Source: an uncultured Microthrixaceae bacterium (lineage in GTDB: Bacteria > Actinomycetota > Acidimicrobiia > Acidimicrobiales > VFJN01). From it: a DNA stretch of 64,000 nt. How positions within the stretch are numbered: the first letter of the stretch is position 1; every line of letters begins with the position of its first letter. Location: the NCBI GenBank assembly GCA_963806205.1, contig CAWDXF010000003.1, forward strand, positions 71,760-135,759, read 5' to 3'. The notes below the pieces were generated by a model. That model saw nothing but the letters and a program-made list of their open reading frames with translations, was not told the origin of the DNA and did not search any database. The position numbers and the translations under genes are program-made. Of this stretch, positions 1 to 64,000 are shown one piece after another.

Positions 1-793
1 GCTGGTGGGCGACCAGCAGTCGAGCCTCGTCGGGCAGGGGTGCGTGCGCCGCGGCCTGGCCAAGATCACCTTCGGAACCGGCGGCATGCTCGACGTGCAC
101 CTCGGCGACGAGCGCCCCCGGTTCGACACACAGGGGCAGGGCGGCTGCTTCCCCATCGTCGCCTGGCAGGCGGCGGGCGAGCTGGCGTGGGGCGTCGAGG
201 CGGTGATGCTCTCCGCCGGCACCAACGTGGAGTGGCTGCGCGACGACCTGGGCGTGATCGGGTCGTCGGCCGAGAGCCACGACGTCGCCAGCGCGTGCGA
301 GCACACGGACGGCGTCGTCTACGTGCCCGCGCTGCTCGGGCTCGGCACCCCCTACTGGGACTACGGGGCGCGCGGCACCCTGCTCGGCCTCACGCGCGGC
401 AGCGAGCGGCCCCAGGTCGTGCGGGCGGTGCTCGAGGGCGTCGCCCAGCGGGGCGCGGACCTGGTCGAGGCGGCCGAGCTGGACAGCGGGCTCACGATCC
501 CGACGCTGCGCGTCGACGGTGGCATGAGCGACAACCCGACCTTCGTCCAGGCGCTCGCCGACGCGGCCCAGCGTCCCGTCGAGGTCTCCCCCGTCCGCGA
601 GGCCACGACCCTCGGCGCGGCGTTCCTGGCCGGCCTCGCCACCGGCACCTGGGCGGGCTGGGACGACGTGGCCGCCACCTGGCGACCGCGGACCACCGTC
701 GAGCCCGGCCCACCCCTCGACCGGGAGCAGTGGCGGCGGGCGTGCGAGCGGGCGCTCGGGTGGATCCCGGAGCTGAGCGGCATCTCCTTCTGA
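1..793 (+). CDS. glpK: Glycerol kinase (FGGY family), C-terminal ~260 aa; the 5' end lies outside the window
   Basis: The ORF is open to the window edge. Blocks LVGDQQSSLVGQGC, GTNVEWLRD, GLGTPYWD, VDGGMSDN and TTLGAAFLAG are characteristic of FGGY glycerol kinases. Confidence 0.9.
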   Translation, partial: LVGDQQSSLVGQGCVRRGLAKITFGTGGMLDVHLGDERPRFDTQGQGGCFPIVAWQAAGELAWGVEAVMLSAGTNVEWLRDDLGVIGSSAESHDVASACEHTDGVVYVPALLGLGTPYWDYGARGTLLGLTRGSERPQVVRAVLEGVAQRGADLVEAAELDSGLTIPTLRVDGGMSDNPTFVQALADAAQRPVEVSPVREATTLGAAFLAGLATGTWAGWDDVAATWRPRTTVEPGPPLDREQWRRACERALGWIPELSGISF

Positions 794-832
794 CGTCATC
801 CGCCCGCGGGGGCGGCGCCGAAGTGTGCAGCG

Positions 833-1198
833 ATGCGCCGTTCCCAACCGGTGGTCGCCGTGCTCGTCGCGGCGCTCGCAGCCTTTGGTGTCGCCGCCTG
901 CGGTGACGACAGCCCGACCCCCGTGGTCGGGGCGGCCGACTGCGAGACCGTGACCGTGGAGATCGGGGCGTTCGTGTTCGAGCCCACCCCGGTCGAGGTC
1001 GGCGTGTGCGACTCGGTGGTGTGGACCAACGCGCACGACCAGGCCCACACGGCCACCGGCAACGGCGACCAGACCTGGAACACCGGGACCATCGCCCCCG
1101 GAGCGTCCTCGGCACCCGTCCGCTTCGAGCAGGCGGGCCGGCTCACGTACCTCTGCGCCCTGCACCCGTTCATGACCGGTGTGGTCAGCGTCACCTGA
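833..1198 (+). CDS. Cupredoxin (plastocyanin/amicyanin-like type-1 copper) lipoprotein
   Basis: 121-aa ORF with a signal peptide ending in lipobox-like FGVAAC-G. It has an upstream His (AHTATG) plus C-x2-H-x2-M (YLCALHPFM), the type-1 copper ligand set. Confidence 0.8.
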   Translation: MRRSQPVVAVLVAALAAFGVAACGDDSPTPVVGAADCETVTVEIGAFVFEPTPVEVGVCDSVVWTNAHDQAHTATGNGDQTWNTGTIAPGASSAPVRFEQAGRLTYLCALHPFMTGVVSVT

Positions 1199-1211
1199 CA
1201 AGGAGAACAGC

Positions 1212-1973
1212 ATGCAGATCAGCCCCAAGCAGCTCCGCCGGATGGCGAGCGACGTGGACGACATGCACCACGAGGCCATGCGCGACTTCCGGGAGGAGAC
1301 GGCCGAGCTCCACCTCGACGTGGCCCGCCGCTCGCGCCGTTCCTTCGTGCGCAACGCCGGGATCGCCGGCGTGGGCGGTTCGCTCCTCACCGCCACGGGT
1401 GGGCTGGTGCCGTTCCTGCGCCTCGGTGGCCTCGCGGCCGCCCAGGATCTGAGCGACACGGTGATCGCCGGCTACGCCCAGAGCGTCGAGCTCGCGGCGG
1501 TCGCCGCCTACACGGCTGCGGCGCCGGCGCTGTCGGGCGACACACTGGCGGTGGCGCAGCTGTTCCTCGGCCACCACCAGGACCACGCGGACGCGTTCGG
1601 CCAGGTCGCCGGCGGCGACGCCCGGCCCGAGGCGAACCCGAAGGTCGTGGCCGCGGTGATGCCGACGCTCGACGCGATCATGGCGAAGGTCGCAGACGGC
1701 GACGACGCCACCACCGACGCGCTCGAGTTCGCCCGCACGCTCGAGAACCAGGCCGCCTACACCTACGCGGCCGCGCTGACCCTGCTCACCGGCGCCGCCT
1801 ACGCGGCCGCCACCGCCACGATCCTGCCGATCGAGGCCCAGCACGCCACCGTGCTCGCCATCGCGCTCGGCAAGGGCCCCGAGGACCAGTTCCCCACCGG
1901 CGCCTTCGAGTCCGCCGCGCTGGGCGACGGCACCGATCCGAAGGCCGGGCTCGACCCCGCCGTCTTCGCCTGA
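1212..1973 (+). CDS. Ferritin-like domain protein with twin-arginine export signal
   Basis: From ORF 1179..1973; the start was moved to ATG 1212, which is preceded by AAGGAG. It has Tat-like RRSFVRNAGIAG. Helix blocks VELAAVAAY, FLGHHQDHADAF, ENQAAYTY and IEAQHATVL fit a ferritin-like four-helix fold. Confidence 0.75.
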   Translation: MQISPKQLRRMASDVDDMHHEAMRDFREETAELHLDVARRSRRSFVRNAGIAGVGGSLLTATGGLVPFLRLGGLAAAQDLSDTVIAGYAQSVELAAVAAYTAAAPALSGDTLAVAQLFLGHHQDHADAFGQVAGGDARPEANPKVVAAVMPTLDAIMAKVADGDDATTDALEFARTLENQAAYTYAAALTLLTGAAYAAATATILPIEAQHATVLAIALGKGPEDQFPTGAFESAALGDGTDPKAGLDPAVFA

Positions 1974-2004
1974 CCCGACCGACCCGTACGAGAGGACGAC
2001 ACCC

Positions 2005-2811
2005 ATGGACCTGAACCGCGACGAGCTGCGCCGAGAGCTGCGCGCGATCGACGAGGACAACACCGCCGCGATGCCGCGGTGGTACGACGCGTTGCGCCGG
2101 ATCGTCGGCGGCCGCACCGCGCTCACGACCGACGAGAAGGCCGCCCTCCTCGGCGTCCCCTCCCCCGGTCGCCGCCAGCTGTTCCGCCTCGGCGGCACCG
2201 CGATCGTGGGCGCCGCCGTGCTGGCGGCCTGCGGCGACGACGATGCGGACACGGGCGCCGGCGACGATGGCACCGACGGCGACGCCGCGGCCAGCAGCAT
2301 GGACCTCCCGCTGGCCCGCACGGCGGCGTCGCTCGAGCAGCTGGCCGTCGACACGTACACGACGGCCGCCGGCTCCGGGCTCGTGACGACCGCCGCCATC
2401 GGGGACGCCGCCAGCCTCTTCCGCGACCACCACCAGTCCCACCTCGACGCGCTGAACGCCACGATCGAGGGCGCGGGCGGCCAGGCGGTCACCACCGCCA
2501 ACCAGGCCGTGTTCGACGCCATGGTCCAGCCCGCCCTCGACGCGCTCGATGACGAGGCCGGCGTCGTGCAGCTCGCGCTCGACCTGGAGCTCGCGGCAGC
2601 GCAGACCTACGCGTTCGCCGGCGGCGCGCTGAGCCAGCCCGCGCTGCGCTCGACGATCATGACGATCGGCGGCGTCGAGGCCCGCCACGCCACGGTGCTC
2701 GTGATGCTGGCCCAGGCCAAGAAGCCGGCCGACGTGTTCCCCGAGGGCCGAGGCTTCTTCCCCGGTGACAACCCGCTTGCCGGGATCGAGGGTGCCGTCC
2801 TGTCGGCCTGA
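2005..2811 (+). CDS. Ferritin-like domain lipoprotein (paralogue of 1212..1973)
   Basis: 268-aa ORF with RRQLFRLGG...VLAAC-G (Tat-like motif plus lipobox). Its blocks LEQLAVDTY, FRDHHQSHLDAL, LAAAQTYAF and VEARHATVL are colinear with the upstream gene. Confidence 0.75.
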   Translation: MDLNRDELRRELRAIDEDNTAAMPRWYDALRRIVGGRTALTTDEKAALLGVPSPGRRQLFRLGGTAIVGAAVLAACGDDDADTGAGDDGTDGDAAASSMDLPLARTAASLEQLAVDTYTTAAGSGLVTTAAIGDAASLFRDHHQSHLDALNATIEGAGGQAVTTANQAVFDAMVQPALDALDDEAGVVQLALDLELAAAQTYAFAGGALSQPALRSTIMTIGGVEARHATVLVMLAQAKKPADVFPEGRGFFPGDNPLAGIEGAVLSA

Positions 2812-2830
2812 GCCGTACGATGTCGGCGAC

Positions 2831-3190
<360 letters not shown>

Positions 3191-3795
3191 ACCACCCGGC
3201 TCTGACGTGCGCGTTCGGTCAGACACCGCGGAGGCGACTCGTTCCAGCGCCTCGTACTCGGAGAATGTGGACAGGCCCGGCGGCACACTGACCAGGTGCG
3301 CGAGTGACGCCGCGTCGCCCGAAAGGCTGCGGCCACGGCAAGGTCGGGTGCCGGGGATCCTGCGAACGGGTAGCTGGTGCTGAGGTTGAAGCGAAACGTC
3401 GGGGGTCCCCCGTGGAGCGTTGCGTGGGTCAGATGGACGATCCCGCGCACCTCGAAGAGCAGACAGACGTCGGCACGAGCGGGCTCCGCGCCGGAGCCTT
3501 CCTCCGAGGGCGGAGGCACGGGCGTGGTGAGGAGGAAGGGCAGGTTGATCGTTGCTCCAGGAAGGCTGGACACCACCACAAGGACGAGGAGCAACAGGCC
3601 CGCCGTGATCGCTGCGGCGACCCACGGATCTGATGCGAGCCACCTGAGCCAGACCGCGATCACCGCAGCCGCAACGATGAAGTGCCCATGCGAGAACTCG
3701 CGGGACGGATCGGGCTTCATGTCCCGGCACCGAAGTCTGCGGACAGGCTCGCCGTCACCAGCGGGGTCAGCACACCTCTCCGACTGTCGCGTCGA

Positions 3796-4215
3796 TCAAA
3801 CGCAAGTGCCGAGGCCGAGGACGGAGATGATCAGCTTTGACGGCTGGTTGGCTGTCGGGCTCCGCCAAGTCCCCTGCACCGAGCGGACCGTGAAGTACCA
3901 GGTGCCGAGGCTCAGGTCGGGCGTCGAGAAGCTCAGTCCGGTCACCAGCGCGGCGTTGGTGGGGGCTGTGGGGTTGGTGCCCCAGCGCACCTCGTACTGG
4001 GTCACCGAGGGTGTCGTGCTGGCGAGCCAGTCGACGCGTACTGACGCGGCGACCAGCGAGTTGCAGGTCGCGGCGGTCAGCCCGGGGGCGGTGACCGTGG
4101 CGGACCTTGCCGTTTCGGTGCCGGTCCCGGCCGCGGTCCATCGCGCGTCAGCTGGGACCGCCAGCCAGATGATGGCTAGCAGTCCCAGCACGACGGAGGC
4201 GATGCCCCGCTTCAT
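3796..4215 (-). CDS. Secreted protein with FN3-like C-terminal domain and N-terminal W-x5-GT-x2-ARS-x-T motif
   Basis: 139-aa ORF with signal or anchor MKRGIASVVLGLLAIIWLAV. After the hydrophobic core comes ARWTAAGTGTETARSATV. The segment VRVDW...YEVRWG...WYFTVRSV resembles a fibronectin-III strand pattern. Confidence 0.6.
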   Translation of the reverse strand: MKRGIASVVLGLLAIIWLAVPADARWTAAGTGTETARSATVTAPGLTAATCNSLVAASVRVDWLASTTPSVTQYEVRWGTNPTAPTNAALVTGLSFSTPDLSLGTWYFTVRSVQGTWRSPTANQPSKLIISVLGLGTCV

Positions 4216-4236
4216 GACTGTGTCGGTGCGCTCGGT

Positions 4237-4713
4237 CTAGACGGCCGAGGACAGCGTGGCGGTGAGTGCCATCGAGAACGTCTGCAGCTTGCAGGTGTCG
4301 GCAGCGGCGCCGCTCATCTGGGTGACGAGCGTGTAGGTGCCCGACCCGCCTGCGGCGATGTTCTTGCTCGTGTTGTCGGACTGCAGCAGCCCGGTGGCGT
4401 CGACGGTCCTGGCGTCACTGGTGACCGTTCCGGCCACGCAGGTGCCGTTGACCAGTGCCGATGAGCCGGCGCTGATCGCGTTGACGATCACCGGGTAGGC
4501 GTTCGGGTTGCTGACCGTGACGGTGACCGACGAGGTGGAACCCGGGTAGAGGTCCGGTGAGTTGGCGCCGGGGGCGATCACGGAGTCCACCGACGTGGTG
4601 GAGCGTGCCTCTGCGGTGCCGGACGCATTCGAGAGCCACGCTGCGAACGCAACGCCTGTCACGATCGCGGCGGAGACCAGCAGCGGGATGAAGAGGAGCT
4701 TCTTGTGGCGCAT
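4237..4713 (-). CDS. Secreted protein with N-terminal W-x5-GT-x2-ARS-x-T motif (possible SipW/TasA-class substrate)
   Basis: From ORF 4237..4749; the start was set at ATG 4713 (MRHKKLLFIPLLVSAAIV), which has AGGA 6 nt upstream. After the core comes AAWLSNASGTAEARSTT. The rest is beta-rich and S/T/V-rich. It lies 21 nt upstream of the next gene. Confidence 0.6.
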   Translation of the reverse strand: MRHKKLLFIPLLVSAAIVTGVAFAAWLSNASGTAEARSTTSVDSVIAPGANSPDLYPGSTSSVTVTVSNPNAYPVIVNAISAGSSALVNGTCVAGTVTSDARTVDATGLLQSDNTSKNIAAGGSGTYTLVTQMSGAAADTCKLQTFSMALTATLSSAV

Positions 4714-4816
4714 GGGGGGTCCTGTCATTTGGTGGTGGCTACAGGCCACCGTGGAGTGGCCTCACCATGCGCTCGTTGCTGCAATGGGCAATGAGCCATA
4801 CGGCCCCTATGCCGAT

Positions 4817-5128
4817 CTAGGCCGTCGCCGTGGGATCGACCAGCAGATCCAACAGGTCACCGATGGTTCGCATCCGACCGATCGCGTTCCGTACGGGTAG
4901 ATCGGTCTGGATCCGGTACCGGTTGCGCCGGCCCTCCTTCGTCTTGACCACGTAGCCCGCGGCGGTGAGATCGGAGACGGTGACCTGTGCAGTGCGCTCG
5001 GTGACCCCGAGGGCGTCCGCGATGTCTCGGATTCGGGCCCCCGGGTCGTGCGCGATGAAGAGGAGCGCGCTGGCGTGGAGGGTGAGGAAGCTCCAGTCCC
5101 GCATGACCATCATTATAACCATATTCAT
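4817..5128 (-). CDS. Winged-helix (ArsR/MarR-like) transcriptional regulator
   Basis: 103-aa ORF with IRDIADALGVTERTAQVTVSDLTAAGYVVKTKEGRRNRY, an HTH plus wing. It is divergent from the DUF3494 gene. The start codon is uncertain because several in-frame Met codons lie close together. Confidence 0.7.
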   Translation of the reverse strand: MNMVIMMVMRDWSFLTLHASALLFIAHDPGARIRDIADALGVTERTAQVTVSDLTAAGYVVKTKEGRRNRYRIQTDLPVRNAIGRMRTIGDLLDLLVDPTATA

Positions 5129-5229
5129 GAATCAGGTTGCTTGATTTCTCCTTCGGGTCTACCGTGGGTTCGGGCTTCGGAGCGGCTCACCGTCGGTGAC
5201 CCGCTGCCCGTCGCCGGAAGGGGCCCGCG

Positions 5230-6504
5230 ATGTTGATCGTCGGAGTTTTCGTAGCCATCTCGCTCTTCGGGGTGTTCGCGCTCCGGCGTCGCCGGAGCAC
5301 CGTCACCCTCTACGCCTGCGCCATCGCGGCCACGGTCCCTCTGTGGTTCACTACCTCGAACGCGGCGATCGTGCCGCCGGTCCCCCTGGGGACCGCGGCC
5401 CAGTACTCGGTCCTCGGTGCCTCGACGGTCACCAACACGGGCCCGTCGGTGCTGAACGGCAGCGTCGGGCTGTTTCCCGGCACATCGGTGACTGGCTTCC
5501 CGCCCGGGATCGTGGTGCCCCCCGCGACGATGAACGTGACGAACGCTGCTGCCCAGCAGGCCCAGGCGGACCTGACCACGGCTTATGTGAACGCGGCAGG
5601 GCGGCCGCTCGACGGCACTACCGGTGCCGAGCTGGCGAACACGATCCTCCCGGGGGGTGTCTACGCCGGCCCGAGCAAGGGAGCGCTCCTGCTCAGCGGG
5701 CCGCTCGTGCTGGACGGTGCGGGTGATCCGAGCTCGGTGTGGATCTTCCAGACCGACTCCACGCTGACGACGGCGACTGGGAGCACGGTCAGCATGATCA
5801 ACGGCGGTCTGGAGTGCAACGTCTTCTGGCAGATCGGGAGCTCTGCGACGTTGGCGACCGGCTCGGTGTTCCGCGGGAACATCCTGGCCCTGGCCTCGAT
5901 CACGGTGAACACCGGTGTCGTCGTCCATGGTCGAGCGCTGGCGAGCACCGCCGCGGTCACCCTCAGCAATGACGTCTTCGTCAACCCCACCTGCACTGTC
6001 GAATCGACCACGACGTCCAGTCCGCCCGCCGACAGCACCTCGACGCTGGTCGGCGAGGTGACCACCACATCCCAGGCGGGTGAGGTCACCACGACCAGCC
6101 AAGCCGCCGAGGTGACGACCACGTCGCAACCCGGTGTGATCACCTCGACCAGCCAGGTCGGTGAGCAGACCACCACCTCGCAGGCCGGCGCAGTGACGAC
6201 CACGAGTCAGGTCGCCGGGGAGACCACGACCTCGGGACTCGAGCAGACCACGACGACGATTGCTCCGTTGGCCGCGGCGACCACGCAGACCGGCCCGTCG
6301 AGCACCGCTGGGTCAGGTCTCGAGATCACGACGTCCTCGGTCCCGGGTGTGGGCGGACCGGGGACGAGCGTGCCCAGGGTGGACCTGCCCTACACCGGCT
6401 CCAGCGTCGCACTCCCACTCGTGCTCGCCGCTGTGGCGACCGCGATCGGACTCGCGAGCTTGCGGATCCTGCCCGACCCCGTACCGAGGTCACGCTCCGA
6501 CTAG
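5230..6504 (+). CDS. DUF3494 / ice-binding-like domain surface protein with T/S-rich repeats and C-terminal LPxTG-type sorting signal
   Basis: LGTAAQYSVLGASTVTNTGPSVLNGSVGLFPGTSVTGFPPG, VWIFQTDSTLTTATGSTV, CNVFWQIGSSATL and GRALASTAAVTL match the DUF3494 beta-solenoid signature. The C-terminus is LPYTG (6385..6399), then a hydrophobic stretch, then an RSRSD tail. Confidence 0.85.
   Translation: MLIVGVFVAISLFGVFALRRRRSTVTLYACAIAATVPLWFTTSNAAIVPPVPLGTAAQYSVLGASTVTNTGPSVLNGSVGLFPGTSVTGFPPGIVVPPATMNVTNAAAQQAQADLTTAYVNAAGRPLDGTTGAELANTILPGGVYAGPSKGALLLSGPLVLDGAGDPSSVWIFQTDSTLTTATGSTVSMINGGLECNVFWQIGSSATLATGSVFRGNILALASITVNTGVVVHGRALASTAAVTLSNDVFVNPTCTVESTTTSSPPADSTSTLVGEVTTTSQAGEVTTTSQAAEVTTTSQPGVITSTSQVGEQTTTSQAGAVTTTSQVAGETTTSGLEQTTTTIAPLAAATTQTGPSSTAGSGLEITTSSVPGVGGPGTSVPRVDLPYTGSSVALPLVLAAVATAIGLASLRILPDPVPRSRSD
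6052..6258 (+). repeat. About 7.5 tandem copies of a 27-nt (9-aa) repeat inside the DUF3494 gene
   Basis: Peptide units read directly: GEVTTTSQA / GEVTTTSQA / AEVTTTSQP / GVITSTSQV / GEQTTTSQA / GAVTTTSQV / AGETTTSGL / EQTTTT. Confidence 0.8.
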
Positions 6505-6520
6505 CTGGTCTGAGGGCCAG

Positions 6521-6745
6521 TCAGCCGCAGGTGTCGTACAGGATGACGCGAATGCCCTCCGGGGTCTCGCCGACCACGACCTCCTCCACGGCAGTGCCGT
6601 CGCGGTCGTAGAGCACGTAACGGGTGCCGCGGTCCTCAGGCCCGACCACGGCTGCCGTCTCGGCCTCGTCGTCGTCGGCGATCTCGGCCGCCACCGCCTC
6701 GTCGGCGCTCGCCAACCCGACGCAAACTGGATCTGGGGTCTTCAT
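6521..6745 (-). CDS. Hypothetical small acidic protein
   Basis: 74-aa ORF with consistent GC3 bias. I recognise no family. Confidence 0.45.
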   Translation of the reverse strand: MKTPDPVCVGLASADEAVAAEIADDDEAETAAVVGPEDRGTRYVLYDRDGTAVEEVVVGETPEGIRVILYDTCG

Positions 6746-6975
6746 CCCGAACCAGCCTCTCAGACGGTGGCGCGGATGGCGGCGACGAACAACAGCCAGC
6801 AGGACAGCTCCAGGCCGAGCACGCCGACCCAGACAAGGTCGAGCCGTCGCGTCATTCGCGCGAGCCTCACAGACATTGACACCGGCACCTCCAGGCGCAC
6901 TGGGATGCGGGTCACCGGGGTCCGGAGCAACACCGTCGATCCGACCCTACACCCAGCATGGACGCGCTCGACCGC

Positions 6976-7374
6976 TCAGTCGGCGAAGACGTCGCGGCTG
7001 TGCTGGACGAAGAACGTGTGGTCGTGTCCCTTGTTGGGATCGTTGCCGTTGTACTTCGCGCTCGTCGGGGACCCGTCGGGGAGGTGCTCCTCGGAGTAGA
7101 TCGCCCCGACGGGGCACACGTCGGGTTGGTAGCACGCCGTGCACGAGGTGCACTCGTCGAGGTTCACGTACAGGATGCTGTCGGCGAAGACACCGACGAA
7201 CTCCGGGTTCGGCGCGTGGGTCGTCTCGATCGTCCCGCTCCCCGCCACCTCCTCGGAGAACAGGATGTTCTTCGCCGCGTCGAACTCGTAGATGCACTGC
7301 ACGGGACAGACGTCGACGCACGCCCGGTCCTTCACGTCGATGCAGGCTTCGGTGATGATCGCCAGGCCGGCCAC
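6976..7374 (-). CDS. Ferredoxin (FdxA-like 3Fe-4S/4Fe-4S type) with internal insertion
   Basis: CIDVKDRACVDVCP (C-x7-C-x3-CP) plus CTSCTACYQPDVCP. The overall layout is that of actinobacterial 7Fe ferredoxins, but the protein is longer (132 aa). Confidence 0.8.
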   Translation of the reverse strand: MAGLAIITEACIDVKDRACVDVCPVQCIYEFDAAKNILFSEEVAGSGTIETTHAPNPEFVGVFADSILYVNLDECTSCTACYQPDVCPVGAIYSEEHLPDGSPTSAKYNGNDPNKGHDHTFFVQHSRDVFAD

Positions 7375-7404
7375 GAGCTAGCTCACCCAGCCCACGACCA
7401 GAGC

Positions 7405-7460
7405 GCCGACGTGTGCCCCCATGACCATGCCGGGAGGCGCGGGGGAGGGCACACGTCGGC
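7405..7460 (-). terminator. Perfect 14-bp inverted repeat (stem-loop) between two minus-strand genes
   Basis: GCCGACGTGTGCCC (7405..7418) and GGGCACACGTCGGC (7447..7460) are exact reverse complements with a 28-nt loop. There is no U-tract. It lies downstream of 7504..7845 and upstream of the ferredoxin start. Confidence 0.35.
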
Positions 7461-7503
7461 AGGCTGGCCCGTCGGTGCTAACCGATCTCGGTGAACCTGC
7501 CAC

Positions 7504-7845
7504 CTAGGTCACCCACCTGACGACGGCGGCCACGTCGAGCGTGATGATCAGGAAGGCGCTGCAGACCATGACCCAGCGGAAGAGCGGGCCGGCACGGCTG
7601 AGCTGCGCCTCTGCTCCGAACCCGAGGGGCGCCCCGGTCGCGGCGCCGGCTGCGAACATGCCGAGCCGGCCGGGTCCTGTCGTCGCGGAGACGTCGGCAC
7701 AGGCGATGCCCATCGCGACAGCCGTGAACGCCATGGTCCCCAGCGCGGCTCGGGAGCGGCCGAGCCACCTGTGCTCCACGTGGGTGTCGAACGCGCGCAG
7801 CTGGATCGCACGACGCGGGTGAGCGAGCTCCCTCACGGTGTCCAT
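7504..7845 (-). CDS. Hypothetical membrane protein
   Basis: 113-aa ORF with moderate GC3 bias and hydrophobic segments MAFTAVAMGIAC and VMVCSAFLIITLDVAAVV. Confidence 0.4.
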   Translation of the reverse strand: MDTVRELAHPRRAIQLRAFDTHVEHRWLGRSRAALGTMAFTAVAMGIACADVSATTGPGRLGMFAAGAATGAPLGFGAEAQLSRAGPLFRWVMVCSAFLIITLDVAAVVRWVT

Positions 7846-8127
7846 GGATGCTCCCGGTTCGCCTCAGGTGCGCCACCAGGGTCCAGAGCAACGCTTCGGA
7901 GGACAACCTAACCCCTCCGGGGGGACGCGCGGGACGGAACGGGCGTACGGTGCACCCAACACGACAAGACCCGCACGTGTGGGACCAGGCAGCGCCTGGC
8001 CCGGGAGCTCTGCTCCGGCCCCTGGTAGCGCTCATGAAGCGCTCATGTACCAGGAGGATGCGATGGCTCTTGCCGAGCTCCCCGTCACCCAGGCCGCTCC
8101 GCGATCACCACCTCGACCCGCTGCGCC

Positions 8128-8871
8128 GTGACCGGAGCCCGCCGCCTGCGCATCCTGGGCCTGCTGACGCAGGATCGCGGCCCCGAACCGGGGACCCGCA
8201 GGCTCTGCGAGGTGTGCGCCGAGGTGACCGACCTGACCGGCGCCGGGATCATGCTCATGTCGGGCGACGTCCCACGAGGGTCGGTGTGCACGACGGACGA
8301 GGTGAGCGCGCTGGTGGAGCACCTGCAGGACGAGCTCGGCGAAGGCCCCTGCGTGGATGCCTTCACCACCGACCGTCCCGTCATGGAGCCCGACCTGGCG
8401 GACCCCGAGGTCCTGCGCTGGCCCGCGTTCACCGGCCGGGCCGTCGAGGCAGGCGCTCGAGCCGTGTTCGGCTTCCCGCTGCAGGTCGGCGCCGTGCGCC
8501 TCGGAGCCCTCAACCTCTACCGGAACCGCCCGGGGGGCCTGCGGGACGACCAGCACGCCGACGCGCTCACCATGGCCAACGTCGCGGCCGAGGCCGTACT
8601 GGTCATGCAGTCCAACGCTCCGCCAGGCCAGCTGCCGACCGAGCTCGAGGCCGGCGCGGACTTCCAGTACGTCGTGCACCAGGCCGCCGGGATGGTCGCC
8701 GCCCAGCTCGACACCAACATCGCCCAGGCGCTCCTGCGCCTGCGAGCCCACGCCTTCGGCAGCGATCGTGGGCTGGTCGAGCTGGCGAGAACCGTGGTGG
8801 ACAGGACGCTGCGGTTCGACGCGATGCAAGATGGGAACGATCCCGAGCGGGAGGGTGATCCAGATGGCTGA
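8128..8871 (+). CDS. GAF-ANTAR RNA-binding antiterminator-type regulator
   Basis: GAF-like core (GAGIMLMSGD...LGEGPCVDAF...ALNLYR) followed by ANTAR-like helices (VVHQAAGMVAAQLDTNIAQALLRLRAHAF). The start is GTG. Confidence 0.85.
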   Translation: MTGARRLRILGLLTQDRGPEPGTRRLCEVCAEVTDLTGAGIMLMSGDVPRGSVCTTDEVSALVEHLQDELGEGPCVDAFTTDRPVMEPDLADPEVLRWPAFTGRAVEAGARAVFGFPLQVGAVRLGALNLYRNRPGGLRDDQHADALTMANVAAEAVLVMQSNAPPGQLPTELEAGADFQYVVHQAAGMVAAQLDTNIAQALLRLRAHAFGSDRGLVELARTVVDRTLRFDAMQDGNDPEREGDPDG

Positions 8872-9625
8872 CACGGGAGCTGGCGGTATGGCGCCGTCGC
8901 GGGAGGCGGCGTTGGCTCGCACGTTCGTGGACCTGGCGGACAGCCTGGTCGCGGACTTCGACGTCATCGAGGTCTTGACGCGCCTGGCCGACCGGTGTGT
9001 GGAGGTGCTCGACGTCGGCGCGGCCGGCCTGATGCTCGTCGGTCCGGACGGCGACCTCCGGGTCATGGCCTCCTCGAGCGAGGCCATGCGCGTCCTCGAG
9101 CTCTTCGAGCTCCAGGCGCAGGAGGGACCCTGCCTGGACTGCCACCGCACCGGGCGACCCGTCTCCGACCCGGATCTGACCGCCGCCGACAGCCGCTGGC
9201 CCCGCTTCGCGGCCGAGGCCCTCGCGGCCGGCTTCCTGTCCGTGCAGGCGCTGCCGATGCGCCTCCGCGGTTCGGTCGTCGGCGCCCTCAACCTCTTCCA
9301 CCTCGAGCCCGGCGAGATGCGCCCCGCGGACATCGAGGTGGCCCAGGCGCTCGCCGACGTCGCCACCATCGCGATCCTCCAGCACCGGGCGGCGCAGGAG
9401 GCGCAGGTCCTGAACGAGCAGCTCAACCAGGCGCTCAACACCCGCATCGTGATCGAGCAGGCCAAGGGCATGACCGCCGAGCGCCTCGGCCTCGACATGG
9501 AGGCCGCGTTCAGGCGGCTGCGCAACCATGCCCGGAACCACAACCTCCGCCTCGCCGACGTGGCCCGGGACGTCATCGCCGACGATGTCGCCCCTGCGGA
9601 CCTCGATCCCGTCGCCCCCGGCTAG
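8864..9625 (+). CDS. GAF-ANTAR regulator (second, tandem paralogue)
   Basis: Taken from in-frame ATG 8864 within ORF 8357..9625. It has GAAGLMLVGPDG...QEGPCLDC...ALNLFH, then the ANTAR consensus RIVIEQAKGMTAERLGLDMEAAFRRLRNHARNHNLRL. It overlaps the upstream stop by 8 nt. Confidence 0.85.
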   Translation: MADTGAGGMAPSREAALARTFVDLADSLVADFDVIEVLTRLADRCVEVLDVGAAGLMLVGPDGDLRVMASSSEAMRVLELFELQAQEGPCLDCHRTGRPVSDPDLTAADSRWPRFAAEALAAGFLSVQALPMRLRGSVVGALNLFHLEPGEMRPADIEVAQALADVATIAILQHRAAQEAQVLNEQLNQALNTRIVIEQAKGMTAERLGLDMEAAFRRLRNHARNHNLRLADVARDVIADDVAPADLDPVAPG

Positions 9626-9729
9626 GCGGCGTGACGCCTGGCACGGCGAGCGGGGGTTAGCCTCGGACTAGCCTCCGTGTGGGACGGGTCCCTCGTTCGA
9701 GGGCGCGTGACATCGCAGGGCGGAAAACG

Positions 9730-10722
9730 ATGGCGTATCCCGTGGTCGTAGTGAAGCAGTCGGGCCGACGTCCGCTGTACGTCGAGATCCGTGAGCAGGT
9801 GGAGATCGGCCGCGACTGCGACGGCATCCTCCTCACCGATCCGCAGTGCTCGCGACGCCACGCGATGCTGAGCCCGCGCGGCGAGTCCGTGGTCGTGGAG
9901 GACCTCGGGAGCACGAACGGCACGCTGTTCGACGGGAACCGGATCACCTCGGCCGTCGTGCTCATGGCCGGGTCCGTCGTCAACATCGGCGAGACCGTGC
10001 TCCAGCTCGCCACCGACCACGCGGCTCGCACGTCCGGCGGTGGGCTCCCAGGCGCCAACCTCACCGTCACGGGGGGCACCGACAGCCCGCTCGCCGCGGT
10101 CCGGGCCGTGCCCTCAGGGCCCCAGGACCTGCGCGAGACCTCGATGGAGTCGGTGGCCCGCGCGGTGAACAAGGCCCTTCCGTCGCTGCACGCGGTGCAA
10201 CAGGACCGCGGCACGATCACGATCGTGTTCAGCGACATCGAGTCGTCGACCGAGCGGGCCACCGCGATGGGCGACGCCGCCTGGATGAAGGTGCTCGCCG
10301 CGCACAACGACATCATCCAGCGGCACGTGGCCACCTGGGAGGGCAGCGTCGTCAAGAACCAGGGGGACGGCTTCATGCTCACCTTCGGCGGTGCCCGGCG
10401 GGCGCTGCGGGCGATGATCGAGGTGCAGCAGGAGCTGTCCGAGTCCGAGCTGGTCGGCGGGGTCCGCATCCGCGTCGGGGTGCACACCGGTGAGGTCATC
10501 TCGGAGGAGGGCGACATCTTCGGCAAGCACGTCATGCAGGCCGCCCGGGTCGGCGGGCAGGCCGAGGGCGGCGAGATCCTCGTGTCCTCGCTCGTGCGGG
10601 AGATCGCGTCGGCCCGCGGCGACCTCACGTTCGGCGAGCCCCGCACCGTGCAGCTGAAGGGCATCGAGGGCGACCACGTGGTCTACCCGGTGATCTGGGA
10701 GGACTTCACCGCCGAGGACTAG
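9730..10722 (+). CDS. FHA domain-class III adenylate/guanylate cyclase fusion protein
   Basis: N-terminal FHA (EIGRDCDGILLTDPQCSRRHAML...VEDLGSTNGTLFDG). C-terminal cyclase (TIVFSDIESSTERA...GDGFMLTFG...RIRVGVHTGEV). The start is ATG 9730 or GTG 9679. Confidence 0.85.
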   Translation: MAYPVVVVKQSGRRPLYVEIREQVEIGRDCDGILLTDPQCSRRHAMLSPRGESVVVEDLGSTNGTLFDGNRITSAVVLMAGSVVNIGETVLQLATDHAARTSGGGLPGANLTVTGGTDSPLAAVRAVPSGPQDLRETSMESVARAVNKALPSLHAVQQDRGTITIVFSDIESSTERATAMGDAAWMKVLAAHNDIIQRHVATWEGSVVKNQGDGFMLTFGGARRALRAMIEVQQELSESELVGGVRIRVGVHTGEVISEEGDIFGKHVMQAARVGGQAEGGEILVSSLVREIASARGDLTFGEPRTVQLKGIEGDHVVYPVIWEDFTAED

Positions 10723-11606
10723 TCGGTGAGGTTGCCCGACGGCGCCTGCGATCCCGACCGCTGGAGCTTCCGGAAGCTGGCGGAGTTCGCCGCGGTGTTG
10801 TACCCGGAGGAGCGCGCGACCGCGACCTGGGCGGCCACGTGGAGGGCCTCCTCGGCCTGCACGTCGCGGATGCTGCGCTGCAGCGGACCTGGTGCGATGT
10901 AGCCGAGCACGAACGCGATCATGGTCGGCAGGAACACGAGCGGCACCCACTGCTCGACGTCGGCGAACCCGATGCGCAGGATCGACACGCCGAGCGAGAG
11001 GGTCACGCCGATGGCGCCACCCGCCATGGCGAACTGGAGGCCGCGGATGAACCGGTTCGACGGCAGCCGCCGGCGGATCGTGTTGATGACGAGGACGATC
11101 ACGCTGAACGCGGCGAGCCCGAGGATGATGAAGGCGAACATGCCCAGGGTGGACGTGGTGTTGCCGAGCACGTCGACGACGAAGCCCTGCTCGGCGAGCA
11201 GGTGCCCGTCGCCGTCGTAGACCCGCAGTGACGTCCCGAGGTACCCCGTGGCCTGGCTCTCGAGGTCGAAGAAGTCGAGCTTGGTGTCGATCTCGGTCCG
11301 CTCCCCCGGATCGAGGCGGGCCTTCACCCCGAGGTCGTAGGTCAGGAACGTGAGCCCCAGGGCCTTGCCCTCGAGGCGCACGTACTGGATGTCCTCGGTC
11401 GTGGTCCCCTCGTTCCGGATCGTGAGGTGGACCGGGATGAGGATGTTGGGGTCGAGCGGCACCGGGTTCGAGCTGTCGGCGTCGGTGATGTCCTGCCCCC
11501 CGATGGTGCCCTCGACGGTGAGCCCGTCGTCGACGGCGGCGCCGGCGGAGGGGGCCAGGGTCACGGCGGCCAGGAGCGCCGCGAACACGAGCCCGACGAG
11601 CTTCAT
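10719..11606 (-). CDS. Secreted Ig-like domain protein with multi-TM C-terminal half (last gene of the SipW operon)
   Basis: Start ATG 11606 (MKLVGLVFAALLAAVTLAPSAGA signal) overlaps the upstream stop (TGATG). A beta-rich domain of about 150 aa is followed by about 4 TM helices. Confidence 0.7.
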   Translation of the reverse strand: MKLVGLVFAALLAAVTLAPSAGAAVDDGLTVEGTIGGQDITDADSSNPVPLDPNILIPVHLTIRNEGTTTEDIQYVRLEGKALGLTFLTYDLGVKARLDPGERTEIDTKLDFFDLESQATGYLGTSLRVYDGDGHLLAEQGFVVDVLGNTTSTLGMFAFIILGLAAFSVIVLVINTIRRRLPSNRFIRGLQFAMAGGAIGVTLSLGVSILRIGFADVEQWVPLVFLPTMIAFVLGYIAPGPLQRSIRDVQAEEALHVAAQVAVARSSGYNTAANSASFRKLQRSGSQAPSGNLTD

Positions 11607-12121
11607 CACTTCGTCCACCTCTGGCTCGCGGCCGATGGGAGCGGCGTCCGGAAGAGGACCACGGCGATGATGATCACGAGCACCATCGAGGTCGCCACCT
11701 GGCCCGTGCCACCCCCACCGCCGGCCACCGGATCCACGAGGTCCGGCTCGACCAGGAGCGGATCGAGCGTCATCGCCTGGGAGACACGAGTGGCGGTCAC
11801 GTCGCGGAGCCACATGCGCTCCGGCAGATAGAACCGCATCACCGGCGCGTTGTACGGCTGGGTGGCTTCCCACAGGACACGGTCCGAGGCACCGAGCACC
11901 TGCACGGTGAAGTCCTTGTCCGCCTCGAAGTCGCCGCTGACAATGACGGCCAGGACCGGCCAGTCGTGCTCGCTCTCGTCGTAGTCGCCGATGTCGAACG
12001 ACACCTTGACCGCTCGAGACTCGTCGCCCTGGGAACCGGCGTCCTGCGCGCTCGCGGGCTCGCCCCAGCCCGCGAGCAGGAGCAGCGCCAACCCCAGGAC
12101 GGTCACGAGGCGCGACCTCAT
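11606..12121 (-). CDS. Secreted protein with C-terminal TM anchor
   Basis: Start ATG 12121 (MRSRLVTVLGLALLLLAGWGEPASA) overlaps the upstream stop as ATGA. C-terminal GGGGG linker plus TM segment TSMVLVIIIAVVLF. Confidence 0.65.
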   Translation of the reverse strand: MRSRLVTVLGLALLLLAGWGEPASAQDAGSQGDESRAVKVSFDIGDYDESEHDWPVLAVIVSGDFEADKDFTVQVLGASDRVLWEATQPYNAPVMRFYLPERMWLRDVTATRVSQAMTLDPLLVEPDLVDPVAGGGGGTGQVATSMVLVIIIAVVLFRTPLPSAASQRWTK

Positions 12122-12807
12122 GGCGCGACGAGCTCCACGCGCGACGGGCGGAGGTTCCCCCAGCCGAAGGTGACCTGACCCAGCGTCCAGTTCTCGATCA
12201 GCTTGACCCGGAGCTGCTGGCCCGCCGGCACGATGAGGTTCTGCACGCCCATGTCGATGATGCGCTCGTCCCAGAAGAAGTTGAGCGTGCCCTGGACCTG
12301 GGTGCCGGAGGCCAGCAGCACACAGGGCGGCTTCGAGTGCGCTGGCGCGCTCGGTGCGCAGCTGAACAGCCCCGCGGTGATGGAGGTCAGCACCGGTCCG
12401 TTGAACCACATGCGAAGCCGGACCCGGCCGGCGATGTCCCACCCGCAGGACGGCGGGGACGGCGACACGGTCGTGCCGCGCCACAGGAGGAACTCCGACG
12501 GCGTGGTCTCGTTCACGAGGCCCTGGTTGGAGTCGTCCAGCTGCGCGGTGAAGTCCTGTCCCGATGGCGACTGGGTCGTCTGCAGCACCATGTTGTCGAA
12601 GCTGTTGTTGTTGTTGGCGGGGGTGATCAGGGCGCCGTGCAGGTAGAGCGGGAACGGCACCGGCGTCGGCTCGCACGGCGGCACGATCGACGACACGGGC
12701 GCCGAGTAGACGCCAAGGTCCTCGGTGTTCGCGGTGAACGTGCTCGCGAACACAGACGCGAGCCCGATGAGAGGGAACACCATCAGGACGAGGAGGGGGC
12801 GCCGCAT
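12118..12807 (-). CDS. TasA/camelysin-style secreted protein with SipW-type N-terminal signal
   Basis: 229-aa ORF beginning MRRPLLVLMVFPLIGLASVFASTFTANTEDLGVYSA. This shares F-A-x-T-F-x-x-N-T-E-D with the first gene of the operon and resembles the TFAxFxDxE SipW-cognate signal class. Confidence 0.7.
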   Translation of the reverse strand: MRRPLLVLMVFPLIGLASVFASTFTANTEDLGVYSAPVSSIVPPCEPTPVPFPLYLHGALITPANNNNSFDNMVLQTTQSPSGQDFTAQLDDSNQGLVNETTPSEFLLWRGTTVSPSPPSCGWDIAGRVRLRMWFNGPVLTSITAGLFSCAPSAPAHSKPPCVLLASGTQVQGTLNFFWDERIIDMGVQNLIVPAGQQLRVKLIENWTLGQVTFGWGNLRPSRVELVAP

Positions 12808-12813
12808 CAGGAG

Positions 12814-14533
12814 CTAGCCAGACGGGCGCTCGGGGCCGACTTCGGGCTGGGGAGGAGCCGCCGCCGGAGCGTCGGCCGGCGTTGCAGGTTCCGGAGCAGC
12901 GTCGACGGCGTTCCCCGCGTGCTCCGGAGCGGTCTCGTACTCGTAGGTCACCGCGCCGAGGAAGACCCGGTACCGGTGGCAGCCGTCGCCGAGGTCTTCG
13001 TGGAGGATGACCGACTGCTCGACCTTGGCCAAGCGGGCCAGCTCATCGATCCCACCCACCATGACCACCGGGCCGGGCGGGCCGGTGGCGCTGGACACGT
13101 CGACCAGCTGCGAGCGGTAGCGCGCCGCGATGCGGGCTGACTCGCCGAGGCCGACGCCACCGAAGAGCACCGACGCGAAGTAGGCACCGGCGGCAAGGAG
13201 CACGAGCACGATCCCGCCCATGCAGACCGCGGGCGGAGTCGATGCTCACGGACATCACGCCGAAGTCGTAGCTAGCGGCCTTCCGCACCTCGCGGACGAT
13301 GTCCCTGCTCCCGTCCGCATCGTTGGCCGGCTGGGCTTGGATGACACTCGCGTTGATGATGAAGGTGAAGTCCGGCGCCACGTCGTCCTGCACGGGGAGC
13401 GCCCCTGCGGTGCCCTGCACGGCGAGCTGCGGGCTGATCGTCACGGTGTAGTTGTCGCCGGCGACGCCGGTGAGCTCCGTGAACTCCGCGACCCGGGCCG
13501 CGACGTCCCGGAGGTTGATCGTGACGACCTGCGTCGCCGTCCCCTCGAAAGAGGTCGCGTCGAGGTGGTAGAGCGGCGCGGACCACCCCTCGGCCATCTC
13601 GACCGTGGCGTCCACGCGGTACTCGCTCGCGAGCCCGTCGACACCGTCGCCTGCGGCATGGAAGGTCATCGCAAGGTCCACGTTGTCGAGCAACCGGGTG
13701 TAGAGCGGCTCGGCCGGGACCTGGATGCCGGCTCCGTCGTCCCGCGTGCCGACGACGCCTGTGGGGTACACGCGCGAGGGCGCGCCTGTGAACCGGTAGT
13801 CGACGTCGATGCCGAAGTCGAGTGCGCCGATCCGTTGCGCCTCGGTGGTGGTGTCGGCGGCCCGGATCGTCGACCACGTGGTGAGGAGGACCGGCAGCGC
13901 GAGGGCGATCGTGATCGCGAGGCCCACCGCGGCCCACCTCGGCTCCGTGTGGCGAAGCCAGCGGGGAGGCGACGACGTCGGTCGAGGCCGAGGAGCGACC
14001 GGGTCGCTGGATCCGGGGGCGACGGGCGGCAGGCTCATCGGCCGCCGCCGCCGACGTCGTCGGGTGCTCCCGCCCACGACCACTGCGGCGCCCCCGAGCG
14101 CGGCCAACACCTCGGGCTGCCCGGCACGGGCCGCCCACCCGCCGAGCTTCGGGACATGGAACACCGCGCGGCCGATGACGTCCTCACTCGTCGGCGCCCA
14201 CGGGTCGGCGCCATCCCGGTTGTCCCCCTTCGTGACGAAGACACCGTCCGGGGTGATCTCGACGATGCGATGGATGATCCGGGTCGGGTCGTCGAACTCG
14301 CCGCCGGCCCGGAAGGCGATGATGTCACCCTTCGCATAGTGCTCCTCCTCCCGGATGACCACCAGGTCGCCGTCGTGGTAGGTGGGCTGCATGCTCGGCC
14401 CCTGCACCACCACGTAGGACTCCCGCCCGCCGAGGGCGGTCGGGCGCAACCAGGCGAACCAGCTCAGGACCAAGACCGCGCTGACCGTCAGGGTCGACAG
14501 GCGCCGGAGCCGCGAGCCTCGCTTCCCGATCAT
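12814..14533 (-). pseudogene. Archaeal-type signal peptidase I (SipW-like, S26B) fused to a long TM-flanked extracytoplasmic module; apparent frame break near 13225
   Basis: ORF 13043..14533 has a TM, then GPSMQPTYHDGDLVV (catalytic Ser box), IIHRIV (His box) and KGDNRDG. A second TM and a domain of about 230 aa follow. After ...VMSVSIDSA the frame turns into Arg-rich nonsense. ORF 12814..13221 starts exactly there with TM GGIVLVLLAAGAYFASVLFGG plus a 110-aa tail. Confidence 0.75.
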
Positions 14534-14590
14534 GGTCGTGTGGGTGGCGGCGCCGAGGAGGCGCCGCCACCCACAACTCCGAACGAGCGG

Positions 14591-15052
14591 CTACGCGACG
14601 TCGAGGCCGTCGATCAGGACCGCGGTGTGCGTCGGATCCTTCGACCCCAGACCGGCCATGCGCCGTCGCAGCTGGGCAGCTCACCCCGTTGGCACCGGCG
14701 GTGCCCGGCACGAACGCGAAGTTGGCCGGGGTGGCGGCGCGAGAGTGGTCGTGCACGTGCGGCGTCGCCACCGGCTTCTATGCTCGATCTCCAGGGTCAG
14801 CGTGAGGCCCGCACACGGTGCCGTGGCGGCCGCCCTTGGTGAAGGCGACGTTGATCGTGGGTGATCGGCCAGTCGTTCGCTCGGCGGGTCGTAGGTCGCG
14901 TTGGTCCACGTGATGCCGACCGTGTCGACACACTTGGCGACCGGGTCCTGACCCGACGAGACGTCCTCGGTGTTGAGTGCGAACGTCGCCGCGAACGCAC
15001 CGATGACGAACAGGACCAAGGCCACCGCACTAGCGATGATCACCTTCCGCAT
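14591..15052 (-). pseudogene. TasA/camelysin-style secreted protein, first gene of the operon, interrupted by about 3 frame changes
   Basis: ATG 15052 has GGAGG 6 nt upstream. The N-terminus is MRKVIIASAVALVLFVIGAFAATFALNTEDVSSG. Sensible peptide continues in other frames: TINVAFTKGGRHGTVC; LTLTLEIE; HVHDHSRAATPANFAFVPGTAGANGV; LGSKDPTHTAVLIDGLDVA-stop at 14591. Confidence 0.6.
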
Positions 15053-15255
15053 TGCCTGCCTCCTATGCGTGCGGTGCTCCCCCTAGGAGGCACCTTGTTG
15101 TGGAGACAAGGCCGGATTTCGTCCCACCCCGCGGGCAACGTGCCCTGACACATCCCGAGATTCGATCCGCCCTTGCCCGCACGGCACGCCGGATGGCGAG
15201 CCGCTCGTTAGCCCGAAGTTAGCACGCGATCACGCGTGGAGCCGTGTGGCGGCAG

Positions 15256-17556
15256 TCACTGGGGGCCCGAAGGCGGAGAAGCCGGAGGAATGCTCCCCGT
15301 CGTCACACCCAGTGTCTTCTCGGCCCGCTTCACGGCCTGCCGCACACGGCGGCGGCGGGCGACGCCCACCCGGGCCTGGACGGCCGGGAGGCCGGCGGCG
15401 GCACAGAGGATGGCGACCACGATGACGGTCAGCAGGGAGGGTTCGCTGGCCCCGATGGCCCCGGCCAGGAGGACGAAGCTCAGGCCGAGCAGCGGGCCCG
15501 CCAGGAAGGCGCCGACGTAGGACAGCCGGCGGGTGCGGCCCGAACGGAGCGGCTTGAGGGCGGACTCGAGGTTGGCGTAGCCGAGCAGGAGGAGCATCAG
15601 GCCACCCATGAAGGGCGCCGTGAGGTACCAGGTCTGGGTGGCCTTCACCCGCACGTCGCCTTCGCGGAGCACCGCGTTGCCGCGCCGCACGACCACGTGG
15701 GCCGTGGCCTTCCCGCCGACGAGGCGCTGGGAGATGCCGGGGTCGATGACCGCCTCGCCGTCGCGCACCGGCGCGGACGCGCTCGACACCTCGACCCCGA
15801 GGTACTCGAACCCGAGCTCCACCTCGTCGGCTCGGGCCGCCAACGACCGGTCGTTGATGCGCACCTCGACCTCGTTCGACAGGTCGATGCCGAAGCGCTT
15901 CGTGGTGGCCAGGTCGTGGCCCGAGATCTCGACGTCGTCCGGCTCGAGGCCGCGCTCGCGCGGTGCTCCCGTGATGCCGAGGAGCGCGACGACAGCGGCC
16001 ACGAACAGGAGCCCGGCCGTCCACACGATGGCCGGCCACGGAGGCTTCGGCGGATCGAGGACGTCCTCGACACCGATCAGATCGGCCATCTCGAGATCGT
16101 AGAGGTCGGCACCCTCGATGCGCGGCTCCGCGCCGCCGGCGCGCACGACCTGGAACTGCATGTCTCCACCCGGCAGCACGGGCGCGACCACGGGGGGTGA
16201 CGTGGCGGGCGCGCTCGGCGCCGCCGCCCATCCCGCGCTGGTCGCGGGCGCGGGGGCTCCGCCGGCCGGCGCCACGCCGCGGTGCTGCGTCTCCTTCGCC
16301 TCCGGCGAAGCCGGCGCACGGCTCCCCGACACCGTCGTCTCGTTCGCACCCGGCACCGCCGGCGCACGACTGCCCGAGACGGTGGTCTCGTTCGCGCCAG
16401 GTACGGCCCACCCGGTCGGGCCGGTGGTGATCGTCTCCCCCGCCCGCGGGCCGCCGCCCGTCGTGATCGTCTCGTTCGATCGCGGGGTGCCGCCCGTCGT
16501 CGTCATCGGGCTGCCGCCCGACGTGGTGCGGATCGGCGCGAACGACCCGGAGGTCGTGCGCGCGCCGGTGGTCCGCGCGGCCCGCGAGAGCCGCTCCGAA
16601 CCGAAGATGGCCACGCCCGAGTGGTCGAGCCACGGCGGGCCCCACGAGTCGACGCACGCCTCCCCGATGGCCACCCCGAGGTCCTCGGCCCGCTGGTAGC
16701 GGGTGTCGACGTCGCGCGAGAGCGCCGCCATGACGACCTCGACCAGCGGGGCCGGCACGTGGGGGGCGGCCTGGCTGAGCGGCACCGGATCCTCCGCCAG
16801 CCGCTGCGCCAGGAGCTCGCTGGCCGACTGGGCCCCGAGCCACGGCAGCTGGCCGGACAACAGCTCGTACAGCATCACGCCGGACGCGTAGACGTCCGAC
16901 GCCGGCGTGAGCTCGTCGCCGCGCGCCTGCTCCGGCGACATGTAGGCGGGGGTGCCCAGCACCTGGCCGTCCACCGTGCCGAGCGTGCGGTCGCCGGTGA
17001 TCACCCGGGCGATGCCGAAGTCGGTGACCTTGACGGCCGACTCGGCATCGAACATGAGGTTGTCGGGCTTGACGTCGAGGTGGAGCACGCTCTTCTGGTG
17101 GGCGTACTGCAGGGCCGCGCAGCAGGCCATCACCACGGCGCAGGCCGTCGGCGGCGTGAGCCCGTCGGAGGTGAAGCGGTCCCACACCGAGCCGCCGGGG
17201 AGCGCCTCCATCACGATCAGGCACAGCCCGTCGCGCTCCACGTAGTCGAAGATCGGCACGATGTGCGGGTGCGACAGGCCGGCCAGGGTCTGCGCCTCGT
17301 TGGAGAAGCGCTCGCGCACGTCGGGGTCCACCGCGAAGGCGGGCGGCAGCTCCTTGATCGCCACCCGACGGTCGAGCCGGCGGTGCCGGCCCAGGTAGAC
17401 GACGCCCATCCCGCCTCGGCCCAGCTCGCGCTCGACCTCGTACTCGGGGATCGCGTCGGCGATCCGGTCGACCTCGGGACTCACCGTGGTCGCCGGGGTC
17501 ATGTGCGCGTCCGCCCGATCGCCATGTCCCGCTCCCTTGCTCTCCTTCGCCAGCAT
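15256..17556 (-). CDS. Ser/Thr protein kinase with T/G-rich repeat linker and C-terminal multi-TM sensor-like region
   Basis: In-frame ATG 17556 within ORF 15256..17853. Hanks motifs are GRGGMGVVY, AIK, HLDVKPDN, DFG and GTPAYMSPE. The C-terminal half has one TM, a domain of about 130 aa, then about 3 more TM helices. Confidence 0.9.
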   Translation of the reverse strand: MLAKESKGAGHGDRADAHMTPATTVSPEVDRIADAIPEYEVERELGRGGMGVVYLGRHRRLDRRVAIKELPPAFAVDPDVRERFSNEAQTLAGLSHPHIVPIFDYVERDGLCLIVMEALPGGSVWDRFTSDGLTPPTACAVVMACCAALQYAHQKSVLHLDVKPDNLMFDAESAVKVTDFGIARVITGDRTLGTVDGQVLGTPAYMSPEQARGDELTPASDVYASGVMLYELLSGQLPWLGAQSASELLAQRLAEDPVPLSQAAPHVPAPLVEVVMAALSRDVDTRYQRAEDLGVAIGEACVDSWGPPWLDHSGVAIFGSERLSRAARTTGARTTSGSFAPIRTTSGGSPMTTTGGTPRSNETITTGGGPRAGETITTGPTGWAVPGANETTVSGSRAPAVPGANETTVSGSRAPASPEAKETQHRGVAPAGGAPAPATSAGWAAAPSAPATSPPVVAPVLPGGDMQFQVVRAGGAEPRIEGADLYDLEMADLIGVEDVLDPPKPPWPAIVWTAGLLFVAAVVALLGITGAPRERGLEPDDVEISGHDLATTKRFGIDLSNEVEVRINDRSLAARADEVELGFEYLGVEVSSASAPVRDGEAVIDPGISQRLVGGKATAHVVVRRGNAVLREGDVRVKATQTWYLTAPFMGGLMLLLLGYANLESALKPLRSGRTRRLSYVGAFLAGPLLGLSFVLLAGAIGASEPSLLTVIVVAILCAAAGLPAVQARVGVARRRRVRQAVKRAEKTLGVTTGSIPPASPPSGPQ
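16314..16409 (-). repeat. Two tandem 48-nt units inside the kinase linker
   Basis: They encode GANETTVSGSRAPAVP / GANETTVSGSRAPASP. More diverged ETITTG units lie adjacent. Confidence 0.6.
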
Positions 17557-17573
17557 GCCACGCCGGGCAACGG

Positions 17574-18601
17574 CTAGGTGACCTCGATCGAGCCGACCAT
17601 CTGGCTCGGGGCGTGCAGGATGCACACGTAGGCGTAGGTGCCGGCATCGGGGACCGTGAACGAGTAGGTGCGGGCCGTGAGGGGCGGACCGGCGCCAGGG
17701 GCGCGTTCGGGGGCAGCAGGCCCGTGTTGAAGAAGCCGACCGACGACAGCGCCTGCGGCGACGGTCCGGGGGCCGGTGGACCGACCCGCGGGTCGGTCGG
17801 GTTCTGGATCTGCTCCGCCCCGGTGCCGAAGAAGCTGGCCGTGTGCGGAGCACCCGACTCGTTCACGAAGGTGACGGTGTCACCAGCCTTCACGTTCGCC
17901 GGGGTCGGGGCGAAGGCGAGGATGCTGGCGTGCTCGGTCGTGACGCCCATCTGGATCGTCCACGTCTTGGAGCCGTCCGAGTTGTCCGTGACCTCCGGAT
18001 CGGCGTCGACAAGCTCGGCTTTGGCGGCTCGGCCCTCCTCCAGCCACTCGGTCTGCTCGTCGACCCGGCGCTCGGCCACGTCCTGGGGCGAGTCGGCGTC
18101 ATCGCCGGCTGCCACCACCGTGACCTCACCGATCATGTCGGGGTGGATGACGCAGTTGTAGGTGAACGACCCTGGGGCCGCGAACGTCAGCTCGAGCGGG
18201 GTCGGCTGGACCGGGCCGAGCGGCTGGAGGCCCGAGTTCACGAGCGTGGTCCCGTCGACCGGCCCGGTGGGCGGGGTCGGCGCGAACAGCGAGTCGTCCT
18301 CCTCGGGGTTCGGGATCTCCTGACCCGGCGCGAGGAAGGTCACCGAGTGCGGCTCCGCGCCGGTCCACTCCCAGGTGATCGGCGTGCCCACCTCGACGGT
18401 GACCTCGGCCGGGAGGAACTCCAGCACGGCGACGGTGGGGTCGTCCGGATCGTTCATCCCGGCGCCGACCACGATGCCGTCGGGTGCCTCGACGGTCGGC
18501 TCGTCCGACGTGGCGTCGTCGTCGTCGCCACAGCCCGCTCCCACCAGCAGCACCGCTGCCAGCGGCAGGGCCAGCCGGCGGAGCATCTTCGATCGGTACA
18601 T
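17574..18601 (-). pseudogene. Two-domain cupredoxin (plastocyanin-like) lipoprotein, one frame break near 17700
   Basis: ATG 18601 has GGAGG upstream. Lipobox is LLVGAGC-G. Domain 1 has PHSV...YNCVIHPDM. Domain 2 has APHTASF, then after a 1-nt frame change ...TYAYVCILHAPSQMVGSIEVT-stop (TAG 17574..17576). It lies 17 nt upstream of the kinase start. Confidence 0.8.
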
Positions 18602-18694
18602 CCAGGAACCTCCACGTTCGACGCTCGCCCACCCGAGCGCCGCCACCCTACGCGCGCCGCCGCCACCCCCCGCGCGACCGGACCCCCCGAGAGG

Positions 18695-19418
18695 TCAGTC
18701 CGCGGGATCGTCGGCGTCGCGGGCCACGGCGAGCTCCGCGGCTGCCGCGTCGGCCGCCTGGCGGGCAGCGGCGGCCGTCTGCTCCGCCTCGTCCGCCTTG
18801 GCCGCCAGACGGCGGGCCGACGCCTCGAGACGAGCGACCAGCTTGCGGTGCTCCGCCGCGGCCCGCCGCTGGGCGCGGACCCCGTCGGCGGCCGCCTTCA
18901 CCGCGGCGGCTTCCTCACCGCGCGGCGCTGGGCGCTGGAACGGGATGATCTCGGCGTCGTCGACGTCGAACCCGAACCCGGGCGACGTCTGCTCCGCGGC
19001 GAGCCGGCCGGCGCGGAGGCGGTCGGCGAGCGCGGGGTCGACCACGGCGGCGAGGAGCGTCGCGGTGATGCGCTGCGCCAGCGCCGCGTCGTCGGACTGC
19101 AGGAGCACGCGCACCGCGTCGACGACGGCGCGTGTCGCGTCGCGGTCGGCCGCCGTAGAGGTGCGCACGTCGCCGCCCTTGATCGTGGCCTCGCGCAGCG
19201 CAGCGCGCGCGATCGAGGGCGGCCCCCACCAGCTCGGGCCGGCGTCGAGCGACCTGGTTGAGTCCGTAGGCCGTCGGCGTGGGGCGGCGCAGCTTGCCCA
19301 CCGCGGCGGCTGCCTCGCGCTCCCCCGCGGCCCGCAGCTCCTTCACCAGCGCAGCGCGCGCCGCCACGAACTCCGTGGGCGGGAGCTCGTAGAGCGGATC
19401 GGCCGCGGACACGTCCAT
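18695..19418 (-). pseudogene. Hypothetical Ala/Arg-rich coiled-coil protein, one frame break near 19205
   Basis: The N-terminal part MDVSAADPLYELPPTEFVAARAALVKELR... (frame of ORF 18915..19523) joins ...ALREATIKGGDVRTSTAADRD... (ORF 18695..19168) if one base is removed. The start overlaps the upstream stop (TGATG). Confidence 0.55.
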
Positions 19419-19987
19419 CAGCGGATGCCGTCCAGGTGGGCCGTGACGTTGAACGAGTGCAGCGAGCGGCGCGGGCCGACCGCGATGCGGCTCACCGAGC
19501 CCGGCGCCACGTAGAGGTGCCACGACACCTCGTCGCCGACGCCGAGCGCCCAGGCCACCGCTGCCTTCACCGGCGAGACGTGCGTGACGACCACGATGTC
19601 GCGCTCGGACGCCTCCTCGGCGAGGTCCTCACAGGCGGCCCGCACCCGCCGGCCCAGCGCGGCGAGCGACTCGCCGCCCTCCGGCGCGAAGTCGACGTCG
19701 GACACCCACCGCGCCCACAGGTCGGACGGCACCTCGCGCATCAGGGTGCCGTCGAGCGCGCCGTAGTCCAGCTCGATCCACCGCTCGTCCACGGTGACCG
19801 GGAGGCCCAGCGCCTCGGCGGTCTCGCGCGTCCGCTGCAGCGGACTGGTGACCACGCGATGGGCGCCGGCCACGACCGTCGCCAGGACCTCGGCCTGCCG
19901 GCGGCCGACCTCGTCGAGCGCCGGGTCGCTGCGCCCGAGGAGCCGGCCGGCGGCGTTCGCCTCCGTGCGCCCGTGCCGCACGAGCAT
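19418..19987 (-). CDS. Histidine phosphatase family protein (phosphoglycerate mutase/CobC-like)
   Basis: LVRHGRTEAN (RHG motif), TSPLQRTRETA and VVVTHVSPVKA. The start is ATG 19987 or a nearby upstream GTG. Confidence 0.8.
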   Translation of the reverse strand: MLVRHGRTEANAAGRLLGRSDPALDEVGRRQAEVLATVVAGAHRVVTSPLQRTRETAEALGLPVTVDERWIELDYGALDGTLMREVPSDLWARWVSDVDFAPEGGESLAALGRRVRAACEDLAEEASERDIVVVTHVSPVKAAVAWALGVGDEVSWHLYVAPGSVSRIAVGPRRSLHSFNVTAHLDGIR

Positions 19988-20009
19988 CAGCGCCACCGAG
20001 GCTCCCGCG

Positions 20010-20492
20010 TCATCGCACCACGTCCCGACCGATGCGACCGGTGCGCAGGAAGTCCGCCCGGCGGACAGGATCGTCGAGCCGGAACCGCCGGTAGGCCCAC
20101 CAGCAGGCCGCCAGCCCCACCACCTCGAGCACGACGGACAGGCCGCCGCGCCCGAGCTCGGGCAGCTCCGAGTGCGACCACGACCGGCCCAGGAACGGCC
20201 ACCAGAACGCACGGTCGTCCGTCCAGGCGCCGTCGAGCACGAGGTGGAGCAGCATCCCGATGGGCACGCCCAGGAGCTGGCGCTGCACCAGGCGCCGGCC
20301 GCGGGCGCCCACCATCACCGCGGCCAGCACGGCCGTCGCCCCAGTGACGCTGTGCAGCAGCCGGGGCTCGCCGATCGGCAGCTCCAGCAGCGGCACGACG
20401 CTGCCGAGCGCGACGAGGCGGTAGTCCGCCGCCGGGCTCGAGAAGACGGCCCACACGATGAGCACCGACGGGCCGACGAACCAGAGGAGCAC
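20010..20492 (-). CDS. Integral membrane protein (about 4 TM; possibly DUF457/YdjM-like)
   Basis: 160-aa ORF with good GC3 and four hydrophobic helices. The family assignment is tentative. Confidence 0.55.
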   Translation of the reverse strand: MLLWFVGPSVLIVWAVFSSPAADYRLVALGSVVPLLELPIGEPRLLHSVTGATAVLAAVMVGARGRRLVQRQLLGVPIGMLLHLVLDGAWTDDRAFWWPFLGRSWSHSELPELGRGGLSVVLEVVGLAACWWAYRRFRLDDPVRRADFLRTGRIGRDVVR

Positions 20493-20501
20493 GGCCGTCG
20501 C

Positions 20502-21216
20502 CTAGCGGGCCAGGAGCCGCCCGCACTCCTCGCACCAGGCCGGCTCCTCGGGCGGGAGCCGCTTCAGCCGGTCGACCTCCACCGCGGACAGGCTCAGGTG
20601 GCAGCCACCGCACGAACCGCCGACCAGGCGGGCGATCGCGATCCCGCCGAGCTTCGGGCGCAGCACCTCGTACTCGGAGAGCAGCTCGGGTTCGACGTCC
20701 GCGGCCACCTGCGCCCGCTCGGCCAGCACGCCGGCGAGCTCGGCGTCGAGCTGCACCTCGTCCTCCGCGATGGCGGCCCGCAAGCGTGCCCGCCTGCTCG
20801 TCGAGGGAGGCCCGCTCCGCACCGAGGCGGGCGAGGTCGGCGTCGAGCGGCTCGATCTGCTCCATCAGCTCGATCTCCTGGTCCTCGAGCTGGCGGATGC
20901 GCCGCCTGAGCGCGGCGATCTCGTCCTGGAGGGACTGGAGCTCCCGCGGGTTGGCGATCGTGCCGCTGTAGAGGGTGGTGTCGTGCTGCTTCGCCTTGTC
21001 CTGCAGCGTGGCGATCTCGTCCTCGAGCCGCTGCTGCCCGCGGTTCAGCTCGTGCCGGCTCGCCTCGACCTCGGTGGCCTGGCCCTCGATCGCCCCGACC
21101 TTCGCCATGATGGCGTCGAGCTCGGTGCGAGCGGGGAGGCTGCGCCGGCGGTGCTCGATCTGGTCTGCGGTGGTGTCGTGCTCCTGGACGGCCAGGAGCG
21201 CGTCCCACCGGGTCAT
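20502..21216 (-). pseudogene. C4-type zinc-ribbon coiled-coil protein (COG1579 family), one frame break near 20780
   Basis: The N-terminal coiled coil MTRWDALLAVQEHDTTADQIEHRRRSLP... (ORF 19987..21216 frame) joins ...AIAEDEVQLDAELAG...GGSCGGCHLSLSAVE...WCEECGRLL (ORF 20502..20822). Confidence 0.8.
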
Positions 21217-21280
21217 CGACTGCTCCTCATCATGGGCCGTTCATCCTGCCACGTCCGGGATCGGCGTCGTCCGGACCACG

Positions 21281-23480
21281 TCAGTCGTCGAACGGGAACC
21301 CGGGCCCGAACGGGTCGTCGTCGTCATCCGGCGGCGGCCGCTCGGTCGTCGGCGGGAAGTACCGATCGCGGAACTCGGGCGGGATCGTGTAGGTCGCCCC
21401 GGGCTCCGTCGGGAACGGGAAGGGGAACGGGAAGGGGAACAGGGTCGACGTGGTGGTGCTGTGGGCGACCTCGACGTCGGGGGGCAGCTGCAGGTAGCGC
21501 CCCGCACGCGTCGGCCCCGGGGCACGGAAGTCCCGCGTGGGGCGGCCCGCGTGCCAGGCCCGCATGTACCGCCCCCAGATCTCCGCCGGGTAGTTGCCTC
21601 CTGTGATCCCCCGGCCGCGGATCACGACCTCCTGGTTGTCGGTGGGCGAGCCGAGCCACACGGCGGTGGCGAGGTACGGCGTGGCCCCGACGAACCAGGC
21701 GTCGCTCGAGCTCATGCCGGTGCCCGTCTTCCCCATTGCGTGCTGGTCGGCGATGCGGGCCCGCGTGCCGGTGCCGCTCCGCACGTTGGCCTCGAGCACC
21801 TCGGCCGCGAGACGAGCGCTCTGCGCGCGTCACGGCCCGCCGCGGCTCGGTCCGGTGGCGGAGGATCGTCTTGTGGTCCGAGTCCTCGACGCGGTTGATG
21901 TAGTAGGGCTCCGCGTACATGCCGTCGGCGGCGATCAGCGCGATGGCGCCCGCCATCTCGATCGGGAGCACCTCCTCGGTGCCGAGCGGCATCGACACGA
22001 CCTTTTCGAGCGTGGTCGTGACCCCCATGCGGCGCGCCTGATCGATCACCTCGTCGATGCCCACGATCTGCCCCAGGCGCACGAACGCGCAGTTCGACGA
22101 GCGCAGCGTCTGCTCGAGGACGGACCCGACCGATCCGGCGCTGCCGTCGAAGTTGCTCACCACGTACGGGTCGGGGTCGAGCCCCGGGATGTTCGTGAAC
22201 GAGCACGGTCCGGAGCCGTTGACGGAGTCGCTCGGGACGTAGCCGTTCTCGAGGAGCGCCATGAGGACGAAGATCTTGAACGTCGACCCGCCCGACCGGC
22301 CGACGCGGTCGACCCCCCGGCCGGTCGCGATGTTGACCTTGGCGTCGGCGAAGCTCGGGCCCCCCACCATGGCGCGGATCGCGCCCGTGCCCGGCTCGAC
22401 CGACACGACCGCGGCCGTGGCCGAGCGCGGCGCGCCGGTGTCCTTGTCGGGCCCGATCGGCGTCGTCCCGACGGGGGTGCCCTCCGGCGACACCTCGGCC
22501 AGCACGTCGTTGCGCGACTGCTCCGCGAGCGCCTGCGCCTTCGGGTCGAGCGTCGTGAAGATGCGGAGCCCGCCGCGGAACAGCGCCTGTTCGCGCTCCT
22601 CGCGGGTGCCGCCCAGGCGGTGGTCCTCGAGGAGCTCCTGCTTGACCTCCTCCACGAAGTACGTGTCGGGAGTCGGCAGCACCCGCGTGATCTGGGTGGG
22701 CAACGGGTCGTCGGCCAGCACGGTGGCGCGCTCCGGGGCCAGGTGGCCCGTCTCGACCATGCGCTGGAGCGCTGCCTCCCGGCGCTCGAGCGACGCCTCG
22801 GGGTGGCGGATCGGGTCGAAGGCCGCCGGGTTGCCGATCATCCCGGCCAGGAACGCCGACTGGCCCTCGTCCAGCTCGTCCGCATCGATCCCGAAGTAGG
22901 TCTCGGCGCCGGCCTGGACGCCGTAGGCCCCGTTTCCGAGGTACACGGTGTTCAGGTAGCGCTCGAGGATCTCCTCCTTCGACATCTGATCCTCGAGCCG
23001 ACGGGCGAGGATCGCCTCACGCGCCTTGCGGTCGATCGTCTGCGCGTCGCCGACCAGCTCGGCCTTCACGAGCTGCTGCGTGATCGTCGAGCCTCCCTGC
23101 ACCGTCTCGCCCTCGTCGACGTTGCGCACCAGGGCGCGGAGCGTGGCGCGCAGGTTCACGCCGTCGTGGATGAAGAACTCGGCGTCCTCCACTGCAAGCA
23201 CGGCGTTCACCGTGTGGTCCGGGATGTCCTCGAGCGGGATCGGCTGCCGGTCGATCTCGGCTCGCAGCGTCGCCAGCACCGACCCGTCGGCCGCGTACAC
23301 GTAGGACCGCTGGTCGAGCGGGCCGAGGTCGAGCGCCGCGTCGCTCGAGTGACCCGCCCGCGTGAGCGCCATCGCCGCGGGCACGAGGGCCACACCCACG
23401 ACGGCCAGGCCGGTGCCGGCCAGCGCGACGATCGCGGCGAGGCGGTGGTGGAGGGGGCGCACGGTGGCCTGGGTCGACAT
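21281..23480 (-). pseudogene. Class A penicillin-binding protein (glycosyltransferase + transpeptidase), one frame break near 21820
   Basis: GT51 motifs AVEDAEFFIHDGV and GGSTITQQLVK. Transpeptidase motifs GSTFK and SSN, and after the frame change KTGT. ORFs 21324..23537 (from ATG 23480) and 21281..21799 join colinearly. Confidence 0.9.
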
Positions 23481-23528
23481 CGCCCGGAGCAGCGTACCGG
23501 CGGGCTCGCACCGATAGCGTTCGGCCCC

Positions 23529-24464
23529 ATGGCGCACCTACGGCGGTTCCGGTTCGGCATCCAGCTCTCCACCGCACCGGACGGGAAGGCGTGGACCGCG
23601 CTGGCCCGCAAGGCGGAGGACCTCGGCTACTCGACGGTGTTCGTGCCCGACCACTTCGGTGACCAGCTCGCTCCGGTGCCCGCCCTCACCGCCGCGGCCG
23701 ACGCCACCACCTCCCTGCGCGTCGGCGCGCTGGTGCACGACAACGACTACAAGCACCCGGTGGTGCTGGCCAAGGAGCTGGCCACCCTGGACGTGCTCTC
23801 GGGTGGACGGGTCGAGGTCGGCCTCGGGGCCGGGTGGATGCAGTCGGACTACGACCAGGCGGGCATCCCGATGGACCCCCCCGGCGTGCGGGTCAGCCGC
23901 ATGGAAGAGGGCATCGCGGTGATCAAGGGCTGCTTCGCCCCGGGCCCGTTCTCCTTCGAGGGGGACCACTACCGGATCACCGCGTACGACGGCATGCCCA
24001 AGCCCGTCCAGACGCCCCCGCCGCTGCTCATCGGAGGAGGCGCGAGGCGCGTCCTGTCCATCGCCGCGCGGGAGGCCGACATCGTGGGCATCAACCCGTC
24101 GATCCACAGCGGCAAGGTCGACGCCGCCGCCGCCCAGGACGGCGTCGCCGAGCTGCTCGACGAGAAGCACGCCATCGTGCGGGAGGCGGCCGGGCCCCGC
24201 TACGACGATCTCGAGATCAACCTGCTGCAGTTCGCCGGGATCATCACCGACGACCGCCGCGGCACGGCCGAGATGATGGCGCCGTTGTTCGGGCTGCCGC
24301 CCGAGGCGGTGGAGACCTATCCGTACGCCTGCATCGGGACGGTCGACCAGATCTGCGACGACCTGCGGGCGCGGCGCGAGCGGTGGGACGCCTCCTACAT
24401 CGTCTTCCAGGGCGCCACGCTGGACGTGATGGCGCCCGTCGTGGCGGCGCTGCGCGACACCTGA
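23529..24464 (+). CDS. LLM-class (luciferase-like) F420-dependent oxidoreductase
   Basis: In-frame ATG 23529 in ORF 21594..24464. MAHLRRFRFGIQL...STVFVPDHF...VGLGAGW is typical of the TIGR03621-type LLM family. Confidence 0.85.
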   Translation: MAHLRRFRFGIQLSTAPDGKAWTALARKAEDLGYSTVFVPDHFGDQLAPVPALTAAADATTSLRVGALVHDNDYKHPVVLAKELATLDVLSGGRVEVGLGAGWMQSDYDQAGIPMDPPGVRVSRMEEGIAVIKGCFAPGPFSFEGDHYRITAYDGMPKPVQTPPPLLIGGGARRVLSIAAREADIVGINPSIHSGKVDAAAAQDGVAELLDEKHAIVREAAGPRYDDLEINLLQFAGIITDDRRGTAEMMAPLFGLPPEAVETYPYACIGTVDQICDDLRARRERWDASYIVFQGATLDVMAPVVAALRDT

Positions 24465-24465
24465 G

Positions 24466-25498
24466 GTGCCCGCCGACGGCGACGTGCCGCTCGCGTTCGC
24501 AGGGGCGGGTTGGATCGCCGCGCTGCACGGCTACGCGGTCGGGCTGATCCCGGGCCTGACGGTCACCGCGGTCGCATCGCGCGACCGCACGCGTGCAGCG
24601 GCTGCCGCCGAGCGGATGGGGGCGCGGCCGTGCACCTACGACGAGCTCCCGGCCGGCGCCCGCGGCGTGGTCGTGTGCACCCCACCGGCGCTGCACGCGG
24701 ACCAGGCCCTGGCGGCGGTGGGCACCGGCGCGGGCGTGCTGATCGAGAAGCCGCTCTGCACGACGCTGGCCGACGCCGACCGCCTCGTCGACGCGGCCGC
24801 CGGAGGTGCCACCATCGCGTACGCGGAGAACCTGGTGCACTCGCCTGCCGTGCAGCTGGCGCTGACCCATGCAGGGCACCTCGACGGCATCGACATGATC
24901 GAGGTGCGTGCGCTCCAGCCCCGCCCGACCTGGGGCGACTTCCTCACCGAGGGGTGGGGCGGCGGCGTGCTGTTCGACCTGGGCGTCCACCCGCTGGCCA
25001 TCGCCCTCCTGCTCGCGGCACCGGCCCGACCGGCCGAGGTGCGGGCCGTGCTGGAGGGCGCGGCGGACCACCCGGTCGACGAGCACGCCGAGGTCACCAT
25101 CCGCTTCGAGGACGACGCGTTCGCCCGCGTGATCGCCAGCTGGCGGGGGCCGGAGCAACCGGTGTGGGACGCGCAGGCGTCCTCCCCCGATGGCGTCGTG
25201 CGCCTGGAGCTGCTACCCAGCGTCGCGCTCGAGCGCGACGGGGCGCCCGTGCCCCTCCCCGGAGTCCCCGACGGGGTCCCGGCCCCGCTCGTGGACCTCG
25301 GCTACCTGGCCCAGCTCACCGCCTTCGCGCGACGACCTCCGCACCGGCGCGCCACCTGCGTTGGGCGCCGCCTTCGGTCGCAGCGTCCTCGACGTGACCT
25401 GCGCGGCGTACGCCTCGGCCGGCCAGGACGGCGCCTGGGTCGAGCTTCCCTTCGGCGGCGATCGGAACTCGACGCCGCTGCAGCTCTGGCGTCGATAG
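24466..25498 (+). pseudogene. Gfo/Idh/MocA family oxidoreductase, one frame break near 25330
   Basis: N-terminal Rossmann fold (FAGAGWIA...VVVCTPPALHADQA...VLIEKPL). The C-terminus continues in ORF 25190..25498 (...DDLRTGAPPALGAAFGRSVLDV...). Confidence 0.8.
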
Positions 25499-25507
25499 GT
25501 TCGGCGG

Positions 25508-27274
25508 ATGCCTCCGCGGATGTCCGATCGGCGGATCCTCGTGCGCGGGTTCGTCCTGCTGTGGCGGTCCGTCCGCACCCACCCGCGCCCGTTCGCCGTC
25601 TCCCTCGCGGGCGCGACGATCTACGGCGTCATGGCCGTGGGCGGCACGATCGTGCTCGGTCGCGTCACGGACCGTGTGCTCACCCCCGCGTTCGAGGAGG
25701 GTGGCGTCGAGGGCAGCGCCGTGGCGATCGGAGCGGCCGCCATCGTGGGTGCCTCCGTGCTGCGGATGCTGGGGGTGGTCCTGCGCCGGTACTTCGGCCA
25801 GATGGCCCAGCGCCGCATGCAGGTCCACTGGTTCCAGCCGCGTCACGGACCGCTACCTGGCGGTGCCGCTGCGCTGGTTCGACGACCACCCTGCGGGCGA
25901 GCTGCTGGCCCACGCCGACGCGGACTGCGAGCGGGCCACGATGGCCATGCAGCCGCTGCCGTTCTCGCTCGGGGTCATCGTCATCATCGTGGTGTCGATG
26001 GTGCAGCTGGCGTTCGTCGACCCAGCGCTGCTCGGGGTCGGGCTGGCGCTGTTCCCGAGCCTCGCGCTGCTCAACAACGCCTACACGAAGCGGGTGGAGC
26101 GCCCCGCCGCCACCGCGCAGGCCCGCGTCGGCGACGTGTCCGCGGTCGCCCACGAGAGCTTCGAAGGCGTGCTCGTGGTCAAGACGCTCGGGCTCGAGGA
26201 GCGCGAGGTGGGGCGGCTCGACGCGGCCGCCCAGGAGCTGCGCGCCGGCCGCGCCTGGCCGTCGGCCGGCTGCGGGCCGGCTTCGAGCCGGGCCTCGACG
26301 CCCTCCCCAGCCTCGGCACCGTGGTGCTGCTGTGGCTCGGCGCCTGGCGGGTCTCGACGGGCGCGCTCACCACCGGCGAGCTCGTCCAGGCGATGGCCCT
26401 GTTCGGCATCCTCGCGTTCCCCTTCCGCGTCGTCGGCTTCCTCCTCGAGGAGCTGCCCGCGGGCGGTGGTCGCGCACGATCGGATCACGAAGGTGCTCGC
26501 CGCGGAGCCCCGCGGCGAGCCCAGCGAGCCCGTCCCGCTTCCCGACGGCGCCCTCGACGTCGTGGTGGACGACGTGTCGTTCGCGTACGGCGACGACCTC
26601 GTGCTGCGCGACGTCCGGGCCCGCCTCGCGCCCGGGGAGGTCGTCGCCCTCGTCGGGTCGACGGGCAGCGGGAAGACCACGCTGTGCAACCTCCTCGCCC
26701 ACCTGGTCGACCCCACCCTGGGCCAGATCCGCCTCGGCGGTGTCGATCTCGACGACCGCGGACCCTGCGGCGCTCGCGCGGGCCACGGCGTTCGTGTTCC
26801 AGGAGACCTTCCTCTTCGCCGACTCCGTGCGGGAGAACCTCTCCCTCGGCGGAGCCCTACGACGACGACGAGCTGTGGGCCGCACTCGAGGTGGCCCGCG
26901 CCCACCGCTTCGTGCACCGCCTGCGGCGGGGCCTCGACGAGGTGATCGGCGAGCGCGGCGTCACGCTCTCGGGCGGTCAGCGCCAGCGGCTCGCCCTCGC
27001 CCGCGCCCTGCTCCGGCGCCCCCGGCTCCTCCTCCTCGACGACGCCACCTCGGCCGTCGACCCGCGGGTCGAGCAGGCCATCCTGGCCGGGCTCCGCGGG
27101 TCCACCGAGGCCACCACGCTCGTGGTCGCCCACCGAGTCTCGACGATCGCGCTGGCCGACCGCGTGCTGCTGTTGGACGACGGCCGCATCGCGGCCGACG
27201 GCACCCACGACGAGCTCCTCGCCGTCCCCGCCTACGCCGCGCTGGTGCAGGCCTACGAGGAGGAGGCGGCGTGA
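25508..27274 (+). pseudogene. ABC exporter, fused permease-ATPase (type 1 exporter), about 5 frame changes
   Basis: Colinear pieces lie in all three frames. The TMD is in ORFs 25508.. and 25674... Walker A GSTGSGKTT is at about 26655..26681. Q-loop FVFQETFLF, signature LSGGQRQR at about 26966, and Walker B LLLLDDATSAVD are present. Confidence 0.85.
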
Positions 27275-29170
27275 CGCAGAGCGCCTCGACAGACCACGAC
27301 GCCGCGGTCGAGGCGCTGGCCGCCGCGTCGCCGCCCGGGAGCAGCGACCACGAACGCCGGCACGCCGACCCGTCGCCCGAGGAAGAGGCCCTCGCCGGCG
27401 CCGGCGCCATCGAGGTGCTGCGGCTCGGGCTCCGCGCCACGCCCGAGCTGCGCCAGGGGATCCTGCTCACCGTCACGCTGGCCGTGGCCACCGCGGTCGG
27501 GAAGCTCGCCGATTCCCGTGCTGATCCAGCAGATCCTGGATCGCGGCGTGCTCGGCGACCAGGGCTACCGGCCGGGGTTCGTCGCTGCGTCCTGCGCGGT
27601 CGTCGCAGTGCTCATCGGCCTCCTGTACGTGGTGAGCCGGGCGCATGTTCGTCCGCCTGATCCGGGCCGCCGAGGCGAGCCTCCTCGGCCTGCGGGTCCG
27701 CACCTTCGACCACATCCACCGCCTCTCGATGGCCGAGCACACCGAGAACCGCCGAGGCGCGCTCGTCGCGCGCGTGACGAGCGACGTCGAGACCCTGGCG
27801 CAGTTCACCGAGTGGGGCGCGGTCGCCTGGATCGTCGACAGCGTGCTCATCGTCACGACCCTGCTGGTCATGGCCGTGTACTCGTGGCAGCTCGCGCTGG
27901 TGGCGCTCGGTGATCTTCCTCCCGCTGCTCCCCCTCGAGCGGGCGCTGCAGCGCCGGCAGCTCGTGGCCTACGACGACGGTGCGCAGGCGGTCGGCGGCA
28001 CGCTGTCCGAGGTGGCCGAGCTCGTCGGCGGCGCGCCGGTCGTGCACGCGTACGGCCTCGAGGCGCCGCACGCGGCAGCCGGCTCGACGCCGCCATCGAC
28101 CGCCAGTACCGCGCCCAGCTGCGCGCGGCGCAGTGGTTCGCGCTGATGTTCCCGCTGGCCGACCTGTTCGGCGCGCTCGCCCTCGCCGCCGTGGTCGCGG
28201 TCGGGGCCACACAAGGGCCCGACTGGGGCCTCGGCTTCGGCGAGCTGATCGGCTTCGTCTTCCTGGTGAACCTGCTGCTCACGCCGATCTCGGAGCTCAG
28301 CGAGATCCTGGACCAGACCCAGACGGCGATCGCGGGGTGGCGCAAGATGCTCGGCGTCCTGGCGACACCGCTGGACGTCGTGGAGCCCGACCACGGCGCC
28401 GTCCTCCCGACGGGCCCGCTCGCGGTGCGCCTCGACGAGCGTGGGCTTCTCCTACCGGCACGGCCCGCCGGTGCTGCACGCGCATCGACCTCGACATCCC
28501 GCGCCGGCACGTCGGTCGCCGTCGTCGGCGAGACCGGCTCGGGCAAGACCACCATCGCCAAGCTGCTCTGCCGGCTGGCCGACCCGACCGCGGGCACGGT
28601 GCTCGTCGGCGGGCACGACCTCCGCGACGGTCGATCCCACGAGCCGGCGCCGCGCCATCCGCATGGTGCCCGCAGGACGGCTTCCTGTTCGACGCCACCA
28701 TCGCCGAGAACGTGCGCCTCGGCCGGGTCGGCGCGGACGACGCGCGAGGTGGCGGCGGCCTTCCGCGCCCTCGGCCTGGACGGCCTGGGTCGACGACCTG
28801 CCCGGCGGACTCGAGGCGCCCGTCGGCGAGCGGGGCGGGAACCTCTCCGTCGGCGAGCGCCAGCTCGTCGCCCTCGCCCGGGCCCAGCTCGGCGACGCCG
28901 GCCTGCTCATCCTCGACGAGGCGACCTCCTCGGTGGACCCGGAGACCGAGCAGGCCCTCGCCGAAGCCCTCGAGCGCCTGGCGGAGGGCCGCACGGTCGT
29001 GAGCATCGCCCACCGGCTCTCGACCGCCGAGCGGGCCGACACCGTGCTCGTGGTCGACGGCGGGGAGATCGTCGAGCGAGGGACCCACGCCGCCCTGGTG
29101 GCGGCAGGCGGGGTCTACGCCCGCCTGTACGAGAGCTGGCTCGGCAACACCCGCGCGGTCACTACCCTGA
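27271..29170 (+). pseudogene. ABC exporter, fused permease-ATPase (partner of 25508..27274), about 10 frame changes
   Basis: GTG 27271 overlaps the upstream TGA (GTGA). Pieces across three frames include LGLRVRTFDHIHRLSMAEH, GETGSGKTT, QDGFLFDATIAENV, LSVGERQLVALARA and LILDEATSSVD. The 3' end is uncertain. Confidence 0.85.
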
Positions 29171-29175
29171 CCGCC

Positions 29176-29623
29176 GTGGCCTCGATCGACGACGTCCGGC
29201 GCCTCGTGGCGCTCGACCACGGGCTGGCCTCGTTGTCGACCGTCCGCGGCGACGGGAGCGTGCACGTCACGGTCGTCAACTCCGGGTTGATCGACCACCC
29301 CGTGGACGGCACCGCGGTGGCGGCCTTCGTGGCGCGCCCGTTCACCCGCAAGCTCGCCAACCTGCGCCAGAACCCCGCGGCCACCCTCCAGTGGCGGGCC
29401 GGGTGGGCGTGGGTGGCGGCCGAGGGCACCGTGGAGGTGGTGGGACCGGGCGAGCCGCTCGCCGGCCTGCGACGCCGCGGCGGTCCCCTCGCTCCTGCGC
29501 ACGATCTACTCCGCGGCCGGGGGCGGCGAGCACGAGGACTGGGCCGAGTACGACCGCGTGATGGCGGCGGAGCAGCGCGTCGCGGTGCTGCTGCGCCCGA
29601 CGCGGATCTACGTCAACCCGTAG
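29176..29623 (+). pseudogene. PPOX-class probable F420-dependent enzyme (pyridoxamine 5'-phosphate oxidase fold), one frame break near 29465
   Basis: From GTG 29176: ASIDDVRRLVALDHGLASLSTVRGDGSVHVTVVN...KLANLRQNPAATLQWRAGWAWVAAEGTVEVVGP. The tail ...EDWAEYDRVMAAEQRVAVLLRPTRIYVNP-stop is in another frame. Confidence 0.6.
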
Positions 29624-30687
29624 CGACGCGGCTCGCGGATCCAGTCCGGGACGCGCTCGCGCAGGAGGTCGCCGGCCTCCGTCATCAGGTGCCCGGTGCC
29701 CGGGCACACCACCAGCTCGGTCGGTCCACCCGCGAGGTGGCACACTGCCTCGCTCGAGAACAGCGGGAGCAGCTCGTCGCGGTCGCCATGGAACGCGAGC
29801 AGCGGCGCGGTGAGGCCACCCGCCTCCTCGCACCCCGCCGACTGCGTCGCGAACGTGACGACGCCCTTGGCCCAGCTCCCCCATGGCCATGCCGGCCCGG
29901 ACGGCGATCGCGCCGCCGAAGCTGTGCCCGCCCGTCACGAACGCGAGCGCGCCCGTGCCGCGCCGCGAGGTCGGCCACCGCGAGCAGGTCGAGCGTGCAA
30001 AGGTCGACGTCGTTCGGACGGCGCCATCCCACCCGCAGCACGCCGATCCCGGACCCGGGCGTCGCCGAGCTCCTCGCCCAGCCACTGGTAGAGGCCGTCG
30101 GCGGGCCCGAGCAGCCCGCCCATCGCGCCGCCGCCGAGCACGACCACCGCCGGCGCGTCCGGGTCGCCGTGCCACAGCACCGTGAGCAGCCCGCGGAGCG
30201 TGAACACCTCCAGGTGGCGCAGGCCCGGGCCGAGCGCGACCTCCTGGCGCCCCAGCGCCTCGAGCATGTCGAGCGGACCCGGCCATCGCGCTACGCCGAC
30301 CGTGCCGTCGACGACGGCCTCGACCTCGACCTCGAGCCGCCAAGCCGGGTCGAGCAGCGCCGCCGACCACGACCGTGGTGTTGGCCGGGCGGATCTCGCG
30401 GAACACCTCGCCGTGCACCGCCGCCACGGCGTCGAAGTCGGCCGCGTCGACGAGGTACACGCGCGTGCGCACGACGTCCGCGAACGATGGCGCCCGCCTC
30501 GGCCAGCGCGGCGCCGATGATCTCGAAGCAGCGGCGGGCCTGCACGCCGGCATCGGGGTCGACGCGAGCCGTCGGGCCACTGCGGGGCGGTGCCGGAGAG
30601 CACGACCCGGTCGCCGACCCGGACCGCCCGGCTGTAGCCGACCACCGGCTCGTAGGGCGAACCCGAGGAGATCGTCCGCCGCTCCAT
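29608..30687 (-). pseudogene. RidA (YjgF/Rid family) domain fused in frame to an alpha/beta-hydrolase (dienelactone-hydrolase-like) domain; about 7 frame changes
   Basis: RidA pieces are [75 protein letters not shown] and [16 protein letters not shown]. The ORF continues without a stop into [18 protein letters not shown]. Then come [14 protein letters not shown] (GxSxG), LAFHGDRDELL and CPGTGHLM. Confidence 0.7.
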
Positions 30688-30741
30688 CGCGGCACCCTAC
30701 CGGTGGCGCCGCGGCCGGCTGTTCGAGTAGCCAAGCCCGGC

Positions 30742-31450
30742 ATGACCTGGCGGCGCCGCGCTGCGCGACCTCTCGGCGCCCGTCGTCCACCGCCTCTGGT
30801 ACTGGATGCGATGGGCGGGCTCGGTCGGACCCGGTGACGCCCGTGGCCGGCGGTTCGCCCACCTCGGCGAGGGCGCGCTCCTCACGTTCCCGTTCGGCGA
30901 CCTGCTCGGCGAGGAGCACATCTCCATCGGCGCCGGGACGCTCGTCGCCCCGCACGTGTCCCTCTCGGTCGGCATGGCATCCGGACAGCCGCTGCCGCCC
31001 GGGGCCACGAGCCCGGTGCTGCGGATCGGCGCACCGGTGCTCGATCGGGCGGGGCAACCACCTCGTCGCCCACCGGTCCGTGGTCATCGGCGACGACGTG
31101 ATCACCGGGCCCCGAACTGCTACGTGACCGACCAGAACCACGTGTACGCGGACCCGGCCGTGCCGATCGGCCGAGCAGTGGCCGGCCGAGGACCCCGTCG
31201 AGATCGGCAGCGGGTCGTGGATCGGCGCCGGGGCGGTCATCCTGCCGGGCACACGGCTCGGGCGGAACACCGTGGTCGCCGCGGGCGCCGTCGTGCGGGG
31301 CGAGTTTCCCGATCACGCCGTGCTGGCAGGCGTGCCCGCCCGGCTCGTGCGGCGCTGCGACCCCGCCGAGGGCTGGCAGCCGGCGCTGCGCGACGCTGCA
31401 CATCGAGCCGCCCGCCGGGCTGGCCGGTCGCCGGACCGGGGCGACGGTAG
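30742..31450 (+). pseudogene. Hexapeptide-repeat (LbH) acyl/acetyltransferase, about 4 frame changes
   Basis: Pieces across frames: HISIGAGTLVAPHVSLS, IGRGNHLVAHRSVVIGDDVITGP, YVTDQNHVYADP, IGSGSWIGAGAVILPGTRLGRNTVVAAGAVV and VLAGVPARLV. Confidence 0.65.
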
Positions 31451-31483
31451 GGTCCGCAGCACCACGACGACAGGGGGTCGGGG

Positions 31484-32632
31484 ATGGCCGAGATCCAGGG
31501 CAGGTGCGACGAGCGCGTTCGCGGGAGTGCGGGACGTGCTCGTCGCCAACCTCGACGCGGGCAAGGACGTCGGGCGCGTCGGTCGCCGTCGTCCACGACG
31601 GTGAGCTGGTCGTCGACCTGTGGGGCGGCACGATCGACGACGACGGCACCCCGTGGGCCGAGGACACGATCATCAACGTCTGGTCGACGACGAAGACCAT
31701 GACGGCGCTGTGCGCGCTGCTCCTCGCCGACCGCGGCGAGCTCGACCTGCACGCGCCCGTGGCCGACCTACTGGCCGGAGTTCGCGGCCGAGGGCAAGGA
31801 GGGCGTGCTCGTCTGCCACCTGCTCGGGCACACCGCGGGTCTGCCGGGGTTGGACGAGCCGATGGTGCCCGAGGACCTGTACGACTGGGAGAAGTGCCAC
31901 GCCCGCCTCGCGGCCCAGGCGCCGTGGTGGGAGCCGGGCACCGCCTCGGGCTACCACGCCATCACGCAGGGCTACCTCGTGGGCGAGGTGGTGCGGCGCG
32001 TCACGCGGCCGCACCGCTCGGCACCTTCTTCGCCGAGGAGCTGGCCGGCCCGCTGGGCGCCGACTTCCACATCGGCACCGGCCCGGAGCACGACGACCGC
32101 GTGGCGCTGGTCATCCCGCCCGAGGGCGAGTCGCTCGTGGCCGGCCTCGAGCCCGGGCAGCATCCCGGCCCGCGTCTTCACGGCAACCCGGCGGGGTCGG
32201 ACGCCGCGCGTCGCGTGGACGGAGGGGTGGCGCCGCTGCGAGAGCCCCGCCGCCAACGGGCACGGCAACGCCCGGTCCGTCGGCGCGCGTGCAGTCGGTC
32301 CTGTCCCACGGCGGCGAGGTCGACGGCATCCGCCTCCTGTCGCCCGCCGGCTGCGAGGCCGCATTCGAGGAGCAGGCCAAGGGCGACGGACCTCGTGCTC
32401 GGCGTGCCGCTCTGCCTCGGCATGGGCTACGGCATCAACTCCGCCGAGCTGCCCATCGCGCCCGAACCCGCGCGCCTGCTTCTGGGGCGGCTGGGGTGGC
32501 TCGATCGTCATCAACGACCTCGACGCCCGCCTCACCGTCGCCTACGTCATGAACCGCATGGGCGAGGGCACGACCGGCGACGACCGCGGCATCGGCATCG
32601 CGCTCGCCACCTTCATGGCCGTGATGGGCTGA
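31484..32632 (+). pseudogene. Serine hydrolase (class C beta-lactamase/esterase family), about 6 frame changes
   Basis: VWSTTKTMTALCALLLADRGELDL (SxxK motif), LLGHTAGLPG, YHAITQGYLVGEVV, HGNARS, and FWGGWGGSIVINDLDARLTVAYVMN spread over three frames. Confidence 0.8.
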
Positions 32633-32635
32633 GCC

Positions 32636-33122
32636 CTGGGGCTAGCCGTCGGCCACCTGCTCGTCGTCTGGCACCCGCGGCCGCCGTCGATCGCGCAGCT
32701 GCGCGACGCGGTGCTGGCCGGCATCGAGCGACGCCGGCACCGGACTGCGACGTCCGGTCGCTCGCGGCGCCCGACGCGGGCGTCGACGACGTGGAGGGAG
32801 CGGCCGCGCGCCGTGCTCGTGACGCCCGGAGAACTTCGGCATGGTGTCCGGGCTCGTGAAGGACTTCCTCGAGCGCATCTACCCGTGGTTCGAGGAGGTG
32901 CCGAACCGCCGACCCGGGCCTCCCGTACCTGCTCGTCGTCGAAGGGCGCGTCCGACGGCACCGGCGCGGTGCGCGACGTCACGCGCATCCTCACTGGGCT
33001 GCGGTGGCGGGAGGTCCTGCCCCCGATCGTGATCGCGGGGAGCGGTGGCCGACGAGCACATCGCCGCGCGTGCGGGAGCAGGCGGCCACGCTCGCAATCG
33101 GCGTCGACACCGGCGTGTTCTG
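32636..33122 (+). pseudogene. Flavodoxin-like fold NAD(P)H-dependent oxidoreductase, several frame changes; start not identifiable
   Basis: Pieces are LLVVWHPRPPSIAQLRDAVLAGIE, MVSGLVKDFLERIYPWFEEVPNRRPG, LPYLLVVEG..SDGTGAVRDVTRILTGLRWREVLPPIVIAGS and REQAATLAIGVDTGVF-stop at 33122. Confidence 0.5.
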
Positions 33123-33139
33123 ACGGCCAGACTCGCTCG

Positions 33140-33975
33140 ATGCCCCCCGTCGAGCTCGTCGTCACCGACCTCGACGGCACGCTGTGGCACACCGACGACC
33201 GACGTGCACGAGCGACGTCGTCGCCGCGCTCCGTGAGCTGGAGCGCCGCGGCGTGCCGTGGCTGGTGGCCACCGGCCGCCGGGTGGCCTCGACGCGGGCG
33301 CCCGCTCGCCGCGGTCGGCATGGCCCCGCCCGCCGTGGTGCTGAACGGCGCGCTCGGGCCTCGACCTGCCACCGGCGAGCGCTTCCACCGCGCCACCGTT
33401 CCCGACCGACCAGGCGGTCGCCGCGGTCGCCGCGTTCCGATCCGTCGGGCTCGACCCGGTCGTCTACGTCGACCATCCGGACGTCGACGTGTTCCTCGGC
33501 CCCGTCCCCGCCACCAACCCGGCAGCACGTCGACCGACCTCGGCGACCACGGCCGCCACCGACGACCTCGCCCGCGTGGCCGCCGAGGAGATCGTGCTCG
33601 GGTTCGGCATGATCGGCGTGCCCCACCGCCGACGGCGTCGCCGCCGTCGGCGCGCTCGGCGAGCTGCGGTCGAGGTCCACCTCGACCGCTCGCATCGACT
33701 ACCCCGGCATGGCGTCGCTCACCGTCGCGCCGCAGGGCCAGTCGAAGTGGGATGGCGTGCTCGCGTTCTGCGCCGCCCGCGGCCTGCGGTCCGACCGCGT
33801 GCTCGCGGTGGCCGACGGCCCCAACGACCTCGAGCTGCTCGAGCCACGCCGCCGTGCGCGGCGGTGCCAGCGGTGGCCCACCCCGCCGCCCTCGAGCGCG
33901 CCGACCACGTGATCCCCGCCGCCGCCGACGGCGGCTGGGCCGGCCGTGCTCGCGCTGCTCGGCGACCTCAGCCCT
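33140..33975 (+). pseudogene. HAD-superfamily (Cof-type, IIB) hydrolase, about 6 frame changes; 3' end uncertain
   Basis: ATG 33140 MPPVELVVTDLDGTLWH (DxDGT motif), VPWLVATGRR, PAVVLNGALG, SKWDGVLAFCAARGL and VLAVADGPNDLELL across frames. Confidence 0.7.
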
Positions 33976-34289
33976 GCGTCCTCGTCGTCGGCGCGCCGGC
34001 GACGGAGGTCCCGAGCTGCGTCGGCCAGGCCGGTGGCCAGGCCGGCCGCGCCGCTCCACCACCGCGGCCAGGTAGTGCTCGGCCACCGCGCCCTGCCCCT
34101 GCAGCGGCGGGTCGCCGAGTGAGCGCAGGAGCGCGGTGGGGTCGGGCGCCGCGACGATCGGCGGCGGGGTCGGCCAGCTGGGGCACGGGCCGCCACAGGT
34201 CGGGCCGCTTGGGCTTCTGCCCGCCGCCGCCGGCGGCGGTTGCGGCTTCGCGGCTCTTGCGGCTGGTTCTGGCTGCCGACGTCGGTCAT
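33968..34289 (-). pseudogene. Hypothetical small basic protein downstream of the SNF2 helicase, frame-broken
   Basis: ATG 34289 overlaps the helicase stop (ATGA). It reads MTDVGSQNQPQEPRSRNRRRRRR..., then continues as PPIVAAPDPTALLRSLGDPPLQGQGAVAEHYLAAVVER in another frame. The stop is at 33968. Confidence 0.4.
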
Positions 34290-37200
34290 GTCGCGTCCTC
34301 CGTGAGGAGCGTGTCGGTCCGCAGGCCGAGGGCCACGCGGAGCTGGTCGGCGTCGAGGTCGGACAGCGAGCTCGACTTGGGCAGCACGAGGTCGGCGATG
34401 TGGCGCTTGCCGGCCACGACCTCCTCGACGCGCTCGTCGACCGTGCCGGGGCACACGAGGCGGTGCGACACCACCGTGCGGGTCTGGCCGATGCGCCAGG
34501 CGCGGTCACGGGCCTGGTCCTCCACCGCCGGGTTCCACCAGCGGTCGTAGAGCACGACGTGGCTCGCGGCGGTGAGGTTCAGGCCCGGTGCCGCCCGCCT
34601 TGAGGGACAGCACGAGCGCGCCGGGACCGGTGCCCTGCTGGAACTCGTGCACGAGCCTGTCGCGGGCACCCCGGGCGAGGCCGCCGTGGTAGCAGGCGAT
34701 CGGCGACCCCGGTGACCTCGGTGAGGTGGTCGGCGAGCTTCTTGCCCCACTCGGCGAAGTGGGTGAACACCAGGATGCGCTCCTCCGCCGCGAAGACCGA
34801 CTCGACGATCTCCTCGAGGCGGGCCAGCTTGCCGGAGCGACCCGCCAGCGGCACGTCGTCGTCCTGGTACGCGGCCGGGTGGTTGCAGATCTGCTTGAGC
34901 GCGGTGATCGCGGCGAGGATCGCACCCTGCTTCGGGTCGCCTCCGCTGCTCGCGGTGTCGGCCACCAGGCTGTCGAGCACGGCCTGGTAGAGCCCGATCT
35001 GCTCCGGGCGTCATCGTGCAGTGGTCGAGCTCGTCGATGCGGTCGGGCAGCTCGGCGGCCACCTCGGGCTCGGTCTTCGTGCGGCGGAACACGAGGATGC
35101 CGTTGAGGGCCCGCAGCGCGGCCTCGCCCTCGCCGGAGAGCTGGGCCATGAACGCCGGGCGGGTGCCGACGAGGCCGGGGTTCGTGAAGTCGAGGATGGC
35201 CCAGAGGTCGCCGAGGCCGTTCTCGATCGGCGTGCCCGTCAGCGCGAGCTTCGACGCCGCGGGGATGCGGCGGAGCTGCTGCGCCGTCTCGTTGGCCGGG
35301 TTCTTGATGGCCTGCGCCTCGTCGAGGACCATGCGGCCCCAGTCCAGGCCGGCCAGCGCCTCGACGTCGCGGACGGCGGTGCCGTAGGTGGTGATGACGA
35401 CGTCGGCCTTCTTCACCTTGGCCTTCAGCTCGCGTGCGGTGGCCCGCGACGCGCCGTGGTGCACGACCACCTTCAGCTTGGGCGTGAACTTGTGCGCCTC
35501 CGCCTGCCCAGTTGCCCGACCACGGCGGGCGGGGCGATCACGAGGGTCGGGCCGACGGTCGGTGGTGCGGCGCGATGTGGGCCAGCATCGTCGGCGTCTT
35601 GCCGAGGCCCATGTCGAGGGCGAGGCAGCCGCCGAGGCTCGACCGCGTCGAGGAAGCCGAGCCAGCCGAGCGCCTCGGCCTGGTACGACCGCAGCTCGCC
35701 CTGGAACCCCGGCGGGACGGTGACCGGGTCGGTGGACGCGTGGCTCGCCTTCTCCAGCAGCTCGCTGGCCCAGCCCGCGCCCTCGACCTGGATGCCACCG
35801 GCGAGGCCCGGTCCCTCGAGGCCGACGGCGTGGCGCAGGATCTCGGCGCCGGTGAGCTTCGTGCGGTTGGCGTGCTCCGCCAGCGCGGCGGCCGCCTCCT
35901 TGAGGTCGGCGCGGTCGAGCTCGACCCACCTGCCCCGGGAGCGCACGAGCGGCCGCGCCTCCGCGGCCAGCTTGGCGATGTCCGCAGCGGACAGCTCGAC
36001 GTCGTCGAACACGGCGGACCAACGGACGTTGCTCAGCTGGTTGGCGCCGACCACCGTGTCGCCCGTCGGCTCGGTGAACATGCGCAGCCCGGGCGAGGGC
36101 TTGCGACGGGACAGGATCGGCACCCGGGCCTCGAACCCGGCCGCCTCGAGCGCGCGGCCGGTGATCGTCATCAGCTCCCAGGCCTCGGTCTGGCTCAGGT
36201 ACACCTGGCCGCGCCGGAGGGCGCCGGGGCGGAGCAGCGCCGGGAGGAGGCGCTCGAGCCGGTTGAGGTCGTCGGCCAGCGGGGTGGTGGCGCGGCTGTC
36301 GGTGAGCGCCTGCTCGATCGGGAGCAGGCCGCCCTCCGCGCCGGGACCGAGGACGGACAGGAACCAGGCGCCGCTGCTGTCCGGCGGGTCGAGCTGCACG
36401 ACGAGCCGGCTGCGGACGGGACCCACCACCGGGCGGGCCCAGCGGTCGATGCGCTTGGAGACCTCGGCGCCGGCCGCGACGGGGGCGTCGAACCCGGAGC
36501 CGTCGAGCCGCGTGATGAACGCCTCGGCCACCGCGGCCGGCGTCTGCGTGGTGGGCGGCGGCGCCGGCAGCTCGAGCATCCCGGCCGCGGTCGCGCACGA
36601 TGGCGTCCACGACGGCGCCGAGCACCTCGAGGGTGGTGGCGCGCGCGTCGCTGCGGCGCGAGCAGGGCGATGGCGCCCGGCATCGCCGCGGTGAGCTCGT
36701 CGAGCTGCTTGGCGTCGACGAGGGCCGGCGCCCAGCGCACGGCGAGGTCGAGGCTCTTGCCGTTGGGCCGCTTGGTGCCCCGCAGGGTCGGGACGACCGC
36801 GCCGCGAGCGACGAGGCGCACGGCCTCGACGGCCACCCGGCCGAGCCACGTCACGCTGGCGCCGACGCCCTCGCGGCCGAGGCCGCTGCCCACCGCGGCG
36901 AGCCACCCGAGGCAGCCCTTGACGGGGATCGACAGCGCGGCGGCCTTGGCGCCGTTGGGCAGCACGACGTCGGCGTGGAGGCTCCAGCCCGTCTCGGGGC
37001 CGCCGATGGCCTCGAGGCGGTCGGCCAGCTGGCCGTTGTCCGCGGGCGCCGCGTCGGGACCTGCGGCCCACACGACGACCTCGCCCGCCGACCAGGAGGC
37101 CTGGAGGCGCACCTCACCGGCCGGGTCGGCCGCGGCGATGGCGGCGACCGGGTCCTCGACCTTGGTGAGCAGGTCGTAGGCCGCCTCGAGGCGGGCCAGC

Positions 37201-37412
37201 TCCTGCTCGAAGTCGGCCACCACCTGGTCGCGCTCGGGCCCGTCGATCTGCCGGACCGCGTCGAGCTGCTCCTCCACGTCGTCGAGGAGGCGCTCCAGGG
37301 TGCGGCGCCAGCCGGCCGGATCGGCTTCGAGCTGGGCCAGCTGCTTGGCGGTGGCCGTGCCCTCGGCGGCCGCCCACGCGGCGGTCTCCAGAGCACGTGT
37401 TGCGTCGGGCAT
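34286..37412 (-). pseudogene. SNF2-family (HelZ/RapA-like) helicase, about 1040 aa, about 8 frame changes
   Basis: ATG 37412. A long N-terminal region is followed by LRSYQAEALGWLGFL, LALDMGLGKT, VLDEAQAIKNP, LALTGTPIENGLGDLW, KLARLEEIV...ILVFTHF, SLKAGGTG and LYDRWWNPAVEDQARDRAWRIGQ. The pieces are colinear over ORFs 36195.., 35473.., 34286.., 34579.. and 34506... Confidence 0.9.
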
Positions 37413-37566
37413 CGTGGACCGGCCCCCCTTGGGCCGTTCGCCTCCTGCCGTCTTCCTCCGGGAGGCATCCCGCTGGCACTCCACCGCCCCGGGCTGGGGC
37501 GGGAGGCCGAGCACGTCAAGGGTACCGCACGCCTCCCCCGAGAGCACCTTCCGGCTCAGGTCCCGC

Positions 37567-39079
37567 TCAGGTCCCCGGGGCCACCAGCGGCCAGGGCCGC
37601 TCCCGCTCGACGGCCAGGGCCACGTCGAGGAGGCGGGCGTCCTCGTGGTGCCGGGCCAGGACCTGCATGCCCACGGGCAGCCCGTCGACGGTCCCGGCGG
37701 GGATCGACACGGCCGGGTTGCCGTAGATGTTGGAGATGATCGTGAGGGCGCCCATGTTCACGAGGTCCGGGAAGCGCTTGGAGGCCTGCCCGAGGAGGGC
37801 GGAGGGGGTCTTGGGGGCGAAGGCGGCCACGAGACGGGTGGCCAGCAGCACGCCCCGGAAGGCCACCTTCGCGACGGGGTTCGCCACCGCCCAGTCGAGG
37901 AAGCTCGTCTCGCTGCTGCTCTTGGACGCCGCCGCGGGGAAGGCGGGGCCCGGGTTCGTGGCGGCGACGAGGAAGTCGACCTGCTCGAACGCGGCGGCCA
38001 TGACCTCGTTCGCCTGGATGCGCAGCTCCTCGGCCACCGACGCCGTCCGCAGGTTGTACAGGGAGTCGGACAGGCGGACGCCGATCGCCACCTCCTCGGT
38101 GAGATCACCGGCGCACTCGGGCCAGTGGTCGCCGAGGTCGGCCATCAGCGTGGCGAGGTTGCCCATCATCCACTGGGCCGCCAGGTTCGGCGGCCGCACG
38201 TCGAGGTCGACCGGCACCATCCCGGCGTCCGCGATCAGCGCGGCCGCCTCGGCGCGGATGCGTTCCTCCACGCCCGGCTCGAGGGTGATCCCGCCCAGGT
38301 TCGGGACGATCGCCACCCGCAGCGCCGCGGAGGTCGTGCGTGCCGAGCCCGGCCTCCCAACCACCGGGCGAGGGCAGCGTCGAGGGGTCGTACGGGTCCT
38401 GCCCCGCGCACACGTCGTAGTAGCGGGCCGCGTCGCGCACGGAGCGGGCCAGGTTGCCGAGCACGACCGTGTTGGGCCGCATGAAGGCGTGCGGCGCGCG
38501 CGTGATGCGACCGAACGTGCCCTTCATGCCGAGCAGGCCGGTGTACCCGGCGGGGATGCGGATCGACCCGCCCCCGTCACCGCCGGTGGCGAGGCTCACG
38601 AGGCCGCCGGCCACCGCCGCGGCCGACCCGCCCGAGGAGCCGCCGACCGTGCACCCGTGACGCCACGGGTTGTGGGTCACGCCGTTGATCTTCGTGACGC
38701 TGACGTTGAGCCCGCCGAACTCGCTGGCAGTGGTCTTGCCCACGGGCACGACACCCCCGTCCTCGACGAGCCGCAGCACCGACCGGGCCGTGTGGTCCGC
38801 GATGCGGTCCTTGTAGACGAGCGATGCCTCCGTCCAGGGCCACCCGGCCACCGGCTCGAGCTCCTTGATGGCGGTGGGCACGCCACCGAAGGGCAGCGAC
38901 ACGTCCGCCTTCACGGCCGCGGCACGGGCGCCCTCCGCGTCGACGTACGAGAACGAGTTGAGCTCCGACGCCTCGATGGCCGCGAGGGAGGCCTCGAGCT
39001 CGTCGACCGGGGAGTGCTCGCCGCGACGGAACGCGTCGACCAGCGAGCACGCGTCGCCCTGCCAGGGAAGGTCGGCCAT
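37567..39079 (-). pseudogene. Amidase (amidase-signature family), one frame break near 38340
   Basis: ATG 39079. It has GGSSGGSAAAVA, GGSIRIPA and an upstream Lys (PTAIKEL). ORF 38105..39793 joins ORF 37567..38364 colinearly. Confidence 0.9.
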
Positions 39080-39122
39080 CGGCCCATCATGGTCGATCCC
39101 GCCGCGGCGGGCTGAACCTGGT

Positions 39123-39902
39123 TCAGGTGGTGTAGTACCCGAACATCTGGACCACCCAGTAGTAGGTGCCGTCGAACGCCACGCCGATGCCGTGCTCGCC
39201 GTCGCGGGGGTCCTCGATGTGGCCGCGGTGGGTGGGCGAGGCGAGCCATCCGGAGAGGGCCTCGTCGATCGTCGGGGCGTAGGCCACGATCTCGGCCCAG
39301 CCCGGGCAGCTGCAGCTCGCCTTGACCTTGCCGAAGGCATCCGCGTTCGGGCGGTGCGACAGGGCGTGGTCGGCGGCCATCTTCGCCGCCCACTCCGCGG
39401 CGTACCCGTCGAGCGCGCTGTTGCGGCTGGTGGCCGGGCGGCCGAGGCCCGCCCGGTGCTGGCAGTACAGCGTGCCCATCTGGCTGGCCGGGCCGCTCCC
39501 GTAGTTGCACGGGCCGCCGGAGCGCGGGTTCGGCGGGGGCGTGGTCGGCTTGGTGGTGGCCGGCGCCTGGGTCGTGACCGTGCCCCCGCCGGACGAGCGG
39601 CGAGCGGTGGTGCTGGTCGTCGTGGCGCCTCCGCCGGCGGCCGCGGTGCCCGCCGGGGCGGTCGCGCTGGTGCTGGTGGCCGCCAGGGTCGTCGACGTCG
39701 TCGTGACCGCCGTGCTCGAGGTCGTGGTCGGCAGGTCGAAGAGCGTGTCGTCGTCGGAGGTCTCGACCGCGGATGCGCCGCCGTCGTCGTCACCCATCAG
39801 CGCGAGCGCGCCGGTGAGCAGCGCGGCCACGGCCACCACGGCAGCCACTGCCGCCAGCATCCGGCGCTGGTGCATCTCGAGGCTCCACAGCCACTCGCGC
39901 AT
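39123..39902 (-). CDS. Membrane-anchored CAP (SCP/PR-1-like) domain protein with T/S-rich linker
   Basis: N-terminal TM, a T/S/A-rich linker, and a C-terminal CAP-like domain (YAAEWAAKMAADHALSHRPN...GWLASPTHRGHI...HGIGV). Confidence 0.8.
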   Translation of the reverse strand: MREWLWSLEMHQRRMLAAVAAVVAVAALLTGALALMGDDDGGASAVETSDDDTLFDLPTTTSSTAVTTTSTTLAATSTSATAPAGTAAAGGGATTTSTTARRSSGGGTVTTQAPATTKPTTPPPNPRSGGPCNYGSGPASQMGTLYCQHRAGLGRPATSRNSALDGYAAEWAAKMAADHALSHRPNADAFGKVKASCSCPGWAEIVAYAPTIDEALSGWLASPTHRGHIEDPRDGEHGIGVAFDGTYYWVVQMFGYYTT

Positions 39903-40342
39903 CCGGACACGGTACGACGCGGGCCGCGCTCGTCCATGTCATCTCGGTGCACGCACCGCCCGAACCGCCTCCATCAGGACGAGGTTTTCGTGCCTTGACC
40001 GTGTACAGGGGCGGCGCGACGGTGGCAGGGAAGCACCAGACCGGGAGAGGGGGGTCTGCAGATGCACGAGGGACCCGCATCGATGGAGCGATCCCCGCCC
40101 GCACGGTGACCTGCCTGCGTCGGTGTCGACGTACCTGGCGGACCCGCCCACCGCATCCAGCACGCATCGACGGCTGGCACCGCGGGATCCGTGAACGGCC
40201 ACTTCGACCCACCGGCGCGGGTGGCCGAGGCTGGGCCCCGGTGGAGGCGGGCATCCCGCCCGTGCCCTCCACCGGGGCCTCGTCGCGTCCGGACCCGGCT
40301 CGCCAGTAGGGTCCCGCACCGTCCCGAGCGGGGGGAGGTGCA

Positions 40343-41062
40343 GTGGAGCTGTCACGTCGGGGGTTCGTGGTGGGCGCGGTGGCCACGCCGCTCGCGGCGC
40401 TCCTGCCCCGGGCTGCGTGGGCGGACCCGGGTGCGCCCCTGCGCTTCCTCGACGCCCACCAGGCCGCGGTCGTCGAGGCCGCCACGGCACGGCTGATCCC
40501 CGGGCCCACCGACGACCTGCTCGAGCTCGGCCACCCCGGCGCGCGCGAAGCCGGCGTGGTGCGGTACATCGACGCGCTCCTCTCGGCGTTCGACACCGAC
40601 CCGCCGGGGATCTACGCGGGCGGGCCGTTCAGCGGTCGCCACGGCGGTGCCGCCGACTTCGGCCGGCACGAGCGCCTGAGCGACACCCAGGAGCGCTACT
40701 GGCGCGCGCAGGTCACCGAGCTGCAGGGTCGCTACACCGCCGGCGTAGCCGTCCTCGACGCGGCCGCCGGTGGCGACTTCGACGCTGCTGGTCCGCTGCA
40801 GCAGGACCTGGTGCTCGCGGGGAACGCCACCGGCTTCCGCGACCTGCTCTTCGACCACACGATCGAGGGCTGGCTGGCGGCGCCCGAGTACGACGGCAAC
40901 CGCGACCAGCAGGGGTGGGTCGAGGTGCGCGCCCCGGGCGACGTGCAGCCGACGGGCTTCACCGACGCGGAGGTAGCGGGTGGCGACGGGCTCGACGTGA
41001 TCGACCCGACCGGCATCGTCGGCGCCCTCCTCCTCCAGATCGAGAGACTCTTCGATGCCTGA
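40343..41062 (+). CDS. Gluconate 2-dehydrogenase subunit 3-like small subunit with Tat signal
   Basis: GTG 40343 follows GGGGGAGG. Tat motif is SRRGFVVGAVA. The stop overlaps the GMC gene start by 8 nt. Confidence 0.8.
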   Translation: MELSRRGFVVGAVATPLAALLPRAAWADPGAPLRFLDAHQAAVVEAATARLIPGPTDDLLELGHPGAREAGVVRYIDALLSAFDTDPPGIYAGGPFSGRHGGAADFGRHERLSDTQERYWRAQVTELQGRYTAGVAVLDAAAGGDFDAAGPLQQDLVLAGNATGFRDLLFDHTIEGWLAAPEYDGNRDQQGWVEVRAPGDVQPTGFTDAEVAGGDGLDVIDPTGIVGALLLQIERLFDA

Positions 41063-42882
41063 GGCCGTTGTGATCGGCAGCGGTCCCGGCGGCGCCACGG
41101 CCGCGATGGTGCTGGCCGAAGCGGGGTGGGACGTCGTCGTGCTCGAGAAGGGCGCCAACCGCTTCGGCGACCTCACGTCGGCGACGCCCGCCACCGCCTT
41201 CTCCAACGACGAGCTCAAGAGCATGCGCTGGTTCGAGGACCAGATCCCCGCCCTCGAGCCCCGCACCTTCCGGGCCACCGCGGCAGAGGCCACCCCGCGC
41301 CACGTCGGCGCGGTCAACAACCTGCCGACGGTGGTCGGCGGGGGCACCGTCCACTGGGACGCGAAGACGCCGCGGTTCTGGGACATCGACTTCCAGAAGC
41401 TGAGCCTGCTCGGCCCGGTGGCGGGCGCCGACATCACCGACTGGCCGTTCACCTACGACGAGCTGGCCCCCGTCTACGAGGAGGTGGAGCGGCTCATCGG
41501 CGTGGCCGGCGACGCCGACGCGCTGCAACGCGAGCCCCGCCGGGCGCCACGCGCCGCGGGCCAACCCGTACCCCATGCCGCCGGGACCTTCGCAGTACAG
41601 CTCCAAGCGCTTCGCCGACGCGGCGGCGCTCCTGGGATGGCACCCGACGCCCACGCCGATGGCGATCAACTCCGAGCCCTACGACGGCCGGCCCGCGTGC
41701 GTGAACTGCGGCTTCTGCAGCGGCTTCGGCTGCCCCATCCACGCCCGAGTGGGCGGGCTGGCCCCACTGCGGCGCGCGCTGCTGACCGGGCGGGTCGAGG
41801 TGCGAGCCGAGACGTTCGTGGCGAAGGTCGACGTCGTCGGCACGCGCGCCACCGGCGTCACCACCGTCGACCTCGACGGCGTCGTCTCCCACGTGCCGGC
41901 CGACTTCGTGGTGCTCGCCGCGTCGGCGATGGAGTCGAGCCGCCTCGCGCTGCTGTCGGACCTCCCCGACCCGCACGACCTCATGGGCCGCGGCCTCATG
42001 TTCCACTGGTTCACCGACTGCTTCGGCTTCTTCCTCACCGAGCGGATGCACACGTTCCGCGGCCGCTCCACGAGCCACGGCATCGAGGACTTCTGCGACC
42101 CGGACTTCCCCGGCGCCCGCGCCTTCGCCGCCGCCAACGGCCTCCCCTACCTGCGCGGCGGGATCCTCGAGCTGGGCGGCACGCAGCACCCGATCGCCGA
42201 GGCCAAGCTCTACAAGTCGTTCCTACCGGCCCTGTCCCCCGCCAAGCCCTTCGGCGCGGTGTTCAAGGAGCTCATGCGAGCGAGCCTGTTCCGCGACCGC
42301 CTGGCCGGAATCCAGATGGTCGGCGAGGACCTGCCCCAGCGCACGAACACCGTGGACCTCGACCCTGGCGTGCGCGACGTCCGCGGCGTCCCCGTGCCGC
42401 GGGTGACCTACACCCCGCACCAGCACGAGGTCACGGCGCAGCTCTTCTACATCCCGCTCCTCACCGCGCTCATCAAGGCCGCGGGCGCGGACGTGGCCGG
42501 CGCGCTCCCGGCCACGAGCACCGACAACCTCCCCTCACCGGTCGGCGACGCGGTGCCCGACGACAAGCACATCATGGGCGGGCTGCGCATGGGCACCGAT
42601 CCCCGCACGAGTGTGACCGACGGTGACGGTCTGTTCCGGGGCCTCGACAACGTCGGCGTGGCCGACGCGTCGGTCTTCCCGACCAGCGGCGCGCACAACC
42701 CCACCCTCACGCTGATGGCCGTGGCCCTGCGCAACGCCCGTCGCTGGGTCGGCGCACAGACACCCGACGCCGGGGGCGAGATCCCCGCCACCGGACGCCG
42801 CGTGCCCACGGGCGCGGCAGCCGCGATGGCCGCTGCCGCCGCGGCCGGCATCGCCGCAACCCGCGCTGCCCGCCCGCAGTGA
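41055..42882 (+). pseudogene. GMC-family FAD-dependent oxidoreductase (large subunit), one frame break near 41560
   Basis: VVIGSGPGGATAAMVLAEAGWDVVVLEKG (FAD fold) in ORF 41055... It continues in ORF 41575..42882 with CVNCGFCSGFGCP and HIMGGLRMG...VADASVFPTSGAHNPTLT. Confidence 0.85.
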
Positions 42883-42933
42883 CGACGCGAATCCGCCGGA
42901 TGGCCAGCCGGGCGCGTGCCTAGCGTCGGGACC

Positions 42934-43749
42934 ATGCCCGATCAGACCGCCCGCATCGCCGCCTTCCGCTCGCTCCACGAGGGGCCCGACCTGTTCCTGA
43001 TGCCGAACCCGTGGGACGCGGGCTCGGCCCGGCTCCTCGCCCACCTCGGCTTCCCCGCGCTGGCCACCACGAGCAGCGGGTTCGCCGCGACCTTTGGCCG
43101 GCTCGACGGCCAGGTGACCCGCGAGGAGGTCCTGGACGACTGCACCGCGCTGTGCGAGGCGGTCGACGTGCCGGTCTCGGCCGACCTCGAGCACGGCTTC
43201 GCGGACGAACCGGGCGAGGTGGCCGAGACCTACCGCCTCGCCCTCGAGACCGGCCTGGCCGGCGCCTCGATCGAGGACAGCACCAAGCGGGCCGACGACC
43301 CGATCTTCGAGCTCGGCCTCGCGACCGAGCGGGTGCGCGCGGCCGTCGAGGCCGCGGGGACCGGCGACCGCCGGCTCGTGATCACCGCGCGCTACGAGGG
43401 CTTCCTCCACGGCCGCACCGACCTCGCCGAGGCGATCACGCGGCTGCAGGCGTACCAGCAGGCCGGCGCCGACTGCCTGTTCGCCCCGGGCGTGCGCAAG
43501 CTCGACGAGCTCCGCACGTTGGTGGCCGAGATCGACGGGCCCGTGAACGTGCTCGTGCGCCCGGGCGCGCCGAGCATCGCCGAACTGCACGAGATCGGCG
43601 TGCGCCGCATCTCGGTGGGGGGTGGCTTCGCGTACGCCGCGATCGGCGGCCTCGTCGACGCGGCGACCGAGCTCCGCGACCAGGGCACGTACACCTTCTG
43701 GGACCAGGCGAGCCGCGGCTGGGACGCGGCCCACACCGCCTTCGCCTGA
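42934..43749 (+). CDS. Isocitrate lyase/PEP mutase superfamily enzyme (2-methylisocitrate lyase-like)
   Basis: FLMPNPWDAGSARLL, ALATTSSGFA, SADLEHGF and GASIED blocks. The start was set at ATG 42934. Confidence 0.85.
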   Translation: MPDQTARIAAFRSLHEGPDLFLMPNPWDAGSARLLAHLGFPALATTSSGFAATFGRLDGQVTREEVLDDCTALCEAVDVPVSADLEHGFADEPGEVAETYRLALETGLAGASIEDSTKRADDPIFELGLATERVRAAVEAAGTGDRRLVITARYEGFLHGRTDLAEAITRLQAYQQAGADCLFAPGVRKLDELRTLVAEIDGPVNVLVRPGAPSIAELHEIGVRRISVGGGFAYAAIGGLVDAATELRDQGTYTFWDQASRGWDAAHTAFA

Positions 43750-43753
43750 GCGG

Positions 43754-44905
43754 TCAGAAGATGGGGGCGTGCAGCTCCTGGCCGGCGAGCAGCGAGCCCG
43801 CGGTCTGCATCGTGTCGCCCCGGACGACGAAGTGCTGGCGGAGGGTCTGCACGTCCCGGAGCCGGCGCTGCAATGAGCAGTCGCTGTACAGGGCGGCGCT
43901 GCCGCCGCTGCGGTAGGCGAACTCGACGACCTGCGCCGCCCGGTCGGTCGCCCACACCGCGGTGGCACGCGATCGGGCGCGCTCCGCGAGGGTGAGCTCC
44001 CGCCCCTCGACGGCGATCGACCACAGGCCGTGCGCCTCCTCGGTGAGCAGCGCCCGCGCCGCCCGCACGTCGGTGTCCGCCTGGGCCAGCCCGAGGTGGA
44101 AGTGCGGGCTGCCGGCCAGCGCACTGTCCGCGAGGAGGGGGATCCGGTCGGGTGCGAGCCCCTTGATGTCGTCGAGGGCGCCCTGGGCCATGCCGAGCGC
44201 CACGCTCGCCACCGCGACGCCGAAGAACTGCGGCGGCGGGACCCGCACGATCGGCTCGTCGAGGCACGGCTCGTCCTGGAGCAGCGCGTAGGTGCAGTCG
44301 GCCGGGACGACGACGCCATCGATGTGGAAGTGGTGGCTGCCCGTCCCACGCAGGCCGACGACGTCCCAGGTGTCCTCGATGACCGCCGCGACCGGATCGA
44401 GCACCGCCACCCGGAGGAGCGGGCCGTGGTCGCCCATGCCCTCGATGCAGTTGCCGAACAGCCAGGTGGCGTGCTCGCACCCGCTGGCGAAGGCCCAGCG
44501 GCCTTCGACCAGGTATCCGTCGTCCGTGACGGTGATCCGGCCGGAGGGGTTGATGGCCCCGGCCGTGATGACGTCGCTGCGTCCCGCGAACAGGGCATCG
44601 AAGGACGGCCGGGGCAGGCTCGCCAGGTCGATCCACGATCCCCCGCCGATCATCACCGTCCAGCCGACCGATCCATCGGCCCGGGCGAGGGTCTCGAACA
44701 GGCGGAGGGCGGTGGGCAGGTCGGCGCCGGTCCCACCATGGCTCGTGGGGAGGAGGAGGCGGAAGCACCCGATGTCGACGAGCTCGTCGAGCAGGTCCTT
44801 GGGCAGGCGTCGTGCCGCCTCCACCTCCGGCGCCCGGGCTGCGATGGACGGAGCCAGGCTCTCGGCGGCCGCCAGCACGCCCGCGGGGGTGCCGACCGCG
44901 CTCAT
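43754..44905 (-). CDS. Acyl-CoA dehydrogenase-fold flavin-dependent oxidoreductase/monooxygenase
   Basis: 383 aa from ATG 44905, which overlaps the upstream stop (ATGA). It shows the ACAD three-domain pattern (GGSWIDLA..., GRWAFASGC, WDVVGLRGTGSHHF, ALYSDCSLQRRLRDV). Confidence 0.85.
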   Translation of the reverse strand: MSAVGTPAGVLAAAESLAPSIAARAPEVEAARRLPKDLLDELVDIGCFRLLLPTSHGGTGADLPTALRLFETLARADGSVGWTVMIGGGSWIDLASLPRPSFDALFAGRSDVITAGAINPSGRITVTDDGYLVEGRWAFASGCEHATWLFGNCIEGMGDHGPLLRVAVLDPVAAVIEDTWDVVGLRGTGSHHFHIDGVVVPADCTYALLQDEPCLDEPIVRVPPPQFFGVAVASVALGMAQGALDDIKGLAPDRIPLLADSALAGSPHFHLGLAQADTDVRAARALLTEEAHGLWSIAVEGRELTLAERARSRATAVWATDRAAQVVEFAYRSGGSAALYSDCSLQRRLRDVQTLRQHFVVRGDTMQTAGSLLAGQELHAPIF

Positions 44906-45333
44906 GGCCGCACCATCGGTGCTTCGGCGGCGTGGCGGGCCCGCCGGTCGTCGTCCCACCCGCCGTTGCAATAGGTGACGACCTCGGCGACCTTGCCGTC
45001 CCGCACCTCGCAGAGGTGGAGCCGGCGGGCCACCTCGACGGTGCCGTCGCCGGACTGGGTGTGCTCGTGCTCGAACACGAAGCCGGTGGCGGTCGGGACG
45101 ACCCGGAGGATCCGGGCCGTCGACCCCTCGGGGGTGATCGCCCGGAGCTGGTCCAGGAGCGGCTGGCGGCCCTGCAGCTGGAAGCGCCAGAACGGGGGCA
45201 GGAGGTCGCAGAAGACGTCCTCGGCGAGCACGTGCTCGTCGTCGACGAAGGTCTCGAAGCAGCGGTTGAGCCCGGTGGCGAGGCGCTCTGCCAGCGCCTC
45301 GTCGAGCTCCTGGGTGAGCAGGTGTTCGGTCAT
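44902..45333 (-). CDS. SnoaL-like / NTF2-fold protein
   Basis: 143 aa from ATG 45333. The size and beta-rich C-terminus (LHLCEVRDGKVAEVVTYCNG) fit the NTF2-like fold. It is translationally coupled to the downstream ACAD-fold gene. Confidence 0.65.
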   Translation of the reverse strand: MTEHLLTQELDEALAERLATGLNRCFETFVDDEHVLAEDVFCDLLPPFWRFQLQGRQPLLDQLRAITPEGSTARILRVVPTATGFVFEHEHTQSGDGTVEVARRLHLCEVRDGKVAEVVTYCNGGWDDDRRARHAAEAPMVRP

Positions 45334-45427
45334 GGGGGCAACGTACGAAGGGGCCGCCCCGCTCGACATCGCCCGGAACCACCATCCGCGCGGGATCACG
45401 CGTGGTCCGGACTGACCACGCGGCCGG

Positions 45428-47035
45428 CTACACGAGGCCGTGCTCGAAGGCGTGGGCGGTCGCCGCCGACCGCGACGAGACACCCAGCTTGGCGAAGATG
45501 TTCTGCACGTGGCGGGCCACCGTGTGCTGGCTGATGGTCAGGTGCTCCGCGATCTCGCGGTTGCTCTGGCCGGCCGCCACCAGCCGGAGGACCTCCAGCT
45601 CCCGACCGCTCAGCCGCGAGGACCCTGCCGGTGCGCTGCCGCGTGGCAGGGCAGCCAGGTCCGGGCGCGCGCCCAGGCCCTCGAAGGTCGCCCGCGCCGA
45701 CTCCCGCTCGATGGCCGCGGCGTCGAGGTCGCCCACCGCGTCCAGAGCCTCCGCCAGGCGGGCGCGCGCCCGGGCGACGTCGTAGCCCATGCTCAGCTCG
45801 AGCCAGGCGCCGCGGGCGCGACGGAGCTCCGACACCGCGCCTTCGGCGTCCCCCTCCCGCAGGAGGACTCCGCCCGCCGCGTAGGCGGCGATCGCGTCGA
45901 GCAACGGGACGCCGCGCTCCCGCGCGATCGCGGCAAGCTCGTCGGCGGCGGCGCGGGCTCCTGCGTCGTCCCCGGCGGCGAGCAGGATCTCGACCGCCGC
46001 CGCGAGCACGCGGGGGTGGTCCGGCCGCCCGCCCTCGCGCAACGCGCGCCGGATCGCGGTCGCCGCGCTGGCGGCGCTGCCCTCCGCGAGGCGGAGCAGC
46101 TGCAGGCCGGGGGTGGGCTCGCGACCGGCCTCGTTGGCCGCCCGGTACGCCACCTTCGCCTCGTCGAGCTCCCCCCGGAGGCGGTGCAGCTCGCCCTGCT
46201 GATAGAGCGCGAGCCCCACGGCGGGATGGGTCAGCTCCGCCAGGGATCGGCGGGCTCGCTCGGCCTCGACGGCTGCGTCCGCCCAGCCCCCGTGCGCCTG
46301 GAGGAGCTCCGCGCGGTGCACCAGGCACTGCCCGCGGTACGGCACGAGGTCCGGCTGGGCCGCGCACCAGCTGTGGAACTCGTCGGTCCAGGCCGTCGCC
46401 CGGCGGACGTCGAAGGTGTCGACGCACGCCTCGAGGACGGCGCAGTACACGATGCCGGCCGGGATCGGGGACACCTCCCCGGTCGTGACCGCGACCATGA
46501 CCTCGTCGAGCGACCGCATGCCGCCGGCGAGGTCGCCCAGCGCGAGCGCGGCCTGTCCAAGGCCCAGCAACCCCAGCGCGAGGAGGTCCCGGTCGCCGCA
46601 ACGTTCGCCGGTCTCCACCATCTGCTGCGAGAGGTCGGCAGCCCGCGCTGCGTCCCCGGAGCCGACGGCCTGCAGGAACCCGGGGAGGAGGAGGAACCCG
46701 CGCGCCGCGCACCCCGCCTCGAGCGGCTGGACGACGCGCTCGGCCCGCGCGAACCACCCCCCGGCGCGGGCCTCCTCACCGCGGAGCAGGAGGTCGATGC
46801 CCAGCCAGAACGCGCAGCGCGTCGCCGTGGCGTGGTCGCCGGCCTCGGCGGCGGCCGTGTGGGCACGCTCCCACGCCCGGTCGCTCTCGTCGGTCCGGCC
46901 GAGGAGCTGCGCGGCGACGGCCAGGCGCTCGAGGTCCTCGGGCTGCAGCGATGGCGCCTCCTGCAGCAATCCGTAGGCCTCCGCCCACGCCCGGCGGACG
47001 AAGGCCTCGCGCGCGGCAACGACCGGATCGACCAC
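45428..47035 (-). CDS. LuxR-family transcriptional regulator with long helical (TPR-like) N-terminal region
   Basis: Intact 535-aa ORF. C-terminal [45 protein letters not shown]. Confidence 0.85.
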
Positions 47036-47092
47036 GCCGGCAGTCTTCCTCAGCCGCCGGACGCCCGCAGGCGCCTCGCTACCCGGCGGAGA

Positions 47093-47974
47093 TCACGGCG
47101 CCGGCGCCGGTGACGCTCTGAGCACCCGCCGCCGCGCCGGGCGAGCGGGACCGCGGGTGTCCGGGTCGAGGCGGCGCAGGCCCCAGCTGAGCGTCGCCAT
47201 CCACGCCGCGGCGATGAGCGCGATGCCGGCGTAGGCGGCCCGCTCGAGCGCGACCTCGTCGGTCTTCGCCTCGCGCTGCAGGATCGACTTCTCCCGCTGG
47301 AAGCTGCGGAGGCTGTCCACCGCGGGGACCTCCGCCGCGTCGAGCGCCGCGTCCGCTGGGAGGTAGATCGGGACGGCCTGCATCCCGTCTCCCTGGTGCA
47401 GCCGGAGGAGCGTCTTGAAGTCGCCGCCCACGGGGATCGGCGCGGCGCTGCGCCACGTGCCGTCGGCCTGGCGCTCCATGTCCTCGAGCTCGAAGCCCCC
47501 GGGACCGCCGTCGCCGGCGCCCTGCCAGGCGATCACCTGGAACCACGCGGCGTCGCGCGCGGCCGCGTCCGCGTCACCGTCGAGCGCGACTGCGAGGTAC
47601 GCGGCGGGTGCCCCGGTGTCAGCGTCGACGCCGGCCGCCTCCAGGCGGAGGTCCGCCTGCCAGTCCGTCGACTCGGTCATGGGGAGCCCGACGCCGATGG
47701 CGACCACCGCACCGCCCCAGGCGACCACCCGGACCGCGCCGGGCACCGTCTGGCGGGCCACGCCGTCGGGTGCGAGCGACCGACCGATGAACCCACCGAG
47801 CAGCCCGCCCGCCGTGCCCGCCAGCGCGGCGAGGACGAGCGCCTCGGGAAGCAGGTCGCCCTGCCAGGGCTGCGGCATCCACACGTGGCTCCACGCCCAC
47901 TCGGTCGCCATCCCGACGGTGCCGATGAGCACGCCGGCGACGGCGCCCAGGGTCAGCTGCCGGTCCCGTCCCAC
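47093..47974 (-). CDS. Membrane protein (N- and C-terminal TM helices with a central extracytoplasmic domain); may be the 3' part of 47953..48951
   Basis: 293-aa ORF starting at GTG and overlapping the upstream ORF by 22 nt. Confidence 0.55.
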   Translation of the reverse strand: MGRDRQLTLGAVAGVLIGTVGMATEWAWSHVWMPQPWQGDLLPEALVLAALAGTAGGLLGGFIGRSLAPDGVARQTVPGAVRVVAWGGAVVAIGVGLPMTESTDWQADLRLEAAGVDADTGAPAAYLAVALDGDADAAARDAAWFQVIAWQGAGDGGPGGFELEDMERQADGTWRSAAPIPVGGDFKTLLRLHQGDGMQAVPIYLPADAALDAAEVPAVDSLRSFQREKSILQREAKTDEVALERAAYAGIALIAAAWMATLSWGLRRLDPDTRGPARPARRRVLRASPAPAP

Positions 47975-48951
47975 CGCGCGGCCACCAGCTCGACGATCAG
48001 GGCCTCGGCCACGTACAGCGGGATGTGCTGCGTGCTGCGCTCGAAGGCGATGATCCCGCCCGTCAGCGCGGCGCGGGCCACCCAGAAGAAGGCCACCGCG
48101 AAGAGCGCGCCACCCCGTCCCAACCGGATGCGCACCGCGACGAGCGCCACGCCGGCGCCGAGGGCGATGAGCACCGGGTGCAGGATCCCGCGGAACTGGG
48201 GGACGCCGAAGTCGAACTCGACCTGCAGGGTCGACAAGCCGATGAGCAGCGCGCCGGCGAAGCCGAGGTCGGCCACCCGGGCGATCCCGCGCCCGAGCGG
48301 GGTGGCCCGTTCGCCGGCCACCCGCTCGCCCTCGACGACGAGCGCCCAGCAGGCGAGCGTCGAGAGCGACGCGCCGCCGATGAGCTGGATGTGCGTCGGC
48401 CCCCAGGCGGTCACGTCCTGGCCGAAGAGCCGGTGCCAGATGTCGTCGAGCGGGAAGCCGGCGAGCGCGACCACGCCACAGGCGGCGAGCAGGATCGCTC
48501 CCACCGGGACGGCCCAGCGCTGGGTGAGCCGCACCGCCGAAGGGCTGCGGTCGTCACCGAGGATCAGCGCGAGCAGCCCGCCGAACGCGATCCCGTCGAG
48601 GCCGATGATGATGCACCAGTGGGCGGGGTTCGCGAACGCCCCGGGATCCCGGCCACGGTCGATGTGCCAGGAGACGTCCCAGTAGTAGCCCCAGACCGCG
48701 ACGAGCAGGCTGGCCCCGACGATGCCCACGGGGAGCACCGTCCACGCGGGCAGCCCGGTGCGGTCCTCGACCTGGCGGACGAGCGGGTCGAGCCAGCCGC
48801 GCTTGCGGTGCAGGTAGCCGACGACCACCACCACGGCCACCGCTGCGAAGGACACGGCCGTGGCGATGAGGATCTCACCGACGTCACCCCCGCCGGCCGG
48901 GGGCGGCTCCTCGCCTGCGAGGAGGGTCCATGCGATGACCGATCCGTTCAC
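47953..48951 (-). CDS. Polytopic integral membrane protein (about 8 TM)
   Basis: 332-aa ORF with strong GC3 and many hydrophobic helices. I recognise no family. Confidence 0.7.
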   Translation of the reverse strand: MNGSVIAWTLLAGEEPPPAGGGDVGEILIATAVSFAAVAVVVVVGYLHRKRGWLDPLVRQVEDRTGLPAWTVLPVGIVGASLLVAVWGYYWDVSWHIDRGRDPGAFANPAHWCIIIGLDGIAFGGLLALILGDDRSPSAVRLTQRWAVPVGAILLAACGVVALAGFPLDDIWHRLFGQDVTAWGPTHIQLIGGASLSTLACWALVVEGERVAGERATPLGRGIARVADLGFAGALLIGLSTLQVEFDFGVPQFRGILHPVLIALGAGVALVAVRIRLGRGGALFAVAFFWVARAALTGGIIAFERSTQHIPLYVAEALIVELVAARWDGTGS

Positions 48952-48964
48952 GGCACCCCCAGGG

Positions 48965-48991
48965 GCGAGGCGGGCGCTCGCCGCGCCTCGC
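48965..48991 (-). terminator. GC-rich hairpin downstream of nrdJ
   Basis: GCGAGGCG (48965..48972) pairs with CGCCTCGC (48984..48991). It lies 19 nt after the nrdJ stop and has no U-tract. Confidence 0.35.
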
Positions 48992-49009
48992 TTCGTACCC
49001 TAGGGACGC

Positions 49010-51850
49010 TCAGCTGCAGCCGCTGGTGCTGCCGCAGCTGGGGCAGGCGTGGCAGGAGCCGGCCCGCTGCATCTGCACCCCGCACTGCATGCAGTACGGC
49101 GCATCGGCGTGCTTCACCTTGGGGGCGATCCCCCGCTCCTCGGAGCTGAGCTCCTTCGGCGCGTCCGACACGTCGGCCAGCAGGTGCGACGAGGCGTCGA
49201 TGCTGGGCGGGTCCGACGGGATGTCGGTGCCCTGGCGGGTCTCGGTGATCGTCTCCTCGACACCCGGCAGCGTCGGCTGGGTGCGCTCACCGGTGGTGAG
49301 GATGTTGAGCTCGGCCCGCTCCTCGAACGACAGGTAGTCGACCGCCAGGCGGCGGAAGATGTAGTCGAGGATCGACGTGGCGATGCGCAGCTCCGGGTCG
49401 TCGGTCATGCCCGCCGGCTCGAAGCGCGTGTTGGTGAACGTCTCGACGTAGACCCGCAGCGGCACGCCGTACTGCAGGCCGTAGCTCACCGAGATGGCGA
49501 AGGCGTCCATGATGCCGGCGAGGGTGGAGCCCTGCTTCGAGACCCGCAGGAAGATCTCGCCCGGGCGACCGTCCTCGAACTCGCCGACGGTGACGAAGCC
49601 CTTGCAGTCCGCCACGCGGAAGTCGAAGGTCTTCGACGTGCGCAGGCGCGGGAGCTTCTCCCGGGTCGGCACGTTGATCACCTTCTCGACGACCTTCTCC
49701 ACGACCTTCTCGACCACGGTGGCCTCGGCCACGGGCTCGCTCGCACCGGCCTTCTTGGCCGTCGACAGCGGCTGGGCCACCTTGCAGTTGTCGCGGTAGA
49801 TCGCGATGGCCTTCACGCCCAGCTTCCACGCGTCGACGTGGAGCTGCTCCACCTCCTCGACCGTGGCCTCCTCGGGCATGTTCACCGTCTTGGAGATGGC
49901 GCCGGAGATGAACGGCTGCACCGCCGCCATCATCCGCACGTGGCCGGAGTAGTGGATCGTGTTGTCGCCCATCGAGCAGGCGAACACGGCCACGTGCTCG
50001 GCGGCGAGGTGGGGGGCGCCCAGGATCGACTTGTGCTCGTCGATGTAGGCGATGATCTCGGCGGACTGGTCCGTCGTGTACCCGAGGCGGGCCAGCGCCC
50101 GCGGCACCGTCTGGTTGACGATCGACATCGTGCCCCCGCCGACCAGCTTCTTGACCTTGCAGAGGCCGAGGTCGGGCTCGATGCCGGTGGTGTCGCAGTC
50201 CATCATCAGGCCGATGGTGCCGGTGGGGGCCAGCACCGAGGCCTGCGAGTTGCGCACGCCGACCTGGTCGGCCCGGTCGCACGCCTCGTCCCAGCACGTC
50301 TGGGCCGCGCCCAGCAGTGCGGCGGGCACGAGGTCCTCGTCGATGTGGGCGGCTGCCTCCTGGTGCTGGCGCAGCACTCGCAGCATGTGCTCGCGGTTCT
50401 CCTCGAAGCCCGCGAACGGCCCCATGCGTGCCGCGGTGCGGGCGGAGGTGGCGTACGCGTGGCCGGTCATCAGCGAGGTGATCGCGGCGGCGTAGGCCCG
50501 GCCGCCGTCGCTGTCGTACGGCAGGCCGAGGGCCATGAGCATGGCGCCGAGGTTGGCGTAGCCGAGGCCGAGCTGGCGGAAGCGCCGCGACGTCTCGCCG
50601 ATCGCGGGCGTCGGGTAGTCGGCCCGGCCCACCAGGATCTCCTGGCCCGTGAACATGATCTCCACGGCGCGCCGGAAGCCCTCGACGTCGAACGTGTCGC
50701 CGGAGGCGTCCGCGGACAGGTCGAGGAACGCGAGCAGGTTGAGGCTGGCCAGGTTGCACGCCGAGTTGTCCAGGTGCATGTACTCCGAGCACGGGTTGGA
50801 GCCGTTGATGCGGCCCGTGTTGCACGCGGTGTGCCACCGGTTGATCGTGGTGTCGAACTGCATGCCGGGATCGGCGCACTCCCACGCGGCCTGGGAGATC
50901 TGGCGCATGAGGTCACGGGCCTTGACCGTCTTCACGATGGCGCCGTCGACCACGGCCCGGAGGTGCCAGTCGGCGTCGTCGACCACGGCCTGCATGAAGT
51001 CGTCGGTGACGCGCACCGAGTTGTTCGCGTTCTGGTACTGGACCGACGCCATGTCCCTGCCGTCGAGCGACATGTCGAACCCGGCGTCCTCGAGGACGCG
51101 GATCTTGCGCTCCTCGCGGGCCTTCACCCAGATGAAGTCCTCCACATCGGGGTGGTCGACGTTGAGGATGACCATCTTCGCGGCGCGGCGGGTCTTGCCG
51201 CCCGACTTGATGGTGCCGGCCGACGCGTCGGCGCCCCGCATGAAGCTGACCGGGCCGGACGCGGTGCCGCCGCCCTTCAGCAGCTCCACCGACGAGCGGA
51301 TGCGCGACAGGTTGATGCCCGACCCCGAGCCGCCCTTGAAGATCGTGCCCTCCTCCACGTACCAGTTGAGGATCGAGTCCATCTGGTCGTCCACGGCAAG
51401 GATGAAGCAGGCCGACGCCTGCTGCGGCACGTCGGGCACGCCGATGTTGAACCACACCGGCGAGTTGAACGCGGCCTTCTGCGTGACGAGGAGGTGGCGC
51501 AGCTCCTCGTTGAAGACCCGGGCCTCCTGCACGTCGACGAAGTAGCCGCCGTCGAGGCCCCACTGCGTGATCGTGTCGGCCACGCGGTCGATGACCTGGC
51601 GCAGGGACGACTCGCGCTCGGGCGTGCCGGGCGTCCCCCGGAAGTACTTCTGGGCGACGATGTTGGCGGCGTTGACCGACCAGGTGCTCGGGAACTCGAC
51701 GCCGAGCTGCTCGAAGGCGACCGTGCCGTCCTGGAAGTTCGTGATGCGGGCGTCGCGCCGCTCCCAGGTGACCTCGTCATAGGGATCCACGCCCTCGGTG
51801 GTGAAGTGGCGGCGGATGCCGATGCCGGTCTGCTCGGATGCGAGAGCCAT
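49010..51850 (-). CDS. nrdJ: Adenosylcobalamin-dependent ribonucleoside-diphosphate reductase (class II RNR) with C-terminal Cys-rich zinc ribbon
   Basis: Intact ORF taken from ATG 51850. It has NSPVWFN, FILAVDD, GSGINLS, NPCSEY, TGIEPD and ISKTVNMP blocks. The C-terminus is CMQCGVQMQRAGSCHACPSCG. Confidence 0.95.
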   Translation of the reverse strand: MALASEQTGIGIRRHFTTEGVDPYDEVTWERRDARITNFQDGTVAFEQLGVEFPSTWSVNAANIVAQKYFRGTPGTPERESSLRQVIDRVADTITQWGLDGGYFVDVQEARVFNEELRHLLVTQKAAFNSPVWFNIGVPDVPQQASACFILAVDDQMDSILNWYVEEGTIFKGGSGSGINLSRIRSSVELLKGGGTASGPVSFMRGADASAGTIKSGGKTRRAAKMVILNVDHPDVEDFIWVKAREERKIRVLEDAGFDMSLDGRDMASVQYQNANNSVRVTDDFMQAVVDDADWHLRAVVDGAIVKTVKARDLMRQISQAAWECADPGMQFDTTINRWHTACNTGRINGSNPCSEYMHLDNSACNLASLNLLAFLDLSADASGDTFDVEGFRRAVEIMFTGQEILVGRADYPTPAIGETSRRFRQLGLGYANLGAMLMALGLPYDSDGGRAYAAAITSLMTGHAYATSARTAARMGPFAGFEENREHMLRVLRQHQEAAAHIDEDLVPAALLGAAQTCWDEACDRADQVGVRNSQASVLAPTGTIGLMMDCDTTGIEPDLGLCKVKKLVGGGTMSIVNQTVPRALARLGYTTDQSAEIIAYIDEHKSILGAPHLAAEHVAVFACSMGDNTIHYSGHVRMMAAVQPFISGAISKTVNMPEEATVEEVEQLHVDAWKLGVKAIAIYRDNCKVAQPLSTAKKAGASEPVAEATVVEKVVEKVVEKVINVPTREKLPRLRTSKTFDFRVADCKGFVTVGEFEDGRPGEIFLRVSKQGSTLAGIMDAFAISVSYGLQYGVPLRVYVETFTNTRFEPAGMTDDPELRIATSILDYIFRRLAVDYLSFEERAELNILTTGERTQPTLPGVEETITETRQGTDIPSDPPSIDASSHLLADVSDAPKELSSEERGIAPKVKHADAPYCMQCGVQMQRAGSCHACPSCGSTSGCS

Positions 51851-51973
51851 CTGCTGGGACCTTCCCTGGAGTCGTGGTGCGGAGCCGAGGTGAGGCGCTG
51901 TGGGACCCGTGGACAGGGACGGGGGTCCCGGACCACCGGTCTTGTGGCTCCACCCGTCTCCGACGCCCCCGAG

Positions 51974-52008
51974 CCACAAGAGGTAGGAGAGAACTACAGC
52001 ATTGTAAC
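51974..52008 (-). promoter_or_regulatory. Candidate NrdR-box pair upstream of nrdJ
   Basis: CCACAAGAGGTAGG (51974..51987) and CTACAGCATTGTAAC (51994..52008; core TACA-gcat-TGTA palindrome, 51995..52006) loosely resemble the acaCwAtATaTwGtgt NrdR box. They lie about 125-155 nt upstream of the start codon. Confidence 0.3.
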
Positions 52009-52351
52009 TACGGGCCTGTCAACGGCCGAAGCACCCTTTTTCGGCGGACCTCAGGCGCCGGTGCGATGCGTGGGGCCACGGCGCGTCTCCCAGGTCAAGA
52101 AGCCTGCCACCCGAGGCGCCACGCGCGTCGTGCCCCGAGCTCGGGTCCCCCAAGGAGTCGTCCAGCCCACCACAGACGTGAACCGACTGCCACACATCCG
52201 GTCGATCACGCCGCGGCCCCGTGCACGGTTCCCGAACCTATTGAGGGGGCCTTGTGGAGCGCTAGAGGAACAAGCTGTGGATTCCAGGTGGATTTCGCGC
52301 CCCGGCATCCACAGGTCGTCCCCAGGCCCAGGTCAGGGGCTTGTCGGGGGC

Positions 52352-52927
52352 CTACTGGCGGACCGCCTCGGCCTCGATCTCGATCTTCACCGTCTTGCCG
52401 ACGAGCACGCCGCCGGTCTCGAGGGCCTGGTTCCAGGTGAGCCCGAAGGCCTCCCGATCCAGCTCCGCGGCGGCGGTGAAGCCGACCCGCTCCCCGCCCC
52501 AGGGGTCCTTGGCGCCGCCCTCGAAGGTGACCTCGAGCGGCACGGCCACGGTGACGTCCCGGATCGTGAGGTCGCCCTCGACGACCCAGCGGCCACGGCC
52601 GGCGGGGCGCACGGAGCGGGAGCGGTAGGTCAGGCTCGGGTGCTGGTCGACGGCCAGGAAGTCGGCCGAGCGGAGGTGCTCGTCCCGGGTGGCGTCCCGG
52701 GTGTCGATCGAGGCGGCGTCGATGGTCACCTCGACGCTGGAGTCCAGCGGGTCCTCGGCGATGACGACGGTGCCGGCCACGTCGGCGAAGCGGCCCTTGG
52801 TCCGGGACACCATCACGTGGCGGACGCTGAAGCCCACGTGCGAGTGGGAGGCGTCGATGCCGTAGGCGCCGGGCGCGGGGAGCTCGATCCCGTCGACGGT
52901 CCTGGTGGGGGCAAGTGCGGTGGCCAT
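52352..52927 (-). CDS. YceI-family (polyisoprenoid-binding-like) protein
   Basis: From ATG 52927: YGIDASHSHVGFSVRHVMVSRTKGRF, DTRDATRDEHLRSADFL and GDLTIRDVT are typical YceI blocks. Confidence 0.85.
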   Translation of the reverse strand: MATALAPTRTVDGIELPAPGAYGIDASHSHVGFSVRHVMVSRTKGRFADVAGTVVIAEDPLDSSVEVTIDAASIDTRDATRDEHLRSADFLAVDQHPSLTYRSRSVRPAGRGRWVVEGDLTIRDVTVAVPLEVTFEGGAKDPWGGERVGFTAAAELDREAFGLTWNQALETGGVLVGKTVKIEIEAEAVRQ

Positions 52928-52957
52928 GGGGCTTCTCCTTGAGTGGGCAATGGTTGC

Positions 52958-52996
52958 TTGCGCAATCACTATACGGGACGATGCTTGCGATCGCAA
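52958..52996. promoter_or_regulatory. Two related palindromes in the yceI/marR divergent promoter (candidate MarR operators)
   Basis: GCTTGCGCAATCAC contains the perfect palindrome TTGCGCAA (52958..52965). GCTTGCGATCGCAACCAC contains the perfect palindrome TTGCGATCGCAA (52985..52996). Confidence 0.45.
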
Positions 52997-53018
52997 CCAC
53001 CATCGGTAGGATCAGCGC

Positions 53019-53522
53019 ATGGCGCGGCTACCGAAGGAGACCGTCGAGCACCCGCTGCTGACCACGGCCGGCCTCCTCGCGGAGGCCTACGCCGGGTTCG
53101 AGGGGCGCCTCGAGCGGCAGCTGGCCCAGGCCAGCGGGCTGTCGGTCCAGTGGTTCGACGTGCTGATGCGCCTGCTGCGCACCCCGGGCCACCGACTGCG
53201 GATGAGCGACCTCGCCGCCCAGTCGACCCTCTCCCCCAGCGGGCTCACCCGGGCCGTCGACCGCCTCGAGGCCGCGGGTCTGGTGCGGCGCGAGGCGTGC
53301 CCGTCGGACCGCCGCGGCGCGTTCGCCGTGCTCACCGACGCGGGCGAGGAGCGGATCGCCTCCGCGCTCCCGATGCACCTCGAGCACCTGCGCGAGATCT
53401 TCGAGGCGCAGTACACGCCCGACGAGGTCGCGACCCTCAGCGCGCTGCTGCGCCGGTTGCGCGAAGCGGTGAACCCCGAGGCCGCGCTCGCGTCGGACTG
53501 CGCCAGCGCCGAGACGTCGTAG
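53019..53522 (+). CDS. MarR-family transcriptional regulator
   Basis: 167-aa ORF with LRMSDLAAQSTLSPSGLTRAVDRLEAAGLVRREACPSDRRGAFAVLTDAG (wHTH with DRR wing). Confidence 0.85.
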   Translation: MARLPKETVEHPLLTTAGLLAEAYAGFEGRLERQLAQASGLSVQWFDVLMRLLRTPGHRLRMSDLAAQSTLSPSGLTRAVDRLEAAGLVRREACPSDRRGAFAVLTDAGEERIASALPMHLEHLREIFEAQYTPDEVATLSALLRRLREAVNPEAALASDCASAETS

Positions 53523-54972
53523 CGGCGCGCGCTAGTCGGCGAGGGCGGGCGCGTCGCCGGTGCCCGCGCGCGGCGGCCCGCTCCGCCCGCTTCGCTTCCA
53601 GCGCGACCATCGACGCCTCGTGCGCCGCGGCCATGTCCGCCTGGAAGCTGCGCCCGCCCCGCCCGATGATCACCGCGCCCACGAGGAAGATCGGGAGGCT
53701 CACGAGCACGCCCCACCGCAGCCCGTACTCGTCGCCGAGGGCGCCGCCGATCGGGAGCACGAACAGGCCGGGCAGCGCCCAGAGCCGCGTCAGCGCGAAG
53801 CCCACCGTGCGGGCCTGCGGCGGGAACACGATCGAGAAGAGCGTGCCGTAGGCGGGGAGGATGAGCGAGAACAGCATCACGAGGAGGCCGATGGCGGCGA
53901 TCGACAGCGCCCACACCGGGGCGACCGCCATCAGGATCACGCAGCCGCAGATGGCCGCGCTGACCCACCCCATGAGCTGGAACATGCGCCACGGCGCCTC
54001 GGAGAAGAGGAACCGCTTGGACAGCGCGATGCCCACGAGGATCCCGAAGATGCCGGGGATCCCCAGCAACGCCGAGGCCGTGCCCCGCTCGACGGCGCTC
54101 ATCCCGTAGACGTCCTCCATGAACAGCGGGATGAGCACGAACATCCCCAGCACGCCCCCGAAGAGGAACGGCAGCGAGGCCCAGAGCGTCCGCACCGTTG
54201 GGATGACCTTCAGCAGCCGCCAGGACTCGCGGAACCCGGCGGCCTCCTCCTCCACGTCGAGGTCGGCGCCGGTCACGCCCATCGCGGCGCGCTCCATGCA
54301 GCCCTTGGAGGGCTCGCGGATGCGCAGCGACAGGATCCCGAGGCCCACGGCGAGCACACCGACGACCATGAGCGGCAGGCGCCAGCTCACGAGGAACGCG
54401 AGCAGACCGAACACGAGCGGCCCGAGCAGCCCACCGATGTTGTCCATCATCTGTCGCCCGGCGAACACCGACGGCCGGGCCCGGACGGGGGTGACGTCGG
54501 ACAGGAGGCTCTGCTGCACGGGGTCGTTGACGATGAGGCCGAAGCCGAACCCCGCGCGCGACAGGCCGAACAGCCCGATGGTGGTGGCGATCCCTGCGGT
54601 GACGCTGAACAGCGCGGCCACCAGCGCCCCGCCGGCCAGGAACCAGGTCCGGCGGCCGCTCCGGTCGGACCACAGCGACACGGGGAGGCTCAGGAGGATG
54701 CCTGCCACGATCGACACGGACGCGAGGCCCGTGATGCCCTCGAGGTCGAGGTCGAAGTGGTCCTGCACCTCGGGCAGGATCACGTTGAAGCCGTAACGGT
54801 CGAACGCGTCGAGGAACGTGTGGCCGAACAGCACGGCGATCGGAAACACCGCCGCGCCGTCCGTCAGCGACTTCGGGTCGCGGACGGCCCGCGCCACCGA
54901 GCCCGGGAAGGCCCGGGTGCCCCGCGCGAAGTCTCCCGCGGCTTCCCGCAGCGCCCCGCCGACCTTGCTCAC
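53437..54972 (-). CDS. MFS transporter (about 12 TM)
   Basis: GTG 54972 overlaps the molybdoenzyme stop (GTGA). It has WSDRSGRR and multiple TM helices. The last ~30 codons are Arg-rich, so the true stop may be TAG 53532..53534 after a frame change. Confidence 0.8.
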   Translation of the reverse strand: MSKVGGALREAAGDFARGTRAFPGSVARAVRDPKSLTDGAAVFPIAVLFGHTFLDAFDRYGFNVILPEVQDHFDLDLEGITGLASVSIVAGILLSLPVSLWSDRSGRRTWFLAGGALVAALFSVTAGIATTIGLFGLSRAGFGFGLIVNDPVQQSLLSDVTPVRARPSVFAGRQMMDNIGGLLGPLVFGLLAFLVSWRLPLMVVGVLAVGLGILSLRIREPSKGCMERAAMGVTGADLDVEEEAAGFRESWRLLKVIPTVRTLWASLPFLFGGVLGMFVLIPLFMEDVYGMSAVERGTASALLGIPGIFGILVGIALSKRFLFSEAPWRMFQLMGWVSAAICGCVILMAVAPVWALSIAAIGLLVMLFSLILPAYGTLFSIVFPPQARTVGFALTRLWALPGLFVLPIGGALGDEYGLRWGVLVSLPIFLVGAVIIGRGGRSFQADMAAAHEASMVALEAKRAERAAARGHRRRARPRRLARAATTSRRWRSPTRARPRGSPLRATGAAAR

Positions 54973-57218
54973 GAAATCGCGGAGACGTCGACCGGGATGC
55001 CGTTCAGCACCGCGTTGCCCGACACCGGATCGAACAGCTCCTCGTCCGCGAGCAGATTGGTGTTGACCCCCGCGTGCTCGCGGGCGACGCCCATCCGGGT
55101 GCCGGGGCGGTCGTGGCCCCAGCCGTGCGGGATGCTCACGACCCCGGGCCGGATGCCGTCCGTGATCTCGACGGGCACCACCACCTCGCCGACCCGCGAT
55201 CGCACGCGGGCCGGGTCGCCGGGCGCCAACCCCAGCTCGCTGGCGTCGTCGGGGTGGACCTGGAGCGTGCAGCGGGGCTTCCCCTTCACCAGCACGTTCA
55301 CGTTGTGCATCCAAGAGTTGTTGGAGCGCAGGTGGCGCCGGCCGACCAGCACGAAGCGGTGGTCCCGCCGCCCGTCGAGGCCCTCGTGCATCCGGGGAAC
55401 GTCCGCGACGAGCAGCTCCGGGGCGAGCGCGATCATCCCGTCGGGGGTGCGCAGGACGTCCGGCAGCCGCGGCTCGAGCGCCCCGTAGTCGATGCCGTGC
55501 GGGTTGGCGAGGAGCACGTCGAGGCTCACGCCGTCGGGGTCGGCGCCGAAGCCCTCGCCGTACGGACCGGTGCGCAGCATGAAGTCGATGATGCGGGCCG
55601 GGCCCCGCCGCGGTGCGAGCGCCGCGAGGACCTCCTCCGGTTCCCGGCCGTGGATCGGGCTCGTCTCGTCCCCGATGCCGGAGCGCACGAGGCTGTCGAT
55701 CATCAGGTCGTCGACCAGGGCCACGTCGGAGGTGGCGCCGAACCCCTGGAGCACGAGCGCCAGCCGGGCCAGCACCTCCCACTCGTCGAGCTCGTCGGGG
55801 CCGAGCGGGAGCACGGCCTCGCTGTAGTTCGCCACGTTGCGGAGCGCGAGCTGCAGCAGGGCGAGGTCGTAGTGGTCCTTCTGGAGGGCCGACGGCGACG
55901 GCAGGATCACGTCCGCGTGGCGGGTGGTCTCGTTGACGTAGATGTCGACCGACACCATGAAGTCGAGCGACGCGAGCGCCGCGTCGAGCCGCTCCCCGTT
56001 CGGCGTCGACAGCACCGGGTTCCCCGCGATCGTGATGAGGGCCCGGATGCGGCCGGCCCCCTCGGTGTCGATCTCCTCGGCCAGCGCCACGACGGGGAGC
56101 TCCCCCATCGTCTCGGGCAGTCCCCGCACCCGCGACGCGTGCCGGTGCAGGCGCGTCTCGCGCCCGAACCGCGGCTTGCCCCGCGTGTTCGAGGCGCCCG
56201 CCGCCGCCCGCGTGAACATCGCGCCACCCGGGCGGTCGAGGTTGCCGGTCAGCGCGTTGAGCACGTCGACGAGCCAGGACGTGACGGTGCCGAACTCGGC
56301 GGTGGTCGTGCCGATGCGCCCGTAGACGCACGCCGACGGCGCCCCCGCGAGCTCGCGGGCGAGCCGGCGGATCGTGTCGGCGTCCACGCCCGCCGCGCCT
56401 TCCACCACCTCGGGGGTGAACGGCGCGCAGACCGCGCGGACCTCGTCGAGCCCGGTCACGAGGTCCGCGAGCGGGCCCAAGGTCACGAGGTCCTCGTCGA
56501 AGAGCACCTGCACCATCGCCATCAGGAGGTAGGCGTCGCTGCCGGGGCGCACCGCGATCCACTCGGTGGCCATCTCGGCCGTGCGCGACCGCCGGGGGTC
56601 GACCACCACGAGGGTGCCGCCTCGCTCGACCAGCCGCTCGAGCCGGCCGGGCCAGTCCGGCGCGGTGGCGAGGCTGCCGTTCGACGCGAACGGGTTCGCC
56701 CCGAGCATGAGCAGGTGGTCGGTCCGGTCGACGTCGGGCACGGGGACGTTGAGCCCGCCGCCGAACATGAGCGCGGCGCTGATCTCCTTCGGGCGCTGGT
56801 CCACGGTCGACGCGGAGAAGATGTTCGTGGTGCCGAGGGCGCGCAGCACGGCCCGCCCGTAGAGCATCCCGGCCAGGCTGTGGGCCGACGGGTTGCCGAG
56901 GTAGGCGGCGCACGCCTCGCGCCCGTGCTCCTCGAGGATCGGGAGCAGCCGGCGCTCGATCTCCTCGAACGCCTCGTCCCAGCTCACCTCGACGAGCTCG
57001 CCGTCGCGCTTCACGAGCGGGCGCCGCACGCGGTCGGGGTCCTCGTGGAGCTGCTTCAGCGTCGAGCCCTTGGGGCAGATGTAGCCCTTGCTGAACACAT
57101 CGTCCTGGTCGCCCCGGATCCGGGTCACCTCCTCGCCGGCGGGGGTGTCCCGCAGGGTGATCTCCAGCCCGCACCCGGCCTCGCACAGCGGGCACGTGCG
57201 GAAGGCCGTGCGCGTCAT
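54969..57218 (-). CDS. Molybdopterin (bis-MGD) oxidoreductase family protein with N-terminal 4Fe-4S motif
   Basis: Intact 749-aa ORF. It has CPLCEAGCG...KGYICPKG (MopB 4Fe-4S domain), typical MGD-binding segments, and a C-terminal beta-barrel (VHPDDA...GDPARV). Confidence 0.9.
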   Translation of the reverse strand: MTRTAFRTCPLCEAGCGLEITLRDTPAGEEVTRIRGDQDDVFSKGYICPKGSTLKQLHEDPDRVRRPLVKRDGELVEVSWDEAFEEIERRLLPILEEHGREACAAYLGNPSAHSLAGMLYGRAVLRALGTTNIFSASTVDQRPKEISAALMFGGGLNVPVPDVDRTDHLLMLGANPFASNGSLATAPDWPGRLERLVERGGTLVVVDPRRSRTAEMATEWIAVRPGSDAYLLMAMVQVLFDEDLVTLGPLADLVTGLDEVRAVCAPFTPEVVEGAAGVDADTIRRLARELAGAPSACVYGRIGTTTAEFGTVTSWLVDVLNALTGNLDRPGGAMFTRAAAGASNTRGKPRFGRETRLHRHASRVRGLPETMGELPVVALAEEIDTEGAGRIRALITIAGNPVLSTPNGERLDAALASLDFMVSVDIYVNETTRHADVILPSPSALQKDHYDLALLQLALRNVANYSEAVLPLGPDELDEWEVLARLALVLQGFGATSDVALVDDLMIDSLVRSGIGDETSPIHGREPEEVLAALAPRRGPARIIDFMLRTGPYGEGFGADPDGVSLDVLLANPHGIDYGALEPRLPDVLRTPDGMIALAPELLVADVPRMHEGLDGRRDHRFVLVGRRHLRSNNSWMHNVNVLVKGKPRCTLQVHPDDASELGLAPGDPARVRSRVGEVVVPVEITDGIRPGVVSIPHGWGHDRPGTRMGVAREHAGVNTNLLADEELFDPVSGNAVLNGIPVDVSAIS

Positions 57219-57290
57219 GTCTCCCCCCTCGGTCGACGTCCCCGCATCCTGCCGCCCGGGGCGCCCGGAGCGCTACTCCCGGCGGTTAGC

Positions 57291-58094
57291 GTGCGCCCCG
57301 TGCGCCGGCTCTGGCCCGACCCCGCGGCGGTCGACGACGTCGACGCCCTCGTCGCCGCGGAGGAGCGCCCACCGCCCGTCGGGCGGCCGTGGCTGCTGGT
57401 CAACATGATCTCGTCGCTCGACGGCGCCATCACCGTCGAGGGGCGCAGCGGCGGGCTGGGAGGCCCAGCGGACCGCGCCGTCTTCCACGCGCTGCGCGCG
57501 GCCGGCGACGTCGTGCTCGCCGGCGCGGGTACCGTGCGGGCCGAGCGCTACGGCCCGGCGCGACCGTCGGAGGCCCAGCGCGCGGCCCGCCGGGCCCGGG
57601 GGCAGGCGGAGGCCCCGGCGATCGCGGTGGTGACGCGCTCCCTCGACCTCGACCTCACCAGCAAGCTGTTCACGGCCGCCGACCCGCCGACGATCGTGAT
57701 CACCTGCGCGGCTGCGCCCGCCGAGCGACGCCACCTGGTGGCCGAGCAGGCCGATCTCATCGTGGCCGGGCAGGACGACGTGGACCTGGCCGCCGCCCTG
57801 GCGGAGCTCGCGGCGCGCGGCGTGGACGTGGTGACCTGCGAGGGCGGTCCGCGCCTCAACGGCGACCTGCTCGCCGCCGACCTGGTCGACGAGTGGAACC
57901 TCACGCTCGCACCGGTGCTGGTGGGCGACACGTCGGACCGCGCCAGCACGGGGCCACGCCCGGCCGCACCCCGGCAGCTCCGCCTGGACCGCCTCCTCGA
58001 GGGCGACGGCCTGGTGATCGGCCGCTGGGTGCGGGCGCAGGACGCGTCGAGGGCTCAGGTCCTCAGGGCAGCACGAGCCGCTGCCCCGCCATGA
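57291..58094 (+). CDS. RibD C-terminal domain / dihydrofolate reductase-like pyrimidine reductase family protein
   Basis: In-frame GTG 57291 within ORF 55074..58094. It has LLVNMISSLDGAITVEGRSGGLGGPADRAVFHALRAAGDVVLAGAGTVRAERY and CEGGPRLNGDLL. Confidence 0.8.
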   Translation: MRPVRRLWPDPAAVDDVDALVAAEERPPPVGRPWLLVNMISSLDGAITVEGRSGGLGGPADRAVFHALRAAGDVVLAGAGTVRAERYGPARPSEAQRAARRARGQAEAPAIAVVTRSLDLDLTSKLFTAADPPTIVITCAAAPAERRHLVAEQADLIVAGQDDVDLAAALAELAARGVDVVTCEGGPRLNGDLLAADLVDEWNLTLAPVLVGDTSDRASTGPRPAAPRQLRLDRLLEGDGLVIGRWVRAQDASRAQVLRAARAAAPP

Positions 58095-58530
58095 GCGGCG
58101 CATCGCCGTTGGCGGCGACGAGGCGGTCGACCGTGGCCCGAACGTCGCTGTCCGGGGTCAGCGACGCCGCGATCGACCAGAGCGTCTCGCCCGGCTGGAC
58201 GATGTGGATCTGCGTGGCAGCCGCCTCGACCGCGCCCAATGCGACGGCCGAGGCGGGCGAGGGAGCGCCGACGGCGGAGGAGGGGTGGCCGCCGCCGGCG
58301 AGCCTGGCCGAGATGGCGCCGACCAGGAGGACGAGGACCACCACGACGGTGGCCAGGACGCCGAGGGCCACGGCCCGCCGGCGGCGGTAGACGGCTCGCC
58401 GCGCGAGCCGATCCGGGGCCCGGCCGCCCTGCAGGACCCGCAGCGTGGGCCGGGGCGGCTCGTCGGGCCCCGTCGGCCCCGTGGTGGGCAGGAGGCGGAG
58501 CGCAGGGCTGATGTGGAGGGCTGCGGTCAT
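58063..58530 (-). CDS. LysM-domain membrane protein, divergent from lexA
   Basis: From ATG 58530. It has a TM (VALGVLATVVVVLVLLVGAI) and a C-terminal LysM (IVQPGETLWSIAASL...). Confidence 0.8.
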   Translation of the reverse strand: MTAALHISPALRLLPTTGPTGPDEPPRPTLRVLQGGRAPDRLARRAVYRRRRAVALGVLATVVVVLVLLVGAISARLAGGGHPSSAVGAPSPASAVALGAVEAAATQIHIVQPGETLWSIAASLTPDSDVRATVDRLVAANGDAPLMAGQRLVLP

Positions 58531-58560
58531 GGGGTCATTCTCCGGAGCGGGTGTGACATC

Positions 58561-58714
58561 TCGGAACGCCTGTTCCCGGGAACGTGCGTTCGGTCTGCCC
58601 GGGCATCGTACCCCCGAACGTCCGTTCGCCGTCAACCCCCAGCCGAACAGCCGTCCGCCGAACGGGTGTTTGCATCGCCGGCGCCTCGGCGGTACCCTGC
58701 CGAACACCTGTACG
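58561..58714. promoter_or_regulatory. Array of six LexA (SOS) boxes, GAAC-N4-GTxC
   Basis: Three boxes match the arms exactly: GGAACgcctGTTCC (58563..58576), GAACgtgcGTTC (58580..58591) and CGAACgtccGTTCG (58615..58628). Three are imperfect: CGAACagccGTCCG (58644..58657), CGAACgggtGTTTG (58659..58672) and CGAACacctGTACG (58701..58714). The actinobacterial consensus is TCGAAC-N4-GTTCGA. Confidence 0.8.
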
Positions 58715-58729
58715 TCCACGGAGGTTCTC

Positions 58730-59362
58730 ATGGCCGACGTCACGCTCACCCCCCGCCAGCGGGAGATCCTCGAGGTCATCGAGCAGCACCAGCGGGACCG
58801 CGGCTTCCCTCCGTCGGTGCGGGAGATCGGCGAGGCCGTGGGCCTCACCTCCCCCTCCACGGTCCACGCCCACCTCGCCACCCTCCAGAAGCTGGGCTTC
58901 CTGCGCCGGGACCCCACGAAGCCCCGGGCCATCGAGGTGCGGTTCGACGCCACCTCGGGTGCCCCGGTGGACCGCCGCCCGGTGCGCCACGTGCCCCTGG
59001 TGGGTGATGTCGCAGCCGGCACCGACGTGCTGGCCCAGGAGAACATCGAGGAGACGCTCCCCCTCCCCGCCGACTTCACCGGCGAGGGCGACCTGTTCAT
59101 GCTGCGGGTGCGCGGCGACTCGATGGTCGACGTCGCCATCCTCGACGGGGACTACGTGGTCTGCCGGGCCCAGACCACGGCCGACAACGGCGAGATCGTG
59201 GTGGCGGGCATCCCCGGGGACGAGGCCACCGTGAAGACGTACCGCCGCAAGGGCGGCACGATCACCCTGCTGCCGGCGAACGAGCGCTACGCGCCCATCG
59301 AGCTGCCTGCTTCCGACGTCGCCGTGTTCGGCCGCGTCGTCACGGTCTTGCGCCGCCTCTGA
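58730..59362 (+). CDS. lexA: LexA repressor
   Basis: ATG 58730 follows GGAGG. It has LTPRQREILEVI...GFPPSVREIGEAVGLTSPSTVHAHL, the cleavage region VPLVGDVAAG, and catalytic RVRGDSM and VKTY. Confidence 0.95.
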   Translation: MADVTLTPRQREILEVIEQHQRDRGFPPSVREIGEAVGLTSPSTVHAHLATLQKLGFLRRDPTKPRAIEVRFDATSGAPVDRRPVRHVPLVGDVAAGTDVLAQENIEETLPLPADFTGEGDLFMLRVRGDSMVDVAILDGDYVVCRAQTTADNGEIVVAGIPGDEATVKTYRRKGGTITLLPANERYAPIELPASDVAVFGRVVTVLRRL

Positions 59363-59417
59363 GCAGCGCAAGGCACGCGATTCACACACGACGGACGCGG
59401 AGCGGAAGAATGGAGGC

Positions 59418-60751
59418 ATGCCCACCACCCGCCTCCTCGCGCGCGCCTGCGCGGTGGTCGCGCTGGCGGTGGTCGCGCCCACCTCGGTGGCGCAGGGCGC
59501 GGCCGTCGCGAACGACCCGGTGTACACGCAGGGGCTGCAGTGGGGGCTCGAGAAGATCGGGGCGCCGCAGGCCTGGGCGGCCGGCACCGGTCAGGGCATC
59601 ACGATCGCGGTGATCGACTCGGGCATCGACCTCGCCCACGAGGACCTGGCCGACAAGGTCGACGCCAACACCAGCTGCATCGGCACCGGGGGTGACCCCG
59701 GCCGCTGCACCGGATCCGCCCAGGACGACAACGGCCACGGCACCCACGTGGCGGGCATCGCGGCCGCCAAGACGAACAACGGCCGAGGCATGGCCGGGGT
59801 GGCCCCAGACGCCCGGATCATCGCCGTGCGGGTGCTGGCCAACGAGTGCAACGAGGCCGGGTGCACCGCCACCGGCACGGCCGGCGACGTGGCCGCCGGG
59901 ATCCGCTGGGCCACCGACCACGGCGCCGACATCGTGAACCTGTCCCTCGGTGGGGGCACGCTCCAGGGCACCCTCGGGTGCGCGTTCTGCGACGCCATCG
60001 ACTACGCGTGGAGCCGCGGCACCATCGCGGTGATCGCGGCCGGCAACGACTCGCTGCTCCCGGCCGGCTTCGGCGACGAGCCCGCGGTCATCGTCACGGC
60101 CACGACCCGCGAGGACGCCCGCGCGCGTCCTACTCGAACACCACCTCGGGCGTGCTCCGCACCGCGCGCTGGCCGGTGGCCGCGCCCGGTGGCGAGGGCG
60201 AGACCAGCGCCGCGGACTGTGCGACCGGCGGCCGCCCGAAGGGCGTGCTGTCGACCTACTGGATCGACGGCGAGCGCGACCAGTACGCGTGCCTGGCCGG
60301 CACCTCGATGGCCGCGCCGCACGTGTCCGGTGCGCTCGCGATCCTGCGCGGCCAGGGTCTCGGCCCGCAGGCCGCGGTCGACCGACTGCTCGGCACCGCG
60401 CGCGACCTCGGCGACGCGGGCCGCGATCCCTCCTTCGGCGTCGGCCTCATCGACCTCGCGGCCGCAGCCGGGCCTGGTCCCGACCCGACCACGAGCTCCG
60501 CCGTGGCCAGCACGACCAGGGGGACCGCCGCGCCCGGCACGACGGGTGCCACCGTCCCACCGACCACCACGCCCACGGTCGCACCACCCGACACGCTGCC
60601 GAGCACCGAGCAGGCGGCACCCTTCACGGGCAGGTCGCAGACGACCGAGGATCCCGGCGGCTGGCTCGTGGGCGTCGCCATCGCCCTGCTCACCGCGGCA
60701 TCGGTGGCCACGGCCAGCGTGGCCTGGCGCCTCAGCGGCCGCGTCCGCTGA
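59418..60751 (+). pseudogene. Subtilisin-like (S8) serine protease with P/T-rich linker and C-terminal TM anchor, one frame break near 60125
   Basis: Signal peptide present. Catalytic residues are D (AVIDSGID), H (HGTHVAG), and after the frame change S (GTSMAAPHVSG). ORFs 59418.. and 59846..60751 join colinearly. Confidence 0.85.
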
Positions 60752-60783
60752 CCACGCCGGCTAGCGCGAGCTGCTCGCTTCGC

Positions 60784-61239
60784 TCACAGCTTTGCCAGCG
60801 CCTCGGTGGTGCGGTCGGCCTCCCGGCGGGTGCCGAGCGCGTCGGTGGCGAAGGCGTCGACCACCGTGCCGTCGGCCCCGATCAGGAACGTGGCCCGGAA
60901 CGCGCAGCCCCGCTCCTCGTTGAACACGCCGTAGGCCTGGGCGATGGCCCCGTGGGGCCAGAAGTCCGACAGCACCGGGAAGTTCCACCCCTGCTCCTCG
61001 GCCCAGCGCTTCTGGGCGGGGGCGGGATCACAGGAGACGACGACCACCTGGACGCCCGCCGCCTCGTAGCGGCTGTGGTCGTCCCGGATCTCGCAGAGCT
61101 CCTCCTGGCAGATCCCCGTGAAGCTGAACGGGTGGAAGACGAGCAGCACGGGCGCGCCCCGCAGCCCGTCGAGGGAGCGCTCCTCGCCGTGCTGGTCCGT
61201 GCCTGCGAACGCGGGCGCCGCCTGTCCGATCTCGATCAT
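60784..61239 (-). CDS. ahpE: 1-Cys peroxiredoxin (AhpE-type)
   Basis: VLLVFHPFSFTGICQEEL, FPVLSDFWPHGAIAQAYGVFNEE and RATFLI are closely colinear with mycobacterial AhpE. Confidence 0.9.
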   Translation of the reverse strand: MIEIGQAAPAFAGTDQHGEERSLDGLRGAPVLLVFHPFSFTGICQEELCEIRDDHSRYEAAGVQVVVVSCDPAPAQKRWAEEQGWNFPVLSDFWPHGAIAQAYGVFNEERGCAFRATFLIGADGTVVDAFATDALGTRREADRTTEALAKL

Positions 61240-61294
61240 CGTCCCTCCTGATCCGGTGACCGTCGCACCGTAGCGGCACGGCCGGCGCCTCAGG

Positions 61295-62362
61295 TCAGGG
61301 CGCCTGGAGCACCTCGAGGAGGACCGCGTAGGTGCGGTCGAGGGCGGCCCGCTCGACGCGCTCGTCGGCCTGGTGGGCGATCGTGGCGTCGCCCGGTCCC
61401 AGGTTGCAGGCCGGGATGCCGAGGCGGGCGAAGCGGGCCACGTCGGTCCAGCCGAGCTTGGCCGACACGGCCAGGCCGTGGTGCTCCACCAGGCGGCGCA
61501 GCACGGGGTGGTCGAGCCCGGGCCGCGCCCCCTCGGCGACGTCGACCACCTCCACCTCGTCGCCTTCCTCGAGCACGTCGCCGATGACCGCCCGCACGTG
61601 CGCCTCCGCCTCCGCCGCGCTGCGATCGGGCGCGAAGCGGTGGTTCAGCGTCACTGACGCCAGGTCGGGGATCACGTTCGCGGCCACACCCCCGTGGACC
61701 GCCACCGCCTGCAGTGCCTCCCGGTACTCGCAGCCGTCCACCACGGGACGGCGCTCCGGCAGCGCGTCGACGGCCCGCAGCAGGGCGCCGAGCCGGTGCA
61801 CCGCGTTGCGTCCCATCCACGGCCGGGCCGAGTGGGCGCGCTCGCCCCGGAGGCGCACGTCGACGCGCATCGTCCCCTGGCAACCCGCCTCGAGCTCGCC
61901 GCCGGTGGGCTCGCCCAGGAGCGCGACGTCGCCCTCGATGAGGTCGGGGCGGTCGCGCGCCAGGTGGCCGAGGCCGTTGTGCGCGGCCTCCACCTCCTCC
62001 CCCGCGTAGAAGACGTAGGTCACGTCGACCGCTGGCGCGGGCAGGGCGCGGGCCAGCGCCAGGTGCACGGCCACCCCGCCCTTCATGTCGGAGGCGCCCA
62101 GGCCCCAGAGCACGTCGCCCTCGACCCGGGCGCGGGCGTTGCCGTTGGCCGGCACGGTGTCGGTGTGGCCGGCCAGCACGACCCGCGTCGAGCGCCCGAG
62201 CCGGGTCCGCGCCACGAGGTTGTCGCCCACCCGCTCGACCTCGAGGTGGTCCAGCGCGCGCAGCTCGGCCTCGAGGTGGTCGGTGATTGCCCGCTCGTCG
62301 TGGCTCTCCGAGGGGATGTCGACCAGCTCGGCGGTGAGCGCGAGCAGGTCCGGGGTGGCCAT
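61295..62362 (-). CDS. dapE: Succinyl-diaminopimelate desuccinylase (M20 family)
   Basis: Intact 355-aa ORF with [19 protein letters not shown] and YAGEE. It is divergent from dapD, as in other actinobacteria. Confidence 0.9.
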
Positions 62363-62412
62363 CCCGCCACGTTACGGGGGACCGCCCGGCGCGGCCGATA
62401 CGGTTCACGGCC

Positions 62413-63393
62413 GTGAGCGATCCCGCCGTCACCCAGGGCGCCCGAGGCACCGGTCTGGCCACGAGCACGGCCGACGGCCGCGTGCTCGCGGTGTGGTTCC
62501 TCCGCCCGGGGCTGGCGGACGACACCGGCGCGGCCGGCACCGAGCGGCTGACGGCGGACACCGCGGTGGCTGCGCTCGGCGAGGCCGCCGCCGGCGCGCT
62601 CGGGCCCGACCCGGTGCGAGGCGTCGAGGTCACCGGCGTGCGCACCACGATCGCCTCGCTGGCCGAGCCGCCCGTCGACACCGCCGACGCGTACCTCCGG
62701 CTCCACCTCCTGTCGCACCGCCTCGTCCGCCCCAACACGATCAACCTGGAGGGCATCTTCGGGGTGCTCACCAACGTCGTGTGGACGCAGCTCGGCCCGG
62801 TGGCGGTCGAGGACCTCGACGAGGCCCGGCTGCGTGCGGCAGCCGCGGGCTCGCCGCTCCTGGTGCACTCGCTCGACAAGTTCCCCCGCATGGTCGACTA
62901 CGTGGTCCCCAGCGGGGTGCGCATCGCGGACGCCGATCGGGTCCGCCTGGGCGCGCATCTGGCGGAGGGGACCACCGTGATGCACGAGGGCTTCGTCAAC
63001 TACAACGCCGGCACCCTCGGCACCGCGATGGTCGAGGGGCGCATCAGCCAGGGCGTGGTGGTGGGCGACGGCACCGACCTCGGGGGCGGGTCGTCGATCA
63101 TGGGCACGCTCTCCGGGGGTGGCACCGAGCGCATCGTCGTGGGCGAGCGCTGCCTCCTGGGTGCCAACGGGGGCATCGGGATCTCGCTCGGTGACGACTG
63201 CATCGTGGAGGCGGGGCTCTACGTCACCGCCGGCTCCCGGGTGACCCTCGCCGACGGCAGCGTGGTCAAGGCGGTGGAGCTGAGCGGCCGATCGGGCCTC
63301 CTGTTCCGGCGCAACAGCAGCAGCGGGGCCGTGGAGGTCCTGACCCGCGACGTGCGCTCGGTCGAGCTCAACGCCGACCTCCACGCGAACTAG
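62413..63393 (+). CDS. dapD: 2,3,4,5-tetrahydropyridine-2,6-dicarboxylate N-succinyltransferase (actinobacterial type)
   Basis: [48 protein letters not shown]...[13 protein letters not shown]...[17 protein letters not shown] is near-colinear with mycobacterial DapD. Confidence 0.9.
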
Positions 63394-63414
63394 GGCGGGT
63401 AGTGTGGTCCGCCC

Positions 63415-63843
63415 ATGGCGGACGGAGATGCCACCAACGCTCGGATCGAGGCGATCAGCGAGTCACTGATCGACCTCGCCACCGCGCTCGAGCAGCAGCA
63501 CCACGACCTCCGCCTGGCGCTCGACGTTCTCGTGCAGCTGGCCGCCAAGGTCGACCAGTCGACCGCTGCGCTCGCCCCCCTCAACGGCATGGAGGTGGGC
63601 GCGCTCATGGGTGCCACCCAGGCCGCGTGGCTCCGCCTCGAGCAGCGCCTGGAGAGCGAGTTCACGGACATCCAGCGCCAGCTGCGCACGCTGTCCGGCA
63701 CCGAGGCCGCCGCGACCGCCACGCCCGCCATCACGTCCCCGGTCTCCACTGCGTCGAGCCCGGGGGCCAGCGGGGATCAGCTGCGCCGCGCCGCCACGTC
63801 GCTGCGCGCGACGGTCCGCAGCCTGCGCCGCACGCGTCCCTAG
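63415..63843 (+). CDS. Hypothetical coiled-coil protein
   Basis: 142-aa ORF with good GC3. I recognise no family. Confidence 0.5.
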   Translation: MADGDATNARIEAISESLIDLATALEQQHHDLRLALDVLVQLAAKVDQSTAALAPLNGMEVGALMGATQAAWLRLEQRLESEFTDIQRQLRTLSGTEAAATATPAITSPVSTASSPGASGDQLRRAATSLRATVRSLRRTRP

Positions 63844-64000
63844 GCCGCGGCAGAGGACGCGAGGCGCTCGGTCACGAGCGCGATGCGATCGTCGGGCTGC
63901 ACCACCGCGATGCGCACGTGGTCGGCGGCGGCGGGGCCGTAGAACTCCCCGGGCGACACGAGCGCGCCACCCTGCTGCGCGAGCCGCTCGGTGAGCGCCC
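63840..64000 (-). CDS. Class I/II aminotransferase (possibly DapC-like), C-terminal fragment; the rest lies outside the window
   Basis: The minus-strand reading ends ...LTERLAQQGGALVSPGEFYGPAAADHVRIAVVQPDDRIALVTERLASSAAA-stop (TAG 63840..63842). The SPGxFYG...VRIA pattern is typical of this family. Confidence 0.55.
   Translation of the reverse strand, partial: ALTERLAQQGGALVSPGEFYGPAAADHVRIAVVQPDDRIALVTERLASSAAA

Follow-up and report, generated by a model that had tools for sequence, protein, structure and literature searches.

A signal peptidase-DUF5305 locus in Acidimicrobiia as a candidate system for the export, processing and assembly of a surface fibre

In a number of prokaryotes, the maturation of secreted fibre subunits is entrusted to a dedicated signal peptidase encoded beside its own substrates. 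In Bacillus subtilis, the tapA-sipW-tasA cluster carries the gene for such an S26B peptidase between two substrate genes, whose products have a common conserved leader and N-terminal segment; these subunits, about 230 aa long, are jelly rolls of the Peptidase_M73 family, and the N-terminus of TasA serves strand complementation. In haloarchaea, the Tafi cluster (tafA-G) combines a signal peptidase (TafD) and a DUF5305 protein (TafG) with several subunits (TafA, TafC and TafE), a putative adhesin or tip, and membrane proteins, and the peptidase has been shown there to be required for subunit processing and fibre formation. The AbpX and AbpA loci of archaea, Bacillota and Chloroflexota encode a major and a minor subunit, a tip, SPase I, DUF5305, an anchor and second-messenger regulators. 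Literature of 2025-26 describes the pairing of SPase I with DUF5305 as a hallmark of the donor-strand fibre loci in the TasA superfamily, which contain major and minor subunits, a tip, a membrane anchor and second-messenger regulators, and in which SPase-DUF5305 fusions have been noted, namely in Anaerolinea, Actinoplanes and Tepidiforma. DUF5305 has itself been likened to the accessory subunits of the eukaryotic signal peptidase complex.

The locus that is the subject of this analysis lies in a window of 64,000 nucleotides from an uncultured Microthrixaceae bacterium, a high-GC actinobacterium, and resembles each of these systems in part. As in tapA-sipW-tasA, a dedicated S26B peptidase gene (g2) stands between two substrate genes (g1 and g3), the products of which share a conserved leader and N-terminal segment; the Bacillus cluster, however, has no DUF5305, no counterparts of g4 and g5, and no kinase or cyclase, and its jelly-roll subunits have no detectable homology to g1 or g3. 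The peptidase, the DUF5305 module, the multiple subunits and the membrane proteins also recall Tafi, but that system is archaeal and mostly Tat-dependent, keeps peptidase and DUF5305 as separate genes, has subunits unrelated in sequence, and is regulated by an Lrp-like protein, whereas the window locus has a kinase and a cyclase. The overall inventory is that of the AbpX and AbpA loci; the latter, in contrast, employ SLH or LPXTG/sortase anchors where the window locus has a TM-anchored stalk protein and a polytopic membrane protein, are regulated by histidine kinases and c-di-GMP enzymes rather than by a Ser/Thr kinase and an FHA class III cyclase, and use subunit families different from those of the window, which are unannotated. 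Finally, SEC11A/C of the eukaryotic signal peptidase complex is the closest solved catalytic relative (E 1e-11) and uses the same Ser/His chemistry, alongside membrane accessory subunits with portions on the lumenal and cytosolic sides; it is, however, a general ER enzyme and not one dedicated to a substrate, and its accessory subunits, as far as tested, show no homology to DUF5305. The description of such a system as uncharacterised in the initial annotation holds for the lineage, in that no paper was found to link Acidimicrobiia and SipW, but not for the locus class (SPase I, DUF5305, fibre subunits and anchor), which had already been described.

All five coding regions, g1 to g5, are on the minus strand, and no related Acidimicrobiia contig of sufficient reach departs from the order kinase, g1, peptidase-DUF5305, g3, g4, g5, FHA-cyclase. 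The gene order was recovered in approximately 10 independent contigs of Acidimicrobiia, far above chance; the cultured Salinilacustrithrix flava is one carrier of the seven-gene arrangement, and the co-conservation of the five genes is borne out. The tight spacing that had been reported was also recovered: minus-strand positions 12118-12121 read ATGA (g3 stop and g4 start), positions 11604-11608 read TGATG (g4 stop and g5 start), and a 6-nt gap lies at 12808-12813; junctions are identical in all three contigs with gene calls over g2-g5 (L001, L003 and L004). The interval 14534-14590 does have the 57-nt length claimed for it, but it contains a GC-rich hairpin and is not a coupling gap. Likewise, g3, g4 and g5 are intact as described, but g1 and g2 are broken in this assembly and are not single ORFs. 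Neither these frameshifts, the DUF5305 half of g2 and the flanking kinase and FHA-cyclase, nor the hairpin that parts g1 from the coupled g2-g5 block, had been mentioned in the initial annotation. A consensus scan found no sigma-70-type promoter and no T-tailed terminator, and Rfam returned only RNase P in the window. The conserved neighbourhood holds no assembly ATPase, PilC-like or prepilin peptidase gene, and the g1 and g3 leaders have no prepilin G-1/E+5 motif, a combination that does not correspond to a type IV pilin-like system.

The g2 gene (12814..14533) encodes an S26B peptidase of about 135 aa at the N-terminus, followed by an Arg-rich cytoplasmic linker and a DUF5305 module consisting of a TM segment, an extracellular beta domain, a second TM segment and a cytoplasmic domain. 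The boxes GPSMQPT, IIHRIV and KGDNRDG are present as reported, and residues S47, M48, H88, R89, G103, D104, N105 and D110 are invariant in 11 sequences; these boxes are of the Ser/His type (SM.P, HR, GDN..D) and not of the Ser/Lys type found in LepB. Assignment to the ER/archaeal class was upheld by profile scores and by the solved relatives, since the protein clears the TIGR02228 cut-off of 51.85 with 69.6 bits, the LepB-type model TIGR02227 stays below its cut-off (27.8 versus 47), and the best solved relatives in the PDB are SEC11C/A (1.4e-11 to 1.4e-9), with bacterial LepB-type SPase I at 0.009. The Bacillus SipW equivalog NF046067 gives 36.3 bits against a cut-off of 190, and g2 is a peptidase of the same type as B. 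subtilis SipW, yet not its orthologue.

As read from its hydrophobic segments, g2 has the described DUF5305 architecture: segments 201-219 and ~438-456 bracket a stretch of about 215 aa, after which comes a conserved tail of about 90 aa. The PF17231 profile reaches 12.4 bits (E 0.11) on the reconstructed window protein, below the cut-off of 29, in a match that covers profile positions 19-217 and runs across the frameshift; orthologues P0016 (33.4 bits) and P0027 (32.7 bits) pass this cut-off, and P0002 (28.3) and P0009 (27.8) fall slightly under it. The window gene is read as two ORFs in different frames, 13043..14533 (496 aa) and 12814..13221 (135 aa), split by one extra A at 13221 (ctgcAtgggc) that produces a +1 frameshift, while some 80 homologues of roughly 550 aa span the junction from end to end.

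The two presumed substrates are g1, a small secreted protein (14591..15052), and g3, a secreted protein of 229 aa (12118..12807). The motifs FAATFALNTEDVSSG and FASTFTANTEDLGVYSA that had been pointed out in g1 and g3 are there, and the post-signal motif is both common to the two proteins and kept in their homologues. In both, a common conserved leader is followed by a conserved N-terminal segment, A-[STN]-F-x-V-x-x-E-D-V-x-S-G, and then by a hypervariable domain; the 15-20 N-terminal residues are the best-conserved stretch of the mature proteins. Within a lineage the motif matches between the two substrates, and it differs across lineages (AASFxVxxED, AAALxVxGGxLQ or AAQLxV). In genomes with peptidases that are 88% identical, the N-terminal 40 aa are 78-100% identical and the mature domains 29-33%; in three near-identical loci, nucleotide identity falls abruptly, from 90-97% to about 50%, between g1 positions +58 and +600. 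The near-invariance of the hydrophobic leader is odd for a cleaved signal peptide, and counts against a fibre model.

The g1 family comprises 190 representative clusters, with lengths of 71-195 aa among the 150 listed. Its members are also encoded beside an S26B peptidase in loci of Demequina and of further Actinomycetes, where HMM E-values are 1e-11 to 3e-15, and in distant Acidimicrobiia. AF2 predicts for a g1 homologue a 7-strand beta core with pLDDT around 80, in which no strand is obviously missing, and places the conserved N-terminal segment in disorder; Foldseek aligned this model only with generic Ig/FN3 sandwiches among the best 50 matches, at E > 0.05. The g3 domain, also hypervariable, appears jelly-roll-like, with a pair of Cys residues and a C-terminal strand motif that are both conserved. 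Its AF2 model, again with a disordered N-terminal segment, is of low confidence (pLDDT 58.6), and the Foldseek matches of this low-confidence model include the C-terminal jelly roll of CocE (7.6e-6) and, up to 1e-3, jelly rolls of the TNF type. A word-indexed homologue search with g3 recovered the query alone, and a concatenated g1+g3 profile yielded 4 g3 and 11 g1 relatives, so that the structure predictions rest on shallow alignments.

Two potential RNA elements surround g1, which is itself preceded by a strong Shine-Dalgarno sequence, GGAGG. The first is a GC-rich perfect hairpin on the minus strand (14540..14574), located downstream of the g1 stop codon and ahead of the peptidase start, with a 15-bp stem (16 pairs in RNAfold) and a 5-nt loop; its folding energy is -44.5 kcal/mol (z -5.19, 0 of 200 shuffles), and hairpins of different sequence occupy the same position in loci L001, L002, L003 and L007. 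It is a candidate attenuator, terminator or mRNA stabiliser. The second is a conserved non-coding leader of about 75-85 nt (15105..15178, minus strand), which can be aligned in 12 loci, always with a g1 gene downstream, and which a pattern scan of metagenomes located in three loci. RNAalifold predicts nested stems with compensatory pairs (AU:6/GC:5, CG:6/UA:2), the leader has no Rfam match at E <= 10, and it is considered a candidate structured RNA or operator.

Downstream of g3, the intact g4 gene (11606..12121) encodes the signal peptide and C-terminal TM anchor that had been claimed for it. The signal peptide is of the ordinary kind and precedes a beta domain of about 100 aa, a Gly-rich stalk (long and Pro/Thr-rich in relatives), the TM helix and, on the cytoplasmic side, an invariant tail, FR(T/A/S)PLP...RW. 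The beta domain was considered as a paralogue of g1, but its first strands show no more than a weak 29-column local match (hhalign P = 0.002, probability 13%). The g5 gene (10719..11606), also intact, is the most conserved of the five (57-79% identity), and its product consists of a signal peptide, an ectodomain of about 125 aa, three predicted TM helices and a cytoplasmic tail, with an invariant loop, RRRLPxNRF, in the TM region. An ectodomain joined to a TM bundle had been correctly described, but a Kyte-Doolittle scan gives three helices after the signal peptide and not about four. Nothing similar to g5 was found in Pfam, NCBIfam or PDB sequences; a relationship as paralogue of the kinase C-terminal sensor was considered and rejected (BLASTP E > 1; hhalign probability 2.8%). 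From architecture alone, g4 is proposed as an anchor and g5 as a platform.

The cluster is flanked on both sides by signalling genes. Upstream of g1 lies a Ser/Thr protein kinase gene on the minus strand (15256..17502; start codon uncertain), with kinase motifs visible in the ORF translation, Pfam Pkinase in positional homologues, and a C-terminal membrane/extracellular sensor region that is found upstream of g1 in 8 distinct loci at 45-71% identity. On the other side, a plus-strand gene for an FHA and class III adenylate/guanylate cyclase protein (9679..10722; Pfam FHA 1.3e-14, Guanylate_cyc 3.2e-15) converges with g5, whose stop it overlaps by 4 nt, and adjoins the cluster in all 10 related loci of sufficient extent, with 59-76% identity.

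The reported link of SPase I and DUF5305 with fibres leads to the reading of this locus as a dedicated-peptidase surface fibre system, and we consider it somewhat probable that it is a self-contained apparatus by which a fibre of the TasA, Tafi or Abp type is exported, processed and assembled. In such a scheme, Sec would export g1 and g3, and the peptidase-DUF5305 protein would cut their family-specific leader after AFA and before A, or after TFA and before L. The freed N-terminal segment could then act as an assembly element, most likely as a donor strand inserted into the neighbouring subunit. The g1 protein would be the abundant major subunit, as suggested by its strong Shine-Dalgarno sequence, the hairpin that follows, the shortness of the protein and its hypervariable surface, and g3, in which a larger jelly-roll-like domain carries that N-terminal element too, would be a minor or tip subunit. 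In addition, g4 would tie the fibre to the membrane through the wall and g5 would serve as a polytopic membrane platform, while the kinase, the FHA-cyclase and the g1 5' leader, judging by synteny, probably govern expression through phospho-Thr and cyclic-nucleotide signalling.

Alternatively, g1 and g3 could be monomers that do not polymerise (for example adhesins, kin- or strain-recognition tags, or ligands), matured by the dedicated peptidase, with g4, g5, the kinase and the FHA-cyclase forming a surface-sensing signalling module. Recognition and adhesion proteins, too, are typically encoded by hypervariable cassettes between conserved flanks, the kinase and FHA-cyclase are linked to the cluster as tightly as the structural genes, with the cyclase among the best conserved, the g1 model is a complete 7-strand sandwich, and g1 and g3 resemble no known fibre subunit. 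We nevertheless regard this explanation as unlikely, albeit one to be taken seriously, since the association of SPase I with DUF5305 has been reported so far for fibre loci, the top-conserved mature part is an N-terminal segment that lies outside the predicted fold, the translation signal and hairpin of g1 suggest a stoichiometric excess of subunit, and g4 resembles a stalked anchor.

A further reading is that g1 and g3 are true, very divergent TasA/camelysin proteins, making the system an orthologous extension of tapA-sipW-tasA. Read directly, TFAxxxED does resemble the TasA/CalY leader GGGT[FW]AxFxDxE, g3 is predicted to be a jelly-roll-type sandwich, and superfamily branches such as Tafi were joined only through deep HHpred profiles. 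The 'TasA/camelysin-style' label of the initial annotation proved, however, to reflect short motif resemblance only, and no sequence or fold link to TasA was found. Neither g1 nor g3 matches Peptidase_M73 (PF12389) or any other Pfam family at E <= 1, the SipW-cognate signal models TIGR04088 and TIGR04089/90 find no match at E <= 10 in N-termini or full-length homologues, and hhalign against TasA (sequence verified versus 8AUR) gives probabilities of 0.08% for the g3 profile and 0.14% for the g1 profile. The two proteins have no detectable relation to any NCBIfam entry, profile searches with them gave nothing meaningful among PDB sequences, and the superfamily structures (TasA, AbpA and TafE) are missing from the Foldseek best 50 for both models. 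Together with the low SipW equivalog score of the peptidase and the size of g1, half that of TasA, these results make TasA membership improbable.

The state of g1 and g2 in the window also calls for an explanation. The claimed g1 open frame from 15052 to 14591 does not exist, as the ORF ends at TGA 14681-14683 (123 aa); GC3 periodicity departs from the g1 frame at about 14870, and a family HMM built from 129 sequences places conserved pieces in three frames (A to B to C to A), which puts three or more changes of frame in the stretch from about 14890 to 14810. Frameshift-aware alignments to single homologues were set aside, their breakpoints being in disagreement. The frameshifts of g1 and g2 are probably assembly errors rather than decay, because other genes of the window are frameshifted as well: ABC transporter genes at 25.3-28.8 kb show at least 8 frame hops with intact motifs, a cupredoxin gene shifts frame near 17690, and a GC3 Viterbi decode yields about 19 candidates in the window. 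That the mutations are real and the system non-functional here is very improbable, for although g1 has its several switches and the peptidase one, the latter caused by an extra A outside any homopolymer that makes an ATG for the downstream piece, frameshifts are scattered over unrelated genes whose fragments each keep their catalytic motifs, the correct frames are free of premature stops and radical substitutions, shifted frames still have GC3 of 0.9-1.0, and L013, another Flye-named MAG contig, is damaged likewise over the whole cluster. The window is a reminder that long-read MAG contigs can hold dense frameshift errors that mimic pseudogenes.

A bolder extension of the fibre model, which we put forward tentatively, is that g1-type proteins constitute an unannotated, Actinomycetota-wide family of dedicated-peptidase fibres, unrelated in sequence to TasA. 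The major-subunit gene would be a hypervariable cassette swapped by recombination, under the control of a new 5' leader RNA and of a circuit of Ser/Thr kinase, FHA and cyclic nucleotide, and g4 and g5 would be a new anchor and assembly platform for Gram-positive pili that dispense with sortase and type IV machinery. The system is directly testable in the cultured Salinilacustrithrix flava EGI L10123, for which a complete genome and public RNA-seq are available.

Soils, sludge and oceans all harbour abundant Acidimicrobiia, of whose cell surfaces, to our knowledge, almost nothing is known. The hypervariable g1 and g3 cassettes point to a surface structure under strong diversifying pressure, e.g. 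from phage, predation or kin recognition. If the fibre model is true, the locus would give Actinomycetota a third pilus or fibre route, next to sortase and Tad pili; a new phylum, with subunit families that are likewise new, would come under the fibre paradigm of SPase I and DUF5305, which would also gain two new conserved membrane components and a regulatory link through a kinase and an FHA-cyclase.

Within the window, whose G+C content is 70-76%, positions 10719-15052 of the minus strand carry five coding regions, which encode a secreted protein (g1), a signal peptidase (g2), a second secreted protein (g3), a membrane-anchored protein (g4) and a polytopic membrane protein (g5). The junctions described in the initial annotation are exact: an ATGA overlap at 12118-12121, a TGATG overlap at 11604-11608, and gaps of 6 nt at 12808-12813 and of 57 nt at 14534-14590. 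The sequence also contains the boxes of the peptidase and both N-terminal motifs as quoted there, and the open reading frames of g3 (12118..12807, 229 aa), g4 (11606..12121, 171 aa) and g5 (10719..11606, 295 aa), all on the minus strand, are intact; g1 and g2, however, are broken as assembled. The order Ser/Thr kinase, g1, g2, g3, g4, g5 and a convergent gene for an FHA and class III cyclase protein is shared by all related Acidimicrobiia contigs that are long enough, including MAGs labelled Microthrixaceae and Acidimicrobiaceae, and by the cultured Salinilacustrithrix flava EGI L10123, whose genome is complete (locus at about 3,781,700-3,788,800 of CP133888) and for which public RNA-seq reads (SRR25905596) exist. 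The 6-nt gap and the 4-nt overlaps are repeated in the three contigs with gene calls over g2-g5 (L001, L003 and L004). The stop codons of g5 (minus strand) and the convergent FHA-cyclase gene (plus strand) overlap by 4 nt (10719-10722), leaving no space for a terminator between the two.

The break in g2 separates two pieces in different frames, 13043..14533 (496 aa) and 12814..13221 (135 aa), and a GC3 frame plot places the switch of the coding signal at approximately 13225. When joined at this point, the protein has 85 relatives, mostly of 535-575 aa, which cover 90-98% of its length, and it can be aligned with them end to end over the junction (...ARGL-LGG(L/I)VLVLL...); the DNA at the break reads ggtctgcAtgggcggg, and taking out the A at 13221 regains G-L-L-G-G-I. 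The extra A also yields an ATG at 13219-13221, exactly where the DUF5305 piece with TM4 and the cytoplasmic domain begins; if the indel were real, this piece could be read as a 135-aa ORF of its own, and no Shine-Dalgarno sequence precedes its ATG. The frame of g1 starts at 15052, loses GC3 periodicity beyond approximately 14870 and meets a TGA at 14681-14683. According to a 129-sequence family HMM, the conserved blocks of g1 occur in frame A (residues 1-55), frame B (NDWPIT), frame C (TINVAF) and frame A again (APCAGLTLTLEIE), and the conserved C-terminus AVL(I/V)DG, once more in frame A, ends with TAG at 14591-14593. Other genes of the window are affected: a nearby cupredoxin gene on the minus strand switches frame at approximately 17690, with its canonical C-terminus YAYVCILHAPSQMVGSIEVT in a different frame, and two plus-strand ABC-transporter genes (25.3-28.8 kb) show at least eight frame hops and at least ten frame fragments, that preserve the Walker A, signature and Walker B motifs. 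Over the 64 kb, a GC3 Viterbi decoder flagged approximately 19 switches of frame that have no stop close by, all between 13 and 42 kb, and none between 42 and 64 kb; such dense, stop-free switching indicates indel errors of the assembly. Related contigs named contig_N, in the style of Flye, belong to the MFD long-read MAG set, and in one of them, L013, the whole cluster is damaged in the same manner. Because of the frame shifts in other genes and the damage in L013, the breaks in g1 and g2 are treated as artefacts and are probably assembly errors; real decay of the two genes is very improbable.

The N-terminal segment of g2, of approximately 135 aa, is a signal peptidase of the S26B (ER/archaeal, SipW-type) class, as had been proposed. 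TIGR02228 scores 69.6 bits (cut-off 51.85), a LepB-type model remains below its threshold, and the nearest solved relatives are human SEC11C and SEC11A (1.4e-11 to 1.4e-9), with bacterial SPase I at 0.009; the alignment shows no variation in the Ser, His and GDN..D boxes. Assignment of g2 as an orthologue of Bacillus SipW was rejected, since its score under the equivalog model, 36 bits, is below the cut-off of 190. The C-terminal 350 aa of g2 is best read as a DUF5305 module. Two orthologues (P0016 and P0027) score above the Pfam threshold, and the hydropathy layout of g2 (TM, ectodomain, TM, cytoplasmic domain) is that reported for DUF5305 in the literature; g2 of the window itself reaches only 12.4 bits, with profile positions 19-217 matched across the frameshift.

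The two secreted proteins, g1 and g3, share a segment spanning the leader and the early mature region, (G/S)AFAA[STN]F.V..ED[VI].S[GF], which is nearly invariant within the main clade; the mature proteins would be expected to start after cleavage at AFA|A or TFA|x. In the more distant loci L015 and L016, both proteins of the locus carry AAAL.V.GG.LQ instead, and in Demequina-type loci both carry AAQL.V. Beyond this segment the proteins diverge sharply: in a comparison of L008 with L009, identity is 88% for the peptidase, 78% and 92% for the 40 N-terminal residues of g1 and g3, respectively, and just 29-33% for the remainder of either protein. The otherwise near-identical loci L008, L009 and L030 were compared at nucleotide level from -180 to +900, counted from the ATG of g1. 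Identity is 90-97% over the leader and up to ~58 nt into g1, ~45-57% from there (+58 to ~+600) through the remainder of g1 and the spacer to ~100 nt into the peptidase gene, and 92-97% further on; the edges are sharp, a pattern that indicates cassette replacement. AF2 models leave the conserved N-terminal segment disordered; it is followed in g1 by a seven-strand sandwich (pLDDT ~80) and in g3, in a low-confidence model, by a jelly-roll-like sandwich. In L002 (9656-10057; = L010), the position of g3 is taken by a protein of 133 aa; it has the usual leader of g3 (…AFAAGFSVQTEDVASF…), followed by approximately 12 tandem CCEYD/CCEYDG repeats, forming a Cys/Glu/Tyr/Asp-rich low-complexity domain that is possibly metal-binding.

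The g4 and g5 proteins carry signal peptides of the ordinary AxA type. In the former, a beta domain sits on a stalk that is rich in Gly or, in relatives, consists of up to 80 Pro/Thr-rich residues; a TM helix comes next, and then an invariant cytoplasmic tail, in which the stretch RTPLPSAxTQRW has conserved Thr/Ser residues. The latter, the most conserved of the five, has three predicted TM helices and an invariant RRRLPxNRF loop. Pfam and NCBIfam gave no matches for g1, g3, g4 or g5, and PDB sequences none for g1, g3 or g5.

The sole strong Shine-Dalgarno sequence of the cluster, GGAGG, precedes g1. On the 3' side of g1 lies a GC hairpin with a perfect stem of 15 bp, for which RNAfold gives 16 pairs (z = -5.2); four other loci have hairpins of different sequence at the same spot, and the S. 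flava locus is without a strong one. A conserved non-coding element of ~75-85 nt, found 5' of g1 at 15105-15178 on the minus strand, is also present in L001, L002, L003, L007-L009, L011, L013 and L028-L030, with the consensus GGGCAAGGG.GCATCGATCC.CCGGACGTGAYTGGTCGCGTTGTCCGGG.GGAGCCAGAGCGAACCCGACCTTGTC. Nested stems are predicted, in which two compensatory pairs are clear. The element, to which Rfam gave no matches at E <= 10, is a candidate for a new cis-regulatory RNA or operator. The window's only Rfam family above threshold is a bacterial class A RNase P RNA at 2833-3189 on the plus strand (206 bits).

A minimal core composed of a g1-like protein, an S26B peptidase and a g3-like protein extends to distant Acidimicrobiia (L015 and L016), Demequina and other Actinomycetes loci, in which the small upstream protein is matched by the g1 HMM (E 1e-11 to 3e-15, scaled to one million sequences). 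An exhaustive profile search of 1.84 billion proteins placed the g1 family in 190 representative clusters; the 150 listed are of 71-195 aa, none multidomain. In a Dehalococcoidia MAG (L018, 2871-5864), the gene before the S26B peptidase encodes a secreted protein of 997 aa that has Ig-like and GH2_C5-like domains and whose leader ends in AFAADLDLKSAKVTVF; an arrangement with a dedicated peptidase would therefore serve very large substrates too, in Chloroflexota. In L002 (12637-14905), two genes adjoin that of the FHA-cyclase, one for an MFS transporter that carries a fused cNMP-binding domain and one for a distinct cNMP-binding protein, an arrangement that fits a cyclic-nucleotide output of the cyclase.

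The initial interpretation, a SipW-like operon for TasA/camelysin-style proteins, is supported in part: it holds for the S26B peptidase and the motif shared by g1 and g3, but the TasA/camelysin identity of these two fails every test run. Peptidase_M73 and TIGR04088/9 gave no matches even at E <= 10, hhalign of g1 and g3 against TasA (a sequence first verified against PDB entry 8AUR) returned ~0.1% probability, and the top 50 Foldseek hits of either model included no TasA-superfamily structure. The two proteins can thus be assigned neither to TasA nor to camelysin; by analogy, the system nevertheless plausibly works like TasA-type fibre systems. In the haloarchaeal Tafi cluster, the signal peptidase TafD is needed for subunit processing and fibre formation, and that work noted a linked DUF5305 protein, TafG, as well as bacterial peptidase-DUF5305 fusions. 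The AbpX preprint (2026) describes a general grammar for TasA-superfamily donor-strand fibre loci: major subunit, minor subunit, tip, SPase I, a sometimes fused DUF5305 accessory, a membrane or wall anchor, and kinases or second-messenger enzymes. The locus in the window matches this grammar part for part, and for this reason we favour, with moderate confidence, a surface fibre that would depend on the dedicated peptidase. In it, g1 would be the major subunit, g3 a minor or tip subunit, g4 the anchor and g5 the platform, with the kinase, the FHA-cyclase and the leader element as its probable controls. The main alternative, in which the same processing module matures hypervariable, non-polymeric surface proteins linked to a signalling complex, would accommodate the divergent mature domains of g1 and g3 and the neighbouring signalling genes, and is considered the less likely of the two.

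The literature search found no paper tying Acidimicrobiia to SipW. If the locus does encode a surface fibre, it belongs to a class that is already recognised; what is new here are the families to which the subunits belong, g4 and g5, the pairing of regulators, the cassette-like hypervariability and the conserved leader of g1, features that the availability of a cultured strain makes testable.

Follow-up and report, generated by a model that had tools for sequence, protein, structure and literature searches.

In the window analysed here (the whole stretch of 64,000 nucleotides), the region from 25.33 to 36.66 kb, together with a straggler near 38.33 kb, has its reading frames broken about 70-78 times over 12 consecutive genes, or about 6 times per kb, when compared with the intact orthologues of 9 or more related genomes, and this raises the question whether these genes have decayed in the organism or whether the deposited consensus is in error. 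An earlier sequence-only reading had held that every gene of the block must be read in several frames, and in fact all 12 are broken relative to intact orthologues, with measured numbers per gene that lie near its estimates of frame switches and slightly above them. As shown below, we consider with high confidence that the block is an artefact of the assembly consensus and not gene decay, because of a 76:1 insertion bias, the lack of nonsense codons, a normal dN/dS, broken leuS and rpoB genes, frameshifts private to one copy of a locus, and similar patches across the genome. The same evidence supports the earlier preference for a locally poor consensus over decay, except that the poor quality is not unique to this place, the block being one of about 30 patches.

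The breaks can be followed gene by gene along the block. On the plus strand, a GFO/IDH/MocA-family oxidoreductase gene (24466..25495; PF01408/PF22725 on the orthologue) carries 1 extra-base break near its 3' end (~25.33-25.35 kb, from alignments to 5 orthologues), where the error patch begins on its upstream side; this gene is followed by ABC exporter 1 with a transmembrane domain and an ATPase (25499..27271; 5-6 breaks by frameshift-aware and nucleotide alignments), by ABC exporter 2 (27268..29157; 12 single extra-base breaks, at sites agreed by four references), and by a conserved protein of 150 aa with no Pfam family (29154..29620; 1-2 breaks in the alignments). Two genes on the minus strand come next, namely a conserved protein of ~230 aa (237 aa), again with no Pfam family (29632..30325; 3-4 breaks by alignment), and a RidA / endoribonuclease L-PSP family gene (30295..30696; PF01042), which aligns with 3 breaks. 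The plus strand then bears a hexapeptide-repeat acetyltransferase (30667..31443; PF00132) with 5-7 breaks in alignments to 8 references, a beta-lactamase-family serine hydrolase (31478..32629; PF00144) with 9, an FMN-reductase / flavodoxin-like gene (32645..33120; PF03358) with 8 within 476 nt, whose reconstructed protein is 90-93% identical to its orthologues, and a HAD-superfamily (Cof-type) hydrolase (33055..33963; PF08282) with 9-11, all three placed by alignment. Back on the minus strand, a SNF2-family helicase gene (34289..37475; SCO1167-like, ~1039 aa in relatives) has 10 single extra-base breaks at sites identical for five independent references, the last of them lying near 36.66 kb, where the dense patch ends on its downstream side, and an amidase gene (37570..38896) shows 1 isolated extra-base break near 38.33 kb in its alignments. 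The dense patch as a whole, which has no strand and was delimited by a hidden Markov model (HMM) and the alignments at 25330..36660, carries ~6 spurious single-base insertions per kb between near-clean sides; that few breaks lie outside had been observed before, and the flanks hold only scattered, sporadic ones at ~0.1-0.2 per kb. The catalytic motifs quoted in the earlier reading are all found in the block: the Walker A motifs GSTGSGKTT of ABC exporter 1 (26655-26681) and GETGSGKTT of ABC exporter 2 (28527-28553), the LSGGQRQR signature of ABC exporter 1 (26966-26989), DEAQ on the minus strand (35312-35323), and the others, with the DLDGT motif of the HAD gene kept at 33167-33181.

What kind of lesion breaks the frames is very uniform. 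Frameshift-aware protein-to-DNA alignment to intact orthologues revealed 69 events over 4,794 reconstructed codons, of which 63 are +1, 5 are +2 and 1 is -1, and nucleotide alignments agreed independently: 78 insertions of 1-2 bp occur only in the window, together with a single deletion of 1 bp. Among window-only single-base indels, 76 insertions stand against 1 deletion (p = 5e-22 against a 50:50 expectation). For the placement of breaks our own frameshift-aware dynamic program was used in place of plain tblastn, which was dropped since at 74% GC its HSPs run through frame errors. The sole stop met lies within the upstream extension of a reference ORF, not inside the gene pieces. The claim that the pieces hold no in-frame stops proved right for all 4,794 reconstructed codons, none of which is a nonsense codon, and each protein, once reconstructed, follows its orthologues in perfect colinearity. 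By a GC3 codon-phase HMM, the block switches phase 48 times per 12 kb, where the median for the genome is 16-17. Comparison with the closest genomes, which had been suggested, shows the orthologous loci of the relatives to be intact, with ~1.0-1.4 segments per kb and long genes unbroken; the gene is whole at every break site in 9 genus relatives and 3 metagenome contigs, and in protein as well as nucleotide alignments the extra base is absent from all 9+ relatives at every site. One extra base was also found near 25835, just as the sequence-only reading had it, and for its other example, near 19205, there is no syntenic orthologue in the reference relative.

It had likewise been proposed that a dN/dS near 1 would mark true pseudogenes; the ratios obtained in the block are 0.21-0.52, like those of the intact flanking genes (0.16-0.65). 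Moreover dN is normal in the block, and hence substitution-type error is not visibly raised there. In the organism itself the twelve genes are almost certainly whole and subject to ordinary purifying selection.

The assembly as a whole tells of the same trouble. It comprises 3.58 Mb in 4 contigs at 74% GC and belongs to the Acidimicrobiia, and its completeness score of 86% in so few contigs fits published cases in which frameshift errors lowered the completeness of MAGs to ~85% (PMC8103633). About 50 similarly dense 10-kb bins, insertion-biased too, make up 14% of the genome and occur on each of the four contigs, and genome-wide there are ~30 dense patches, sharply bounded and of 10-100 kb each. 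The +1:-1 phase shifts number 895:397 in the dense bins genome-wide versus 1123:1139 elsewhere; in one other patch (contig C1, ~420 kb) the events are mainly -1, so that the error process is not uniform among patches. The genome's only leuS, at C2:1,540-1,544 kb, has 6 frameshifts and falls into at least 5 frame pieces, and rpoB, at C2:~699 kb, is in two parts in the assembly; a broken ileS on C3 was dropped as an essential-gene argument since C4 carries a second copy that is intact. GC content, for example through drop-out of short-read polishing, was considered as the cause of the patches and rejected, as there is no correlation (Spearman 0.01). A locus that was assembled twice (C1:414893-422503 and C2:3943-11551, 97.3% identical) has frameshifts private to each copy, with one gene showing 0 frameshifts in one copy versus 7 in the other. 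Furthermore the ends of the contigs form a ring of overlaps at 88.8-99.0% identity, in which substitutions make up most of the differences; this suggests that strain variants were assembled together. A search for another, independent assembly of this population found none, the closest metagenome contig being 78% identical and one partial contig 91%, nor was a same-population protein found among 5.8 billion public proteins, where the best is 91% identical.

As to how the extra bases may have arisen, the sequence context of the insertions is informative. The statement that they lie outside long homopolymers holds, for 67% of them are in runs of length 1 against 57% in the background, and there is no link to homopolymers; with current nanopore data homopolymer deletions are expected, and by that measure the error profile of the block is unusual. 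This speaks against the classic homopolymer mode of nanopore sequencing, not against an artefact itself. Compared with a null of random insertions planted into orthologues, the inserted base is more often unlike both of its neighbours (0.78 versus 0.52, p = 2.5e-4), and more often it is an allele that relatives have at the adjacent site (0.50 versus 0.24, p = 3.7e-5, in 8 of 9 genes, on an effective n of ~49). An apparent enrichment of insertions beside wobble positions was withdrawn as an aligner artefact, since the planted insertions gave an equal slot distribution. Under the artefact reading, a long-read metagenome assembly would have added about 1 spurious base per 170 nt in the patch; the patches may be spots where reads of at least two co-occurring strains went into one consensus, and the step that builds or polishes it may there have written both alleles of a polymorphic site in series, each time with a +1 insertion as the outcome. 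This serialisation of alleles from mixed strains is suggested because the inserted bases tend to match the relatives' alleles at an adjacent variable site, and given an artefact we lean slightly towards it. In the literature searched we found no account of SNP alleles in series causing +1 insertions, and the link is inferred here from the statistics on ~49 sites. Plain insertion noise, in which a patch of few long reads or of missed polishing kept insertions of the PacBio-CLR type with no strain mixing, is a reasonable contender that we rate somewhat below an even chance; it is itself a form of consensus artefact, counted within the confidence given to that reading, and an alternative only to the collapsed polymorphism. 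It would suit a patch of ~11-13 kb, which is about one long read in size, the position of 5 of the 8 contig ends within or adjoining dense patches, the raw errors of PacBio CLR with ~8% insertions versus 3% deletions (proovframe preprint), and the growth of frameshift trouble at low coverage (PMC8103633). Planted random insertions however fail on both neighbour-unlike bases and the relatives' alleles, and the substitution-type error that is not visibly raised also counts against noise. As for the earlier proposal of long-read insertion errors, the artefact is supported, while the pattern is closer to polymorphic alleles in series, as in a mixed-strain consensus, than to purely random insertion noise.

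The other explanations take the extra bases as real. A very recent burst of +1 insertions, kept by the sequence-only reading as a fallback, in which the sequenced population would have lost the function of this 12-kb segment and of the other patches, would agree with the frames being broken in the deposited sequence and with the accessory type of the block genes, whose loss is tolerable; it is now very unlikely, considering that decay should leave a mixed spectrum with deletions at least as frequent as insertions, nonsense codons and larger indels, that larger indels are lacking here as well as nonsense codons, that dN/dS is not relaxed, that the only leuS and rpoB, genes indispensable to any cell, are broken alike, that the breaks sit at different positions in the two assemblies of one locus, and that 14% of the genome is affected, patchily. 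To our knowledge, no spontaneous spectrum resembles 76 insertions to 1 deletion with neither nonsense codons nor larger indels. Also very unlikely is a sub-population with a patchy, insertion-only (+1) process on segments of 10-100 kb, the essential genes being intact in unassembled co-resident strains. Programmed recoding, by which the extra bases would be bypassed through +1 ribosomal frameshifting, quadruplet decoding or correction at the transcript level, is scarcely credible: the nearly single sign of the events and the perfect colinearity of the proteins would be expected of it, but no motif or four-base word is common to the break sites (the commonest 4-mer occurs at 8 of 73, and the position matrix is flat), the extra base occurs in none of the relatives, the events cluster in patches and not by gene, and the breaks differ between duplicate copies of one locus.

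Read as a consensus artefact, the block has minimal biological weight, since it consists of twelve ordinary genes that the organism almost certainly carries unbroken. The practical weight is real: a public genome collection uses this assembly to represent its species, and ~14% of it bears spurious insertions at ~6 per kb, so that gene calls, counts of pseudogenes, estimates of completeness, and finds of a 'broken gene' or a 'novel short ORF' from the patches are unreliable. Other few-contig genomes of the genus are also low in completeness and may have the same problem. If the mechanism of alleles in series is true, +1 insertions outside homopolymers and beside variable sites would give a simple diagnostic of strain collapse.

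Compared with known systems, the block shares with pseudogene-rich decay of the Mycobacterium leprae type the many adjacent genes with disrupted frames. Such decay brings a mixture of insertions, deletions, nonsense codons and larger changes, a relaxed dN/dS and spared essential genes, and none of these is seen here. Residual nanopore errors usually concern homopolymer length and include many deletions, and here the block differs, its errors being almost purely +1, outside homopolymers and in sharp patches of 10-100 kb. The block does resemble the indel errors of long-read assemblies in general (proovframe; MEGAN-LR/DIAMOND correction, PMC8103633), where genes are split over frames yet colinear with intact orthologues, nonsense codons are absent, CheckM-type completeness drops to ~85% despite high contiguity, and some regions are worse than others. 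With the consensus errors of strain collapse, or microdiversity, the assembly shares redundant contig ends at 88.8-99% identity and inserted bases that favour the alternative alleles of neighbouring variable sites, as two merged haplotypes would.

Judged from the sequence, the block of twelve consecutive broken genes at window ~25.3-36.7 kb is very probably a patch of consensus errors of the assembly and not a biological phenomenon, and one of many such patches in this genome. This reading, which bears out the preference of the sequence-only reading for poor consensus over decay, rests on the lesion spectrum, the selection on the genes, the occurrence of similar patches throughout the genome, the damage to the indispensable single-copy genes leuS and rpoB, and the discordance between loci assembled twice. 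The window (C3:71760-135759) belongs to an assembly of 3.58 Mb in 4 contigs (C1-C4) with 74% GC and a completeness score of 86%; among named proteins, the best hits came from Acidimicrobiales MAGs and Aquihabitans. Since long ORFs fill every frame of the window at such GC content, ORF lists were not relied on, and the coding frame was tracked by a GC3 codon-phase plot and a seven-state phase HMM. With this HMM the coding phase of the block switches every 50-700 nt, amounting to 48 switches per 12 kb versus a genome median of 16-17; in nine relatives, 1.0-1.4 segments per kb are seen at the orthologous loci.

For locating the breaks, plain tblastn was dropped as its alignments read through the errors, and intact orthologous ORFs of relatives were aligned onto the window with a purpose-written frameshift-permitting protein-to-DNA aligner, verified on a planted example. 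All twelve genes, named by Pfam and NCBIfam searches of the intact orthologues, are broken, the first being a GFO/IDH/MocA oxidoreductase, hit near its 3' end (1 break), and the last an amidase (1 break); between them lie ABC exporters 1 (5-6) and 2 (12), two genes of no assigned name (1-2 and 3-4), RidA (3), a hexapeptide acetyltransferase (5-7), a beta-lactamase-family hydrolase (9), an FMN-reductase-like gene (8), a HAD hydrolase (9-11) and an SNF2 helicase (10). With one reference per gene, 69 frameshift events were found in 4,794 aligned codons (63 of +1, 5 of +2 and 1 of -1), slightly more than the frame switches counted by the sequence-only reading; its catalytic motifs were all found where it had placed them, and its pieces are free of in-frame stops as it held, the sole stop codon lying within the upstream extension of a reference ORF. 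The break sites are concordant across different reference orthologues, and in the helicase the same ten sites were recovered with three more orthologues from unrelated metagenomes. In independent agreement, MAFFT nucleotide alignments gave 78 separate insertions of 1-2 bp that only the window carries, 76 of them of a single base, versus one such deletion, also of a single base.

The SNF2 helicase (window 34289-37475, minus strand, ~1039 aa, PF00176, PF12419 and PF00271), read through its breaks, retrieves 7,790 relatives at E <= 1e-100, the top matches being intact with ~1039 aa. It is very widespread, with near-constant length across Acidimicrobiales metagenome proteins, and among NCBIfam families it comes closest to the SCO1167/SCO6262 helicases, scoring under the cutoff of that family. 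When independently assembled sequence of this population was sought, none of these relatives exceeded 91% identity, and the metagenome contigs reached 78% at best, apart from a partial one at 91%. Around the block, sporadic single extra-base breaks are seen at window ~832, 13222, 14531, 21827 and 38325 in otherwise clean flanking genes; near window 19205, where the sequence-only reading had placed another break, the reference relative has no syntenic orthologue.

A real and recent pseudogenisation of the block is highly improbable. Insertions outnumber deletions 76 to 1 (p = 5e-22 against 50:50), and neither nonsense codons nor larger lesions occur, a spectrum that does not resemble spontaneous mutation. 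Moreover, dN/dS of the reconstructed genes against orthologues in the relative G006, the comparison proposed by the sequence-only reading, is 0.21-0.52, within the 0.16-0.65 of the intact flanking genes, and dN is not elevated. A density equal to that of the block is reached in 51 of the 356 bins of 10 kb, or 14% of the genome; they form ~30 patches over all four contigs, and GC content does not explain the patches. Phase shifts of +1 and -1 number 895:397 in the dense bins versus 1123:1139 in the remaining genome, a balance that should be expected for real gene junctions. The sole leuS locus, whose orthologue matches TIGR00396 (NCBIfam) at 906 bits versus a cutoff of 548, has six frameshifts and lies in at least five pieces in differing frames, which pseudogenisation would hardly explain; nor would it explain rpoB (C2:697197-700642, outside the window), which is split between two frames near C2:699,267, with rpoC intact. 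As rpoB lies beyond the dense patches, errors of this kind also occur singly throughout the genome. At C4:229760-230267 a large translation factor, possibly infB (open frame ~1000 aa), has its GTPase domain spread over two frames, likely another essential gene hit by error. One other patch has mainly -1 events, and thus the process is not uniform.

The contig ends overlap as a ring from C3 through C1, C2 and C4 back to C3, namely C3:803582-806770 with C1:1-3193 (99.0% identity), C1:414893-422503 with C2:3943-11551 (97.3%), C2:1906775-1911828 with C4:1-5056 (98.8%) and C3:4247-17689 with C4:355771-369114 (88.8%). The assembly therefore holds ~29 kb of redundant strain-divergent copies, two ileS included, and since most of the divergence between these ends (1-10.5%) consists of substitutions, the assembly combines more than one strain. 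Against pseudogenisation again, each copy of the 97.3% pair carries its own frameshift set: one gene has 0 frameshifts in the C2 copy versus seven in the C1 copy, and other events are confined to the C2 copy. Likewise ileS has 21 frameshifts in C3 and is intact in its C4 twin. The 5-kb C2/C4 overlap has no coding phase, and may be an rRNA operon. A 3.8-kb tandem duplication whose copies are 81% identical (C2:1629691-1637199) and an internally repetitive region (C2:415362-419491, repeats at 64-68% identity) may be large repetitive genes, unrelated to the block.

As for the extra bases themselves, 67% of them stand in runs of one (background 57%) and are not homopolymer extensions, as the sequence-only reading had noticed for the breaks that it could reconstruct, and no common motif was found across the insertion sites in the block. 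Both the classic nanopore homopolymer mode and programmed recoding are thereby disfavoured, the latter having next to no likelihood. An apparent excess of insertions just 5' of the wobble base was withdrawn as an aligner effect, because random insertions planted in the relatives' intact orthologues and realigned gave the same slot distribution (43-47%). Compared with the matched null, an extra base is more often unlike either neighbour (0.78 versus 0.52, p = 2.5e-4), more often adjoins a column variable among relatives (0.72 versus 0.54, p = 0.008), and more often equals an allele that relatives have in the neighbouring column, the window having a different base there (0.50 versus 0.24, p = 3.7e-5; 8 of 9 genes). 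Taken jointly with the substitution-divergent contig ends, these excesses suggest that in dense patches a consensus or polishing step may have merged reads from two haplotypes, in which case both alleles at some SNPs would be written in series, leaving a +1 insertion. Ordinary long-read noise, made up mainly of insertions and left where coverage was low, is also plausible and equally an artefact; raw PacBio CLR errors are reported to comprise ~8% insertions versus 3% deletions (proovframe preprint).

Gene-level findings from the dense patches of this assembly are untrustworthy until re-polishing. Other species-representative genomes of the genus are likewise highly contiguous with low completeness, namely G003 (1 contig, 80%), G015 (2, 58%), G017 (6, 81%), G019 (5, 88%) and G022 (10, 87%), and the orthologous locus in G015 has 1.68 phase switches per kb, above many-contig relatives; these five genomes are probably affected by indel errors of the same type. 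In published experience frameshift errors kept MAG completeness at ~85% until corrected, more strongly at low coverage (PMC8103633), and the 86% of the present 4-contig assembly fits with it.

Follow-up and report, generated by a model that had tools for sequence, protein, structure and literature searches.

The window analysed here, a 64-kb stretch of DNA from an uncultured Microthrixaceae bacterium, carries a lexA gene and a divergently oriented gene for a small LysM protein (lysM), separated by a gap that, read from the sequence, spans 199 bp (58531-58729). The lexA product scores 227.8 bits with TIGR00498, for which the cut-off is 111, and Pfam places an N-terminal LexA DNA-binding domain (PF01726), a winged helix, ahead of a self-cleaving S24 peptidase domain (PF00717). 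The hallmarks of a LexA repressor are present, with an Ala-Gly site at residues 96-97 (AAG, 95-97) and a Ser/Lys dyad comprising Ser in GDSM (129) and Lys in VKT (168). Searching the PDB with this protein matched LexA structures, down to 8.7e-36.

The divergent gene encodes a protein with an Arg/Pro-rich N-terminus, one transmembrane helix at residues 55-73 (Kyte-Doolittle 2.99) and a C-terminal LysM domain at 109-155 (Pfam, 5.2e-07). NCBIfam assigned no family to it, and a PDB search returned only a marginal generic LysM match. The combination of a transmembrane helix with LysM, and a gene position beside lexA, is known from YneA and ChiZ (PMC6851548; PMC8457756). Like them, the present protein is small, with a single transmembrane helix and a C-terminal LysM domain, and its gene adjoins lexA and shares LexA boxes with it. 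The divergent arrangement recurs in every related locus with enough upstream DNA, which bears out the proposal of the initial annotation that the two genes draw on one control region. By architecture and synteny, the LysM protein is probably a division inhibitor of the YneA/ChiZ type that would be induced in the SOS response.

A pattern search located six GAAC-N4-GTTC boxes within 58563-58714, three of them perfect and three with one mismatch (Table 1). Their centres are 16, 36, 29, 15 and 42 bp apart, with box 1 starting 33 nt from the beginning of lysM and box 6 ending 16 nt short of the lexA start codon; the positions, spacings and flanking distances given in the initial annotation are thus all correct. 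The shared core is that of the Gram-positive/actinobacterial LexA operator (Cheo or SOS box), for which CGAAC-N4-GTTCG is the quoted consensus (PMC2248561), and boxes 3-6 also have the CGAAC left half. The 199 bp 5' of lexA contain all six, as expected of autoregulatory sites, and several fall on promoter elements predicted from conservation. The finding of such boxes beside a genuine lexA agrees with their earlier assignment to the actinobacterial LexA type, and we infer that the six elements are LexA operators of the Gram-positive/actinobacterial kind, each presumably bound by LexA.

Table 1. Genes, predicted promoter elements and LexA-type boxes of the lexA/lysM region, in window coordinates.
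Feature	Sequence	Coordinates	Strand	Mismatches	Remarks
lysM gene		58063..58530	-		155 aa; ATG 58530
Candidate promoter element near lysM ATG	TGTCACAC-N8-GAGAAT	58537..58558	-		ends 6 nt before lysM ATG; separate from LexA boxes
Box 1	GGAACgcctGTTCC	58563-58576		0, perfect core	in predicted 5'UTR of distal lysM transcript
Box 2	GGAACgtgcGTTCG	58579-58592		0, perfect core	~+8 to +19 of predicted distal lysM promoter
Distal lysM promoter -10	TACGAT	58605..58610	-		predicted; 19-nt spacer
Box 3	CGAACgtccGTTCG	58615-58628		0, perfect 14-mer	within -35/-10 spacer of predicted lysM promoter
Distal lysM promoter -35	TTGACG	58630..58635	-		predicted from conservation
Box 4	CGAACagccGTCCG	58644-58657		1	between both -35 hexamers; ~52-54 bp upstream of both predicted start sites
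Box 5	CGAACgggtGTTTG	58659-58672		1	right arm overlaps predicted lexA -35
P_lexA -35	TTGCAT	58670..58675	+		predicted from conservation
P_lexA -10	TACCCT	58693..58698	+		predicted from conservation
Box 6	CGAACacctGTACG	58701-58714		1	begins 3 nt past predicted lexA -10
lexA Shine-Dalgarno	GGAGG	58720..58724	+		5 nt ahead of ATG; conserved as GGAGG in alignment
lexA	 	58730..59362	+		210 aa; ATG 58730

At ≤1 mismatch the whole window holds 15 box matches against 13.9 ± 4.1 in shuffled sequence, and this lack of overall enrichment might suggest that the cluster is an artefact of chance or base composition, for example of low-complexity or repetitive sequence in a genome with 73% GC. However, 6 of the 15 matches crowd into 150 bp of the gap, where 0.04 would be expected (P ~1e-11; over the full 199 bp, 0.043 expected boxes and a Poisson P(≥6) of 8.5e-12), whereas every other 200-bp stretch of the window has at most one. 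The motif is therefore ~200-fold denser here than in the rest of the window, the comparison with background density that had been proposed as a check. Perfect boxes are rarer still: the window contains three, all inside the gap, and the flanking DNA of 80 related loci (425 kb) only three more. With the array also conserved in 80 independent genomes, density, conservation and rarity refute the artefact reading, to which we attach virtually no credence. The nine other ≤1-mismatch sites of the window occur at chance density and none is perfect; one of them is intergenic (7936-7949). An Rfam search of 58300-58900 at E≤1 gave only a meaningless sub-threshold miRNA match, and hence no known RNA element that would explain the conservation.

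The comparative evidence comes from a single scan of genome contigs, which yielded 80 orthologous loci, all from Acidimicrobiales, with LexA proteins 73-94% identical. The number of boxes ahead of lexA ranges from 2 to 7 per locus and is mostly 4-6, their order is unchanged, and in a 19-sequence alignment the box arms form invariant islands amid diverged spacers, so that aligning orthologues, another check suggested at the outset, confirms that the boxes are kept in relatives. In boxes 3-6 each base of the left half-site CGAAC is 93-100% conserved, and box 3 shows no variation at any of the five positions; stronger conservation of one half-site has already been described for actinobacterial lexA promoters (PMC2248561).

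Orthologous regions were anchored on box 3 followed by GTCAA, a combination present in almost all loci. Boxes 2, 3 and 5 are found in 72 of 72 anchored regions, the arms of box 2 being invariant in the 19-sequence alignment. Box 6 is present at ≤1 mismatch in 59 of the 72; its CGAAC, G190, T191 and A192 are invariant in the 19 aligned sequences, and close relatives have GTAT. Boxes 1 and 4 occur in 30 and 44 of the 72 regions, respectively, box 4 lying 29-31 bp from box 3, and are dispensable, since many related lineages lack them. Where present, each keeps a strict distance to a neighbour: the distance between boxes 1 and 2 is 15 bp in 29 of 30 regions, with the window (16 bp) as the sole exception, and that between boxes 4 and 5 is 15 bp in 41 of 44. 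Box 1 is an auxiliary site partnering box 2, and box 4 an auxiliary site partnering box 5.

This pattern raises the alternative that the four core boxes (2, 3, 5 and 6) alone are functional, with boxes 1 and 4 being near-neutral 15-bp tandem duplications of the neighbouring box that contribute little regulatory input. A large group of regions, 23 of 72, has exactly the layout '-23-56', and in this group the -35 hexamers lie 15 bp nearer to each other (box 3 to box 5, 28-31 versus 43-47 bp); moreover, boxes 4 and 5, like boxes 1 and 2, have flanks in common (gccGAAC / cggGAAC). Yet within Microthrixaceae boxes 1 and 4 retain their arms while the adjoining spacers diverge, and the same 15-bp pairs appear in two distant families, Microthrixaceae and Ilumatobacteraceae, in each of which LexA is only 73-77% identical to that of the window. 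The core of box 1 is also perfect in the window. We therefore consider a four-box array unlikely. A duplication origin of the whole array was set aside as an argument against function and survives solely as an explanation for the emergence of boxes 1 and 4.

An E. coli-consensus scan of 58400-58850 for promoters and terminators detected no sigma-70 promoter and no terminator. For an actinobacterium with 73% GC these criteria are too stringent, and conserved hexamers were used to place the promoters instead. On the lexA side, 78 of 81 orthologous regions have TTGnnn and TAnnnT separated by 16-18 nt next to box 5, the spacer being 17 nt long in 73 of them, and GTA...T at the -10 is invariant in alignment A1. 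On the opposite strand, TTGAC adjoins box 3 in all 79 regions with an anchorable box 3, and GTCAA is invariant in the alignment. The lysM -10 is the weaker of the two promoter predictions. Of the 21 closest sequences (the Microthrixaceae group, comprising the window and L001-L020), 17 have TAnnnT after a 19-nt spacer, an unusual length that the lysM promoter needs in this family, and 55 of the 79 regions overall have NAnnnT at 16-19 nt. The conserved hexamers would place two promoters back to back and divide the array 3+3 between them, so that the six boxes would not form one array serving lexA.

Promoter overlap also bears on the boxes that depart from the consensus. The right arms of boxes 4-6 deviate consistently (GTCC/GTGC, GTTT and GTAC, respectively), which could mean a different specificity, and the initial annotation had offered binding by a second regulator, or titration, as a possible role for part of the array. 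A paralogous HTH protein, for example, might bind some of the boxes, or six sites beside the repressor's own gene might form an efficient local sink, buffering free LexA rather than repressing the flanking promoters. Overlap with the -35 and -10 elements (TTGnnn; TACGCT in Ilumatobacteraceae), however, accounts for the departures seen in boxes 5 and 6. For box 5, the GTTT 'mismatch', seen in 92% of the 72 regions, arises because the right arm runs into the lexA -35 hexamer; a Microthrixaceae subgroup instead has GTTC followed by TTGC. The near-complete conservation of the CGAAC half-site in boxes 3-6 also counts against these ideas, as does the position of every box, which would interfere with a promoter; a separate conserved element near the lysM ATG would be the obvious place for a second regulator. 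Nothing suggests that any box serves either role, and we regard both as very unlikely; a second regulatory input probably does exist, by way of the separate TGTCACAC element.

This element lies between box 1, which sits 5 nt upstream of it, and the lysM start codon. The geometry TGTCACAC-N8-GAGAAT is present in 47 sequences, with TGTCACA invariant, A17 conserved at 96% and T21 at 98%, and the exact 9-mer TGTCACAC occurs once per locus, always ahead of lysM. The quoted consensus of mycobacterial RecA-NDp/PafBC promoters is tTGTCRgtg-8nt-TAnnnT (PMC5656591). The TGTCR core, the 8-nt spacing and -10 positions 2 and 6 agree with it and are kept in the 47 sequences, whereas cac replaces gtg and G replaces T at -10 position 1. 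The element is described here as a candidate RecA-NDp/PafBC-type promoter, which would give a leaderless lysM mRNA with its 5' end at the A of the ATG (58530); its GGAG may serve as a Shine-Dalgarno sequence for the distal lysM transcripts. A PafBC regulon would be expected to show the motif ahead of other DNA-repair genes; neither the 64-kb window nor the flanking DNA of the 80 loci, a small sample with no obvious repair genes, yielded a further TGTCACAC-type copy. A canonical match, TGTCGGTG-N8-GACGGT, lies inside a coding region at 10084-10063 and is probably due to chance. The element offers a handle on whether a PafBC-type, LexA-independent damage response exists outside Actinomycetes.

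The reading that we favor, with a probability of about three in four, is that of a LexA-autoregulated lexA and an SOS-induced gene for a YneA/ChiZ-type inhibitor, expressed from two back-to-back sigma-A-type promoters and controlled by six operators divided 3+3. P_lexA would be served by box 5 on the -35, box 6 on the start site and box 4, 15 bp upstream of box 5; since box 6 starts 3 nt after the -10, it would cover the transcription start predicted near 58705. At the distal lysM promoter, with a start site predicted near 58598, box 3 would occupy the spacer, and boxes 2 and 1 (the 15/16-bp pair) would act downstream as roadblocks. In undamaged cells, LexA dimers would occupy the sites, holding lexA at a low, autoregulated level and keeping the transmembrane LysM protein off; upon DNA damage, RecA-stimulated self-cleavage of LexA would empty the operators. 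Several operators per promoter, together with abutting and possibly cooperative pairs, would make for tight repression, and such multi-operator control would be expected to induce the division inhibitor late or steeply and to restore repression fast. The leaderless second promoter at the lysM ATG would probably add a PafBC-like input that does not depend on LexA, in the manner of M. tuberculosis Rv2719c. Points against this model are the imperfection of boxes 4-6, the lack of boxes 1 and 4 in many related lineages, the empty consensus promoter scan, the unusual 19-nt spacer of the lysM promoter, and the departures of the PafBC-like element from the mycobacterial consensus together with its single copy per locus.

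The near-invariant 15-bp pairs make cooperative or graded control plausible. Cooperativity is not guaranteed, because centre distances of 15 bp set neighbouring dimers on nearly opposite faces of the DNA. A bolder proposal, which we find doubtful, starts from the occurrence of strict 15-bp pairs (boxes 1-2 and 4-5) in two distant families and takes them to signify obligate dimer-of-dimers binding of LexA and hence an ultrasensitive, late-firing inhibitor switch. Combined with a leaderless PafBC-like promoter, this would place a ChiZ-like gene under a DNA-damage checkpoint with two inputs, older than the split between Acidimicrobiia and Actinomycetes. The six-site, 3+3 layout with its fixed 15-bp pairs is well suited to studying how the number and spacing of operators set the threshold and the timing at which SOS genes respond.

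The closest known counterpart is the M. tuberculosis region between lexA (Rv2720) and Rv2719c (chiZ), where ChIP-seq revealed two LexA peaks and four SOS boxes, one regulating lexA and three regulating Rv2719c, and where Rv2719c also has a RecA-independent RecA_NDp promoter (PMC3381160). The premise of the initial annotation, one or two boxes per characterised actinobacterial lexA promoter, is therefore wrong. In both organisms lexA diverges from a small gene encoding a transmembrane helix and LysM, and several boxes of the GAAC-N4-GTTC type lie in the shared region; in the window, the predicted multi-box control of the LysM gene goes with a RecA-NDp-like element next to its ATG. They differ in the number and division of boxes (six, 3+3, in the window; four, 1+3, in M. 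tuberculosis) and in the quality of the LysM-side boxes, which have three perfect cores in the window and 2, 2 and 3 mismatches in M. tuberculosis. The two strict 15-bp pairs are a further difference on the side of the window, as is the TGTCAcac of the candidate PafBC element in place of TGTCRgtg. Because the homologous M. tuberculosis region has four boxes, six represent a quantitative step rather than a qualitative surprise.

A similar arrangement is known from Firmicutes. B. subtilis lexA/yneA, with relatives in Listeria and Clostridium, pairs lexA with a divergent gene for a division inhibitor consisting of a transmembrane helix and LysM, both genes being LexA-controlled (PMC6851548; PMC8457756), and lexA promoters of Firmicutes have 1-3 CGAAC-N4-GTTCG boxes at conserved positions (PMC2248561). 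Relative to B. subtilis, the window belongs to a different phylum and has twice as many boxes and an extra non-LexA promoter-like element. Work by Kawai et al. in 2003 and Au et al. in 2005 is said to have placed three boxes in the B. subtilis lexA/yneA intergenic region. Overall, the lexA/lysM region is a richer copy of the M. tuberculosis and B. subtilis arrangement and no new kind of system. The module of lexA, LysM inhibitor and multiple operators is common to Mycobacterium and Bacillus and is therefore a very old design. Our current understanding of the SOS system is unchanged by these findings, which give a first view, at sequence level, of how the SOS response may be controlled in Acidimicrobiales, an environmentally abundant order known largely from metagenomes; a literature search found no study of their LexA, and no binding or expression data for any LexA from Acidimicrobiia.

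Among other actinobacteria, Streptomyces venezuelae has two predicted sites at lexA and three at dnaE2, tested by SPR (PMC9380542). It resembles the window in having an actinobacterial LexA and differs in its fewer sites and in that PMC9380542 describes no LysM partner. A literature search for natural arrays of five or six SOS (LexA) boxes found only synthetic yeast constructs and a four-box SPbeta phage region, which is weak negative evidence. E. coli differs from the window in its operator family (CTGT-N8-ACAG), in having no divergent LysM gene and in having at most three sites per promoter. Its tandem or overlapping LexA operators number two at lexA and three at recN, and the colicin genes have two that overlap. 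Several LexA operators on one promoter result in tighter repression and later induction, and at the colicin operators two LexA dimers bind ~15 bp apart.

Against the LexA equivalog model TIGR00498 (cut-off 111) the lexA product reaches 227.8 bits; it also matches solved LexA structures (best E = 8.7e-36) and has the Ala-Gly cleavage site, Ser in GDSM and Lys in VKT. The divergent gene, lysM, encodes a protein whose N-terminus is rich in Arg and Pro; residues 55-73 form its one strongly hydrophobic segment, and a LysM domain lies at the C-terminus. Six LexA boxes, numbered here from the lysM side to the lexA side, had been reported between these genes in the initial annotation, and direct inspection and a pattern search confirmed the positions and spacings of all six; a repeat finder independently recovered the same units. 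Across the whole window, sites with at most one mismatch are not enriched (15 versus 13.9 ± 4.1 in shuffles), and yet six of the 15 fall inside 150 bp, where 0.043 sites would be expected per 199 bp (Poisson P = 8.5e-12 for six). All three perfect boxes of the window lie in this gap, and 425 kb of DNA flanking 80 related loci holds only three. The concern that the motif might be comparably dense elsewhere found no support, as every other 200-bp stretch of the window has at most one such site. Given these numbers and the conservation of the boxes in relatives, a chance origin of the cluster is excluded. Separately, a lone one-mismatch box, GGAACgggcGTACG, occurs at 7936-7949 in a divergent intergenic region, between a small minus-strand ORF ending at 7845 and ORFs from ~8128; it may be either an isolated LexA site or a chance match.

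Features of the lexA-lysM region (window coordinates; promoter elements are predicted from conservation)
Feature	Position	Strand	Description
lysM ORF	ATG 58530	-	155 aa
lexA-lysM intergenic gap	58531-58729		199 bp, divergent genes
Candidate proximal lysM element	58558->58537	-	TGTCACAC-N8-GAGAAT, then 6 nt, then lysM ATG
Box 1 core	58564-75		perfect GAAC-N4-GTTC
Box 2 core	58580-91		perfect GAAC-N4-GTTC
Distal lysM promoter -10	58610->58605	-	TACGAT; 19-nt spacer holds box 3
Box 3 core	58616-27		perfect GAAC-N4-GTTC
Distal lysM promoter -35	58635->58630	-	TTGACG
Box 4 core	58645-56		one right-arm mismatch, GTCC
Box 5 core	58660-71		one right-arm mismatch, GTTT
lexA promoter -35	58670-75	+	TTGCAT
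lexA promoter -10	58693-98	+	TACCCT
Box 6 core	58702-13		one right-arm mismatch, GTAC
lexA ORF	ATG 58730	+	210 aa; LexA DNA-binding and S24 peptidase domains

A LexA protein scan, restricted to one genome per species, retrieved 80 loci, all from Acidimicrobiales (Microthrixaceae, Ilumatobacteraceae, Iamiaceae and MAGs; LexA identity 73-94%), which places the window in a Microthrixaceae-like acidimicrobial genome (GC content 73%). Every locus carries 2-7 boxes within 350 bp upstream of lexA, mostly 4-6 and in the same order, and a TM+LysM gene diverges from lexA wherever sufficient upstream DNA is available. Alignment of 19 Microthrixaceae intergenic regions, a comparison proposed in the initial annotation, showed the boxes to be conserved: their arms form invariant columns between spacers that are diverged or indel-ridden, which reads as a clean phylogenetic footprint. 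Per-box counts come from 72 regions in which two anchors, box 3 with GTCAA after it and box 5 with TTG after it, could be placed. Boxes 2, 3 and 5 are present in all 72, box 6 in 59 at ≤1 mismatch (close relatives have GTAT), box 4 in 44 and box 1 in 30; the complete six-box layout occurs in 19, from both Microthrixaceae and Ilumatobacteraceae. Boxes 1 and 2 are spaced by 15 bp in 29 of 30 regions, the sole exception being the window itself (16 bp), and boxes 4 and 5 by 15 bp in 41 of 44. Spacing is 29-31 bp between boxes 3 and 4, variable between 2 and 3, and of two classes (~24 bp and 35-48 bp) between 5 and 6. Four boxes suffice in many lineages, so boxes 1 and 4 could be nearly neutral duplicates, but their arms are conserved and the 15-bp pairs recur in distant families. 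Cooperativity between boxes at this distance is plausible. Overall, the reading of the boxes as LexA operators has good support from sequence comparison; the earlier suggestion that some of them serve another regulator or act in titration gained none.

Because an E. coli-consensus scan of the region found no promoter, we inferred promoters from conservation. On the lexA side, TTGnnn-17 nt-TAnnnT adjoins box 5 in 78 of 81 sequences, with a spacer of exactly 17 nt in 73, and makes a strong case for the predicted lexA promoter. Box 5 overlaps its -35, which accounts for the GTTT "mismatch"; box 4 is found 15 bp farther upstream, and box 6 starts 3 nt past the -10, spanning the predicted start site. 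On the opposite strand, each of the 79 sequences with an anchorable box 3 has TTGAC immediately next to that box, followed 16-19 nt later by a TAnnnT or nAnnnT hexamer in 55. This distal lysM promoter is a weaker prediction, given its unusual spacer and less regular -10; boxes 2 and 1 lie downstream of its predicted start. These two conserved, back-to-back patterns indicate that the boxes serve two predicted promoters, three each, rather than one lexA promoter. Microthrixaceae-type loci, including the window, have a lexA leader of ~25 nt with GGAGG. In the ~60 bp upstream of lexA in Ilumatobacteraceae-type loci (L032-L034, L039-L044, L049, L052, L054-L062, L066-L067, L071, L075, L077-L080), box 6 overlaps a conserved -10, TACGCT, and the lexA ATG follows this -10 by only 1-7 nt, so that the mRNA appears to be leaderless there.

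A further conserved element, GGTGTGACA, is invariant between box 1 and the lysM ATG in the 19-region alignment; an exact copy of the 9-mer is found a single time in the window and in each of 42 loci, at the same position throughout. Across 47 sequences from several Acidimicrobiales families the geometry is fixed, with an invariant TGTCACA, an 8-nt spacer, a GAGAmT hexamer (A at position 2 in 96%, T at position 6 in 98%) and the ATG 6-7 nt later, whereas Ilumatobacteraceae loci are without the element. This arrangement implies a -10 hexamer driving a leaderless lysM mRNA, and the window element agrees with the mycobacterial RecA-NDp consensus, tTGTCRgtg-8nt-TAnnnT (PMC5656591), in the TGTCR core, the 8-nt spacing, and A2 and T6 of the hexamer, but has cac for gtg and G at hexamer position 1. 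The embedded GGAG could also act as a Shine-Dalgarno sequence for distal-promoter transcripts, but it lies 9-10 nt from the ATG and would leave the invariant T unexplained. As the remaining window and the flanks of the 80 loci, a small sequence sample, contain no further copies, we hypothesize rather than conclude that this candidate leaderless promoter belongs to a PafBC-like regulon. The upstream half of the canonical mycobacterial RecA-NDp motif also has an exact, correctly spaced match, TGTCGGTG-N8-GACGGT, at 10063-10084 (minus strand); since a plus-strand ORF (9661-10722) covers this position, the match is probably due to chance.

Known SOS-induced inhibitors of division, YneA in Bacillus and Listeria and ChiZ/Rv2719c in M. 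tuberculosis, are encoded by TM+LysM genes divergent from lexA (PMC6851548), an arrangement also found in Clostridium (PMC8457756). Firmicutes lexA promoters have 1-3 boxes and actinobacterial ones extra half-sites (PMC2248561), and S. venezuelae has two predicted sites at lexA and three at dnaE2 (PMC9380542). ChIP-seq places two LexA peaks in the M. tuberculosis lexA-Rv2719c region, which has four SOS boxes: lexA is regulated by one of them and Rv2719c by the other three, with 2, 2 and 3 mismatches (PMC3381160); the premise that characterised actinobacterial lexA promoters carry one or two boxes is thus incorrect for the closest homologous case. Induction of Rv2719c is mostly ascribed to its RecA_NDp promoter (PMC3381160, citing Dullaghan et al. 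2002, Brooks et al. 2006). In contrast to M. tuberculosis, the region studied here has six boxes split 3+3 rather than four split 1+3, perfect cores on the LysM side and fixed 15-bp pairs, and these features are conserved across Acidimicrobiales. Searchable literature yielded no SOS work on Acidimicrobiales, and a phrase search for natural arrays of five or six SOS/LexA boxes returned nothing, which is weak negative evidence. The locus is an expanded, well-conserved version of a regulatory module already described rather than a system of a new type. By analogy with established SOS biology, LexA dimers bound at the boxes would repress both promoters until RecA-stimulated self-cleavage lifted repression, and lexA autoregulation would allow rapid re-repression. 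Several operators, some abutting, may keep the division inhibitor tightly repressed and raise its damage threshold or delay its induction, with a PafBC-like, LexA-independent input at the proximal lysM promoter. The features most deserving of experiment are the box pairs spaced by 15 bp and the candidate PafBC-like leaderless promoter of lysM.

The 3' end of lysM (58063-58094) overlaps by ~30 bp a convergent plus-strand ORF ending at 58094, so lysM appears monocistronic, without a downstream nrdR; the C-terminal part of that ORF resembles, by eye, a RibD_C/dihydrofolate-reductase-like protein. Directly 3' of lexA, a subtilase (peptidase S8) gene (59418-60764) is divided between two reading frames, that of 59418 matching Pfam S8 profile positions 1-156 and that of 60098 matching 187-288. 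This points to a frameshift near 60100-60140, whether from misassembly or because the gene is a pseudogene.
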